Made by a program: the position numbers and the translations under genes. The notes under the pieces are model-generated. The model was given only the letters and a program-made list of their open reading frames with translations, did not search any database and was not told the origin of the DNA. A DNA stretch of 63,541 bases, counting the filler, from Lenisia limosa (taxonomy: Eukaryota > Protista > Breviatea): NCBI GenBank assembly GCA_001655205.1. It is 9 parts of 9 records of this genome, joined end to end, with 100 filler letters (N's around TTAATTAATTAA, not from the genome) between each part and the next. Parts side by side here need not be neighbours in the genome. Positions count along the whole stretch, not along the records: positions 1 to 6,914 come from LPNZ01007687.1; 8 more parts are not named here. The stretch is one strand, 5' to 3'. Positions within the stretch are counted from its first letter, which is position 1; each line of letters opens with the position of its first letter. Below, piece after piece: positions 1-63,541 of the stretch.

Positions 1-474
1 CCATGTCGGACGAACCCAGCTTTTCTATTGATCCTTGGAAACTTGCAGAGCACCTTCCCATTCATGACCCCCGTTGAACCCCTTGCCAGATCCGCTCTCT
101 ACTCTTGCCAATTGAATACTCAAGAGTTAATTAATATGATTCAAGCAGCCAACAAGGAGAATATTTCATGTGAGAAAACTGCTGAGGCTTGGGCAGTGAT
201 TGCTGAACATCGTGACCAAATTACCGAAAAGAAAATTAAGTTCTTTGAAGACAATCCAGGTGTTTTACCATGGAATGACAAAAAATTTGTTGGAAAGACT
301 CAACTTCAACCTTTTGAAGCTGAAAAGAAGAAGAGAAAGAGCATTGCTACACATTCTGCAGATCATTGGACTGAAGTATTGTTGGATAATCGGAAGAAAG
401 AAATTACAATAATCAAGAAAGCTAATATCAAAGAAAAAAAGAGAAAACATGCAGAAGCAAAAATAGGTTTTTAA
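1..474 (+). mobile_element. Possible C-terminal part of a pogo/Tigger (DDE-1) transposase, open from the window edge
   Basis: The frame is open from base 1. GVLPWNDKKFV and a basic KKKRKSI...KKANIKEKKRK tail resemble pogo-family C-termini. Motif-level resemblance only. Confidence 0.3.
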
Positions 475-1930
475 ATATTGTGCAAAATTGGAATGACTTT
501 TCAGGAAAGGGGAAGGCCAAGACTACAAAATAGCGCCTTGTGAAGAAAAATAGGAAATAGAAGTTTGTCATTTAGTTTTATGTCTTACTTTTAGAAGACA
601 ATCTCATTCTGAGTGTCTACATTTTTAGATTGCTTTTTATGAGCAACCAGCAGAAAGTAAAAATTAACGAAATTAAAACAAAATTTTTAAAAAATTATTC
701 GAAAGTTTCGGAAGTTCAGTTCACCCCCTTTTCACAGAGTTTTTATTTTTATTTTGACCCCCTCTTTTTAAGCTTTTTTCCCAAGTTGATTTTCTCTAAC
801 ATTTTTTTTAACAGAATCAAGAAGAAGACATCCAAATCAGTTATTTGCCACCATTTTTTTGAATAACAAATGATATCTAGGTCCTCGGATATATGTTACT
901 AAGTTGGCATATTTGGTCCGCTGAAACATGATTAGTAAAAGTTTGAGGGTATATGAAGGACTATTTGGGACATTCACAGTACTCTTCAAAATATTTGTTG
1001 TATGAAGTTTTAATTTGTTTCTTTCCAATTGTATTTCATCTTATTATAGGTTCTGAATAACGATACGAGAGTTTCCAATTTACCTGTCTCATTTTAACAG
1101 GTTTTGAGAGAATAATTCATCCGAAAAGCGTAAATTTGAAGTTGGTGGGTATTTATATGGACAAAATAGGACAATAATGGTCCTTTCATCTCATATATCA
1201 CTTGGTCTTTGACAACTGGCTTGATGAGATAATTGGAACAAGGATGCCACAATTAAATGAAGTAGTCTCACCTCCAAGGACCAGCTTCATTCGATGTGAT
1301 AACAAATCAGGATTTTCCTCCAGCTCATCGGTTGTTGGCATAAACAGTGACCTTTTTGAGACAACAAACAGCTCAGCAACTTCCCCTTCTACAAATAGGT
1401 ATATGAGGGAGATTCAGTGTAAGGGGGTCGACTTCATAGACAAGCTGAACTATAAGAAATGTCTTATTGTATTCGTTGTTCTTACCGCCTTAGCATCTTT
1501 TTAGACGTAATATCATCAAGCCGNNNNNNNNNNNNNNNNNNNNNNNNNNNNNNNNNNNNNNNNNNNNNNNNNNNNNNNNNNNNNNNNNNNGACATCAATT
1601 TTGAGCTGGTGTTTGATAAAGGCTGCAAGGATGACTCATGTTATAGCACTCATTCAAGTCAAAAAAAATCAATCAAGGAAACAATTGAGTACGTTGAGGG
1701 TGACAAAGACCCATAATCATACGATATAATGGATTAAAACTATTTGTGTGATCTTCTAAAAATACTTATAAACATAATTACACAACTATCTTTGAAATGC
1801 AGCTCAGATTCCGTGTTTGACTCATTAGTACAGTCCTGCGTCTCAGCATCCTTGGGCATCTAACTTGTTATGAGGGGATGTAAATGGCTTGAATAATGAT
1901 CAATATCTCAGTTTGAAGGAAGAGTGAAAG

Positions 1931-2505
1931 GTGGAGATACCAGTACAGAATATTAGTGAAACAAAACTTTTCAACGAAACCTATCATTACTATAAGCAAA
2001 GGGGCGGGAAGGGACTTGCAACAATCACGGCTTTTGAAAAAGCCACTTGTAATCGCATACCGTCTCTAAAGCCCTTCTTTTTTTACTTTTCATCAATGGC
2101 CAAAGGAATGTCTTACTGCCGCTTGAATGAGCCAATCTCCACAAAATGGTTTTCAAAGCTGCCCGGGTCTCATTTCATGAGATCCGGGGCTCCCCGGAAG
2201 ATGACAGATTTTAAGAATGCTCATAAAAAATGGATTGACTGTATTGATGTTGTTCCTGACCGTATTCATCGTAAATACTTTAAAGCGACTAATAATACCG
2301 TTGAAGACACTGTTGAACTTGAAAATGAAGTACCTGCCGGTCAGAAGGTAATGCTGCTACATTTGGTGATGCTGTACTGCTCTACGATGATGATGGAAAG
2401 TTTGAAAATATATTTAGTAAATCACCAAGAGAAATAAATCCTAAACTCGATGTTAAGAAGACACGTCGTGAAATCAGAGCAAAAATGAGTGCCAAAGTTA
2501 CATAA
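1931..2505 (+). pseudogene. Hypothetical AT-rich ORF among degenerate ORF fragments (about 600-2860)
   Basis: 168-aa ORF with a possible donor at AAG|GTAATG (about 2348) and a short downstream exon ending VT*. Neighbouring frames are broken by stops and frameshifts. Confidence 0.25.
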
Positions 2506-2885
2506 ACAATATTTTTTTTATATTTAAAAAATGTCATACCCAGAAATTCCAATCAAAACAATCCGCACAATTCCTCCCTGCATATGTAATGTAAATTACG
2601 AAGATAGAAAGAAACCATGTAAAAAGCATTCTGATAAGAAAACATTAATTGAAAATACCATTAATAGTGAACGCGGTGCTGAAAAAAACATTCCTGAAGA
2701 ACAAATTAAGTTAGAGGACTGCAAGAATATATTTTAAACGAAGTGTACAATAAAGAAAACAACAAGGTAGAAGTGTTTGTTATTCAAAAAAATAATGTTA
2801 AACGAAAAACATATTCTGCAGCTGCTTTTCGGTCCGGGTGGTAGGCCTGGCTGAATCAACAATACATCAAACACAAAAAAAGAAA

Positions 2886-4674
2886 CTAATCACGTGTTGG
2901 CTGCTGAGGGGGTTTGGGTCCACCTGCAGGTTTTGCCATTATAATTTGGTCAGCTTTCAAAACCAGTTGTGCAACCTCAGTTGCTATTCTTAGAGCTTGC
3001 TTTTTAATATAGAGGGAATCATAAATCTTCAGTTCATCACAACTTGAAAGGCACTTTTTAAAAAGAACATATCAAACTCTTCTTTCAACATCAATTGCCA
3101 CTTCTCTAATAAGCACGCAATGGCGAAACTCTGACAAAATAGATATTGAATTCATTCCAGAATTTTCAAGAATAGATTTTGGAACAGTTTCTAATGCCCG
3201 GTTAATCATTTTTTCAAAAAAAAACTGTAGCAAACTTGAGACACACAAACTTTTCAAGACCAAGGAGAGACGCTGCCCACTTTGAAATTTGTGTTCCCAT
3301 CAAAAGTGAAAAATACAAGCATACAAACATTTCTGCAAAACCAGCTCCATTAATAAAATTATTGTGATGTAAAGATTGTTTGAATACATTTAATGAATCA
3401 TTTATTGCTCTTTCAATATCATCTAAAATATTATCTGTTGGACCACGTAGAAGAATAGAAACAAATGAGAAACTGTCATCATTTCTCGGCCTAAATATAG
3501 TCATCTAATGTTAGTAGAGAAAAACAAACTCTCTTATTGGCAATTTCCTGAACACATACTGATTGACAAATCCCTAATTCTTCATTTGTTGGAATTCCTA
3601 TTCTAGAAAGAGGAATACCAGATAAAGATTTTGATAATCTTAGCAACTCAAATTTTGATAAAACCTTCAGACATAAAATCGCATTTGCCTCAAAATAATG
3701 AAGAGCCAAATCGCTCACACTACTTCCACAAATCACCACATTTATACCAGATTGTGATAATCCTTTAACAATACACGCAAGTTCATCCTCCTCAGTTTTG
3801 GAAAAATTTAAAAGATCATCCGCATTTTGAACCAAAACATTTCCTTTAGTTTCAGCTTGAGATCCTACAAATGGGCACCAAAATAAACAAAAATTAAAAA
3901 AACGTAAAAATAGCAATTTTTGCATTGTTAACTTCAGTAATTGATCCTTCTGGAATGCGATTTATAACCATTCCAGAAATAAACTCACTATCATTGATTG
4001 AACCTCCAACAACTTTTGTTATTCTCACTCTTTCAGGTTCAAATTTCGTTTTAATACTCTCACAGGCTTCAAGAACAAGTGGAAGGAGAGTGCTTTGAAA
4101 GGCATGCTGCTTAGCACTAATTGGTGCTTTTAAAATATTTAATGCATCATTATTGGGGCGTAAAGAGAGTTGTGGTATTTCATCACATAATGATATAAGT
4201 TTCTTAAGCGAAACTCGAAGAGAACTGGATATTTCACTTGGATGCAATCCTTAATGTTATATAAAGGAAAAACCCATTAAAAGCAGATCTTTACAAGCAA
4301 GTAAAACTGAACCAGCAAAAACAGTCACTAGATTGGTGGCATCTCCCAACTCATCATCCTGCATTTTTGACGCATTTGCTATGAGTTTCGCAGCAGGATG
4401 TTGAACTTCAAGTTCCAAAATAACACAAACTATTTCAAACTGAGAGGATTGTTGCCGCATCTGAGGTCACAAATAACTTTTCAAGATGATTGATGACCAT
4501 TTTATTCATTCAAAATAAATTAAAAATCTCCAACCCGTTGGGTCCAAGGGATGTTTGACCAACTTCCATTAACTTCGCACATGCATCAACATTCTTAATC
4601 AAAGCTTCCTCCACGCCAGAGAGCATCGATGACCCTTCTTTCATAATATCATTAATCCCAGTCCTTAATGCCAT
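2886..4674 (-). CDS. CCT8: T-complex protein 1 subunit theta, with 8 tiny introns
   Basis: Spliced translation gives the diagnostic motifs SLGPNGMNKMVINHLEKLFVTSDAATILSELEVQHPAAK, MGLHPSEI, CPF..ETKG, LRGPTDNILDDIERAIND and DQIIMAKPAGGPKPP, then TAG. Introns: 4511-4534, 4416-4440, 4250-4273, 3879-3903, 3505-3529, 3301-3324, about 3225-3250, 3054-3077. Confidence 0.95.
3301..3324 (-). other. 24-nt intron with GT...TG ends (CCT8 intron 6)
   Basis: GTATGCTTGTATTTTTCACTTTTG is in frame and stop-free. Removal gives an ungapped 28-residue match to the remembered PGGGATEIELAKQI...GLE segment of human CCT8. Confidence 0.65.
3879..3903 (-). other. 25-nt intron with GT...TG ends (CCT8 intron 4)
   Basis: GTTTTTTTAATTTTTGTTTATTTTG contains no AG. 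Removal joins AKIAIFT-CPF. Confidence 0.85.
4416..4440 (-). other. 25-nt intron with GT...TG ends (CCT8 intron 2)
   Basis: GTTTGAAATAGTTTGTGTTATTTTG. Removal joins ILS-ELEVQH. The internal AG and the next downstream AG are both out of frame. Confidence 0.85.
4511..4534 (-). other. 24-nt intron with GT...TG ends (CCT8 intron 1)
   Basis: GTTGGAGATTTTTAATTTATTTTG. Removal joins GG+A ATG AAT AAA = G-M-N-K. Retention puts TGA in frame. Confidence 0.85.
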
Positions 4675-4977
4675 TCTGATGAATATTTGTTTTTAAACTT
4701 GGCAGATTTGCTGCAATTAACTGCCAGGGGGGGTGACCCGCTTTGTATAGGTACCACATGATATCATATAAAAAAGGCTAATTTCGCTACTCATTTAATT
4801 TCAGAGTCGGTGGGGCCTCCCAGATAACTAATAGGTGCTAATGTCCACATATTTAGTTTTTCCCCGAGTGTCAGAGAAAACAGTTAAACAATTATTTAAG
4901 TGTATTATTAGTTTCCTATACCGTTGCAATCCCCTTCGCCAGCCCTTCACCTCCCAGCTTACTCTAACTTACTTCAG

Positions 4978-5439
4978 ATGATCGTCATCAATGGCCGCGA
5001 AGCGAAGGTCGGTCCCTCACCATCCTTTGTTCCGCAAGTCCTTCAGACTATTGGGGAGGACGCACCCACGTCACCTTATTTGGAAAATGACGATTCTATA
5101 ATTGTATATTCAACAAAAAAGAAGAATGGTAAGCATCATCGATACAAGCATGTTGAAAAAGAAATCAACTCTATTTCTTTAGAATCTTGAAAGACATAAA
5201 AAGATACATTAGTCCTTTCGGGCCTTCTTAGTATTACTCAGTACGTTTGTGACACTTTCATACCTGAAGTTGAGGCGGATAGGGCAAGGTTTGATCAACC
5301 TTCCACTGCTCCTGCATTTATCGTGGATGGTCATACTTCCCTATATGCACCAGTTGCACTGGAAGCCCTCAGGCATCATCACATTTTCGTTTACATGCTA
5401 CCATCCCATTCTTTCCAAGCCCCTAGCTGTGACCTTTAG
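4978..5439 (+). mobile_element. Degenerate pogo/Tigger-family DDE-1 transposase fragment
   Basis: YVCDTFIPEVEADRARF...FIVDGHTSLY...HIFVYMLPSHSFQAPSCD matches the DDE-1 pattern F-I-P / DGH-S / LP-HS-H-QP-D. Interrupted by stops and frameshifts. Confidence 0.6.
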
Positions 5440-6050
5440 TCTTGAAGTGGAGATGGGCATGAAAAATAACTAAAAAGACGGAAATGAAAAGATAGAAAAA
5501 AAGAAAGAAAAAAAAAAAAAAAAAANNNNNNNNNNNNNNNNNNNNNNNNNNNNNNNNNNNNNNNNNNNNNNNNNNNNNNNNNNNNNNNNNNNNNNNNNNN
5601 NNNNNNNNNNNNNNNNNNNNNNNNTGTCCGGAGCTTTGAGGACTCACATATATCATATGCGGCCGTTCAAAATTCTGGTTTTCTTGAGTAATTCTGCTTT
5701 TTTTTCTTTATTTTAAGAGATTCACTCTTTTTGAAAAACAAGTCAAAAATGTATGTGTATATTGTGTGTTTATCTCGTAAAATTAGAAGTAAAATGATCT
5801 TGACTTCATTTTCGGGGTGATTTGTTTTCTACTGTATTTCAAAAANNNNNNNNNNNNNNNNNNNNNNNNNNNNNNNNNNNNNNNNNNNNNNNNNNNNNNN
5901 NNNNNNNNNNNNNNNNNNNNNNNNNNNNNNNNNNNNNNNNNNNNNNNNNNNNNNNNNNNNNNNNNNNNNNNNNNNNNNNNNNNNNNNNNNNNNNNNNNNN
6001 NNNNNNNNNNNNNNNNNNNNNNNNNNNNNNNNNNNNNNNNNNNNNNNNNN

Positions 6051-6900
6051 CAGAATTTTGAACGGCCGCATAATGGATATGAATGATATGCTGCTGCGCA
6101 GAAACCGTGTCATTTATTCGATATCGTGTCATTTATTGTTTTTTGGTTTTCCCTCCCAAAAAGAGTTATGCCTTTATCCCTTTGTCCATTTCAATCTCAA
6201 CCACTTCACTTTTGCAAAATATATTTACAGTTACTTTTTGGATTTATTTTTCCTCTTTTCCTTCAACTTTGTGACAGTCTTATCTTGGCCCAAGAATTCC
6301 ACCTTTGTTAGGTGGGGCATTTCTTGCTCTATCAGGTTTTAATTCATCCTTTGTCGCATATATGAGTACTACCTACCTGTCCTGGACGAATTGACACCAC
6401 TTGCTCTCCGCGTTCTAAAACAAAGAATTTTACGGGCTTTAGTATAATATCAGTTGAAGGACCAATGTTTGAAACAGACTTCACAACAGATTCAAGAATA
6501 TCACGTTGGTTTTCAGACTCCAATAAAGCTCTGGATATTAACGGAAGCTTTTTGAGAACAGAGCTATCTCGTAACTCAAGAACAGCCAATGTCGCTGCAG
6601 ACCCCTGTAAGAATCCTTTTTCAACATCACTGAGTGTATCCACTGCTTCATCATTCAAAACCATGGCTTTGGCTTGCAGCGCAATGGCTTGGTCTGGAGC
6701 GAGATCTTCACCAGAATCTAAGATCTGAGCGGCTCTTCTGAATTCAGCAGTTTCAGAAAGGCTTTTCTATGAATGTTGGTTTTCCTGGAACAAGAAGGTA
6801 CAGGTTAGGCGCTTCCAATGGAGCAAAGCAATTACTGAAACTCTATAACGCCTTTTTCGGATATCCTTCACTTTCAGTTGGTCTATACAATGCACCATTT
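6051..6900 (-). CDS. Hypothetical multi-exon gene fragment
   Basis: About 130-codon open exon (KSLSETAEFRRAAQ...VVSIRPGQ|GTAGGT) plus smaller exons. Cut by a contig end and an N gap. Confidence 0.5.
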
Positions 6901-6914
6901 TGAAATTTTCCAAT

Positions 6915-7014
6915 NNNNNNNNNNNNNNNNNNNNNNNNNNNNNNNNNNNNNNNNNNNNTTAATTAATTAANNNNNNNNNNNNNNNNNNNNNNNNNNNNNN
7001 NNNNNNNNNNNNNN
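6915..7014. other. Artificial 100-bp scaffold spacer N44-TTAATTAATTAA-N44
   Basis: Six-frame stop 12-mer centred in Ns. Recurs at 6959, 21800, 27157, 54112, 56131, 59449, 60671 and 62232. Confidence 0.95.
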
Positions 7015-7230
7015 CGTGGAATTATCCCGCATTTTAATACTTTTCGCGCTTTATTTATTTTTATTTTCTTTTTGTTATTTTTTTTTTGCCAAATCAAACA
7101 AAGCGACCACCATGATTTTTTTTGAGAGTTATTATCAAGGATGAATTGAGAAATCGGAGGGTCACTTTTCACCACACACTGAAGAAAGGGAAATTAAATA
7201 CAAATTGGAATACAGAGCCTGATATTTTAG

Positions 7231-10200
7231 GGAACATTTGATGGGACTTCAGCCATTGATGTCGCCTCCCGCGAAGCTAGTAAGCACTGAGTAATAATGA
7301 GGAATAACAAAAGGTCGTCAGTAACATCTTCTATGATATTCATAAAACGTTTCTCCTTTGCTTACGCAATAGGCGTGGGCGCTTTCTCGAAGCTCGTCTC
7401 GGCGGGAGAGGAGACGCAGCATTTCGGGTAGGCCTGGGGTGTTTGGCTGGCACAGAAAGAAACTTCAACAAAACCTCAATAACCCCTCAATGAGTTCCAG
7501 TATTCTATCGCTTTTTTCCTCCAAAGTAAAAACCACCTATCCCACAGCTTCCGGCTGGAAAAGGCCCTCAACACCTTCACGACGGTGTTGGCAGTAGGCG
7601 CCCGGTGCGGGGCGTTGGCTAAGACTGTGTCTGCCTCATCCGTGGGAATCATTGCGCAACGCCAGAGCCTCGGCCAACTCGGCTCTAATGTCGTACATGT
7701 AAGGGGGCAGATTGCAGAGTGCTTGAAAGTGAATGAGTATAGATATTTCACCCAGCTTTTTCGTGGCAAATTAATAATAATATGAGCTTGATACGATCAA
7801 GATTTTTACCTTATCCACACCCATAATCACCCTTTTCACTCTACCCGCACTTTTTTCCTTATCGCTCTGTCTTATATTCGCCACACTTATCAACTCTGTA
7901 GGGTCTTGGAGCGGGCGGCTTTAGTGTTCCCGATCTAACAGGCCTGCTAACTCCCGATGACGACGGCTGCGTGTCTGCCCAGGCCTGGGACACCAGTGTG
8001 GTATGAGGGAAGGTTTTGGAGGGTTCACTTTTGGTACAAAAAAAACCTATTCATGCTGTGTGAAGAATGTCTATTTATGCCGGGTGAAGAATTTATTCAT
8101 GCCGGGTGAAGAATGTCTATTCATGCCATGTGAAGAATATTCAAGATACATAGTCTTTAAACTGCTCTTTACCTGTATATTACTGCTCTTTACCTGTATA
8201 TTGTGCGACTGAGTATGCACCGGTTCTGGACATTCGGTTTATTCCTACAGAATGTGGTGGAGGCAGAGGAGACAGTGGGCGATCAGACGTTCAAGGTCGT
8301 GGCACCATGGAGGTGGGGGGGATATCAACTATCAGAGTTATTGCGGGAGTGTATCATAACAACAAGGCTAAGATCAACTATTTCCACTCAAGTATAGCCC
8401 TTTTAAAGATTAACATTCCGTATAAAGAAATCACAATAACCCTACTTACCATATTAGGAGTTTGGACATTGCCGGTCACGTGGTATCCGGCCTCACGACA
8501 CCAATCCAAATTGAGATCACTCACCCAGCTCAGGTTGGTATGGATCCGAATGAGGTCTTTTCGATTTCTTGTCTGAATGAAGTACCCCATTCTTTCTCCT
8601 TTTGCCCATTGTCGCATCTCACAAGTCCCAGGCTTCTAACGATGTGATGCGAAGGAAGTGCCTCTATTTTGACACTGACTCAAAGACTTACAAGACTAAT
8701 GGTTTGCTGTATTTCTCGGACCGGTAATGTCAGCTTTTCAAGCAATAATTGCTGGGATTGCCAATTTCAAGACTTAACATTCACGGGTAGAGAAGGTAAT
8801 AATACCTCGCATTCTCTTGGTGTACTTTAAAACTGAGAAAAAAGAGGCAGAACTTGGCAATCAGTATATACTCCTCTCGCGACATAGCTCACCACGCCTG
8901 ACACTTTAGGTTGTACCGTAGTGTCTACAACAGCAACTACGACGATTTGCTCCGTTGGGGGGTGGGGGTAATATCATTTTGAAACAATAGTAATCGAAAT
9001 GAATTTGAAGACACATATATTCGGGTTTGAAAATAGAATACAGTGTGGTTATTCCTGCACCAGAGTAAGGCTTACCCCCCTTCCAGTGTAACCATTTAAC
9101 ATCCTTCACTGTGTCATCTTCCGACCCTGCTGATGATGTGCCAGACATTAACCTGGTCGACCCCACTGCCCCTCCCTCCAACTTTGAGGTACAATATACA
9201 CTGTCGTACACTGCATCATGTTGTAATTTATTTTTAAAAAAACTTGGAACATATCACATATAATATTGCAAATTATTAGTGTTTTCTTTCAAACAGTTCA
9301 TTCTTAACCCCCCCCCCTCCCTAGAGCATGACCACACTCTATGTGGTAGTTGCTGTTTGGATTGTTTACGTCTGCCTCTTCCCTGCATTATTCATGGTAA
9401 GACTGAAAGATAGCTGTAAGACAAGAAATTAAGGTCAAATATTATTACACCATAATCAATAACAATAGNNNNNNNNNNNNNNNNNNNNNNNNNNNNNNNN
9501 NNNNNNNNNNNNNNNNNNNNNNNNNNNNNNNNNNNNNNNNNNNNNNNNNNNNNNNNNNNNNNNNNNNNNNNNNNNNNNNNNNNNNNNNNNNNNNNNNNNN
9601 NNNNNNNNNNNNNNNNNNNNNNNNNNNNNNNNNNNNNNNTCATTTAAGCATTTATTTCCCTTCTTTCTTCTCGGTACCTGGTGCGAAAGTATTTTGGCTG
9701 TTTAGTAAAAAGCACACCAATATAGTTCATCAAGCATATCATCAAACAAAAACCTGACAGTTATTAAGGCTCCATGTCATCACAGGCGACATTGTTGATG
9801 GCCTCCAAATAACCGCTAAATGTCGCCTTACGCGTACTGTGAAGCTAGAGGAATCAGAGTGTCCAGTGTCAAACATGAAGTCAAGCTTACTACATCACTG
9901 CTCCAGTACCATTGCTGGGATATTAGCATCTATAAAATGTGTCACTGTCAAATAATGTATGGTACAATATTTGAATGAGTTTAAAAAAAGAGATGCCGGG
10001 TGTGCACAGAAGGCTTTTTGGGAAATCTCAGCAACAACCGTCGGACCAAAACGAAGAAAACTTGCCTCACAAGATTTGAGTACAAATGAAAGCGAGCTTT
10101 AAAATATCGGCGAAGAATTAATAGCGTGCATCTGCACTAAACAACTTCACCAAACTGCTAAATCCAACTGACTTCCTCGTCCGTCTAAATCCAACCGACA

Positions 10201-12428
10201 ATCTCTGGAATTTCGCAGATGTACTTGGTGCATCTCCCCCTACCCCCTTGCCTGCCTTGCCTTTGATAGTCATTCTTCCCTTTTGTGATGGATACTTACC
10301 CCTTGTTCTTTCATTGGCCGATATTAGATAATATGAATTGTACATTTCCTCTCACTTCTCTCACCGTTGCACAATAATTTGTTCAGAGCGACCGAAAGCA
10401 TGGCAAGCGCTTCTTTGAGCTTCGGTTGGAAATCTTGAAGTCTTTCGGGACCTCAGAGATGCAAGATTCAGGTAAGAGGATAGTTGGCTGGCTGTGTACG
10501 GGCGGTTTTAGGGGATCTGTATACCTTATTATATGATGAGTAAATAATACCTTGTAATTTAGATATGTACCTTTTCGGTGCTTGAAGCTGTTGGACAGGG
10601 TTTTTTAAGTCCTACTCTACCCTCTTAAACATTGTTTTAATTACCCACAGCAAGCCAAGAGCTCTTGGTCCATTCTGATGCTCCTAAAAAGATTGCCCCG
10701 GCACCTCCATCAAAATCGGCGTATAAGTACACTGTGGGGGGGGGGGTATTTTGAGGACCTAATCGGTTTCCTCAGTAATTTTTCTTCTTCCTTTCTTACC
10801 TTTCCTCTTTGTCTCCTTTGTGTATATTGACTCGTTTTAGACGCCCCTCGAAGAACAAACGAGCATGTTACCAAATAAGGTTGGCCCCATCATATTGCTA
10901 TATTTTAGTTGAACGAAGCACATTCCCAGTCCAGAAAAGCTGAGATAGCTAGAACATTAATACTTCATTCCCATATTGCCCCATACGTAAATCACCATCT
11001 TTTCATAGGGGGCGGAAGAGACAAAACCTGCGCCATTTGGACAGAGGCTGGTAAATCGCCTTGTTTTCAGACACAGTTGGTTCTCCATCTTCTCCAGGGA
11101 GCGCGAGAGCAGCCTGACGCACATTCAGGTTGGCGTCTTGATTGCTGTTTGTTTTCTTATGTAGTATTTCAAACAGTGAACCTGGTGGTACTTGCGCCTT
11201 TGACCAGATACAACTTATGTTTCATTGGCTTTTATGCTTTTGGTATTGCTAACCCCTCAGCGATTGTCGTTACTGCACCTCATAGTTCACCTCACGATTG
11301 TCGCAAATGCTGCGGTCTATGACAAGGAAGTGGGGGGGGGTGAAGAGTGAACCCTTACATCATTTTCTCTCTGGGTAATGGGTAAGTATGATATCTTTGA
11401 CAATGTGTTCATTGCAACAGACCGAACAGTAATTCACGAGCAACACTAACCTTGCAGGGAGATAACACATCGACCTTCCTTTCCTCGGTACTCACGGGCT
11501 TGGTGATGTCCATCGTAGTGGTCCCCATACCACTGGTCCTCATGTTCCTGTGTAAACGAGTAAGCTGGGATAATGATGGTGTGTAGCTGACCAAAATTTT
11601 CAATAGTCTTGCTGTTTTGTACACTTATACTCGACTTCCCTTCATAGTATTCTATTAATCATACCTTATCGCACCCAGGCACTCCCCACAGGTATCACGG
11701 CTCATGAAATGGAGAAGGTGATTGAATACCTCTACCCGGGCAGGAAGCATGTCAAAGTGGGAGAGGGTTTCATGTCATTTTTTATTATTACTATTATTGT
11801 CAATTGCAAATGTGATATACTCCATGTACATCTGTGAATTGACCCAATGATTAAATCAACCAGAAAAGCCCATCTCTATTCATCTCTGAACGAGCCTTGC
11901 TTGTCCGGTCAATCCTCTTGCCAACGATTACATCTTTTAGCGTTTCCCGCCCTTGGCATCCCAGATTTCCCTCTTCCTTGTCATCATCTTCACCGTCTTG
12001 GCCTCGTATTTCAGGTGGGTTTTGGACGTGTCATTTGGTGATTCGAGGGTAATATTCTTTATTTTCAGCTCTACGAATAGTTTTCCAACTCATATTCACG
12101 AATATAGTCTGCTCTATGGAGCGGAATTCTCTTCTTCCGCAGTAGAAGGCTGGATGACGTCAACACTCGTTTCAGTGATTCAGTCCATCTTCATAAGTTT
12201 GTGGGCTTGATTCTCTGTTCAATGTTAAAGCGTTTTTTTTTTTGCATTCATATTATGTTTTGTAAATTGTATTGAGCATACATACGGAGGGATGCATAAA
12301 TGAGAATGAAGAAAAGCTTGGAGGGACCAACACACTCTGGATTGTTCACCCCTGACCCTATAGATGAGCCAATCCAAATAGTATGTGCGATGATGGTATC
12401 TGCCGTTCTTGGTGACTTCCTTGGTCAG
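7231..12428 (+). CDS. Polycystin-1-like (PKD1/REJ family) GPS/GAIN membrane protein, 5'-partial
   Basis: Phase-consistent exons give the stalk (SASSVGIIAQRQSLGQLGSNV-GLGAGGFSVPD) and the GPS motif (KCLYFDTDSKTYKTN-GCTVVSTTATTTICS-CNHLTSF, 8630-9110). They then give TM1 and the PKD1-family segments HSWFSIFSRERESSLTHIQ-RLSLL..NAAVYD, IVVVPIPLVLMFLCKR and LLYGAEF..GWMTSTLVSVIQSIFI-EPIQIV. Confidence 0.8.
8047..8202. repeat. Intronic short tandem repeats
   Basis: About 4 copies of TATTCATGCCGGGTGAAGAA, then 2 copies of the 21-bp ACTGCTCTTTACCTGTATATT. Confidence 0.8.
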
Positions 12429-12875
12429 GTGTCAAGCGGTTTCCTCTAGGAATTTAGTGGCTCTTAAACAGCCAATCAAGTTAGGACGTGTGTGTCGTTT
12501 TGTTTCCATTTTGAATGTATTAGTTTTCAACGCTTACAAAAGGCAAAAAAGATTGATGAATACTTGTGGATAGTAGGGTGAGAAGAGAAACTTATGAAAT
12601 ATTATTTTTCCAATTTTCACTCAGTAATATGATTTCATTCATATCCACTCATGTGATTCAAGTGTGATTCAAGTGTGATTTAATTAACCGACAAGTCTCA
12701 ATGCTACTCTGATTCACTCAAGATCTTGGGAAATCTTCGATCTTCATTCATCTTTTACACTAGTAGGTTATATGTATCCCTATGATGTGGGACCCCACAA
12801 TCCGGTCCGGGCTTTCCTCTTCATTCCTGTTTTTTTATTTTTCACAATTTGCACCAAATTCACACCAATTTTCAG

Positions 12876-14022
12876 AATACTATCACCGTGCCTTCACCGT
12901 CACCTTGCCTCCACAACTCCATCCTCTTGTACTCCACACTCTCCCTTTCCACCAGCCATCTTCCTCCGTCTTCATCACACAGCAGTGCTTCCACTCCTTT
13001 TACTCTTTCATCCACAACTCGTTGAAACCAACTTTCTGCAAACGTGCTAGTTTTAAACGGCTAATCACAGTATGCAGAATACTAAACCATACTCATTTTC
13101 CCTTGCCCAGAGTTTTTTTTCTGTTGTTGTTCCTCATNNNNNNNNNNNNNNNNNNNNNNNNNNNNNNNNNNNNNNNNNNNNNNNTGTTGTTTCATATGTG
13201 TTCCAATTTTATCCCTCCCCATCCAGAGCAATGTGGAACCTTCCTTCCATTGTCACCATTCTCCTTTTCCTCCCGCATCTTATTGAATGGTTGGAGGAGG
13301 GTGTAAAAACAAAATTATTTGAAACTAGTTTTTCTCGCTATTCTGAACCCCCTGCATTACCGGTTCAGCCGACGAGGCAGATGGCATCCTTATGATCCTT
13401 CGGGAGCGTTGAATGGTAGGGTGTTTGGGGGGGGGGGTATCGNNNNNNNNNNNNNNNNNNNNNNNNNNNNNNNNNNNNNNNNNNNNNNNNNNNNNNNNNN
13501 NNNNNNNNNNNNNNNNNNNNNNNNNNNNNTTTATTGTCTAGAACTGGGGACGGTTTCTTCCATTGCTCAATTCATCTTGACATCATGTAACATGCCACAG
13601 GTGACGCTTGGTGGTTTGTGGCATTTATCGTCCTGGCCATTGTCGCCGTGATTGTCACCATTGTAGTCATTAAAAAGAGGAGCAAGGTGAGCAGTGTTCC
13701 CTGTCGAACTTATGAAAAAGGCTTCGCGAATGTATGATATTGCATATGATATGATATGTACTCGAGTGTTAATCTTGAGTGTATCAGAGTTTTATTGAGA
13801 CTTGGGCAAATATCGAGTGGGGGACTGTCAATGTGTATATTATATACTACTATATAATACATTAATATACATCTTCTGGATGTCAAAAAGGGATATTGAA
13901 ACAAGAGTATTAATTATGATATTTGGTCGTAAAGTCTCCTCATGTTTCAGACTGAAGGAGATTGCTTCTCCAACCCCTTCAAAACCAACTACCAGTCACA
14001 GTCACACACAGCTGTTATGTAA
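12876..14022 (+). CDS. Hypothetical membrane-protein exons (separate gene or 3' part of the polycystin-like gene)
   Basis: GT-AG bounded exons including a TM helix with a basic stop-transfer signal, AWWFVAFIVLAIVAVIVTIVVIKKRSK. Confidence 0.45.
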
Positions 14023-14419
14023 GATTCTGCTCCCCCTCCAAACTGAATTTTGAATCCTGTATACCTGTCTCAAAAGGATTGGGATTTCTCTTGTTCAGCT
14101 GATTTGTCTGTATTAATTATTGTTATTTATTGATTATCATGTCGTTAATGATATATGGATGTTACCCTTTCAAACATTACGTTTATGAACATGTCAGAAT
14201 CTCTTCCCTTTTGGTCAATTGATGATTATGGTAGTGTTAACATGGTGATGATGAAAGTGAGTGTGGTGTGGGCTTCGTGGTTAATGGGTAACTTTTAACC
14301 TTGTTCATTTTCCGTATTTCAGATTGGCGAAATACAATACATAACAAGGCATGGCAACCCAATGCAAGCGTGTGAATTACACAAAACAGAAGAGAAAGGA
14401 GCTTCTGGGAGCTTGAAGG

Positions 14420-15576
14420 TTACCTAGCAATGAGATGCTGACGTATTCGATCCTGCCACTCCGGGGAGGGCTTGTACAACGAAGGATCTCCCAGGCGGAA
14501 TGTGGTGGTGAGGGTGTAGAAGTAGAACAGCACTCCGACTAAACAATTGGAATAATATGACAATTTTATAAATATTTACAAATATGAACAGAGATACATC
14601 ACAGCTTTATGGTTGCCCTATTTATGCTTGGGAAACCTATTGTCTTTTTTAACCTAAATCATATTTCATGTGTACATATACTGTATGTACTTGATTGAAA
14701 AAGGCCTATCATACGCAGTCGATGGATAATGAAAACTGAAACGTAGAGCGGAGAGTACCAAATGTTCTGGGGGGTGTCCTCATTTGAACCAATGTAGTTC
14801 TATACAAGTCAAAAGAAACAAAATGTGAACAATCATCGAAATTATCAAGTCTTTTGTATGCAATGAAAACAAGACGCAGCACCAACCTCAATACAAAAAA
14901 AAGTGATTGTACCAAAAAAAACAAAGAGGCATCCACTTCCCCGCTTACCAGTCGCATAAGTCCTGCAACGAGGAAAGAAATAGCGTAGAGCAGAGTCATG
15001 GAGAAGATCTTAAACTCCTTCAACAGCATGCCAAGGAGGCCGTATTCGAAGAGAAACGTCCTCATCAGCATGTGCGAGAGGACAATGAGGAAAAAGGCAA
15101 GGAGGCCAAGAGTAATGCTAGAGAGTCAGAGACGTGTATTCAGATAGAGGAAAGTTGGATATTACTGCTGGAGAAAAGCAATAAAGCAAAAGAAAAACAC
15201 ACTTTTTGTACACTTATTTTCATGCAATATGTTGAAAAACAAGCCGAGACTGTCCATAACATCACCTGTATAAGATTAAATGAGTATAGCATTATATGTA
15301 CAAAGCAACACACAATAACCAACAGACTAAACCATCCTAATATTTGTTCTTCTAGTCGGACATAAGCGGAGAAAAGGCAAGGGAACTACTGGGCATCTCA
15401 GGAAAACACAACAAGCCCTCCCACCACGCACCCAAAGAACAAGCCCTCTCCACCACGCACCCAAAGAACATAAAGGCGATTTCAATTTGATTTGTCGTGG
15501 TGAAGAACATTCCGTTCAAAAGGTCGAACACAATGACGAAGTAGAGGACAAAGACCTCTGCCTTGAACCAACTCAT
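14420..15576 (-). CDS. TMEM138: Transmembrane protein 138 (ciliary membrane protein)
   Basis: Four exons: MSWFKAEVFVLYFVIVFDLLNG.., ..MLMRTFLFEYGLLGMLLKEFK.., ..NIWYSPLYVSVFIIHRL, LGVLFYFYTLTTTFRLGDPSLYK..*. These match the TMEM138 motifs TF-F-GL-L-F and RLGDP-Y. Confidence 0.9.
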
Positions 15577-15739
15577 TTTTTGGGCGTTTCAGATTACCCT
15601 GCATCATAAAGAATACGCAATGACAAATAAGACAGAAACGCCCAAGCCGTCTATCACGTCGCATGATGCATAATATATATCCTATTGAGAAGAGAAAATT
15701 TTCAAATAAAGATAAAGTTAATAAGGTATGTATGTCTTG

Positions 15740-16560
15740 ATGATTGCAAGGACACCACACCCAAAAAGATGATGTAAGGACAGGAATCCTAATAACGAAG
15801 TATTATTCAAAGGGTTTTGATGATAGTCAACATCTTTTCCCAACAAACCTCCAATTCTGTTGGTTTAGGTGCTTCTGTCGTTCTGAACGCTCTAAACCGT
15901 TATACTCTATTCTTTCATTCAATCCGTTACATGTTACAGCACTGTTGCGATCCCACCTTTTCTCAAGGAAGCCTCGCCAAGGGCATCCCCACAGTAATTT
16001 GATAGATTTTCAATTGCCTGCTTCAGTCTTGGTTCAATAATCACAACCACAGAGAAGAGAGATGATCGTTTTCAAAAATAATCAAGGCGTGGTTAACTTT
16101 TTCGTCCTTTCCCCACTTATTTTCATATAAATTTTTTACTTTGTTACCAACGCAAACTGATGGATGGGAAAGGGGAAAGATAGCGCAAAAAAAAATATGA
16201 AGCAAAAAGACAGCGATTTTTGTTAAAATAACGAGATAATAACTATATAGTGACTTTGGTAAAGTTGTTCACGGCATTTCCTTTCTTTGCTCTGTCACCA
16301 TTCAAACTATTATATTGCTTCGAAAGTTACATAAATAACCAAGAAGAAAGTGAAAAAAAGCCTCCCCTCACCACGTACGTCTTTCATAGCAGGCCCGCCC
16401 ATCGGATTCCCACAGCTGTCTTTGGAGTAGGCGGATGGTTATTACAATAGGCTTGGCTTTTTATGAGGATGAAGTGACTAATGGAGTACTCCAGCTATTT
16501 TTTTGACACTATAGGGCTGTTTAGAAATGTCACGATTCTGCCCATAGGTCCACTTAGGTG
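15740..16560 (-). CDS. Hypothetical multi-exon gene
   Basis: Short GT-AG exons such as AIENLSNYCGDALGEASLRKGGIATVL and AFRTTEAPKPTELE. Family not recognised. Confidence 0.4.
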
Positions 16561-16717
16561 GGCTTTTGGGATGAGCTGGGGAGATGGAATTCGGCTTTTT
16601 CTGCTTTATTTTCTGTTTTCTTAGTTAGTTAGTCATTCTTGGTTGAATTAACCTTCAGAAATTACCATTTCCCTTACACATAAAACCTTGATATTTGTGA
16701 GCAGGCAAATTAATGAT

Positions 16718-16790
16718 TGGGTGAATTGTTATTATGCTAGTATCCTCCCTTAAGCGTGATGGTGTGGACAGCTTCGGCCAGATACAACTT
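16718..16790 (+). repeat. Intronic repeat family B, copy (about 80 bp, GGCTTCGGCC hairpin)
   Basis: TAAGCGTGATGGTGTGGACAGCTTCGGCCAGATACAAC. Homologues at about 19903, 20060-20116, 55569-55670 (x2), 60277-60350 and 62931-63017. Confidence 0.85.
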
Positions 16791-16878
16791 TGTTTTATTT
16801 CTAATCTCTCTACGTACTGTTTCAAACACTGCCATTATTTTTCACTGAAATTTGTCCTTATTCCAAAAGGTGAAGAAA

Positions 16879-19800
16879 ATGGTAAAGACGCGTTCGTTTA
16901 CAAAGAAGCTTCGGGCGCTTCCTGAGGAAGTGGCTGCTTCTAATATGTATGAAAATACAGGTCCTATACCTATACCTTTTTTCTTATTGGTGATTACTGT
17001 AATAGTTCGTATGTGTAGGTAGGTGTTCTTATTGAATGGAAAATAAGTTCAAATGTGGGGAAGACAAGAAAAGCAAAAAGGCAATAAAATCTACATTTAG
17101 GAGGTTACTTTTTTAGAAAGCCCGAGTCTCCCTGTTTTAGCCTTGATGATGAAGATGGTAGGCTTACATAACTCGTCCCAGTTGCCTCACGATAAAGACA
17201 TAATATATCCTGAAAATTCATTTTTTGTGGTGTTGCTGGGATGCTCTTGGAATTATTATATTCTTTTTCCACTGCTTCTAAGTTTCTCTATTTGTTGGTG
17301 AAACACTGTGAGAGTGACAGTTCCGTTTAACCAATTCAGAGCTACCAGAAGCCAGCAACACCCCACAAAAAGAGCCCGAATTGCGGCAAGTAATTGAGCG
17401 CCTCCAAGACATCGTTTCAGACTCCTTTGTCGACTCCATCACCCCACAAACGGGTGAAGAACAGGAAGCCGTCCAAAAGATCCAAGAACTCCTTGAAGCC
17501 ACGGAAGGAACAGACAACATAGAAAAGGACTGGCTCAAGTCCTTTGCTAACGCCTTCGAGCTGGTCTCCGTCCTCGCACATCGGGACGAAGGTCTAATGA
17601 TGGATGTCTTGGAGTGGGCAAGGAACATTCGCAATACAGACAAGACCATCAACGACATCGCTATTGAAACAGTGAGCTTACGCCATTTTTATTCCTAATT
17701 TCCATATCATCAACATGATAGATGTTCAGAAGGGACGGGGGGGTGATTCAAAATTATAGTGATATAACCAAGGTTTCCCCACGTTCCGAAAAAGATCGTT
17801 TAAATATCGATATTTATCGAGGATTTATCGAGAGATTCAGCCTTGTTTGGAACCGAAGGAAACCCCTTGTCATAATGAACCCAACGGATCTTGAAGTCCC
17901 ATTTGCCACATAATATGTATTACAGTGGTCCTTCAATTATCAACACCACCCTTTCAACTATCACTGTATTCATTTGCCTAGAACAACCACCCCTGCCTTT
18001 CTTATTTTGTTAGTTGGGCAGAACCCACCAAGCTGAGGACATTTGGTTTGAAGAAGCGGGAAGCAATATCAGTCAAGGTATTTGGGACAACTCTATTATG
18101 ATAAGATATAATCTGACACTAGTAAGATCCACAGTTAAAACTATTTTCTCTCCATGACTATTCTAGCTCTTCAAGATAGCGTCGCTGCTAAAAACAAATT
18201 GAACTCCCTCCTCTCGGGGCAAGGTATTGTGGAGTGGTTCAGTGTCCACTATTCTTTAATCAGATCCATTGATCGTTTTAGCTTCAGAAACTCGGAAGAC
18301 TTTTGGTGGCCAAGGTGCTGCTCTCTTCGTCTCCAACCTCGAAGTTAATGTGGGTATAAAGATCTTAGATTATGATAAATAAAGGGAAACTGGTTTGTAT
18401 CACAAAGTGAGAGATGCTAGACAATCATATTAGTATTATTAAATGATATACTATAAGTGATATATACCATATCATATGATATATTTATGTAAAAGGTGTA
18501 TTGTTGGTTCCAATGCGGGTCAACGTATTGACGAACCAGGTGAACCTACCCACTGCCAGTACTGGGCGTATACAAACACCGAAAACCGAGCCTGCTCCAG
18601 AAACCCCGTTGGCGGTAGTGGAGGAGGTGGGTGGGGTCATCTAGAACGTCTTTATTTGTTGACTTTCCTTTGCAAATTTGAAGAGACAACTGCCTTCCCA
18701 AAGTAGCTTTATTTTTTGTCTCATATGATATGGCGTGGAATTCTCTTGTTCAGCATCTCGATAAAGCTTCTCAGCTATTCCGAACAAAGCACTTATTCTG
18801 ACAGAAAGCGGATGAGTCGGAACCTGAAGTAGTCAAGGAAGATATTGACTCGCCAAGTGCCCTCCCTGTTACACTGGCTGCGCTTCAGGTTGGAAGCGGC
18901 TCTTTCCCAATTACCATCACTATTAAATTATTGTAATAGTCTACTGTTCTTTGGCTCTTGAATTATTTATGAGATGATACCTTGACTAAATCTGAATTAC
19001 CCCCACCGTAGATGCAGCTGAGAACACAAGAGGACCTCTACGATGCTACCCAGGCCAAATTAGAGGCACAAATCCAGAGTCTGACATACGAGGTCTCAAC
19101 CTGGGTGGGATGGTGTTGGCACAGTGTTGAGAGAGAAAGAGTTTGGCCCAGGGAATCTCGATAAAAAATACCAATCTAAGATTTATTTGGAATAATGGCC
19201 AACCAACAGATTTGCTAAACATGATAATAAAATCTCTCTGGTATAATCGTAACTGTCCCTCCCCCAATCGATATAACCCCACAGTCAAACTTGAAAACTT
19301 CACAGTCGGACGATGCTAAAGCCGAGGCCAAGGCGGCTACTGAGCTTCTGGCCCGAGCCTCTACACTGGCAGCCAGGGCGAGGAGGGTGCGTGGGTTATG
19401 CTCTTGTTATGTGCTGGAGAACTTGGTAACAATAACTTACCGAATTGACCACAGCAACAGAGCCTCTCTCACAGAACATTGTTGTCACCTATTAACCATG
19501 GCCATAGCTTGAGGAGGCCGACCGTCAGGATAGGGAAATTGCTGAAATCCTGCGCATAACCACCCACAAACTCTCGACTGATGGACTCACCAAGGGCACA
19601 GGAGGTATCAGGGTGGAGAGTGGAGCTGACACGAGGGGGGGGGGGAGACATTCCAAACATTTTTGTAAATGGTTGGTAACTAGTTTTGTATGAATTGGAT
19701 TTGGAAACTATTTTGATACGGTTGATTTTCAATTTTTCAGCACTTTTGGGCCTGGTGGAGGAAGGAATCACTATTGTGAGTCATCGACTGGACGATTTAG

Positions 19801-21547
19801 CCCCCACTAAATTGTGAGTTTATTTGGGGATAAGAAATGTATCTCCCTCAGATTGCATCTACAGTAGCTATTGTTGATATGTGTTACTTTTTTGTTGGAT
19901 ATATGGACGGCTTCGGCCAACTATTGGTCTTTTGTTTATCGTTTTGTTCCTGCATCTAATCCTCCAGTGTGGAAGTAGACAAAGACAATTTTGATGTTAT
20001 GGCAGCAGCGGAGCGTTTGGCAGGTCTTCAGACCGACCAGGTTGGATGGATACCTATTTTGGTGAAGTAGTATTATACTATCATCCAATATCTCTCATAA
20101 GCGTGATGGTGTGGACNNNNNNNNNNNNNNNNNNNNNNNNNNNNNNNNNNNNNNNNNNNNNNNNNNNNNNNNNNNNNNNNNNNNNNNNNNNNNNNNNNNN
20201 NNNNNNNNNATTGCCATATATTTTGGTTTATCAATCATGTACTGATTTTTATCATAAGAAACGGGGCTTCACTTTGTAACTATTAATGAACTATGTTTAT
20301 TTGATTTTAATAATATCATACAGCACTTCACCAATTTCCAATAACCCAACGTTCCCACAGGTCCGCGCGGAGCTGAGTTTAGAGCTAAGACGAAGACGAC
20401 AGCGGATCACTCACCTCAAAAAGGATAACCAGCGAGCAATAGACGAAAGAGACAAGCTGAGGGAGGCGGTTAGGATGATGCGAGTGCGTCNNNNNNNNNN
20501 NNNNNNNNNNNNNNNNNNNNNNNNNNNNNNNNNNNNNNNNNNNNNNNNNNNNNNNNNNNNNNNNNNNNNNNNNNNNNNNNNNNNNNNNNNNNNNNNNNNN
20601 NNNNNNNNNNNNNNNNGTCTTTTATACAATGAGTTGAATCATCACAATGTTTTCCGACATCAAATCAAAACAATTGCAGCTTACCCTTGTAGGAAAGAGA
20701 AGATGCTCAATGGTGGTGACCCTAATGCACAACCCAAATACAGCAGCACTGATATGTTCACCAAGGCTGAAGAAGCCCCTTCTGAGCCTCAGGAATTGCA
20801 TGGTGAAAAAACGGTGGGATAGTAGCCTGGGATATTTTGTGTTTATTACTCACATAGTTCCAGTATTTTGTAGCATTCAGTAATGTGTTTTATACTATTT
20901 TTTTACGTAGTATTTTCATTAGAACAGTATTGCCTTGAAGGCTTGAATTGTCATGATTCAAATAGTCATATTTTAGCATGTCAGTGAACTTTCTTCACCA
21001 AAATTGGATCAAATCATTAGCCCTGTTGTAAGGAGGGTCATATCAAATATTTTCTTTACAAAATTTAGATGGTAAAATTCGTATTGTAGATGCGTATCCT
21101 TTCCTGTCCCATTTTGACCTCCAGATTGCCAACGCCCTTCTTGCTCGAGGCTTCACTGAAGATGATCTCATTGACATTGAAAGTGGGCAAGATGTGTGTG
21201 TGCTTTTCGTGCATTTGTGTTGTTTTTCGAATTAAGTGGATGTGTATATTACTCATAAAATAGAGGCTATATTTTGTTTTGCAGTTGTCTTCTGATATTG
21301 GTACTTTGCCACCCAGCACAAACCAATGACCTTTTCAGCTGACAATGTTGCTGAAGATGGCGAAAGACTCTCGGACGACGATCACGATGACTACGAGGAG
21401 CTGGATAATGAGGTCGAGAGTAAGTCACGTGTCTCGAAAGTCAGTGTCGAAGAGTCAACCAGGCCGGGAGTACCGACTCCTCTGAAGGCTGCCAGGCGGC
21501 GGTCCACTCATCGCATTAATGATATGGCTGTGAAGGAAACACAGCAG
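16879..21547 (+). CDS. Hypothetical multi-exon coiled-coil protein, 3'-partial
   Basis: More than 12 GT-AG exons with charged helical sequence (e.g. VRAELSLELRRRRQRITHLKKDNQRAIDERDKLREAVRMMR). Runs to the contig end. Confidence 0.6.
17769..17868. mobile_element. hAT-type MITE, diverged subfamily copy (intronic)
   Basis: Core GAAAAAGATCG..ATATCGATATTTATCGAGGATTTATCGAGA shared with the TAGGGC MITE family, with degenerate TIRs. Confidence 0.7.
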
Positions 21548-22849
21548 GTATGCTTAATGGCACAAAGGAATGGGATTGTGTCGTTTGCTCAAGTTATCGT
21601 TTTTATACTATATCGATATTGCTTTTAAATACATATCTTGGACTTCAACTCCCCCCCCCCTCTCCCACCATCTATTCACATTCTACTATCCCCCAATGCG
21701 GTGCTACAGAAGCGACTGGGCTGGGTTTTGTTTGTTTTGTTGTTAGCAACCTCGTNNNNNNNNNNNNNNNNNNNNNNNNNNNNNNNNNNNNNNNNNNNNT
21801 TAATTAATTAANNNNNNNNNNNNNNNNNNNNNNNNNNNNNNNNNNNNNNNNNNNNAACGGTGGAATGGGGGGATATTTTACCTCCTTCAGATTCTTGTTT
21901 TTTTCCAAAGTAGGTAATTTGACAGCTCCTATCGATCCACCGCTTATGATATTTGAGTCGAAAAGATAAAGGAAAGGAAGATATCATGGTAGCAGAGTTA
22001 CATGGAGTCAATTATCTCTCAAGTTGAAATATAATATCCTATCCCTGCATGAGAGAATGATTATGTGAAAGCGCCCAAAAGTAGTGTTATACATACAAAC
22101 TCTAATCTTCACTATAGTTTAAAACATTCCTGGAGCCTACTAAAATGCCTCCTTAGAAAAAAGAGACAGTTTCTTTGTTGAAAGCACTCATCCATATCCT
22201 CAGAAGATCAAGAAACGGATCACTGTATGCATTTGTTTCTTATTAGTTTTGCGTAATACTTTCAGTTTAGAATCGTCATTTTACTTTCTAGAATGGTTCA
22301 TGCGTTGCTTGCAAAAATGAGTGCAAAGCACTGTATTCCGTTGAGACAAGGGCCGCTTTCTTCTTAAAACTTCTGAACTGCATGGAGTCAGACCAGTCTA
22401 TTGTTTCCGAGGCTGAATTGCTGCAGTACATGACAGAGGGCTGCCGCTTGTCGCAAGACTGTAAACCGACGATGTGAAGGTTAGAAATATATTATTTTTT
22501 TTCAGTGTGACACATTTAGCATTTCCAGATTTTATGTCCCTTGGAGGGTCAAATGCCACGATTGCCAGAGTTGCCAAAGAGGCACCGGTTCCAACAACTT
22601 GTGAACACTTTAATTTGAATTTATTAGATTAAAACTATTGATTCGTTGATATACTAATTGCCTCGTAATATTTAAAGAAGCGAATTCAGTCATTTTGGGT
22701 TTTCTTTTTTAACTTCTACTGAGTAATAGTATTGACTATTTTAGCATTTGTACTGCCCGTCAGAAAAATTTGCCTGTGTGTTTAAGGGCGAAATTCCCAA
22801 GGTAGTTGCTTATGACGCCAACATTTGCCCTCCATCTCCATCATTAGGA

Positions 22850-23900
22850 TTTGTTTCCTTCAATCTCCCCTCCACCCAGCTCTTACATCCTTGCTTGTGG
22901 CTTGAAGTATGTTTCCTGGGATAAACACCATACAAGGGGCGGTCATCTGGTGACGCCACTAAGATGAAACGCTCTACCAAGGTCAAACGCATGCCTCAAA
23001 ATTGCGGAACTGTCAAAAGTGTAATGCTGCTGCACTGTCTTTCTTTAAAGATGAGATTCCCTCAACTTTCCCACCTCCACCACCACCTGAAACCGCAGAA
23101 GATTCACCATCATGCCCGGTCGATTTGAGGAATATTGCTTCATGGAGTCGACACGAAATGGCCTTAAAATGTGAAATCAACGCCGTGTTCGTCAAAGTGC
23201 TTGAAGATCAAATTTAAGAGGAGTATTAAAGAAATAAGTCTGCCAGTATGCTTTTCCTTGCCACAGCCACCAATTTTGCCAAGACGATGAGCAACTCAGA
23301 GTATGCCGATATGATTACCGTCCTGGCAGTATCCCCCAAAGGCGGCTCAAAAATTCCTTTGAGTCATCACACTCACTATAAAACAGCCGGTGAGGCCTAG
23401 TGTGTAGGGGTTCTTTTGAATCAAAAGATGGGTTCGATTCCCGTGCCTTACGACAAATTGTTTTTGTCTGTGTTTTAAGTGGATAAAAAAGAAACATGGG
23501 GTGGCCGAATTGTTAAAATACCAATAATTCCATTGATGAAGATAGCGAAGGAATGAACGTGACACAAGTAGTGGTTTCAACCTATATTATCAACAAGACA
23601 CCAAAATATGGAAAGAAAAAGAAATGTCACAATACAAACCTACATTTAGGTTTCTTAAAAGGCAGAAATTCCTTGAAGACAGAATTGAAAGAAGGCAGGG
23701 GGAAGCTTGTCATGAAGTTTTGATCTTGAAGGGGAATTTCTCGCAAACATCCTGTGGAAGTGAAAAAGGACCAAATCTCCCTAAAAAACATTATTTATCT
23801 GTAATAAATACAGTATTTCAGACAAAGAAGACGCGGAAGTAGAGCTCAATAGCGAGGAACCTGAAGAGGATTGAACACTAAGAGGCCTTCTCACCTGCAT
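22850..23900 (+). mobile_element. Degenerate hAT-like transposase relic
   Basis: BED-finger-like N-terminal remnants, then LFLATATNFAKTMSNSEYADMITVL..KIPLSHHT (Hermes/Ac-like) and SKDGFDSRALRQIVFVCV (resembles the first catalytic Asp, D-W-S). Multiple stops and frameshifts. Confidence 0.4.
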
Positions 23901-25689
23901 ACCTTCCAACTTTGATATTAGAACCATTTTGGCTATGAAAAGGAGTGGTCATACCTCCCACAGAACTGATCAAGGTTGACAACCATTTAATGCAATATTA
24001 ATCCACAAACACCTAAAAGTATTTGTTAAATCATCAATACAAACGAAATAAAAAGTAAATAGAATAATCAAAGAACCAAACAGCAGGCTCACATCTTAAA
24101 TTGGGGTCTTTTTGGACTAATTTTTCCTCGTTGTAACCTAAAATTAGTCATATAATGCATTTGAGAGCACGGTGAGTAGAAATAGTAAAATACTATTATA
24201 AACTGGGATATAAAACTCGAATTTTTCATAGTATATTTTCAACGAGATATGGCTCTGGTCCGGTAAATAACACCAACATCCGAGAAANNNNNNNNNNNNN
24301 NNNNNNNNNNNNNNNNNNNNNNNNNNNNNNNNNNNNNNNNNNNNNNNNNNNNNNNNNNNNNNNNNNNNNNNNNNNNNNNNNNNNNNNNNNNNNNNNNNNN
24401 NNNNNNNNNNNNNNNNNNNNNNNNNNNNNNNNNNNNNNNNNNNNNNNNNNNNNNNNNNNNNNNNNNNNNNNNNNNNNNNNNNNNNNNNNNNNNNNNNNNT
24501 ACATTTTGAAAGATCACTTTGTGTTTGCATTGCTCAAGGTCCATATTTCCTTGGTGTCTAACAATAGTTGCTGAGTCACAATATGATTTCACAAAACTTC
24601 TTACCAGGAACAATTCTTTGCTGCAGCCAGTGTAGAACCAGAGTGATTGATTCAGCATGGCAAACAAACAGTGCACCGATCAACTGCCCTCGCTTGGACA
24701 GAATGGTCAGCAACATATCCCTGGCCTTCCCTTCATTGGGAGGGTAGCACTTATGAATGCATGATTGATTCTGAATACCATTAATACACACACACACGCA
24801 CATAGTTAAAACCGCGAACATGATTAAAACCGCGAATAAAAAGGAGGCTTTTCTTTAAAATTTTGAGCCAATACGCTCCTTATTTACGCCTCTTTCACAT
24901 TTTTTGCCAATTATCGCCCGAAACACTACTTTATACAGGGTTTTATTCATAAGAATAGGCAGGGGTATCAACATACATGCAAAATACCACCTTCATGGTA
25001 CTTCAATTTTTCATGCGAAATACATTAAAAACACTGATTATGGGCCTAGAATGTCTCCTGCGATAAAGTGAAAACGTTCTTGCACCATCAGATTTGATTT
25101 TTTCCACTCTTGAGTAACCTAGAGGCATTTAAGTAGAGAATACGAGACAAATTGGGCAAAAAATGAGCGTAAATTACCGATAAATGGGCGAAAATATGAT
25201 AGAAGATGTTAATAAATCAAGCGAATTTGACTCTTACCTTGTGTGCCGTTCCAAACGGTAAATGGGTTATTGACGCAGTATATACCTTAATCAGACGTCT
25301 ATTTTGTCCATTGGCTCCATTAGAGAGACTGAACAAGAAAAATTCTTGAAAATACCGTGGGAAGAGCGGTCACCAGAGGAAGGATTGCCCTGAGGTGCTG
25401 GTGTTGAAGAAGCCTGATGGACAAGTTGTATAGAAGAGCGACCAAGACCTTCAAGACAGAGGATGATGAGTACGCCTTTGAAGGATCGGTGGTTGCTCAT
25501 AACCCAACGACAGCGACCAGAAGGGTTACGAGAGGATTAAGTCGTCCTGGGGGAGCCCAAAGGAACTTAGTGGGATCAAATCACCCTATGAGTGCCAAAT
25601 GGATTGGAATAACAATAAAGAGAGAAAAATGATATTTCAATGCACAATATCTCTCCCCTGTCTCTCGGCGATCATTTTAATTTTGTAGG

Positions 25690-26100
25690 TCTCCCATCGC
25701 CTCCTCCAGCATAACAATCAAGGAATGACATCTGTGACCGGAACCACTTCATCACTACATCAAAGAACTCATTGTCTTTGTCGTTCTCCCTGATATCCAA
25801 CGCAGCCTTCATCACCGTTTTCTATACAGTCCTTGTGTCATGTTCCGCCAGATCGTTGTTTCTGACCTCCAGCGCGTCCAAGCATAGCAGCATTCCCACA
25901 ATCTCAAATATGAACATCACCGCAGCCTTCAACTTCTGCGCTACGACAAACAAATGTGCAGCAAGCCGAATTGGCTTAACTCCTGTGGCGTCCGAGCTGT
26001 CAGCGCACATTCTCCACTTGAACAATAACATCGTGACCAGTTCTCCAACTTCAGTCACATGTTCCAAGCCTGCACTGACATTCAAATGTGAATCTTTCAT
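25690..26100 (-). pseudogene. ORF of about 135 codons with one internal TAG
   Basis: MKDSHL...DTRTV*KTVMKAALDIREND.... Strand and identity uncertain. Confidence 0.25.
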
Positions 26101-26819
26101 GTTAGTTATAGTCCTGCGTTTACTACTTCGTTATTTTATTGATGAAAACGAGTGAGTAGTTAGCCAACATCTAGATGATTGGGGAAGCGTGTATGAGGAA
26201 TTCAAATCGTTTATATTTCTCAACTGATCGAATAGAAAATGTTACTCCCAAAAGTACCCCCCAGAGTGCAAAATTCAGAAAATCCGGTAAGAATTAGCAT
26301 AAAATACGAAATCCTTTTAACAAAAGCCAGACTCTCTATTGAGGAATATTTTTAGAACTCAATTAATTCATCAAAGAAAATATGTTTTTCCTATTTTGAA
26401 AAGAGAAGTTACTGGAAATGCAAATAGAAATGGAGGTAACACATTATTGAAGAAGGGAACATTTCCAACCCGTGGAATGAGAGCTGCCCGGGATCCCACT
26501 AGAATTACGAGGTGACATTACCGGATGGAGGGGCGAAAAATTTTCTCCCGTCTGGTTTAGGCCTAACTTTACCTTAGCAACGCGAAGGAAGGAGAATCGC
26601 CCGAAAAGGCAGGTTGTGACAAGGTGAAACCCCCATTACCTACCCGTGAAATGAGACCCGTCTCCCAGCCCCCCCCCCAGAGTGAAATGCAGGCAAAACC
26701 AAAAGTGGCATTACCCATGTTTCTCAAATACATTTCTTTTATTGGATATGTTAGTTACTTGTGTGTCGTTTGTGAATGATTATAATTCAACTGTGTTTTT
26801 ACAATTTTTTTTATAACAG

Positions 26820-27330
26820 CAGATCAATTAACTTACGTCAGTTGACCTCAAGTGAAAGTGTTGAAGAACTCAGTTCCTTATTTAACAAGGAAAATCCAAA
26901 AAGGGTGAGCTTCAATGCACTGCTTTCTTGTACTCTGACTTTCCAGAAGAAGAAACTATTTAGAGAAAAACCAGGGCCCCGGTTTATGGACATCATGGAA
27001 CAGGCTAAAGCTCAAGGTATGCAATTCGCTGGTCGCTTTCTATCACTTTAATATATACACTGACAATTATAGCTGTCCGTCAAGCTTCACCAAAGAAGAA
27101 AGGAACTTCTCCNNNNNNNNNNNNNNNNNNNNNNNNNNNNNNNNNNNNNNNNNNNNTTAATTAATTAANNNNNNNNNNNNNNNNNNNNNNNNNNNNNNNN
27201 NNNNNNNNNNNNAAAAAAAAAAAAAAAAAAAAACTTAGAAAAAGGCCCATTCCGACTTCATTGGGGTATGACAACTGATCAGGATCTATCAGGAGGTCCT
27301 TTATTAAAGCCAAGTATCAAAAAGAAAGAA
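26820..27330 (+). CDS. Hypothetical gene fragment
   Basis: Three GT-AG bounded exons (..ELSSLFNKENPKR|, KKKLFREKPGPRFMDIMEQAKAQ|) running into a spacer. Confidence 0.35.
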
Positions 27331-29635
27331 CTCAACCACCCACATCCATTTCAACTTCGTATTGCTTTGTAATTTTCGAGGGTTTTGTTGATGCAGCCGT
27401 AACGTAGGGCAGAACAGACTTGAGGGGAACTGTCTCATCATAGAGCGCCTGGGGGGGGGGGGNNNNNNNNNNNNNNNNNNNNNNNNNNNNNNNNNNNNNN
27501 NNNNNNNNNNNNNNNNNNNNNNNNNNNNNNNNNNNNNNNNNNNNNNNNNNNNNNNNNNNNNNNNNNNNNNNNNNNNNNNNNNNNNNNNNNNNNNNNNNNN
27601 NNNNNNNNNNNNNNNNNNNNNNNNNNNNNNNNNNNNTCTTTCCTACAAAATACACTTTCAGATTGACAAACCTTAACCGCCAGAGCAGCAACGTAAGGTG
27701 CTTCTTCTTTGGGAACATTTAACTCACCTCTACAATATATTATTTTTAAAAAGTAATGAGAGCATCATCATTTGACTAACTATCTGCAAATACTACCATC
27801 ATAAAGACTCTGTATAATATACTCCAATCATACATCACCCCCCCCCCACGATACGACACGATGCATGGCTTCATGGGCAAGTAAGGCCAGGGTCTTGGGT
27901 GCCTTCACTTTTCGCTCAGCCTATAGAATATTATCTTGGCCTTCACGCTGATTCAAGGGGGAAAAAAAGCCAGTAGCTATCGAAATATAATATGTACAAG
28001 TATACTACATGTAATATAATTGTAACATTTGTATTTCTTCTGTTTAAAAAACCTGGTCTTTTTGGCTGAAGTTTCCATTAATATACAGTGACCAGGATAA
28101 GTCATTAATATACAGTGACCAGGAAAAGACCTATTTTCCTTGGGAAATCATTGAGCAAATCGGTCAAGACTTATCCCAAATGAAAACATTTATTTTGAAC
28201 AGAAGAGATTCCAAAAAATGGCACCACCCCTTACTTTGTAGCTAAAAACGGCAGCAAGACGGAATTGAAGCACTCCATCCTTTTAAAGTAAGCCAAATCA
28301 GTTATTCATTCACACGATTCGAAATAGTTGTGGAAGCACCCCTTTCCCCCTCTGACCTTTGCCTTGCCTCCCATTGTGGTGGCAATTTCTTTGACATTGT
28401 CTAGAACGGGTTTGACCTCTTGCTGGTTCTGCAGGGGATACCCTGGGGCGGGGGGTAAATAGGAATTCTGAAAGAATGAAACACCTATTGTCTAGATACT
28501 AAAAAAAACAGGTTGCTCTTCTCAAATATCTCTTCGCAAAATATCCCATAATTGCCTACCATAAACACCAGGAATGTTCAGCCATATCTGGAAGAGCTCT
28601 CGGTCAAGACTCACACCAAGGGCAGCTGCGACATAGTCCCTACATCGTCAGTTTCCGGGCAATCCAGGCCTCAGGTGGATGCAGGTTGTAGCTTCATAAG
28701 AGCAATTCGAATAATGGCGTATGGGTGTTGGGAGGTTGAAGGAAGAAATAATGGCGTATGGGCGTTGGGAGTTTTAACCATTGAATTGCTTGATCATGGA
28801 ATCGCCCAAAGTAGAGTGCGGATGGGTGAAAGCAAAACAAAACAACCATCTACTCACTCCCAAAACAGCATCATACACAAAATTTGTACCCAACTAAGTA
28901 TACACACGGGCTCAGATTGTTTGGTTTGCTAATTCACCACGATAAGCCCTCCTTTCAAGATCCAGTTGTTGATCCAGTTCCATCCCAGCCAACCAGCCCA
29001 GTGTTTATTATCCGTTTCAAGATGTGAAGGTGTGATGAGAAGCCCCGAGAGGGAACCAGCAAAGGCAATACCCAAATACCTCAGTTGGATTGCATCATAG
29101 TTGCGAGTTGGTGTACAAAGTGAAGATCCGTCTGACAGATAGACCACAAATCCACTTTTTGATTCAGTAGCTTGCTGAAAGGCCAGTTAGAGTGACGATG
29201 AGTATCATAACGTTGGGAATGTCTCATTAAGATGAGTTTATCCGTCCATATATCCTTCTTAAGAACACTTCAGGCACATTTGAAGAATAAAGAAACCCAC
29301 TCTAGGTCCCGAAAGCGGTCCATTGATTTGCGAGTTGAACAGCATTGTTTCCAAATTCAAAAGACGTCCTTCATTGCGTTCCTTAGCTGCTCAGTAATAT
29401 ATATATAGATATATAATTATTTATAATAAATAGACTGTTATCTGGACTGTTAAAATTAGAAATCATGGGGGTACCGTACTGCGTACCAATTTAAAGCTCC
29501 AGAAAACAAACTTTTTCACCCCATGTAGTTTTACTTAATTACAATTGACTAGACAAATCGATCAATCGATCACGTCAGAGGAGGTGGTGAAGCTTCACTT
29601 TCCCTGTTCGCCGGCGAGTCTAACTCCGATTTCAT
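27235..29635 (-). CDS. Hypothetical multi-exon gene (contains LAHEAMH)
   Basis: Exons GYPLQNQQEVKPVLDNVKEIATTMGGKAK, AERKVKAPKTLALLAHEAMHRV and ALYDETVPLKSVLPY... Exon phases not fully resolved. Confidence 0.45.
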
Positions 29636-29775
29636 CTTCTTTTATAAAGAGGGCCCGGCGGCGTATCGTGAACTTTTCAAAATAATAATAATCATGTGGA
29701 TAATACCTGGGGTGAGAGAGATGCCGACACATGCATAGTGGGCCAACTAACTCAAAGTTTCTAAAAGGTGTCAAA

Positions 29776-32616
29776 ATGCCTTGGCTTTGGCTGTTTACCC
29801 TTCTCCTTGTGTCCTCAGCGTTCGCTTCCATTGTTCTTGACAATAATGGCAAGAATATACTGTCAGTTACCGAGTAAGCTCTCCATTGATTGTGTTCACC
29901 AACACTAAAAACTCTCCTTGCCAATCAAGTGTTGATTAACTTCAAGGGTTACTCTCCCGTCATCACCCCTCGAAGTTGCCAATAAGGTAGGGGTTTCTTG
30001 ATACGTAGAAATGAGAGGTTTTGTTACACACGTGTTTTTTCCTTGTTTTTTTTTTTTTCAATTTAACACCCACCANNNNNNNNNNNNNNNNNNNNNNNNN
30101 NNNNNNNNNNNNNNNNNNNNNNNNNNNNNNNNNNNNNNNNNNNNNNNNNNNNNGAGAGGTCTTCAGACTTTCTTGATTATCTTCCATTAGTTGGCAAATA
30201 ACTCATTATGAATTTCTTTCTGGAGTTTATAACTATTCTTAACTTTCATATAGTAACATCACATCATAATACATATGATATCATAATATCATACTTTATT
30301 ATACATTGTTTTTTGTCAGACTATTTTCAGCACCCTATCACCATCCCATCCTACACTTTAAATGACAGTTGTTCCTTTTTTTGTTTCCTTATTTATCTTA
30401 TTTTTTTTTGTGGACTCACCCCACCCATTTCACCTCACCCATTATTTAGATTGTCACAATGCCCTTCCCCTCCCTTCCGTTCACTGTTCACGCCACCAAC
30501 ATAGTAAGTCACCCTCTGCTTGGCTTCTGCATACACCTTCGGTTCTTCAATTATATTCGTACAACCAAATCCGTAGCTCACCTTTGGCAGACTAACCCGA
30601 CGTCACGCCAAGAAATCACGTCATTCCCCCCAGTTGCCGCCGGCTTCACCCGCCGCATCTATCTGGGCAATCTTGACAGTTCTGCCGGCTCAAGGTGCGT
30701 ATGGNNNNNNNNNNNNNNNNNNNNNNNNNNNNNNNNNNNNNNNNNNNNNNNNNNNNNNNNNNNNNNNNNNNNCTGTTATTTACACCATTCGGTGAGATAT
30801 AGTAGCTTCTCTTTTTAATAGTAGTCTGTAATAGCCATGGGAGCGATGGGAGTTTATGATTTTATTGTGCAGTCATATGGTGGCGCTCTACCTTGGTGGC
30901 TCAAATCCCGTCATCTTCTCCCGCCACCATGATGCTGTATGTCCGCCTGGTTATCTCTTTCTTTATTGATATGCTGGTCAAATATTAGAAAACCTGATAG
31001 TAATGACCATCAGAATTGTTGTCCAGAAGTAACTCCTCAATAATATATGTACAAAGTAACGAAATGAATACTTCTCTACCATTATATAGTACATGTAATA
31101 TATCATATTATACCTTCAGTAAAACTCATTTAATACAGGGTGTGGGGGTAGAGTCAACCCCTAAAGAGGTTTATGCAATTGCTATTGACACTAAGAGTTC
31201 CTTGAACAGAGACTTTGAGGTTGGGGGGGGGGGTCGCATTTATGTTGGGGTATTTCCTGATGTACACGTCTTTTGGAATTTCACAAATCGAACACCTTGT
31301 ATTTGTTGATTTGTGACATCTTAATACCTAGACCGGCACACAAGCTGTGACCACTTCAAACGTTGAAATGACGTACGCCGACTCCCCGCTTCCATTTCTG
31401 CCCTATACCATGCTCCAAGCTATTGTAAGTGTTAACACCTTTATTTTTTGGATATCTTCATTCTTTTTTTCTGATTTTTTTAGTGTTCCTCGTACTTAGA
31501 TCCCTACACTTCCGTTTGAGGGCGTGAACTTCCTCTCCCCTCATTTCTATTAATTGTCCTTATCCTTTTTAGACACGTGCGTACACTTTAACAACAAGGC
31601 GATCCGTTGTTCTGCAAAGCTATGGAGAATCGGGTTCAAGGGCAAGGTATGCATGGGGCAGCATCTACATATTACATGTGTATGGTGTGATTAATTTAGT
31701 ATAAATATGCATCAAATGATAGATATGATCACATACAAACCTTTATTGTAACTGTTGGCTCATAGAGAAATATATTTGACTTTGTAGTGGAGACTGCAAC
31801 TACCTTGCCCTCTTTCCTGTCACTCCTTACCACCCCAAGGTGTTTCAATATGGGGAAGCTGTTCTGGTATGTTGGAAGTGACAAAACAGAGGAACATTTT
31901 CTTACTGGTCTATGTGCANNNNNNNNNNNNNNNNNNNNNNNNNNNNNNNNNNNNNNNNNNNNNNNNNNNNNNNNNNNNNNNNNNNNNNNNNNNNNNNNNN
32001 NNNNNNNNNNNNNNNNNNNNNNNNNNNNNNNNNNNNNNNNNNNNNNNNNNNNNNNNNNNNNNNNNNNNNNTGTTTTGAGACAATATTCGAAATGTAATTA
32101 CATAGCTTCTTTTTCATAATGTCACATGATGTAGAACACTGTGACGTTCCCGGTTCCTTTCGACAGCATCCCAGCCGTCCACTGCACTTTAGCGCATGGG
32201 TCTGGTACTTCAAGTACCGATGTTAGTATGTTGGGATATACTGGACTTCTGACTGTTGTGAAATATCTTGCTTTTACACTTCAGCACTTCGGAGTATTTC
32301 TGAAAATGGCTTCACGTTTATAATCCACCATCAAGGCCAAATCCGAGTTAACCAGGTGGGTTGGTTCTCCATCATACTTGTTTATTTTGTTGGTTTTTTA
32401 TCGTAGTGTGTTTCCCATTTCCAAATGCTTATCACAGAATTGATTCTGGGGGGGGGGGGGGTTNNNNNNNNNNNNNNNNNNNNNNNNNNNNNNNNNNNNN
32501 NNNNNNNNNNNNNNNNNNNNNNNNNNNNNNNNNNNNNNNNNNNNNNNNNNNNNNNNNNNTTTACCCATTAGGAAACTCAAGTAATTCACTGGATGGCAGT
32601 AGCTCCAACTGTCTAA
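29776..32616 (+). CDS. Secreted protein with C-terminal H-type-lectin-like domain
   Basis: Signal peptide MPWLWLFTLLLVSSAFA. C-terminus NTVTFPVPFDSIPAVHC..TLRSISENGFTFII..VIHWMAVAPTV* fits the F-F-P-V / s-GF / W-A pattern of H-type lectin and tail-fibre domains. Confidence 0.55.
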
Positions 32617-32939
32617 TAGAGGCTATGTTCAGTTTTGATTAACGTTTTTTTGTGATGAGACAAGGTCTTGGTGGAACAGTGTCAGATTCAATATTACGAT
32701 CACCACCCATATTGGATTAACTTGAAATTCACAGACAGATGGAAAAGAACAAATTACCTCCTACTTGCACCACCATTTCTCTCCATCAATACAACTAAAT
32801 TAAGGCAACAAAGAATCAACTATAGCTAAATTCATCATTGCAATCTTTACCTTCCATGCATCAAATGTAATGTACGAAAAACGTTTTTTTGGACTATTGT
32901 TCAAAATAGCAAAACTACTTCAAAACGACTTATAGAAAG

Positions 32940-33990
32940 AAATCTACAGCTCTTTTTGGTTCTCCAAGAGCCAACATTGCATTCGCTTCAGGTACACCAG
33001 AGACGGGAGAAGTGATCTCAAGTTGAAAAGTAGCCATGCCAATCGCTCCCATAGAATCACGAGCGATAACGAGTGACTGATGAACCAGAAGAAGGCTCTG
33101 GAACAGAAACTGTAACCTGACGTTTCAGGGAGACATTTGAACAGTCATTGGTAGGTAATAGCACCGCCCTCGCAATCTTCCCAGTTGAACGTAGTCAGAG
33201 TAATGTTGTCGTCCAGCATCATGTGACATTATGTAATCTCGACAGTTGACACTATGAGTGAAGGGAACAAGGTTTAATCCTGTCTCGAAATGCTCAGTCT
33301 ACAGAGATGAGATATTAAGATACAAAGAGAAATACTCAGGAGATCAGTTACGATGAGATGCTATGCAGACTTGCGCTATATGCCTTTGATAGTAGTTAGT
33401 CATTGATAGGAAACACACATGACAACGAAAAATTTGTTCTTTATTCCCCCTACATAGCAGTTAGGAAAAAATAGGTGTATTTGAGCTCTTGCAATTCCAG
33501 TGGAACCTCTCTGAGTTCTGCGAAGTTACTTGAATTGTGGACTGTGTATCCTCATGAGATTGATGCAAGACAACCAATGTTCTCGGAAGAAATTGATGAA
33601 CCTGACGCTCAAAAACCAGAATATTGATATAAATCTTATAAAACCCCGAAAATGAGTTTAGCTCAAATAGCAATAATATTAATTTTGAAGATGCTTGACC
33701 CAGCCCACATTCGCATTTTGAATTAAAGTGAATCGGTTTGTCAGTCTCCATTGCATATTAAGTCTAAATTAACAGTTCAATAGTGGGTTTGCAATTCGAG
33801 AGTTGTACGGTTAATTATGACCCCCCCCCCCCTATATCACCATTTTGAGCAGACCGAGCGAGAAGAATTCCCATGCTGTGGTGTTGGTGGTTGGACAACC
33901 CAGATAAGGAGAGGCTGGCATGCAAGGTGCAGGCAACTTAACGTATCTATCACATCTCATATGCTGTTTCCAGGCGGTTTTAAGGTATAC
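32940..33990 (-). pseudogene. REJ-domain-like fragments
   Basis: ITLTTFNWEDCEGGAITYQ and LVIARDSMGAIG resemble the REJ motifs W-D-Y and V-D-Ga. No clean gene model. Confidence 0.35.
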
Positions 33991-34171
33991 TCCAGTTTCA
34001 TTCTGTAAGATAATATTAAATATTCCTTTAATTGGTCTATCAAATACAAGGTGAAAAAGCAAGATAGATCACATGTGTTATTTGGTGACGAATGAAGTTT
34101 TTCACCTCCTCTCTGGATATTGGTTAGAACATAGAATTTCCATAATAAGAAACAGCGAAACATGCTAGGGG

Positions 34172-37100
34172 CTAGAGAGAGGCAGCGGTCGCACTCCAGG
34201 TCTCCACCCACTTGGGGATGTTGTCCTTGTCAGCCTTGCCCACTCGAACTACACCGTGAGCAATGCGGTCATTCTACACAAAACTGCCTCAAGTTCCCAT
34301 TTTTACTGAGCCACGTGCCAGGTTCAACTGCCCCACCTACCAAGACAGAAGCAGGGGTCCTTGCCAAGAAACAGCGTGGCAGTGAAAGCTGAAGGGTCAG
34401 TGGACCTGGAAGAGCCCCCCCAAAAAGATGCTTAGAATATAGTATTTTTATGAATCCAAAAAAAAAAAGTAAAATAAATTATTANNNNNNNNNNNNNNNN
34501 NNNNNNNNNNNNNNNNNNNNNNNNNNNNNNNNNNNNNNNNNNNNNNNNNNNNNNNNNNNNNNNNNNNNNNNNNNNNNNNNNNNNNNNNTGTTGATGACAA
34601 TCTGAAACAGTCAATTTAGATCAATTAATTCTCCACAATTCTCAAAAGAATAAATATGACAGTCCACATTCCTAAATATAAAATGTTTCACCAGATAAGT
34701 CCCCCACGAACAGCCTGGGTTTCGGTTCTGAGAAGCACACGGTATTTGCCGGTGGTGTTGTGCTTAAGAAGCTTGAGGGCACCAATACCGACTACATTGA
34801 AGGTTCCGCTCTCGTGCTTGAATACCTTCGCGCGGAACTGGGGGTGGAGGTGAATGCAAGAAACGGAGTTAACTAGATTAGAAACAGCGATTCGTTTTGT
34901 ACTATGAAATCAACTCGATGTGTATGGGATTGCGGATTTACAAACCTCAGTGATAGTGGACTCCTCTTCTTCACCCGCACCAGTTGCTTCTACCTTCTTC
35001 ATTTCCATCTCAGTGGACACGGGGGCGGCGGCTGCGGGGTCGCTTCCTCCAATAACGACTCGGGGTGCTGAGGTACCTAAAGGTTAGGGAGGCGATTTGA
35101 AGTATTTATTTGGGTCAAAAAAGGAGAGGTTGCTTTTGTGAATTGAGAAGGGCTATTGGAAGGTTCCAGCATGTTCATTGTCCCTTCCTACTGAAATCGA
35201 AGCTTCCAACAGTCGCAGCCTATTGACATTAGCATCATGAATTGGAGTGGGTTTGTGAAATAAGAAGAAGGACTGCACTTCGGTTCAAAAAGACTGAATT
35301 TCTCGAAAAATCCTCGAAAACTTTCGACATTTTACTGGTCTTTTTCGAACCTAAGTAAAGCCCTACTAAGAAGCAACAAGCGAATCTTGCATGATCCCCC
35401 AAGTTAAGATGGTCCAATCCCCCAACCTTAGTTGAGGATTTCTCGTGGTCCTTGGTCTCCTCCTCGGTCATCGAGTCAGCATACCCGCCGCTACGCAGCT
35501 GTGGGGGTGAGTGGGTANNNNNNNNNNNNNNNNNNNNNNNNNNNNNNNNNNNNNNNNNNNNNNNNNNNNNNNNNNNNNNNNNNNNNNNNAGACTTACACT
35601 AGTGTTTTTTGAAAGTTCTTCTCCCAATACCCACCTTCTCAACAAGAGCCTTTCTTTGTTTGACATAGTCTTCAATGGTGGTGTTAAGGGAGGCGAGGGG
35701 GCGTTTTTCGACATGTGCATCCACATATGAGGCAAATGCCTATTGAAATGAAATTGAAGAAACGGTGCCCTCTTGACCAACAAAAGGTTATTTGTACAAT
35801 TACACTGGTGGGGGACTCAACTCTAAGATATGCATTTGATACATATAATTATTATATCAAAAACAAATAATTCAGCACAACATAACTGGAAGAAAAGACG
35901 TCGATTAAGGTGGTTTCGTTGCTGTTTTTTTTTCAAAAATAATTCGAAGCCATGTGTGTGCAGTTTTGAAAAACACCCTTCGGGATAATTTCGTAATGTA
36001 GTTTTTCATATTAGCCTCGGATAGAAATTTTTTTAAATGACCATTTTCCCGACCCGAGGTTGTTCCAATTTTGGACCTCTTAAGGCTTCAACATTTTTTT
36101 ATTATTATTTTTTTGCGGTTTTAACATACTATTTGAGGAATTTACATTATTCCCGTCAAGTACGCACATCCAGTACTGCACCATTGTTAAGTTTTTCCAC
36201 TATTGTGCCGCCAGGCCTTTTTTACTCTTTTTGAAAATTTGCATGTTAGAGCTGGTTTATACGAAAAACTACCCCGCGGAATTATCCCGAAGGGTCATTT
36301 TGAAAACTGCACGTACAGTTCCACTTTATTTGCCAAAATAAAACAACGACTGAACCGCCTTAATAAGGTCATAGCAACACTACACCGACATATACCACAC
36401 ACCTTGTTCAATGCAGTGCAGTCACGACGGAACTCGGGCAGGCCCTTAGGGACTGCAGCGGAAGAGGCCTGAGAGGGGTGATTGGTGGACACAACACTGT
36501 AAAACAATACCATTAAGATGAATAAAGAGAGAACCAACATTACTAAGATGAATAAATATGAACCATCATTACTAAGATGAATAAATAGAGAAAAAACATT
36601 ACTAAGATGAATAAAGACATTACTAATACAAAGCCAAAGCCTCTTGAAGCCGTCATACCATGAAAGCAGGCATAACGTCAGAAGAAGTTTCGGTGGTCGC
36701 AGTCGCTCCAAAGCTACTTTTATTAATCCTCTTCTGGGGTAGAGAAGAACCATTTCAATGAACAAATAGCATATTTTCAGTGGTATTTTCGCAACCCACC
36801 TGAAAGCTGGTGCGGGTGAGATATCTTCCTTCTTCTCTTCAGTAGCATTGAAAGCGAATTTGGGGGCGGCGGCAGCCTTAATCTTAGTACGCGGCACTGA
36901 GAGTTCGACTGTTTCGGCGTCGCGTTTTCTGTCGTTGTTGGTCTCTCCGAATCTGGAATGGGTGAAATAAAACCGGCTGTATTGATAAAGAGTATGATTT
37001 AATATAGTCAAGATTCGTTCACTGGTTTCTATTTTGATGTTTTCTCAAGTTACCCCACCCCTCCCAACGAGAAAGCCGGGGCGGGGGCGTCGTCCTTGGC

Positions 37101-40100
37101 GGCAGCGTCAAATGAGAATGGCGCCGCCTCGGTCTTCTTATCGTCTCCGCCAAAGCTGAAGGCTGGGGGTAAATTGGAAAATTTTTGAAACAAAAACAGC
37201 CCGAAATCAACTCTGTTTGCTGGGGGGTATTTGAAATACTACAGGATTGACGGCGTATGTTCGCTTTATCGTCACGTTATCCTACCTGGTGCAGCAGAAG
37301 GGGCGTCTTCAGTCTTTTTCTCCGCTCCAAAGCTGAATGCTATTGTGTTAAAACAATAAGTATTTTAATACTGTCAATCTTCAAAATATATAGACTATAA
37401 TGAACTTGGGCATATTAATAAAATATATCATTTCACAAAAACGGAAAATCTCTCGTAAATTTATACCTGGGGCAGCAGCAGGGGCATCTTCGGTCTTCTT
37501 ATCAGCTCCAAAGCTGAATGCTATTGTATTAAAAGGCCAAAAGAATAACAACACAGATCAAGGAGCTGGAAAGGATAATTAGTTTTTTTGAAAAACAAAA
37601 AAAAGGACACACAAATTCAAAAAAACAAACTTCACCTGCTTTAAATCCTGATTGAAAGAAATTCAGTATGTTTAATGTCTGGGCATCTATTATTTAAGAT
37701 ACCATATTCATACCTGGGGCAGCGGCGGGGGCATCTTCAGTCTTCTTCTCTTCGGCACCAAAGCTGAATGCTACTATGTTAGCAACCAGGATAACGATGA
37801 AATAAACAAAATTACAAACACGTATCAAGAGCTCCAGTCAAAAGGAAACTACTCACCGGGCGCAGCAGTAGCATCAGGTGTGGGAGTCTTTAGGGCCTAA
37901 CGAGTTTCAACAAATGTGACAGATTGGGGTGCTTGATGGAAGAAATATGTATTTTGATATGAAATTAACAATCACTTAGGCTCTATTAACAAAAAAAATC
38001 AGTCTTAAAACTGTTAGATTATCCCACATACGTCCTCCTTCTCAGCAGTAGCACCGAAACTGAACGTGGGGGCGGCAGCGTCCTTGGGGGCGTCGAACGA
38101 GAATCCAGGCGTTGTTGGTGTGGACTCTTCGGATTTGGGGGTAGCGTCTCCACCAAACCTGGGAATTAGAGCAGGAAGGGGAATGCGGAATATAAAAATA
38201 ATTAGGGGCCACCACGCTCCAAAAAGAAAACAAAGAAAAAAAACAAAAAAAAACAGATTTGATTTACCTCCCCCTCCCTCCCCACGAGAAAGCCGGGGCG
38301 GGGGCGTCGTCCTTGGCGGCAGCGCCAAACGAAAATGGCGCAGCCTCGGTCTTCTTATCGTCTCCGCCAAAGCTGAAGGCTGGGGGGATATTAAAAGAAA
38401 AACTGTTACCGATCTGGAAATATTTGACATGTAGTTATACATAGTTTATACATATTTAGTAAAACCCAAATTTGTACGTTTTCCATTCCACCACCATTAG
38501 AAATACACCCTATATACCTGGGGCAGCAGGGGCGTCTGTTTTCTTCTCATCTGGTCCTCCGAAGCTGAATGCTGTGGGGTGAGTGTATGCATATATCCAA
38601 AAAAAATGGATTGGCATCCTACAGTGAAAGGAGCAGGAAAAAGATATCAAAAAAAGACAAAAAAAAAAAAAAAAAANNNNNNNNNNNNNNNNNNNNNNNN
38701 NNNNNNNNNNNNNNNNNNNNNNNNNNNNNNNNNNNNNNNNNNNNNNNNNNNNNNNNNNNNNNNNNNNNNNNNNNNNNNNNNNNNNNNNNNNNNNNNNNNN
38801 NNNNNNNNNNNNNNNNNNNNNNNNNNNNNNNNNNNNNNNNNNNNNNNNNNNNNNNNNNNNNNNNNNNNNNNNNNNNNNNNNNNNNNNNNNNNNNNNNNNN
38901 NNNNNNNNNNNNNNNNNNNNNNNNNNNNNNNNNNNNNNNNATAGGCGCGTTGCTGGGCGTGGTTGGCTCAGCTGGCTTGGAATCGCCTCCGAAGGTGAAT
39001 GATGGGGTATCGGCCTTTTCGCCGAATGAGAATGGGGCGGTGGCGGGGGTTTCTGGGCAGTTACATTTGCAGCACGCTCAAGGAGGTTGAAGAAGATTGC
39101 CAAAAGTACTGAATTCACCTATACCTGATGGGGTGGAGGAGCCGAAAGAGAAAGCCGGGGCGGGGGCGTCGTCCTTGGNNNNNNNNNNNNNNNNNNNNNN
39201 NNNNNNNNNNNNNNNNNNNNNNNNNNNNNNNNNNNNNNNNNNNNNNNNNNNNNNNNNNNNNNNNNNNNNNNNNNNNNNNNNNNNNNNNNNNNNNNNNNNN
39301 NNNNNNGTCTCCGCCAAAGCTGAAGGCTGGGGGGTGTAAAAAACTACACAATGACTCTAATTCTATCATGTAATTAAGTATTACCATACTTCAGTACATC
39401 CCAAAGAAAAAAGCGAAGCATCCCGGGCATTTGCCTTTCTTTTATCGTGGTTCAAAAAGTGTTTCAAAGTGGATAAAAGCAAGAGCGCATACCCGGGGCT
39501 GTATCCTTTGGAGCAGAACTTCCGAAAGCGAAAGGCTCAGCAGGCTTCTCAGCGGCTCCACCGAAGGCAAAGGCAGGAGGGTCAGCGGGCTTGTCGCCGA
39601 AGGAGAAGGCTGCTGGCGATGTTAGAACGAAACATATATAACTTTGGCTTCCCAACAGTCCGAAAAAGACCGTTTAAAAATCGATATTTATCGAGGATTT
39701 ATCGAGAGATTCGGCCTATTTTAGGACAATGGGGAATTGTATAACACTTCCCCTGGATTAAAAAGAAGATTTGGGTGAAAGAAGCAGACATCCCCCTCCC
39801 ACGAGCTGAAGACGCGGGTGACGCGGCCGTTTGGTCCGAACCGCCGAAAGAGAACGAAGGGGTGGCGGTGGGGGCAGCGGAGCCTCCAAAGGAGAATGCG
39901 GCCGGGGCGGCGGGTTGGGAGCCGAAAGCGTTGGTTTTGGATGAGGAGTCAGAGTCGTTGCCGAATGAGAAGGGGACTGGTGCGGCTGCAGTGGGGTAAG
40001 TTGCGATGCCAAGACCCTGGGGGCACAGCTGGCAGAAACAGAACCCCTGAACACGGGAATATTATGAAAATAATAAGCCTCTTCCTTCAGTATATCCTCA

Positions 40101-40766
40101 GATAGCAGTCAGATTGTTCAACATCACTACAGAGACACAAAACAAGCCTTTCAAAACCTTCAAGCGCACTTAGTCCAGGGGGGTTGGAACCGAAGGGGGA
40201 GTTTGAGGGCGTAGAAGCGAAGCCGCCGGATGTCGGGGCTGGGATGGTAGTCGGACCGAACGCCCCTCCAAAACCGGGGGTGGGTGAGGCTGCACCAAAA
40301 CTGCCAGGGGTTAGAAGGGAATGGCAGGAATATGAAGGTCTTATGCCAAGAAAGAGGGACAAGTAACACGGCATATATAGCTGATGCAAGACATGAATAA
40401 AAAAAAAATCTAGGATGACAAANNNNNNNNNNNNNNNNNNNNNNNNNNNNNNNNNNNNNNNNNNNNNNNNNNNNNNNNNNNNNNNNNNNNNNNNNNNNNN
40501 NNNNNNNNNNNNNNNNNNNNNNNNNNNNNNNNNNNNNNNNNNNNNNNNNNNNNNNNNNNNNNNNNNNNNNNNNNNNNNNNNNNNNNNNNNNNNNNNNNNN
40601 NNNNNNNNNNNNNAAACACACTATCAGATAAATGGTCAATAGGAATTCAATAAAACATAAGTCTTGCGCGACCTTTTATCAACAAAGTGATACAACCAAC
40701 AGTGAACCATCCCCTCAATGATAAAATGGAGCCTAACCCCTTAGTTTCCCTTTGCTTACGCGCCAT
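34172..40766 (-). CDS. NUP50: Nup50/Nup2-like nucleoporin: FxFG repeats, helical domain, C-terminal Ran-binding domain
   Basis: Many AFSFG exons (36800-40300). FRRDCTALNK-AFASYVDAHVEKRPLASLNTTIEDYVKQRKAL matches the Nup50 LN-W/Y-H-P-L-DY motif, and FRAKVFKHESGTFNVVGIGALKLLKHNTTGKYRVLLRTE is a RanBD. The start codon is tentative. Confidence 0.8.
35268..35365. mobile_element. hAT-type MITE in a Nup intron
   Basis: Degenerate TAGGGCTTCACTTCGGTTC TIRs. Flanks ATAAGAAG / CTAAGAAG (7/8 TSD match). Confidence 0.85.
36510..36630. repeat. Intronic minisatellite of about 29 bp
   Basis: CATTACTAAGATGAATAAA core repeated 4-5 times. Confidence 0.85.
37166..37230 (-). repeat. Intron 3'-end repeat family A, copy
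   Basis: GAGTTGATTTCGGGCTGTTTTTGTTTCAAAAATTTTCCAATTTACCCCCAG. Homologues at about 53840, 56030, 56187, 62403 and 62606. Confidence 0.8.
39644..39740. mobile_element. hAT-type MITE, diverged copy in a Nup intron
   Basis: Shares CGAAAAAGACCG..ATCGATATTTATCGAGGATTTATCGAGAGATTC with the 17769 copy. Confidence 0.7.
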
Positions 40767-41234
40767 CTTGGCCTGCCAATAAGTTCTGGGACTGGATGGT
40801 GAGAAAGATACAAAAGAGAGGGTTCACAAACGGTTTTCTTCTTTTTAATCCTAGCAACACGCTTTTTGCTGCCTGTTCCGGTCATGCTTGGTGGCCCGAA
40901 CTAAAGATATTGATAAGTAAGTCTCATTTGGTAGTTAGGCATACCGCGTCCATTGTGAAATGCGATGTGACTCAATGAAGCCTAATTTATCACCCGTTCT
41001 GTAAAATATAAACACAAATCTACGCAAGACACAACCTTATTGGCTTGAAAAAAAGGGCAAATTAACAAAAAACCGTTTCCTAATAAGAGCATGCCACGTG
41101 AGCGTAATTGTCAGCTTTCTTTGCTTTCCCACACCTCTCTAACTAAAGTATCTCTAAACCTGAAAGAAGAAGAAAAGAGAGAAGAATTGGAGAAGAATAG
41201 AGATAGAGAGAAGAAAAATTGCCCAAGAAGCAGA

Positions 41235-44200
41235 ATGATATCACTCTTCATTGCGATAGCGTGGCTCTGCCTTATCCCAAAATACACCTTCTCGCTGTAA
41301 GTTATCAGTATGTTTACTATTGAAATAATATTTAGAAGCAAACAAGTTGTTCTAACCGTTTACATTCCGATCATTCCAGCTCGGATAAAAATGAAATCAG
41401 ACAAAGATTGATTAGATTCAAGATTATTTCAACTCTTTTTATCGCTCAGATTTTCTGAGTCGTCATCTGAGGTTACTGTGAGCCTTCCAATCAAGGTTTG
41501 TTAAAATTTAATTTGCGCCTTTTGAATAACGATTTGTGAAATACTTATCAGATAATACCTTGACTAAATCTCCCCCCCTTTTTTATTTCCTCATCTAGGC
41601 TCCGGAGGCAGTTTCTGATGACCAACTTGCTACACTTGTATGATGGGGCAAGTTGGATTCGAATTTGCTGTTTATAAAATGTATAAGGCATAAATATATG
41701 CGCATATTTTGACAACACCATGAAATTTCGTTGGTTTTGCTTCAGATTGCCCTTATTAAACAGGGACAAGTGAAAGAGGCATCATGCTCTTCGTTACCTT
41801 TCATTCCAACTTTTGATATTGACGTCCAATGCGCGTGAGTCCTCGCTGTTTTACGTGAATGTAAAACATATTATAGAGGACATGGGCATAGTCAAAACTT
41901 ATTTTGAAATATATGATATTACAGGACTGTTCTTAGATAAGGAGTTTAGTTTTTATTGTATTCTTCTATTTTCTTTGTCTGCCTGTGCCTCTTATCTTAC
42001 TACTTAGAACTGGTGTTGACACAGTCGTATGTACATACAAGTGCCTTGATGTAGTGAGTTGGGTAGTTGAGTAATACTATACTTAAAAGCTAGCCTTAGA
42101 TGAGACTGTTTTCACAATTTTAACTGTATTCAGACAAAAGAGGCGTCGGTGTCGTCATTGAACTGCACCACGGATCTGGGGTGGACGGCTATTCCTCAAT
42201 GCATCGATTCGGAGGACATGTTTGTCGGTAGGCTGGCTTGGGTTAATACAATATATCAACGATACATCATAAAGGTTTGTATCTGCCTCTGCTATCACAG
42301 TTTATATTGTGAGAGTAAAAAGAAGTTCTCTTCGGATACACAAATGCTGAAGTATGTAGTGAATATATGATATGTATCTACTGTAGCCATTTGTGCGTGC
42401 AGCTTTTCAAATTGATTATTAAGCGCACCCCATTTAAATGTAATATTTATCATTAAAATTGGTGTTTTCCATTGTGTCACTATTCTCTCTATGTGCCTTC
42501 CTCTTAAACCAACACAGGTCATGTTCTGACATGTGGTGACAACACTTACGGACAACTTATGGATGGTACAAACGTCAACATCATGGACGACATCCAAGAC
42601 GTCAGCCTCTCCACCCCCTCACTCAGTAAGCTCTTCCTTCATGCACCTTTTCTATTCGTTTTTTGTAGCAACATTTCTAACCAAGATCGGTACAAAATAA
42701 GTTTTTACGTTTTAGAAAATGGAGTTGTGACTGCGTATTCTGGAAGACATTCAACTGCCGTTATAACCAAAGGTACTCTCTTGCACAACCCCAATTGTTT
42801 TCACACAGCCCTCCGATAGTATAACCCACCGCTGCCTGCGTGTCACTAAAATCATATACTCTCAATCATCATTCAGCCCCCCTAATATTGCCCTTTTCAC
42901 TGCATCATTTCTACTGCGACATCTCCATACAGACACGCTTATTATGACAGTTTACTTGTCAACTTCGAGAGTTTTTCCCTGCTCCAATTTAACAGCTTTG
43001 TTTTCATTCTCCCAGAAGGCACTATCATGGTCAGCGGGTCGTCCCAGTCAGCTTTTGGCTACACCTCTTACTTGCCCCGCTCTTTTGCGATCCCTGGAAT
43101 TCGGTTTAAGAAGGTCTGATTGTTTTATCACTGTTATTTTGTTAAGCAAGACCTTACTTGCATGTTATTGTTTTCCATAAAAATGTTGTTCTTTTATTAA
43201 TTATTCATATTTTTTGTAATAAACCTAGTTGTCGTGCGGATACCCAGGCTGCTTGGCACTGAGTAAGCAAGGGGTTGAAACAAAATAGTATAACAAATAG
43301 TCCCAATCAGATCAATGATTCTTCATTTTTATACATTTAAATTGGTCAAGCCACTGATGGTGACGTTTACTCCTGGGGCGCCAACCCTTATAATGAACTC
43401 CTTCGTACTGATAGCTCCTATGTACTTCCAGGAAAGGTATTTCCATGATTCAACTTTGAGATTGTTTTTTTGTTGTTAGAAATGAAAGATATAATTGAAA
43501 ACTACTAATTATCTCATTAGCTTTCTCATTTTACTGCATAGTTACAGACTATGACACATATATCTAAAATATTTAGGTTGATTTACTCTATGCTGGAGCG
43601 GAGATAAGCCCTGCTGTTGCGATCCATATCGGGACACATCATGCCTTTGTTGTCTTGGGTAGGTTATCTTGTGAGGTCAACTAGACCTATTCTGATAGTA
43701 GCTGTTTCCCCATAGTTCATAGCTGTGAGCTCCATTCAATTTTGACACTATGACAGATAACTCATGATTCAGAAAATGGTCAGGTTGTTGGTGGTGGATA
43801 CACCGGAGATCCGTCAGCAGGTCCAATTTCAACAGTGGGGAAAATGAAAGATTCACCTGAAATTGATTTTAATTGAATCAGCTTCTGCTTTGTTCCAGAA
43901 AGTTGGCTTCACTGAATTACCATTACAGGCTCATGTGATTCCCTATCCTGAAGCTATTGTTTCTGTCAGTGACCAAAGCTACGCATCTCTTGCAGTTTCT
44001 GGTTTGCTTCTTGGTACCTCAAATATTCGTTTATGTTCGAATCCGAATAAGAAAATGTATTAGTTCATCATTAATTCACATTATTACAACCACTCTAAGT
44101 CAATTACGTACCCCTCCCCTGCCTGTCTTGGAGTACTAATGATACCTTTTTCCCAGGCCGATGTTATATCAGCCAGTGTCGTATTTGTACTCGTTGACTC

Positions 44201-45389
44201 ACTGTTAGATGACAGTAGATACCAAATATTGATGAAAATTTATGATGACCAATTCTGTAGCATCAGGCAACTGCTATGCAATGGGAAGCTATTATTCCCA
44301 AGGCGCTTGCACGGCATCTACTGAAAGTTGGTCCACTCCTACAAAAGTCAGGGGATAAGAGTATGTTTTCCTCTAAATATAAAGACAAAGGGATAAGATG
44401 AAGTCGATCAACGGTTTTGACTAAAAATACAAATTTGTGTGATGAACAAGGGTATCAGATTGTTTCACTTCTTAGATTGATTATGCTGTACTGAATAACA
44501 AAGTGATTACTGCCGCTACCAACCGATACGCTTCTTTCTTTATCACCAGTTTGCAAGTAATACAACCCAATTTTGGTCTATTGCGCCTGCATGTTCACAA
44601 AAACAGCAATATTCCTTGATGGTGTTGAATAATTAACACTATTTTGTTTTTGACCCGCGGAATTGAGGCCGATTCATACATGTTTAATTGACATATAAAT
44701 AGATACTGGAGATATCTACGCCTGTGGCGCAGCAGGAACAATTGGAATGGGTGCAGCTGTTGGATCCGCAATCCCCTTGGTCATCACAAGCCAATTCCCA
44801 GAACAGGTTGCTCTTCTTAAGCATTTATCATTTTACCCAATTCTCTGTACTATTCGTTTATGATTTAGATGACGACCATTGTGACTGGTGGTCACACCAC
44901 AAATTCAGTGGCGTTTTTTGGAGGTTTGTAATGCGATATGTTTCAGCGGCAATGGGCTTCCTCTGTGATTGGGTACGGGCGAATAACTCTTCAGACCGCA
45001 CCAGTATTTACTATGCCCAAGGAGCAGCATACAGCGCTGACTGCCGCTCAACATCCCCATTGAACACATTCTTCAAACACTATGACAATACGGAGAGCAA
45101 GAGGCTCAAGGTAAGAGGGTTACATTGATAAAGAAGACTGACCCCAACATCATTTTGATGGCAAAATCACTTTAAGCTTAGGATTTGTCATACAGGCCAT
45201 AGTTCTTTGATTTTTTTATATTATTATTATTATTATTATTGTTGTTTTTTTTTTTTNNNNNNNNNNNNNNNNNNNNNNNNNNNNNNNNNNNNNNNNNNNN
45301 NNNNNNNNNNNNNNNNNNNNNNNNNNNNNNNNNNNNNNNNNNNNNNNATACCCACCTCTCAATTCTCAAAGAAGTCTAAGAATATCTGA
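41235..45389 (+). CDS. Signal-peptide-bearing RCC1/BLIP-II-repeat protein
   Basis: N-terminus MISLFIAIAWLCLIPKYTFSL. Repeats include GHVLTCGDNTYGQL, DGDVYSWGANPYNEL, IHIGTHHAFVV-ENGQVVGGG and SGNCYAMGS. The 3' end is uncertain because of an N gap. Confidence 0.7.
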
Positions 45390-45491
45390 GCACTCAGAAA
45401 TACCATCTACTGTAAAATACAATCATTGTACATAACATCCAACTACCATTATTCAAGGGGGAAAACCACCATCAACCATACCAACAAAACA

Positions 45492-48400
45492 CTACCTAGG
45501 ATCACATGTGTTTTCGAGGGAACATTGCCACAGTTGATCAAGGGACTTTTTCGCACCGAAATTTGAAGGAAGTCCATTTTGGAGACTCAGTAATCTGGAT
45601 ATGGACTCAAAGTTACCTAATGGGTCAAACAATTGGGGTGAAACAGTTAAATCTGGGCAAGGCTTCACCAGTCCCAAACAGAAGAATTGCAGAAGAAACA
45701 TCAGTGTAAACACCCCTCACTTGCATTTAATAACGGAATTGTTCTCAGAAACAGTCTGTGCAGTAAATAGGGCAGTCTATTGTAGGGGTTTTTGGAGGGG
45801 CAGTGCAGCACAAGTTCAGGGTAACTCTTCCATCGATCAGGCTGAATAGTTATTGCAAGAAAAGATAATACTATTCTAAATGAAGAGGGAGGTTTACCCA
45901 AATATACTGCACCCTGGGAGTAATAATTAATCTGATAACCACCCGGAATTTAAATCCATCCTATCATGTTGTGGTGGTGTGGGGTATCTGTTTTCCGATC
46001 CCACAGTAATAGCATTCCAAGACAAGTCAGCATTGACAACGACTCTTTGTTCGATTGGAGCACCCATAGCCCGCGGCATATTGGAGATCAGCATATCTTC
46101 TGTTGGGAGTGGCGGGAAGCAGGCAAGGGAGTGCAGGATGGGACCGGTACTGGGGTATTAGATAACCCCAACAACAAACACCCCGAAATGGGTCGCTAGT
46201 TTTAAAGATGAGAATGCAGCATGTATAGTGGTGTAGGCTGAATAATGCCATACAAGCTTACATAAAGAAATCCCCAGGGTCGTGAAGAGTCCCTTCAATG
46301 AGCAGGCGAGCGTTTCGTAATTGTGCTTGCAAAATCTGAAAAATGAGTTTTGGACAGCCAGAACTACTCAAGTCTGGGGAGGGAGCTAAGCAGAATCCCA
46401 AAGCGTACGGGCTGGATCGAAAGCAGAGATTCTCGACTGAATATAACGAAGAAGCCAAAGACATACTGGTCCGCTAAAGGGAAAGTTAGCGCAGAAAATT
46501 GCACAGAAAATTTCAAATTATACTTGCTATACGGATGATTGATATTAAAGCGGGGGTTAGCGGGAGATGAAAACAAGAAAGAGATAAAAAGATATATCTG
46601 GTATCTCATTTACTATACCTGTGTCATAATCAAACGAAGCCCTTCCCACAGTTCGAGAAGTGGAAGGCATTAAAGTCTATGTGATATCGGAAATTCTCGT
46701 CTCGATCGGGTTTATCATACCTGAACTGTCAAGCAAATGAGATGTATACTGATATAACGATACTGGTGACTCTGAAAACAAAGTATTATCACATTCATGC
46801 CAAATGAAGGGTTTAGAGACGAATGAAACTACCACACATAAAATATGTACTATCCTAAGTACATGTGATGATAGCCAATAAGGGTTCTTGATTTGAAATT
46901 TCCTCTGGCAACAGCAGAGAAATAAGATGGCAAGTGCACAAAGACGTCAGAATCAATCTAGAGTATCATTCGAGATAGCTTCGGTGCATGATTGATGACC
47001 AATTATCTTTATTGAGGAATAGACAAAAAAGAGTGTTTTGGGTATTGCTTTCCGTTAAGGATCGCTTCATTTCCACAAACTATCATGTATTCTATCACAA
47101 ACGATGAGCATACCTTCAGATAATAATGTGCTTTTGGGAAGCTTGTCAAAATAGTATTGTAAACAGCAGAAGCCTGAACATCAAGGAAATTAAAAGTTGT
47201 TTACCAAGTATCGGACGGATATTATCTATCGTATGCAAACTACTAATCATAGTATCTGATTAATACGATAAATCCCATGGATGCTAAGACTTTGATCAAG
47301 ACTTACAATGATCAGCGGATATTATGCAATACGTATGGTAATAAGCTAACTAAAATGACTCATATTGTTAGACACATGACAAACCTTGAAAAGAAGGAAG
47401 CGAAGTCCTTCGGGGATTTGTAACTGTGTGACATCTCCATGGATGTGGTTCTCCATTTGAAGTGAACGAGAAAGTTCAAGACAGTATTCACTATCTGGTT
47501 CCTTGGAACACTCTTCAGTGATTCCTACAATGAAGATATGGTTGTAGCATTGCCTAGACAATCAGAATATTGTAACCTTATTGGGTTTTTTTTTGAACAA
47601 TACAATGGTCAAAATACCGCTTTGCAAAATCAAAACAATGAAGCTTATTTATGAATTCTGTCTGTACTTGGGCAAAGATCGAAATCCAAAAAGCAAACCT
47701 GGGAGCAACAACAGAAAGAAGCGTATCACGAACAATCTGTCGCTTCAAGAAATCCCCAGGCAGGGTCGGTATCCCGACAGCAAACGGGCAGTTGCTATTC
47801 ATATTCGCCACTTTCCAGGGGCTAACTGAGTGCATGAGAGGGGCTATTGAATGGTGCAAAGGCCCTTAACTTGATACATATGAAAGAAATGAGAATCGGA
47901 GTAAGAATATGATTGGGCTTACACGTGCCACAAGCATGAATTTCACAATCGATAAATTATGAACGTCTCTCTAAAAATAGGAAATAAGACCCATGTTTTG
48001 ATGACCTTCCTACCTTCTTCACTGTTCTTCTTCATATAGTCTAGCAGGCTGGCGCCATCCTGGAATAATTGGCGGGAGGGGTCTAAGATGTTATTGTTCA
48101 ATAACTGGGTAATAGGAAATCACACACAAAAACGATCCTACCATTCCAATTATTTTTGGTTCCTCTTAGAACTGATTTCACAAATTTGACTTCCAACTTA
48201 TCTGGTTCAATAGGCTCAGAGAAACGCTCTTCCTCACGTGGATAGCCTGTGAAAATTATAGAACATCTCTGAAAAAAAATCATTTTTTTCGATGATACAA
48301 CACATTAACATGTTATCTAATCTATCCCACAGACTGGTGTAGTAGCTTAGTAGATCAGAGTAAATGTCGCTGGGAGATCCGAAAATTTGGTTTTCGAATA

Positions 48401-51002
48401 TGGTATTATTAAATGGAATCGCATTCAATCGGTCTGACACAAAAATCATATGAGCCCAGTAAAATGATGTGATCGAAGCTGGATGGATGAACAGTGTCAG
48501 TGATTGGGGCTAAAAGGTAAGAACATGAAGTAATGATGACAATCACTCTGAGTAAACCAACCAAATCGGGAGTTAACTTGGCGCTTTGAATGATGTTGGC
48601 AAGGGCATTTTCGCTAGTCTAAAATGTTGAAAACATTCAAAGATCTGCCGCATCTTATTATAAATAAAAACACTAAAAGATAAAAGTGGAGCTTACATTA
48701 TGACTATTCAATTGGAAGTCCAATTTGGTCAAAACACGAAGATCCAATGAGTCACCTTCTTTCATTGACAGAAGCCTGGGTTGAATGTTACAGGGGAAAT
48801 ATTTCAAAGAAAGCTAAAATAGTGGATGATATTAAATAATATTTAGGGCTCATTATACCTTCCGTTTATACCAAAAATCCATTCTTGGGATTCACAAATG
48901 GAAAGAACTATAAATCATATTACAAAGAGAATCAGATACTAACCTTATTTAGTCCTGTCACCCGACTTACGAAGAAGATGGGAATAGCGACATCAGAACA
49001 GGTGTGTTTATCCACGTGTTGCTGTCTGACTAGAAGCAAGATGTAAAAATAAGGTACCTGCACCATTTCAAAATAGCTGTTATAAGTTTCATACCCAATT
49101 ATTCTCCCCCAAATCAACAAGAACTATACAAGACAAAATTCAACAATTAAAGGAAGAAGTTAAAATATTTTCCAAGACTTTCAAATAAATGGTTCCATAC
49201 CCGGTCATACCAGGATATAGTACCTCCAAATGAATGGTGCTGACTCTGACATGGATATTTGTTTCAAAAACGAATAATGCTAAGAGTCACACAAAAAAAG
49301 AAGAACCCACAAGGTCCCATGGGGAAAGATCCAATTCAGAAGAGATCCACAGATCACCATGTATTTTCTGCTCTTTTGCAAGGTCCTCAACTACTTGAGG
49401 GCACCCGACTGGACCAGTAAGATAAAGAGAATATGGCAATATGATCAATAATAAGAACAGTAATGAGGCTCATATTATGTATCATTTGCACCATTCTCAT
49501 TTCACATCCCACTTTCATAACACGACGTCGGGAGGGTGATCAAAAAGATGTGGGTCGATATCACACTCTTTGCTGAAGGAATTAACATGATGACTTGAAT
49601 ATAAGCGATTTGGTCCTTTCAATAATATAAAGTCCTTCAACAGACGTACGTACGTCTGAGGTCAATTGAGTATTGATATTCTTTACCTATTTTGTGATAC
49701 CCACCTTTGACAAGAGCGTATGTGTCACGGATGGCCATTCTCAAGTGAAGTCCTTCCACGGGACTTGTAATCCCTGATATGATAATTGGAACCGTTTTTT
49801 TAAAACCAGGGAGAAGTTAGATAAAAAGTTCGACTAGAATAACTAAAGAAACGAATAAAAGAACCGTATTAGTGAAGGCAAATTATTAGTCTTGTAGGCA
49901 TTCTTGATTTGCATTTAAGATATAATCAAAAGGCAATTATTACAGGTTATTATTACACAAAAACAATGCATGTGAGCCCACCAATCAAATAGTCAACACT
50001 GTGTGGTGTCTTAGTACGTTGTTGCTTTAGTTGAGAAAAATCTGAAAAAAAAGGTCATTTTGATCTTGAGTCTATTCCAGTCATTCAAACCATCGCAGAT
50101 AACTCATATTTCTCTTCTCAGATTGTTTTGAAATGTTGACCACTATACACTTGTGATCAGATGGCTGACTTTCGAGTCAAAATGATAAAATAAGAACACA
50201 AGCTTTCATCCCGAGTGTAACAGGATATCACTGATTCTTCACCTCAGTTTGCCAACTTGGACACCTACCATGTTGTCTGCTGGTGTTTTGCCAAAGAAGA
50301 GCCTCGTCATGCGTTAGGAATATTGGACGAACTCGAGCCTTATTTATTACTAAATCTTGGGGTGCGGTCCGGACAAATACCTGAGCATGTCAAGAAGGAG
50401 TGATGTTTGCTATTAAATCATATATTGGTATGAAAACACAACTATCCTATTCCCTCCCAGTATTGAGCTAGTCTAGATCAAACTATAAATGTATTTTTAT
50501 AAGATACAATTTTCATAATCACATTGTGAGCAGAATTCATATGCGACACGTAGTTTGTTTCAGCGTGTCACCTAAACCCACTTGTTGGTAGTCGAAATGC
50601 GGCACATCATCAAGACTGAAAGAAACAACTGGCGTTGGCATTATCCTGGAAATAAGATCAAATAATTATACATTAGCTGTTAGAAGGTAAAACTCCCCTA
50701 ACTGTTCAAACTTTGTCATGTAGAAGGGGAATGAACCGCGCGGTGGTTTGGGAAGAAACTCATTGAAAATAACGTTAGCTATAAAGACCAGGAGAGCTGC
50801 AAGCGGGACCGCAAGCTGTAGTGGCAAAATTAGATGAAGGATATTATTATAGTTCATTAAATATCGTTTTTATGGAAAGATAAACGAGAAGATTGGGTAA
50901 ATTATATACATATATACAGTATAGATTTGACACATTTGTCCCAGTTCTTCTCACCTTTAAAATGCTGACTGAAGACTGTCTCATAAGAGACTCCATTGTC
51001 AT
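45492..51002 (-). CDS. Large hypothetical multi-exon protein with an N-terminal transmembrane anchor
   Basis: More than 20 GT-AG exons. Starts MTMESLMRQSSVSILK-LAVPLAALLVFIANVIFNEFLPKPP. Head-to-head with NAA30. Confidence 0.6.
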
Positions 51003-51368
51003 CTGAGTCTGCGAGAATGGTAATTTATTCCCCTCCCGAAGAGGGTTCTTCTTAGCTATCTAGCAGAGCAGACCCTATTTTATTTTCTGAAATGAATAGC
51101 TCTCTTAGTAGATAGATACTTAGATATGGAAAGAGGGGTATGTTGTAGCAGATTTAGGCAGATGTTGACGCGATTGTATATATTTCTCGCCACTTGCCAC
51201 AACAAGGATGAAACTCTCGTCAATGAGCAAAGACAACGGGAGAGGGAGGCTGGGGGGTTGCAAGCCTTCGCTTTATAGTGTTAGCGCCACGTAGACGCAA
51301 AGTTCTCTTTTTGTGGCGCTCTCAGCTCTGTTCTTCCTTTTCTCCTCTTTCCTTTATTATATGGTGTG

Positions 51369-52694
51369 ATGGCGGAACAAACGGAAATGGAGGAAGGAAT
51401 TGCGGAAATACCGCAAGATGGTGCTGCAGCAAGGCGCAAGAAAAGGAGCAGGTTTGATCTGTTTATTGGAAGTATGTCAGTTTTAATAGTTCTTTGAATT
51501 CAATTATAAAAGTGGTTATCACATAATTGTACAATCAATTTCGGCATCCCCACCATTTAAACTTTGTAGGAAGAAGAAGAAGTCAGTTGCAACAGAGCCA
51601 GCTTCAAGTCTTGTCTACGCGCAATATGCGGGAGATATTGAGCTGCCAGAGTAAGCGTTCAAATGATAGGCAGATTAGAATTTAATTTTCAATAACCTAG
51701 AATGAATTATGTGGGCTACTTCTCGTCACCCCCCCCCCCCTAGAATCGCCTCTCTCATTGAGCGGCACTTATCAGAGCCCTACACACTGTTCACGTATCG
51801 CTATTTCGTGAACCAGTGGCCCGATATTGCATTCACTGTTGGGGGGGGGGGGTGAATATCAAATATTGTCTGACAAGCTCACTGTCTTTTTCGTATTCCT
51901 GAGGTGGTACCCTGTGTCACAAAAACAGGTGCGGGAAGAAGGCAAAATCGTTGGTTGCATAATGGGACGAATGATTGAGCACAACGGTAACATGCGGGGC
52001 TATATCGCCATGGTGGTGGTGGACCCTGCTCTGCGCGGCCGTGGTATTGGAAGGGAACTGGTCCTCAAGAGCATCGGTAAAATGAAGGAGAGCGGCTGTG
52101 ATGAGGTAAGCTGGGGTTGGTAGAAGGGAACGTGATATTTGTTTCCAATTTTCTTGAATCAGTTGTAAGGATCTGAGACGAAAAAAGTTGATAAAATAAG
52201 CTTTCATAAATAAATACTCACTTTCTGTTGTTGGCTATTGTTAGTGCAAACTTAGTGCTTCATATATCACACTGAAATATTGCTATCTCTCACAGAATCA
52301 GTGTTTTATGTGGATGTCATTTGTTGGGTTACTTAACGTTCAGGTGACTCTTGAGGCGGAAACAACAAATGAATCGGCTCTCAGGTTTGGATATCGTGTA
52401 CTAGAACCATAATTCATAAAATCTCGTATGCATGATTGGGTAATATTCTGGTATAATAATGTTCTTGACAGAGCTTTTAGATGGCTTTTTGGATATAGGA
52501 AAACTCCAAGCGTCTCATTCCACAGGCTCTATGAATCCATAGGTTTTGTGCGTGATAAACTGTTGCAACGGTATTACCTCAATGCCAGTAACGCGTATCG
52601 GTAAAGGGGTGGCAAATTCCGTGGCCTTTTTTTTCGCATGCCCTACCTTTTTCACGCAACGAAATCACTTTTTAGATTACGTATGATCTTCTGA
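51369..52694 (+). CDS. NAA30: N-alpha-acetyltransferase 30 (NatC catalytic subunit, Mak3)
   Basis: Seven phase-consistent exons: [75 protein letters not shown]. All six introns are GT-AG. Confidence 0.95.
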
Positions 52695-52859
52695 TTTCTT
52701 TTTATCAAGCTTGTTTCTCTTTTTTTATAGATATACTATGGTATGGGTGTATGTAGATTATCTTTTTTTATATTATTTGAATATAATTCTTGTTTCACTG
52801 TATCTCATTGTTAATGTCAATATCTATAAGAATCAGTAATAAAAAAAAGGGGGGTAAGA

Positions 52860-54050
52860 ACTCAGACTGGAGGGTTTCCCTATCAAGACCAATTTAGTTG
52901 CTTTTTTGAGCCTTCGCTGAGATGTAATATACAGATAATACATTGAAACAACGGGAAAATTAAACAATTAAGAAACAACTAAGAAGCTTGAAGAAATCAT
53001 AAAAACGTCTCTCCTAACGAGATTTTGTTCTGAACATGTCATAGAAAGGTATTGTGATTGTAACAGAATAGTTTCACAATAATTGATCTTTCCCCCTTAC
53101 AACGCACTGGCCTTTGCACCTTCCCCGGCATGGCGATAGTGGAAGGCAACAGTGATATTGTCGCTGCCTCGGTTTTCAAGCCTAAAATGAGATAAATCGT
53201 TGGGATTGAGGTGAAGACTTGTACAGAAGCTTACAATCCTGAAGATGAATGATACTACATGATTGCTTATTCATGGTTGTTGATCAATGATAGATACAAA
53301 GGGTCATCCAAATGTGGTATTCGAAAGATAGGACAGTGTGCTCTGTTGTCATCGTAGCAAACAACCCACCAAATGGCGCATTTTCTGTGAAGGAACCGCC
53401 GTTGTCTGCCCAGTAAAATGGCGTAGGCTGCGTCCACTACGATTCGAGACCTGTTGAAAAATAGAACGTCCTCGTTGAATCCCTGTGTGCTGGCGCCCCG
53501 AACCAGAGCTGCGAGTAGTCAGACACGAAAATAACAGGATTGAAGTTTCTTTCGATTTAAATAAACAGATAAACCTATTATTTCCAAAGTGCTGTCTGCT
53601 ACTACTGCAAGTTCATTGATTCTACTCCCCCCCCCCCCCNNNNNNNNNNNNNNNNNNNNNNNNNNNNNNNNNNNNNNNNNNNNNNNNNNNNNNNNNNNNN
53701 NNNNNNNNNNNNNNNNNNNNNNNNNNNNNNNNNNNNNNNCGACTCAGTCCTGGGGGGGTATCACCTGCTAAGGGGTTAGTGTTTTATCTGTGTGGGTGAG
53801 AGAAAATACATTACAAAAAGAGTGTGTGGGTGGGGGAGGGATTGGAAAATCTATGACACAGGAAAAGCCCAAAATCAACTTTGTTGGCTGACAACACACA
53901 AGGGTTGATAACAACAAAAAAAAACAAAGTAGTTGCTTCTGCAGCATCCCATTATGTGTGTGTGTGAGCGATAATGGACAACATACTCTGTGGCCTTGTG
54001 ACCGCCGGGGGAAGGCCTCTCAGACTTCGTATCTGCACCCTTGGTGGTCC
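52860..54050 (-). CDS. Hypothetical multi-exon gene fragment
   Basis: GT-AG exons such as LENRGSDNITVAFHYRHAGEGAKASAL and WTQPTPFYWADNGGSFTENAPF. Begins at a spacer. Confidence 0.45.
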
Positions 54051-54559
54051 CTGGGGGGGGGGGGGGGNNNNNNNNNNNNNNNNNNNNNNNNNNNNNNNNN
54101 NNNNNNNNNNNTTAATTAATTAANNNNNNNNNNNNNNNNNNNNNNNNNNNNNNNNNNNNNNNNNNNNCCCCCCCCCCCCCAGAGAGACCCCAACAGAGTG
54201 TCCCAATCCTTTGTCCTCGCACCTGAGTCTTTCGACCTGCAGACCACCACGGAAATCATGGAAACTGCTCCAAAATACGTTTCTGTATGTGGGATATATG
54301 GAAACAATTAATTGTGTTTTTTTCTCTGTGGGATTATCAAAATTTTATCTCTGTAGGGGGTGCAGGGGCTATTATATTCATTTATCGAGAATTTATAGAG
54401 AAATCTAGTATTTTGGGACCGTAGGGATGCCCTAATCATAATTCTTTTTGCTTCTCGATTCTTGTTGACTCGATTTCTCGAAAAACCCTCGATGAACATC
54501 GATCTACTCGATATTCTTGTCTGACAGTCTAGGATTGGTCCGTTTCGATGCCTTCCCTA

Positions 54560-55975
54560 ACTGATGTGTTCATCAAGAGCACTGATGCATAACTGGCTCT
54601 TTTTATGGTCATTCTGACACCATTTTTGATGTATATATAGTATTCCTCTACAGAGTTCTATCAAATAATACATACATACAGTTTTCCCTTCTTCATTATT
54701 ATCCACGGCGAACAAAAATGTAAAAGTATCATTAAATGGACATTCTGTACAAGAAAATAAGGAAACAAAAAAAAACTTGTGTCACAAAATATATGCATAT
54801 TCAACTTACGATGGGCGTTGCCGTCAACCCATAGTTAACACAAAATTGGCGTGATTTACACAATGAGTGACTACTTTGAAACCCTGCGTTAAGGAAATTA
54901 GAACACTCATTTAGACAATCTAAGTCGAACCTCCCTTAAAAACTTGAAAGAAGGCCAAATTTTAAATAAATAGAAGAGAAACCACGACTTCAGGAGATGG
55001 ACCGGTATCATCCGCTAAAGGGCTAGATAATATCATATTTATTGATAGAAACGACCTTCGTTTGTGCCTCTGGTCTTAAAGATAACAAGAAATACATAAT
55101 CATAGATAAAACTACTGCTCCAGAAGTTCACGTTCGATTTCAGCCATAAGCTCATCCTTAAATGTCAAAATAATAACATCATCATACTTAAACATCAAAA
55201 TCAATTAGTATATCATTACTATAATCATCATCATCTTCTTCTTCTTAATCATCATCATCACCATACCTTGTCAAAATCATCGTCATCAAAGTCGTCCATA
55301 TCACTGAGACCTAAGTCTTCCATTTCACGAGCAAACGAAGATTCTTCTACGTTGATCAGAAAGAGTTAGAAAAGTGATTATCAAAATTAAATACAATAAA
55401 ATAATAAAATTTGATATATTCTATCAGATTATAAAATACAACCACCCACCCCCAATTTCCTCAATTTGCGAAGAAATAGGAATAAATCCAAACATTAAGT
55501 ACAAACCCCAAATAAATAGCAATCAATCATACTTAAAAATAATATATAGAGATGAAAAATAATAAAAGGTTGTATCTGGCCGAAGCCGTCNNNNNNNNNN
55601 NNNNNNNNNNNNNNATCATCACGCTTATAAGATAATATTGAATTATAGTATCTGGCCGAAGCCGTCCCGATAAAACAAGCTCAACAAAACACACCAGTTT
55701 CCATAATTTGCAAATTAATAGGAATAAATCCAACAATAAAGTATAAACCCAGAAATAAATTGTGATCATAATTCAAACTAATAACAAAATATTCAACAAA
55801 ACACACCAATTTCCTCCATTTGAGATAGAAAAAATCTATGTGAAATAACAACAAGCCATGAATTAAAAAAAGGCCATCATAATTCGAAATAATCAGCTCT
55901 CATACCGGTTTCTTCAATTTGGGGAGTCGGGGTTTTGCCGGGAGTGCTAGGCTCCAGCTCAGGCCAAACCTCACT
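54560..55975 (-). CDS. Hypothetical gene fragment with acidic and Pro-rich exons
   Basis: Exons PAPPSEVWPELEPSTPGKTPTPQIEET and INVEESSFAREMEDLGLSDMDDFDDDDFDK. Confidence 0.4.
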
Positions 55976-56222
55976 CGGTGGTGCTGGTCCTGGGGGGAGA
56001 TGTAAGAGAGGAAGTGTGTGTTTAGGGGGGGCAGGTAAAATTGGAAAATTTATGAAACAAGCCCAAAATCAACTCTGTTGGCTGACNNNNNNNNNNNNNN
56101 NNNNNNNNNNNNNNNNNNNNNNNNNNNNNNTTAATTAATTAANNNNNNNNNNNNNNNNNNNNNNNNNNNNNNNNNNNNNNNNNNNNTAAATTTCCAATTT
56201 TACCCCCCCCCCCCACATACAG

Positions 56223-58264
56223 AGTCAGTCTCCATTCCCTGCACTGATGTGTAAAGGCCTGACTGCCAGGGTGACTGTAAAGGTTTGTCTGCTGAAGAGC
56301 TGTGCAGACCTACCCGGTCAATGCGCACATGCGGGAATAATGGCTAACAACTGCATCTACTGTGCGACTCAGCTGTCGAGGTCAATGTCCGCCACCATGG
56401 TTTGTCACTGTTTATTTTGTTATTTTCAGCCCATATCCGATGAGGTTGTCAAGGATGTTGTCAGCGGGGACATATTCCTCCGCGCAGTCCCTCGGCATCC
56501 CCACCTCCAAGACCTTCGTCAGAAGCTCAAGGCCCTTGGCAGATGCGCTAACATAGACGTTGATTTCGCCAAGCCGCCACTCTACCAACGCTTCCCAGCA
56601 TTCACCACCTCCTTTGCCAACTGTCCCCGATCTGGGTTGATTACCTGCTCCTTGCATGACTGGAACTTGGGAATATTAAAGGTTGGTTTTTTTCAGAAAT
56701 AAAACGTTACTTTATTTCATTCACGTTACCTTCTGGGCTGATGTATTACAAGACAATAACCATATAGCGCCTGGTCAATGCCCTATTGAAGGTGTCCGAC
56801 AGCATCACTGACAGTCGGCGTAAAATCCCGGACTTGCCCAACAACCGACGCACCCTCGCTGGTTTAGCGAATGTCGTGCTGAACTCAACTCCAACACGGC
56901 ACGCTGGGAGGTATGTTAATAACTTTGTTACCCTCATCTTTTATACCGCTGTTTTTGAAAAAGCGGGAGTCCATTTAAATTTTGTAACCTGGGGTGGACA
57001 AATTTGTAATTTTAAGTTTATATGTTTTTCCGTGAAATTATTTGCTGAAACTCTTTAGAGGACACATTAATCTCTATTTTACACCACTTTGTGGTAAAAT
57101 TATCTAATGCAATTCAGTAATTTCGATGTGATATTTTTTAATTAAATACTCTACAATTTGACCAATATTTCAGGAAAAGATTATAACCTGAAAATGACAA
57201 AATTCTACAGTTTTTTCCATATCTTGGAGTTGACTGAGAAAAGTGCATATTATTATTGCTTACAATGTTACATGAAAAAGCGGGCAAAATTCCGAAAAAA
57301 AAACTTGTTTTCGCAATTTAATTGGACTCCCACTTTAAGTTTTTTACCGACCACCCTATCCTCTTTTATCCATAACTGCTCATTCTTCTTTAACCTCTTG
57401 CTATTTACTCATTCCTAGACTACTTTCTCACAACCCGGTATCGAGTGTGAACTCGTTCACTGGAGTGGAAATGGAGACGGTCTTCTTCAGCCTCGCCCCC
57501 ATCGTGGAGAGACTTGTGTCCACATTTGCCCAGGACTATTCTTCTGAATCTGTAGGCTTTGTGTGGTTTACGTTGGCTATATTTTTTTAATAACCCTACT
57601 TTTGTATGTATTGAACTCCCCAAAGGAAGTTTACAAATTTGAAATTGAGACCCGTATTTATTTCTGTAGTACGCTTTCCATCTGGTAGACGCATATCAAC
57701 AGGCCCTGAAGGTGTTCGCTGGAGTGACCCTCAAGGAGGTCACCCCCCCCAAGTTGGAGTCGCTGCAGACGGAGGCGGCTGGCCTCATGACGGCTATGGT
57801 AAAAGCTACTCTACAATATGATGATAATTATGCCCACAGCTTTCTCTCCGAACCAGCACCGACCAGGTCATGCGGTCACAGAAAGTGCACATCCTCACAC
57901 ATCTGGCCGCAACTACCAAACGACAAGGTGAGCAACTCATTACCTTGTCACTTTTTTCGGACATTTTCGCACGTGTTAACTTTTATATTTTTGAGCACAA
58001 TTTTTTGTCATTGTGAGCATTTGTTTGTATTCTCTGAATATATCTTAAGGTGTTGCCGCTGAGGGCTCAAATGCACGGCTGGAATCCCGCCACAAGGCAG
58101 ACAAAGTTCAGCAGAGAAAGTCGTCGCAGAAGGCCCACCAGCTCAGCCCCCACCTCGCCAACGTAGCATCCGCTGACAAGGTTGTCCAGGCTTCGAGAAG
58201 CATCGCACCTGCAGACCTCAAGCACATACAAGCCAATGGGATACTCACTGACAGCCAAGTGTAA
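56223..58264 (+). CDS. Exocyst Sec6/EXOC3-like C-terminal region (CATCHR helical), 5'-partial
   Basis: GIMANNCIYCATQL, ..FPAFTTSF..LITCSLHDW and ..MLSLRT resemble Sec6 motifs (A-NN-C; F-F-W-I-t-Dy; LL-RGD). Confidence 0.5.
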
Positions 58265-58450
58265 GCAGATTCTTGTTGTAATGACATTTATGAACATTCC
58301 AGTACCATCATCAGTGCCATGCAACGGGCAGAGGAACTGCCTGAATTGGCAGTGAACCGGAGGACAACCTGCCACACTCCGATGTGGGTGCTATTCTTCA
58401 ATATTGGTTTTTTTTTATGAATGATGTTTTAAGCTTGTTTCTGCGCGAAA

Positions 58451-59365
58451 ATGGCACTCTCGTCAAGGGTGTCCCCCCCTGTAAGAGTATTTGAATATTT
58501 AACAAATTTTTTTAATTATTATTATGTTTTAAGCTCTGTACTTGGGATCTGTCTCATCCGTTCTTCTGGCCAACCTCTTCCCCGACAAGGAGAACTGGGA
58601 GTTTGCCAAGTCGTGCAGGACCACGCTCCCGACGGTCAACGTAACCGCGTTCGATTTCTTCGTCGCAAAGAATGGTAGGAATCGATAACTGCTTTATCAA
58701 ACACAGGAATCATATATATGTTCTTCTTTTGCGGCAGACACCCAAGTTACGGTGCCTATGCTTGTATACTCCCTATTCATAGCGAATACCAAAGTGGAGG
58801 TCTTCAGGCGACTGTTGAACCTGCCAAAGCCACCCTTGTCGCGTGCAATGAGGTTGGCTTACAGTCGCTCTGCTTATTTATAGCATATCATCACTATCAT
58901 ATCAAAGTTAGCCATATCATCATATTCAATAGAGCTTGCTGAAAGGCTGTTTAACTCTTAAGATTGACGTCGCTATCTTCGCGACACACGCCCACGATAA
59001 CTGCCAGTGTGTTTTGGAGGGCTCCGAGACCTATATGAGTTGTGACCGACGGTTCCTGTCATCCCCTCTGCTGGATGGTGTGGTGAAAGGGCTCAATGGA
59101 GACCCGATCCAACACTCGCCCAGACTTCACCGTCAACATCTCAAATTCCTTCTCTTTCCCTTCCTGAAGTTGGGGTTTTTTTTTTTTTGTATAATATTTT
59201 TTGACTTTGTAGGTCGCACCACTCTCTTGTGAAATAATTGTTCTGTCGAGTGTTTCTTGTAAAATATTAGTATCATAGCATAGGTATCACACTGTTTCTT
59301 TTTCTGTGAGTTCACATTTCTTATTGACAGTTCAGGTCAAATTTTCAACTTCAGCGTTCCCAGTA
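58451..59365 (+). CDS. Hypothetical multi-exon gene, 3'-partial
   Basis: GT-AG exons including LLANLFPDKENWEFAKSCRTTLPTVNVTAFDFFVAKN and IDVAIFATHAHDNCQCVLEGSE. Confidence 0.45.
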
Positions 59366-59589
59366 AGTTACTGTATTTACACCTTTAGAAGCCCCCCCCC
59401 CCCCNNNNNNNNNNNNNNNNNNNNNNNNNNNNNNNNNNNNNNNNNNNNTTAATTAATTAANNNNNNNNNNNNNNNNNNNNNNNNNNNNNNNNNNNNNNNN
59501 NNNNGGGGGGGGGGGGGGGGAGGGGCGTAAAAAAAATAATATTTGATTATTTTTGGGGGAGGAAGGGAGGAAACAAAACAAAACAAATC

Positions 59590-62500
59590 AACCTCTAGAC
59601 ATATGGGTTCCCACCACTTGGACTGATGGGGCCGGATTGATGGGGTCGTCATTGTTGAGTACCTATATTGTTAGTTACAGGATATATATTTAATAGTCAT
59701 GTTATTTACATTTTACAGTTAGAGTAGGGCTTCACTTCGGTTCGAAAAAGACCGGTTAGATATCGATAGTTTTCGAGGATTTATCCAAAAAACAGCCGTT
59801 TTTTGAACCTAACTGAGGCCTATTTAGAAGCATTTATTTTTACTTTGATATGTATAATATATACTAGTATGTATATACTCTATTTACTATATATAGTGAA
59901 TCAGTTCGATCAGAGACGCTAATGGGTTGTGGAAAAGAGGTTTGATAATATAACAAATGCAATAAAAAAACAAAAAAACAAAAACAAAAAAAAAACAATA
60001 TTATAATCACCCCCAAAAAAAANNNNNNNNNNNNNNNNNNNNNNNNNNNNNNNNNNNNNNNNNNNNNNNNNAAAAACAAAAACAAAAAGGGACAAACGAA
60101 AAAACATAACAAAACAAAATGAAGAGCCAAGCTCACCTGCGAAGGTACGGGTTCGAGAATTTCAATTTCATGGGGGTCCGAGGTTTGAACGTAATTGCTA
60201 CAATGGATATTAACAGATACGTAATTAAGCAAAATGTGTAGAAATACATGAATAGCAATGAGAAATGAAAAACAAGGGTGTATCTGACCGAAGCCGTCCA
60301 CACCATTACGCTTATAAGAGATATTGGAAATAGTTTAATATTAATTCACCCAAAAAGTGTGATATTATACCCAAAATGGACATATTGCACGTCATTTCAG
60401 AAACCAGTCATTTGCCTTACAATTAGGGCTTCACTTCTGTTCGACTGAATTTCTCGATTACTCCTCAAAAACTGTTGATATTTTCCCGAACTGAACCCTA
60501 CTTACAACACTGATAACCATTGGATACAATATTAGTGATTACTTACCATCATCTCTTCAACCCTGAGTTTTCGGTTATATCAGCGTCACCGTTTGTGGGA
60601 AACTTGAGCTTATGTATCCGTATACCNNNNNNNNNNNNNNNNNNNNNNNNNNNNNNNNNNNNNNNNNNNNTTAATTAATTAANNNNNNNNNNNNNNNNNN
60701 NNNNNNNNNNNNNNNNNNNNNNNNNNGTGGGATAATGAGAATAAAACCGCTAAAACAAAGTCAATGGTGGAATCTATTAGTGTCACAATTAGGGCTTCAC
60801 TTCGGTTCGAAAAAGACCGGAAAAATATCGATTGTTTTCGAGGATTTATCAAGAAATTCAGTTTTTTTTTCGAACCGAAGTGAAGCCCTAGTCATAGTAT
60901 AATTACTGTGTTTAGTGGGGATCAATTAGGTCACAATATACTGTGGTTGGCATTGAGCCCAAAGCCCCACCGTATTGGGGACTTCAACGAAGGTGCCATG
61001 TCCCTTGGAGCTGCTCGAGTCGGCTCCTCGACTCTGAACCTCTCGTCCAACAACCTGGGGGGGGGGGGGNNNNNNNNNNNNNNNNNNNNNNNNNNNNNNN
61101 NNNNNNNNNNNNNNNNNNNNNNNNNNNNNNNNNNNNNNNNNNNNNNNNNNNNNNNNNNNNNNNNNNNNNNNNNNNNNNNNNNNNNNNNNNNNNNNNNNNN
61201 NNNNNTTATCGAGAAATTCGGTCTTTTTTGGGACGTAGGGAAGCCCCAGTATAATGCAAAGACGACAACAAAAAAAAAAAAAACCCCCAACAGCAAAATT
61301 GTCATGGCTGCCCACCTTGTAAAGCATGAGAAGATGGAAGCATCTGCGGACGATTTGATTCCAGTGGAGGAAGAAGCGAAGGAAGTTCTGTTCTTGAACT
61401 AGCAGGTTGGCAATGATTTCGGCTCTCTGTGAGGGGGGTTAGTCAATCCAAGCCGAAGCACACACACACACACAAAAAAAAATACTAAAGGTGATTTGAC
61501 ACCATAGAAAATAAAAAGGAACTGCTTGCGCAATTAAAAGGGAGGTCATCCTCACCATGTTCATAAGGATATCGCATACTACAGTAAATAAACTCCCATA
61601 CTTGGAACTGCGGTAAATCATCAAGAATGTTGTAGAGGAACACAAAGCCTATCTCAAGGACCGCTGGAGGGTTAACGATACCATTAAATACATTAACACA
61701 GGTCGGGTTCAAACATTCAAAAAAAAAAAAGAGCATGATGAATATATCACCCCACTCCCCTCACCCGTATTCTCAGAGTCCACAATGACCTTGACCGCTT
61801 CGAAGAAGAACTTGCTGTCGAAAGTGGCTGGGAATGGGGCATTGTATCGACCCACTGCTTTGACCCATTTTTCCACCATTGTCAGACATACTGCAAGGTA
61901 CAGTAAAGGAGATGTGGGGCAATAAGAGGACTAATATTTAGGGCTTCACTTCGGTTCGAACAATACCGGTAAATATTGATAGTTTTCGAGGATTTATCGA
62001 AAAACAGTCTTTTTTCGAACCGAAGTGAAACCCTACTTCTATTCAGTAAATAAAACGTATATCTCAACCCCCTTCCCCCTTAGTTCACTTCGGTTCGAAA
62101 AAGACTGGTAAAATATCGATAGCTTTCGAGGATTTATTAAACATTTAGGTCTTTTTTTTTGAACCGAAGTGAAGTCCTATCCCCCCANNNNNNNNNNNNN
62201 NNNNNNNNNNNNNNNNNNNNNNNNNNNNNNNTTAATTAATTAANNNNNNNNNNNNNNNNNNNNNNNNNNNNNNNNNNNNNNNNNNNNCCCCCCCCCCCCC
62301 ACCATCAGTAATATAGGCGAAATGGTAAAGAAGGGATGAGTAGTCCCGCATCCTGCTGAAGGTCCAGGAATACTCAGTAAGCGTCAAGAGATCCCCTGTG
62401 AGCTGGGGGGTAAAATTGGAAAATTTATGAATCAAAAAGCCCAGTCAACTCCCCACCCTCCTACACCCACACCGCGCCCCATATATGCGTCCTTGCCGCA

Positions 62501-63213
62501 CGTAAATACCCGGGTATTCCCCCGGGGCTTTCGGCAAGATGGGAAGACATCCCATCCCGTGACGGGGTTACACCGGACTACGCGGGGGGTGGAGGGAGTC
62601 AGGCCTGGGGGGGAGGGGTCAATTGGAAAATTTATGAAACAAAACAATGAGACCCTCTATGCGTGCCTCTCCAGGCTTGTACAAAGATGATTATAAGGAT
62701 AATTATAATGAGGCTTATATGACGATAAGAAGGATAATTAGAAGGATGATTACAACGATGCGTGCAGCCCACACCTGACACCACCCACACCCCCAGGTAC
62801 CCCTCTCACCGGGTGCGCATTTCACGCTGCAAGATCTCGTGTTGTCTGCCTGGAGGGCTGTGCACTCCGCAAAAAGACCTGTCATATGTTATAAATATGT
62901 AGTTGTAGATAGATATGAGAAAGTAAATAAGGTTGTACCTGGCCAAAGCCTTCCACACCATCACGATTATAAGAGATATTGGATTATAGTATATAATATT
63001 AATTCATCCGAGCCAACCATTTAAAGACTCTATAGGGGCAGATTCACACGTCACCCGGGACACCTCTTCTCTCACTTGAGCCTAATTCCGTAAATCAGTC
63101 AAAATGCCCTGTTTTAGCTCTACAAAAATGGTGGTGATGATTATTTATTATTTGATACACAAAGGAGAAAGAGTATTACCTTCCGCCAATTTTTGAAGAA
63201 TAAACGGGTCCAT
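59590..63213 (-). CDS. DUF1765-like protein spanning two spacers
   Basis: FDSKFFFEAVKVIVDSEN, VLEIGFVFLYNILD and FLRFFLHWNQIVRRCFHLLMLYK match DUF1765-type motifs. Exons keep their order across the spacers. Confidence 0.65.
59725..59822. mobile_element. hAT-type MITE (intronic)
   Basis: Left TIR TAGGGCTTCACTTCGGTTCGAAAAA, with a degenerate right TIR. Confidence 0.85.
60424..60500. mobile_element. hAT-type MITE, internally diverged (intronic)
   Basis: TAGGGCTTCACTTC...CCCTA. Flanks CTTACAAT / CTTACAAC (7/8). Confidence 0.85.
60790..60890. mobile_element. hAT-type MITE, best-preserved copy (intronic)
   Basis: Perfect TIRs TAGGGCTTCACTTCGGTTCGAAAAA / TTTTTCGAACCGAAGTGAAGCCCTA. Flanks GTCACAAT / GTCATAGT (6/8). 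Confidence 0.9.
61939..62035. mobile_element. hAT-type MITE (intronic)
   Basis: TIRs as above. Flanks CTAATATT / CTTCTATT (6/8). Confidence 0.9.
62081..62179. mobile_element. hAT-type MITE, second copy in the same intron
   Basis: TAG-TTCACTTCGGTTCGAAAAAGAC...GAACCGAAGTGAAGTCCTA. Confidence 0.85.
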
Positions 63214-63541
63214 TTTGCCAATTACGATTTAAAATAGACAGTTGACACAATGGATTTTTAAATTTCAAAGAATAATTGTGAAAAGTTCAGAAAAAGTCAA
63301 TTTGAAATTTGAAATGGGAACATCTGGTGTACAAACTGTTTATTTTTTAAAAAATGCACTATCTGATTGATATAATAAATGAATAGGACATATACATATA
63401 TATTTCGCATTTAATCCGCAATGAAATATTCCTTTCCGAACGCACCAGTATAGCATAGTATATAGAAAATATTAGAATCTCAAACAAGTATATAATATAC
63501 TATATATCATATATCATATCATATCGATATATGATATACTC

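Follow-up and report, generated by a model that had tools for sequence, protein, structure and literature searches.

Five of the eight introns in the CCT8 gene of Lenisia limosa cannot end in AG: four of them end in TG and one ends in GG, and these non-AG ends are used productively. Judging from this one gene, splicing in L. limosa seems to depart from the “AG rule” as a matter of routine. We consider it probable that all eight are genuine nuclear introns, removed from the mRNA at the positions proposed below by a U2-type spliceosome whose acceptor is set mainly by geometry and requires only a G as its last base (i.e., G(–1)).

Few signals of eukaryotic gene expression are as constant as the AG that closes a U2-type intron at its 3′ end. 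TG acceptors have hitherto been known only as rare alternatives that need a nearby AG (PMC2374985).

L. limosa is an anaerobic amoeboflagellate that belongs to the breviates (class Breviatea). Breviatea are sister to apusomonads plus opisthokonts (bioRxiv 10.64898/2026.01.29.702055), and genome and transcriptome data for L. limosa come from Hamann et al. 2016, as cited in a passage of PMC5953543. The DNA analyzed here, referred to as the window, is a joined stretch of 63,541 nucleotides. The sequence around CCT8 is that of a draft scaffold, in which three N gaps occur.

An intact CCT8 gene with eight ultrashort introns

An intact CCT8 gene lies on the minus strand of the window. Its coding sequence runs from 4674 to 2886 and is interrupted by eight introns of 24–28 nt. 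The coding region and the introns are as follows:

2886–4674, minus strand: CCT8 (TCP-1 theta) coding region; ATG at 4674–4672, stop codon TAG at 2888–2886, nine exons, 529 codons
4511–4534, minus strand: intron 1, GT..TG, 24 nt; GTTGGAGATTTTTAATTTATTTTG, with end TTATTTTG; phase 2 in the Gly47 codon
4416–4440, minus strand: intron 2, GT..TG, 25 nt; GTTTGAAATAGTTTGTGTTATTTTG, with end TTATTTTG; phase 0 after Ser70
4250–4273, minus strand: intron 3, canonical GT..AG, 24 nt; ATAAC-ATTAAG
3879–3903, minus strand: intron 4, GT..TG, 25 nt; GTTTTTTTAATTTTTGTTTATTTTG, with end TTATTTTG; phase 2 in the Thr233 codon
3505–3529, minus strand: intron 5, canonical GT..AG, 25 nt; contains CTAAC
3301–3324, minus strand: intron 6, GT..TG, 24 nt; GTATGCTTGTATTTTTCACTTTTG, with end CACTTTTG
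3198–3225, minus strand: intron 8, GT..GG, 28 nt; GTTTTTTTTTGAAAAAATGATTAACCGG; its removal restores the frame at a stretch of nine Ts
3054–3077, minus strand: intron 7, canonical GT..AG, 24 nt; placed by excision enumeration and by alignment with 18 CCT8 proteins

The sequence-only reading of this locus had placed four GT..TG introns at 4534–4511, 4440–4416, 3903–3879, and 3324–3301, and their coordinates, lengths, and ends proved exact in the sequence. The GT..AG introns it had placed at 4273–4250, 3529–3505 (the one with CTAAC), and 3077–3054 were also present as described. The ends of the eighth intron (3225–3198, GT..GG) are an addition to that reading.

When exon 4 was compared with PDB, T-complex protein 1 subunit theta chains ranked ahead of the other CCT subunits (best E = 3.5e-10), and PF00118 was present on the genomic ORFs of the locus. 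Excision of the four GT..TG, one GT..GG, and three GT..AG segments yielded a 529-aa protein that aligned end to end with Tetrahymena and animal CCT8 at 40–44% identity, just this range of identity being found for the other CCT8 proteins that were fetched. Pfam gave no match on eight flanking ORFs, and Rfam gave no match either.

A transcript-derived L. limosa protein (EukProt EP01086_Lenisia_limosa TRINITY_DN350_c0_g2_i1.p1; referred to as P0412) proved to share a 90% cluster with the exon-4 ORF of the window. Since P0412 is a TransDecoder ORF on one de novo Trinity transcript, it is independent of any splice-site model. The spliced model and P0412 were identical at 529/529 residues, with all nine exons intact. 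Apart from ORFs of the window itself, alignment-query, single-exon, and representative protein searches brought up nothing but distant CCT8 proteins (at most 48% identity in the representative search and, in the other searches, at most 55% across part of the query), and no transcript protein. Cluster look-ups of the other window ORFs gave no second Lenisia transcript, and P0412 was on none of the indexed contigs against which it was searched.

Every junction was ungapped when the model was aligned by MAFFT to 18 full-length CCT8 proteins. Specifically, the four TG junctions lie inside highly conserved motifs, i.e., GPNG|MNKMV, ATILS|ELEVQHPAAK, AIFT|CPF, and GAGFAEMF|MGTQ. A scan of JGI metagenomes only yielded relatives of 38–39% identity, and thus no comparative intron data. 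The nearest relative of exon 5 (L002) was set aside, since it is a ciliate-code CCT8 with in-frame stops and is therefore uninformative on the Lenisia lineage.

Excisions that reproduce the transcript protein

The cuts compatible with P0412 were enumerated by trying all starts up to 40 nt to either side of the model donor and all lengths of 6–120 nt, exact reproduction of P0412 being required. For the five introns with odd ends, the allowed excisions were:

Intron 1: GG..TT, GT..TG, TT..GA
Intron 2: AG..TT, GT..TG, TT..GG
Intron 4: GT..TG, TT..GG, TT..GT
Intron 6: GT..TG, the sole solution
Intron 8: AG..CG, GT..GG, TT..GG

In this full enumeration, no excision ending in AG reproduced P0412 for introns 1, 2, 4, 6, or 8. 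Together with the 529/529 agreement between P0412 and the cut model, this sustains the earlier claim of real splicing at TG acceptors. A GT start, as expected of a U2-type intron, was allowed for all eight introns and was the sole option for intron 6. The 3′ AG expected of such an intron was absent from five of the eight (four TG and one GG). GT/GC..AG alternatives around the TG introns were also considered and rejected, as they delete conserved residues or enter a neighbouring intron; for intron 2 none was found.

Of the allowed readings, only GT..NG applied to every one of the eight introns. For introns 1, 2, 4, and 8 the protein evidence also fits a cut one base to either side, and their reading as GT..NG is adopted by parsimony with intron 6 and with the three AG introns. 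Intron 6 (3301–3324) is in frame and stop-free, yet it is missing from the transcript-derived protein. The suggestion that this segment might be retained, or might use an AG 21 nt downstream, was thus not upheld: it is removed, and GT..TG is its only possible cut.

With the other seven introns removed, the CCT8 frame was still broken at the nine-T run near 3225, where the homologues require the removal of 28 nt. A cut from 3225 to 3198 yields KFAT|ALETVP, matching the family consensus [SA][FL]E. An alternative 35-nt GT..AG form of intron 8 was rejected, as with this cut no length of the T run brings the exon that follows into the correct frame. The earlier picture of a relaxed acceptor accepting AG or UG held as far as the TG ends are concerned, which are indeed used, but was too narrow, since one intron ends in GG, and is here widened to NG ends.

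A count of the pattern GT-N17–18-TTTTG over the minus strand of the entire 6.9-kb part of the window that carries the gene gave four occurrences, and all four are the frame-restoring TG introns. In a second-order Markov simulation of the gene, the chance expectation was a mean of 1.1 occurrences, with P(≥4) = 0.027.

RNA and DNA data at the locus

In the polyA RNA run X2, a query built around introns 1 and 2 (positions 4370–4590) found 7 of 17 sampled 31-mers, i.e., a share of 0.41, the expectation computed from the coordinates being 0.43 if both introns are spliced and 1.0 if they are retained. Across 2850–4750, X2 contained 0.67 of 199 sampled 31-mers, for an expected share of 0.70–0.77 if all eight introns are spliced and of 0.85–0.91 if only the three AG introns are. 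The DNA run X1 contained 1.00 of the unspliced words in both queries. The junctions at the protein level and these k-mer shares together establish that the eight segments of 24–28 nt are absent from the mature CCT8 message. As expected of U2-type introns, the segments are thus present in the DNA (contigs) and missing from the mature mRNA (transcript protein and RNA k-mer shares). When RNA contigs of X2 were mapped to positions 1–5525 at a minimum likeness of 90%, none fell on CCT8, probably because eight gaps of 24–28 nt lower the likeness below 90%.

A Logan contig of X1 (2,008 nt, depth 43) was identical to the window over 2763–4770, and over this range it showed no alternative letters, indels, or joints. 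The ENA metaSPAdes contig L001 was also 100% identical to the window, and fills its gaps. The DNA contigs contained the unspliced form only, with no variant, no intronless copy, and no excised form. The X1 contig is unbroken, whereas a branched k-mer graph would be expected if the DNA contained a second, nearly identical copy or a form of the gene lacking introns.

These data leave very little room for an artefact or a dead locus, i.e., for an error at base –2, a decaying pseudogene with mRNA supplied by another copy, or removal at the DNA level. Such an account could appeal to the draft state of the scaffold with its N gaps, and to the two assemblies not being independent: since they probably stem from the same reads, they rule out assembly error but not sequencing error. 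Nevertheless, five independent frame-exact errors are implausible at a depth of 43 with no variant letters, in line with the earlier argument that independent errors are unlikely, and the base at –2 of the TG introns reads T, rather than the AG that would have undone the claim, in both assemblies of the DNA data. A pseudogene is contradicted by nine intact exons and by the complete match to the transcript protein. Moreover, the X1 contig lacks, throughout its 2,008 nt, the joints expected from a second copy or an intronless form. The scenario of an untranscribed locus beside a canonical paralog fails as well, with the locus being transcribed and spliced and no second copy occurring in the DNA contigs. 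The share of unspliced words, which is 100% in X1 vs. 41–67% in X2, does not favor such an account either. Neither do the segments resemble the germline-limited segments (IESs) of ciliates, as the DNA contigs contain no excised form or joint and the segments have no TA..TA boundaries. RNA editing, previously put forward as an alternative, is an unnecessary, if still conceivable, explanation of the TG ends.

Anatomy shared by AG and non-AG introns

Seven of the eight introns are 24 or 25 nt long and one is 28 nt. They are poorer in GC than the exons (12–29% vs. 36%) and richer in T (43–76% vs. 32%), and their donors read GTTTG, GTTGG, GTTTT, or GTATG. The last base is G in all eight, the preceding base being A in three, T in four, and G in one. 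An A stands at –6 in six of the eight introns, while the remaining two have one at –7, accompanied in one of them by another at –5; this is a post hoc pattern, with an uncorrected P of ~0.004 that becomes ~0.08 when ~20 choosable positions are allowed for. A further G within the last 7 bases is absent from all introns except for G27 of intron 8. Branch-like pentamers were found in introns 5, 3, and 8 (CTAAC, ATAAC, and TTAAC, respectively), and the TG introns contain TTTAT or TTCAC. None of the introns, folded with its flanks as RNA, did better than its shuffles (z from –0.9 to +1.4), which argues against structure-guided removal.

This common anatomy bears on whether the non-AG introns might be removed by a machinery of their own, i.e., the minor (U12-type) spliceosome or a structure-guided, non-conventional pathway like that of euglenids. 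Rare GT-TG and GT-GG ends are known among U12-type introns (PMC1557818, Table 2), and the start of intron 6 (GTATGCTT) agrees with seven of the eight bases of the U12 donor consensus. The donors of the other odd introns (GTTGGA, GTTTGA, GTTTTT, and GTTTTT) nevertheless do not fit RTATCCTT, and a TCCTTAAC branch box is missing. Accordingly, U12 membership was not borne out when the five odd donors (GTTGGA, GTTTGA, GTTTTT, GTATGC, and GTTTTT) were compared with RTATCCTT and TCCTTAAC was sought 10–15 nt from the 3′ end. The structure-guided pathway, in turn, is disfavored by the folding result. Since the TG and GG introns are like the AG introns in length, type of donor, composition, and the A at –6, and indeed in every other respect, one machinery for all of them is most likely, and we regard a separate one as very unlikely.

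Downstream AGs and the choice of the acceptor

A single U2-type machinery could still respect the AG rule at the recognition stage, if early factors (U2AF) recognized an exonic AG downstream and catalysis then picked the TG or GG upstream of it, much like in human TG-AG tandems. We deem this dependence unlikely, although it is the most serious of the alternatives. Every odd intron is indeed followed by an exonic AG that ends 7–34 nt downstream (at +34, +10, +14, +21, and +7), and human TG acceptors function only in tandem with an AG at most 28 nt away (PMC2374985). AG dinucleotides are that frequent by chance, however, and the three AG-type introns have one as well, at +11 to +14. The AG at +34 of intron 1 exceeds the human limit of 28 nt. 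Moreover, the downstream AGs sit in conserved coding sequence, and their use would shift the frame or remove conserved residues, the product of the TG or GG cut being the one that encodes the intact protein. Finally, a 24-nt intron with a putative branch site 6 nt from its end would leave little space for recognition of the U2AF type.

The reading we prefer is that all eight CCT8 introns are removed by a U2-type spliceosome that has adapted to introns this short and this rich in T. Its acceptor would be set mainly by geometry, with both the intron length and the short distance from a putative branch adenosine being fixed. G(–1) would be the sole acceptor base required, leaving base –2 free to be A, U, or G. 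Structures of the C* and P complex spliceosomes show G(–1) at the 3′ end paired with G(+1) at the 5′ splice site, and the branch adenosine in contact with A(–2). The L. limosa spliceosome may have kept the contact between G(–1) and G(+1) and lost the need for the one between A(–2) and the branch adenosine. In the 24-nt introns, the fixed short spacing from the branch adenosine would make a single G reachable. Intron 8 has two Gs side by side and is cut after the second, with the same +5 spacing from an A as elsewhere, so a “first G” rule fails and a ruler fits better.

How far this extends beyond CCT8 seems to us evenly poised: L. limosa, and perhaps all breviates, may possess a major spliceosome that has no 3′ AG requirement and finds its acceptor by a branch-adenosine ruler and a terminal G, with a considerable fraction of its ~25-nt introns genome-wide ending in UG, GG, or another NG. 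If so, L. limosa, which is free-living and related to animals and fungi, would break the AG rule naturally and constitutively.

Implications

The CCT8 gene of L. limosa would offer a natural experiment on how the site of the second splicing step is chosen and on what the contact between A(–2) and the branch adenosine contributes. It could also show whether introns of ~25 nt dispense with AG reading of the U2AF35 type. On the practical side, gene finders that only accept GT/GC-AG introns will break many L. limosa gene models, and possibly those of other genomes with ultrashort introns. Broken models would in turn have an effect on how many genes breviates are credited with and on which genes they are said to lack. 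Breviates are used in reconstructing the ancestor of animals, fungi, and their relatives.

Comparison with known systems

A literature search on GT-TG (or GU-UG) introns, tiny non-canonical introns, and breviate introns returned nothing comparable, with the genome paper of Hamann et al. 2016 lying outside its reach. Human alternative TG 3′ splice sites are found in 36 genes, at ~0.01% of candidate motifs, and TG is never the sole acceptor there, an AG always lying no more than 28 nt away (Szafranski et al. 2007, PMC2374985). Like the human sites (PMC2374985), the TG introns of L. limosa look U2-type, have a GT donor, are cut after TG, and carry pyrimidines before it. Unlike them, TG (four times) and GG (once) serve as productive acceptors in five of the eight introns of one essential gene, and the introns are only 24–28 nt long.

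Ultrashort spliceosomal introns occur in Paramecium (~25 nt), Stentor (15–16 nt), and chlorarachniophyte nucleomorphs (18–21 nt). The L. limosa introns share with ultrashort introns elsewhere a narrow length class, a high AT content, motifs that are weak at both ends, and a candidate for the branch A near the 3′ end, but differ from them in their frequent non-AG ends, those other introns having been described as GT..AG. BRAKER3 models canonical intron ends. Myxobolid myxozoans and Dicyema have introns of 22–27 nt with reduced motifs and AG ends, the myxozoan annotation having been made with BRAKER3 (PMC13644364). Non-AG ends may have been overlooked in myxozoans, because this tool presumably allows only canonical ends.

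In U12-type introns, the 3′ site is chosen by its distance from the branch site. Their 3′ terminal dinucleotide is variable, with rare GT-TG and GT-GG cases among them (PMC1557818). Unlike U12-type introns, which are rare and not ultrashort, the CCT8 introns lack the defining donor (RTATCCTT) and branch box (TCCTTAAC).

Giardia and Trichomonas have a fused motif of branch point and 3′ splice site (ACTAACACACAG), in which the branch A lies at a very short and constant distance from the 3′ end and the AG is invariant. Introns 3 (ATAAC-ATTAAG) and 5 (CTAAC-ATTAG) of L. limosa CCT8 bear a tentative resemblance to this fused motif. In contrast to the invariant AG of Giardia and Trichomonas, however, the L. 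limosa motif tolerates TTTTG and CCGG.

The 3′ signal of the CCT8 introns

An A was located at position –6 (counted back from the 3′ end of the intron) in six of the eight CCT8 introns, the remaining two having an A at –5/–7 or at –7. Moreover, the last seven bases contained no G besides the terminal one, except for G27 in intron 8 (3198–3225). From this base pattern, A-N4-G is put forward as a candidate fused branch/acceptor signal in the CCT8 introns.

Sequence surrounding CCT8

The scaffold is interrupted by three gaps:
1524–1590, 67 N
5526–5624, 99 N
5846–6050, 205 N
In ENA contig ERZ3820729 NODE_3190 (L001, a metaSPAdes contig with 100% identity), real sequence spans all three, with bridge lengths of about 113, 41, and 192 nt vs. 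the 67, 99, and 205 N of the scaffold, respectively.

Upstream of CCT8, loose ends of short RNA contigs were situated at 5034, 5065, 5349, and 5421, and a contig of high depth (272) from the DNA run linked 5065 with 5421 on opposite strands. These features point to an element, repeated or inverted, at 5034–5421.

In the region 1931–2737, two ORFs are convergent with the CCT8 3′ end:
2177–2437, + strand, ORF
2531–2737, + strand, ORF
In Pfam, one of them hit a caulimovirus coat-protein domain below threshold (E = 0.041), and a cluster look-up grouped neither with any Lenisia transcript. These ORFs may be retroelement remnants. Depth in the DNA run was 265–400 across 1666–2220.

The start of the window (1–740) in turn looks like a multi-copy, expressed element, with a DNA depth of 578–1,227 vs. 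about 43 across CCT8, and with a polyA RNA contig of 908 nt matching it at ca. 95% (17 other letters replacing a 56-nt stretch). It carries one lysine-rich ORF, for which a Pfam search returned no match:
28–474, + strand, ORF of 148 aa

CCT8 in other organisms

The closest exon-5 relative in the representative library was a Logan contig (L002; SRR28244987, 1,040 nt), whose CCT8 runs in a single reading frame with two in-frame stop codons. These stops point to a source organism with a ciliate-type genetic code, which has no bearing on the CCT8 intron finding.

Finally, introns 1 (4511–4534) and 3 (4250–4273) each lie exactly 1 nt off an intron position common to the CCT8 genes of Aplysia and Pocillopora, the chance of two of eight introns falling that near to animal positions being roughly estimated at ca. 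0.03. Both may be old introns whose position slid by 1 nt at a G|G site.
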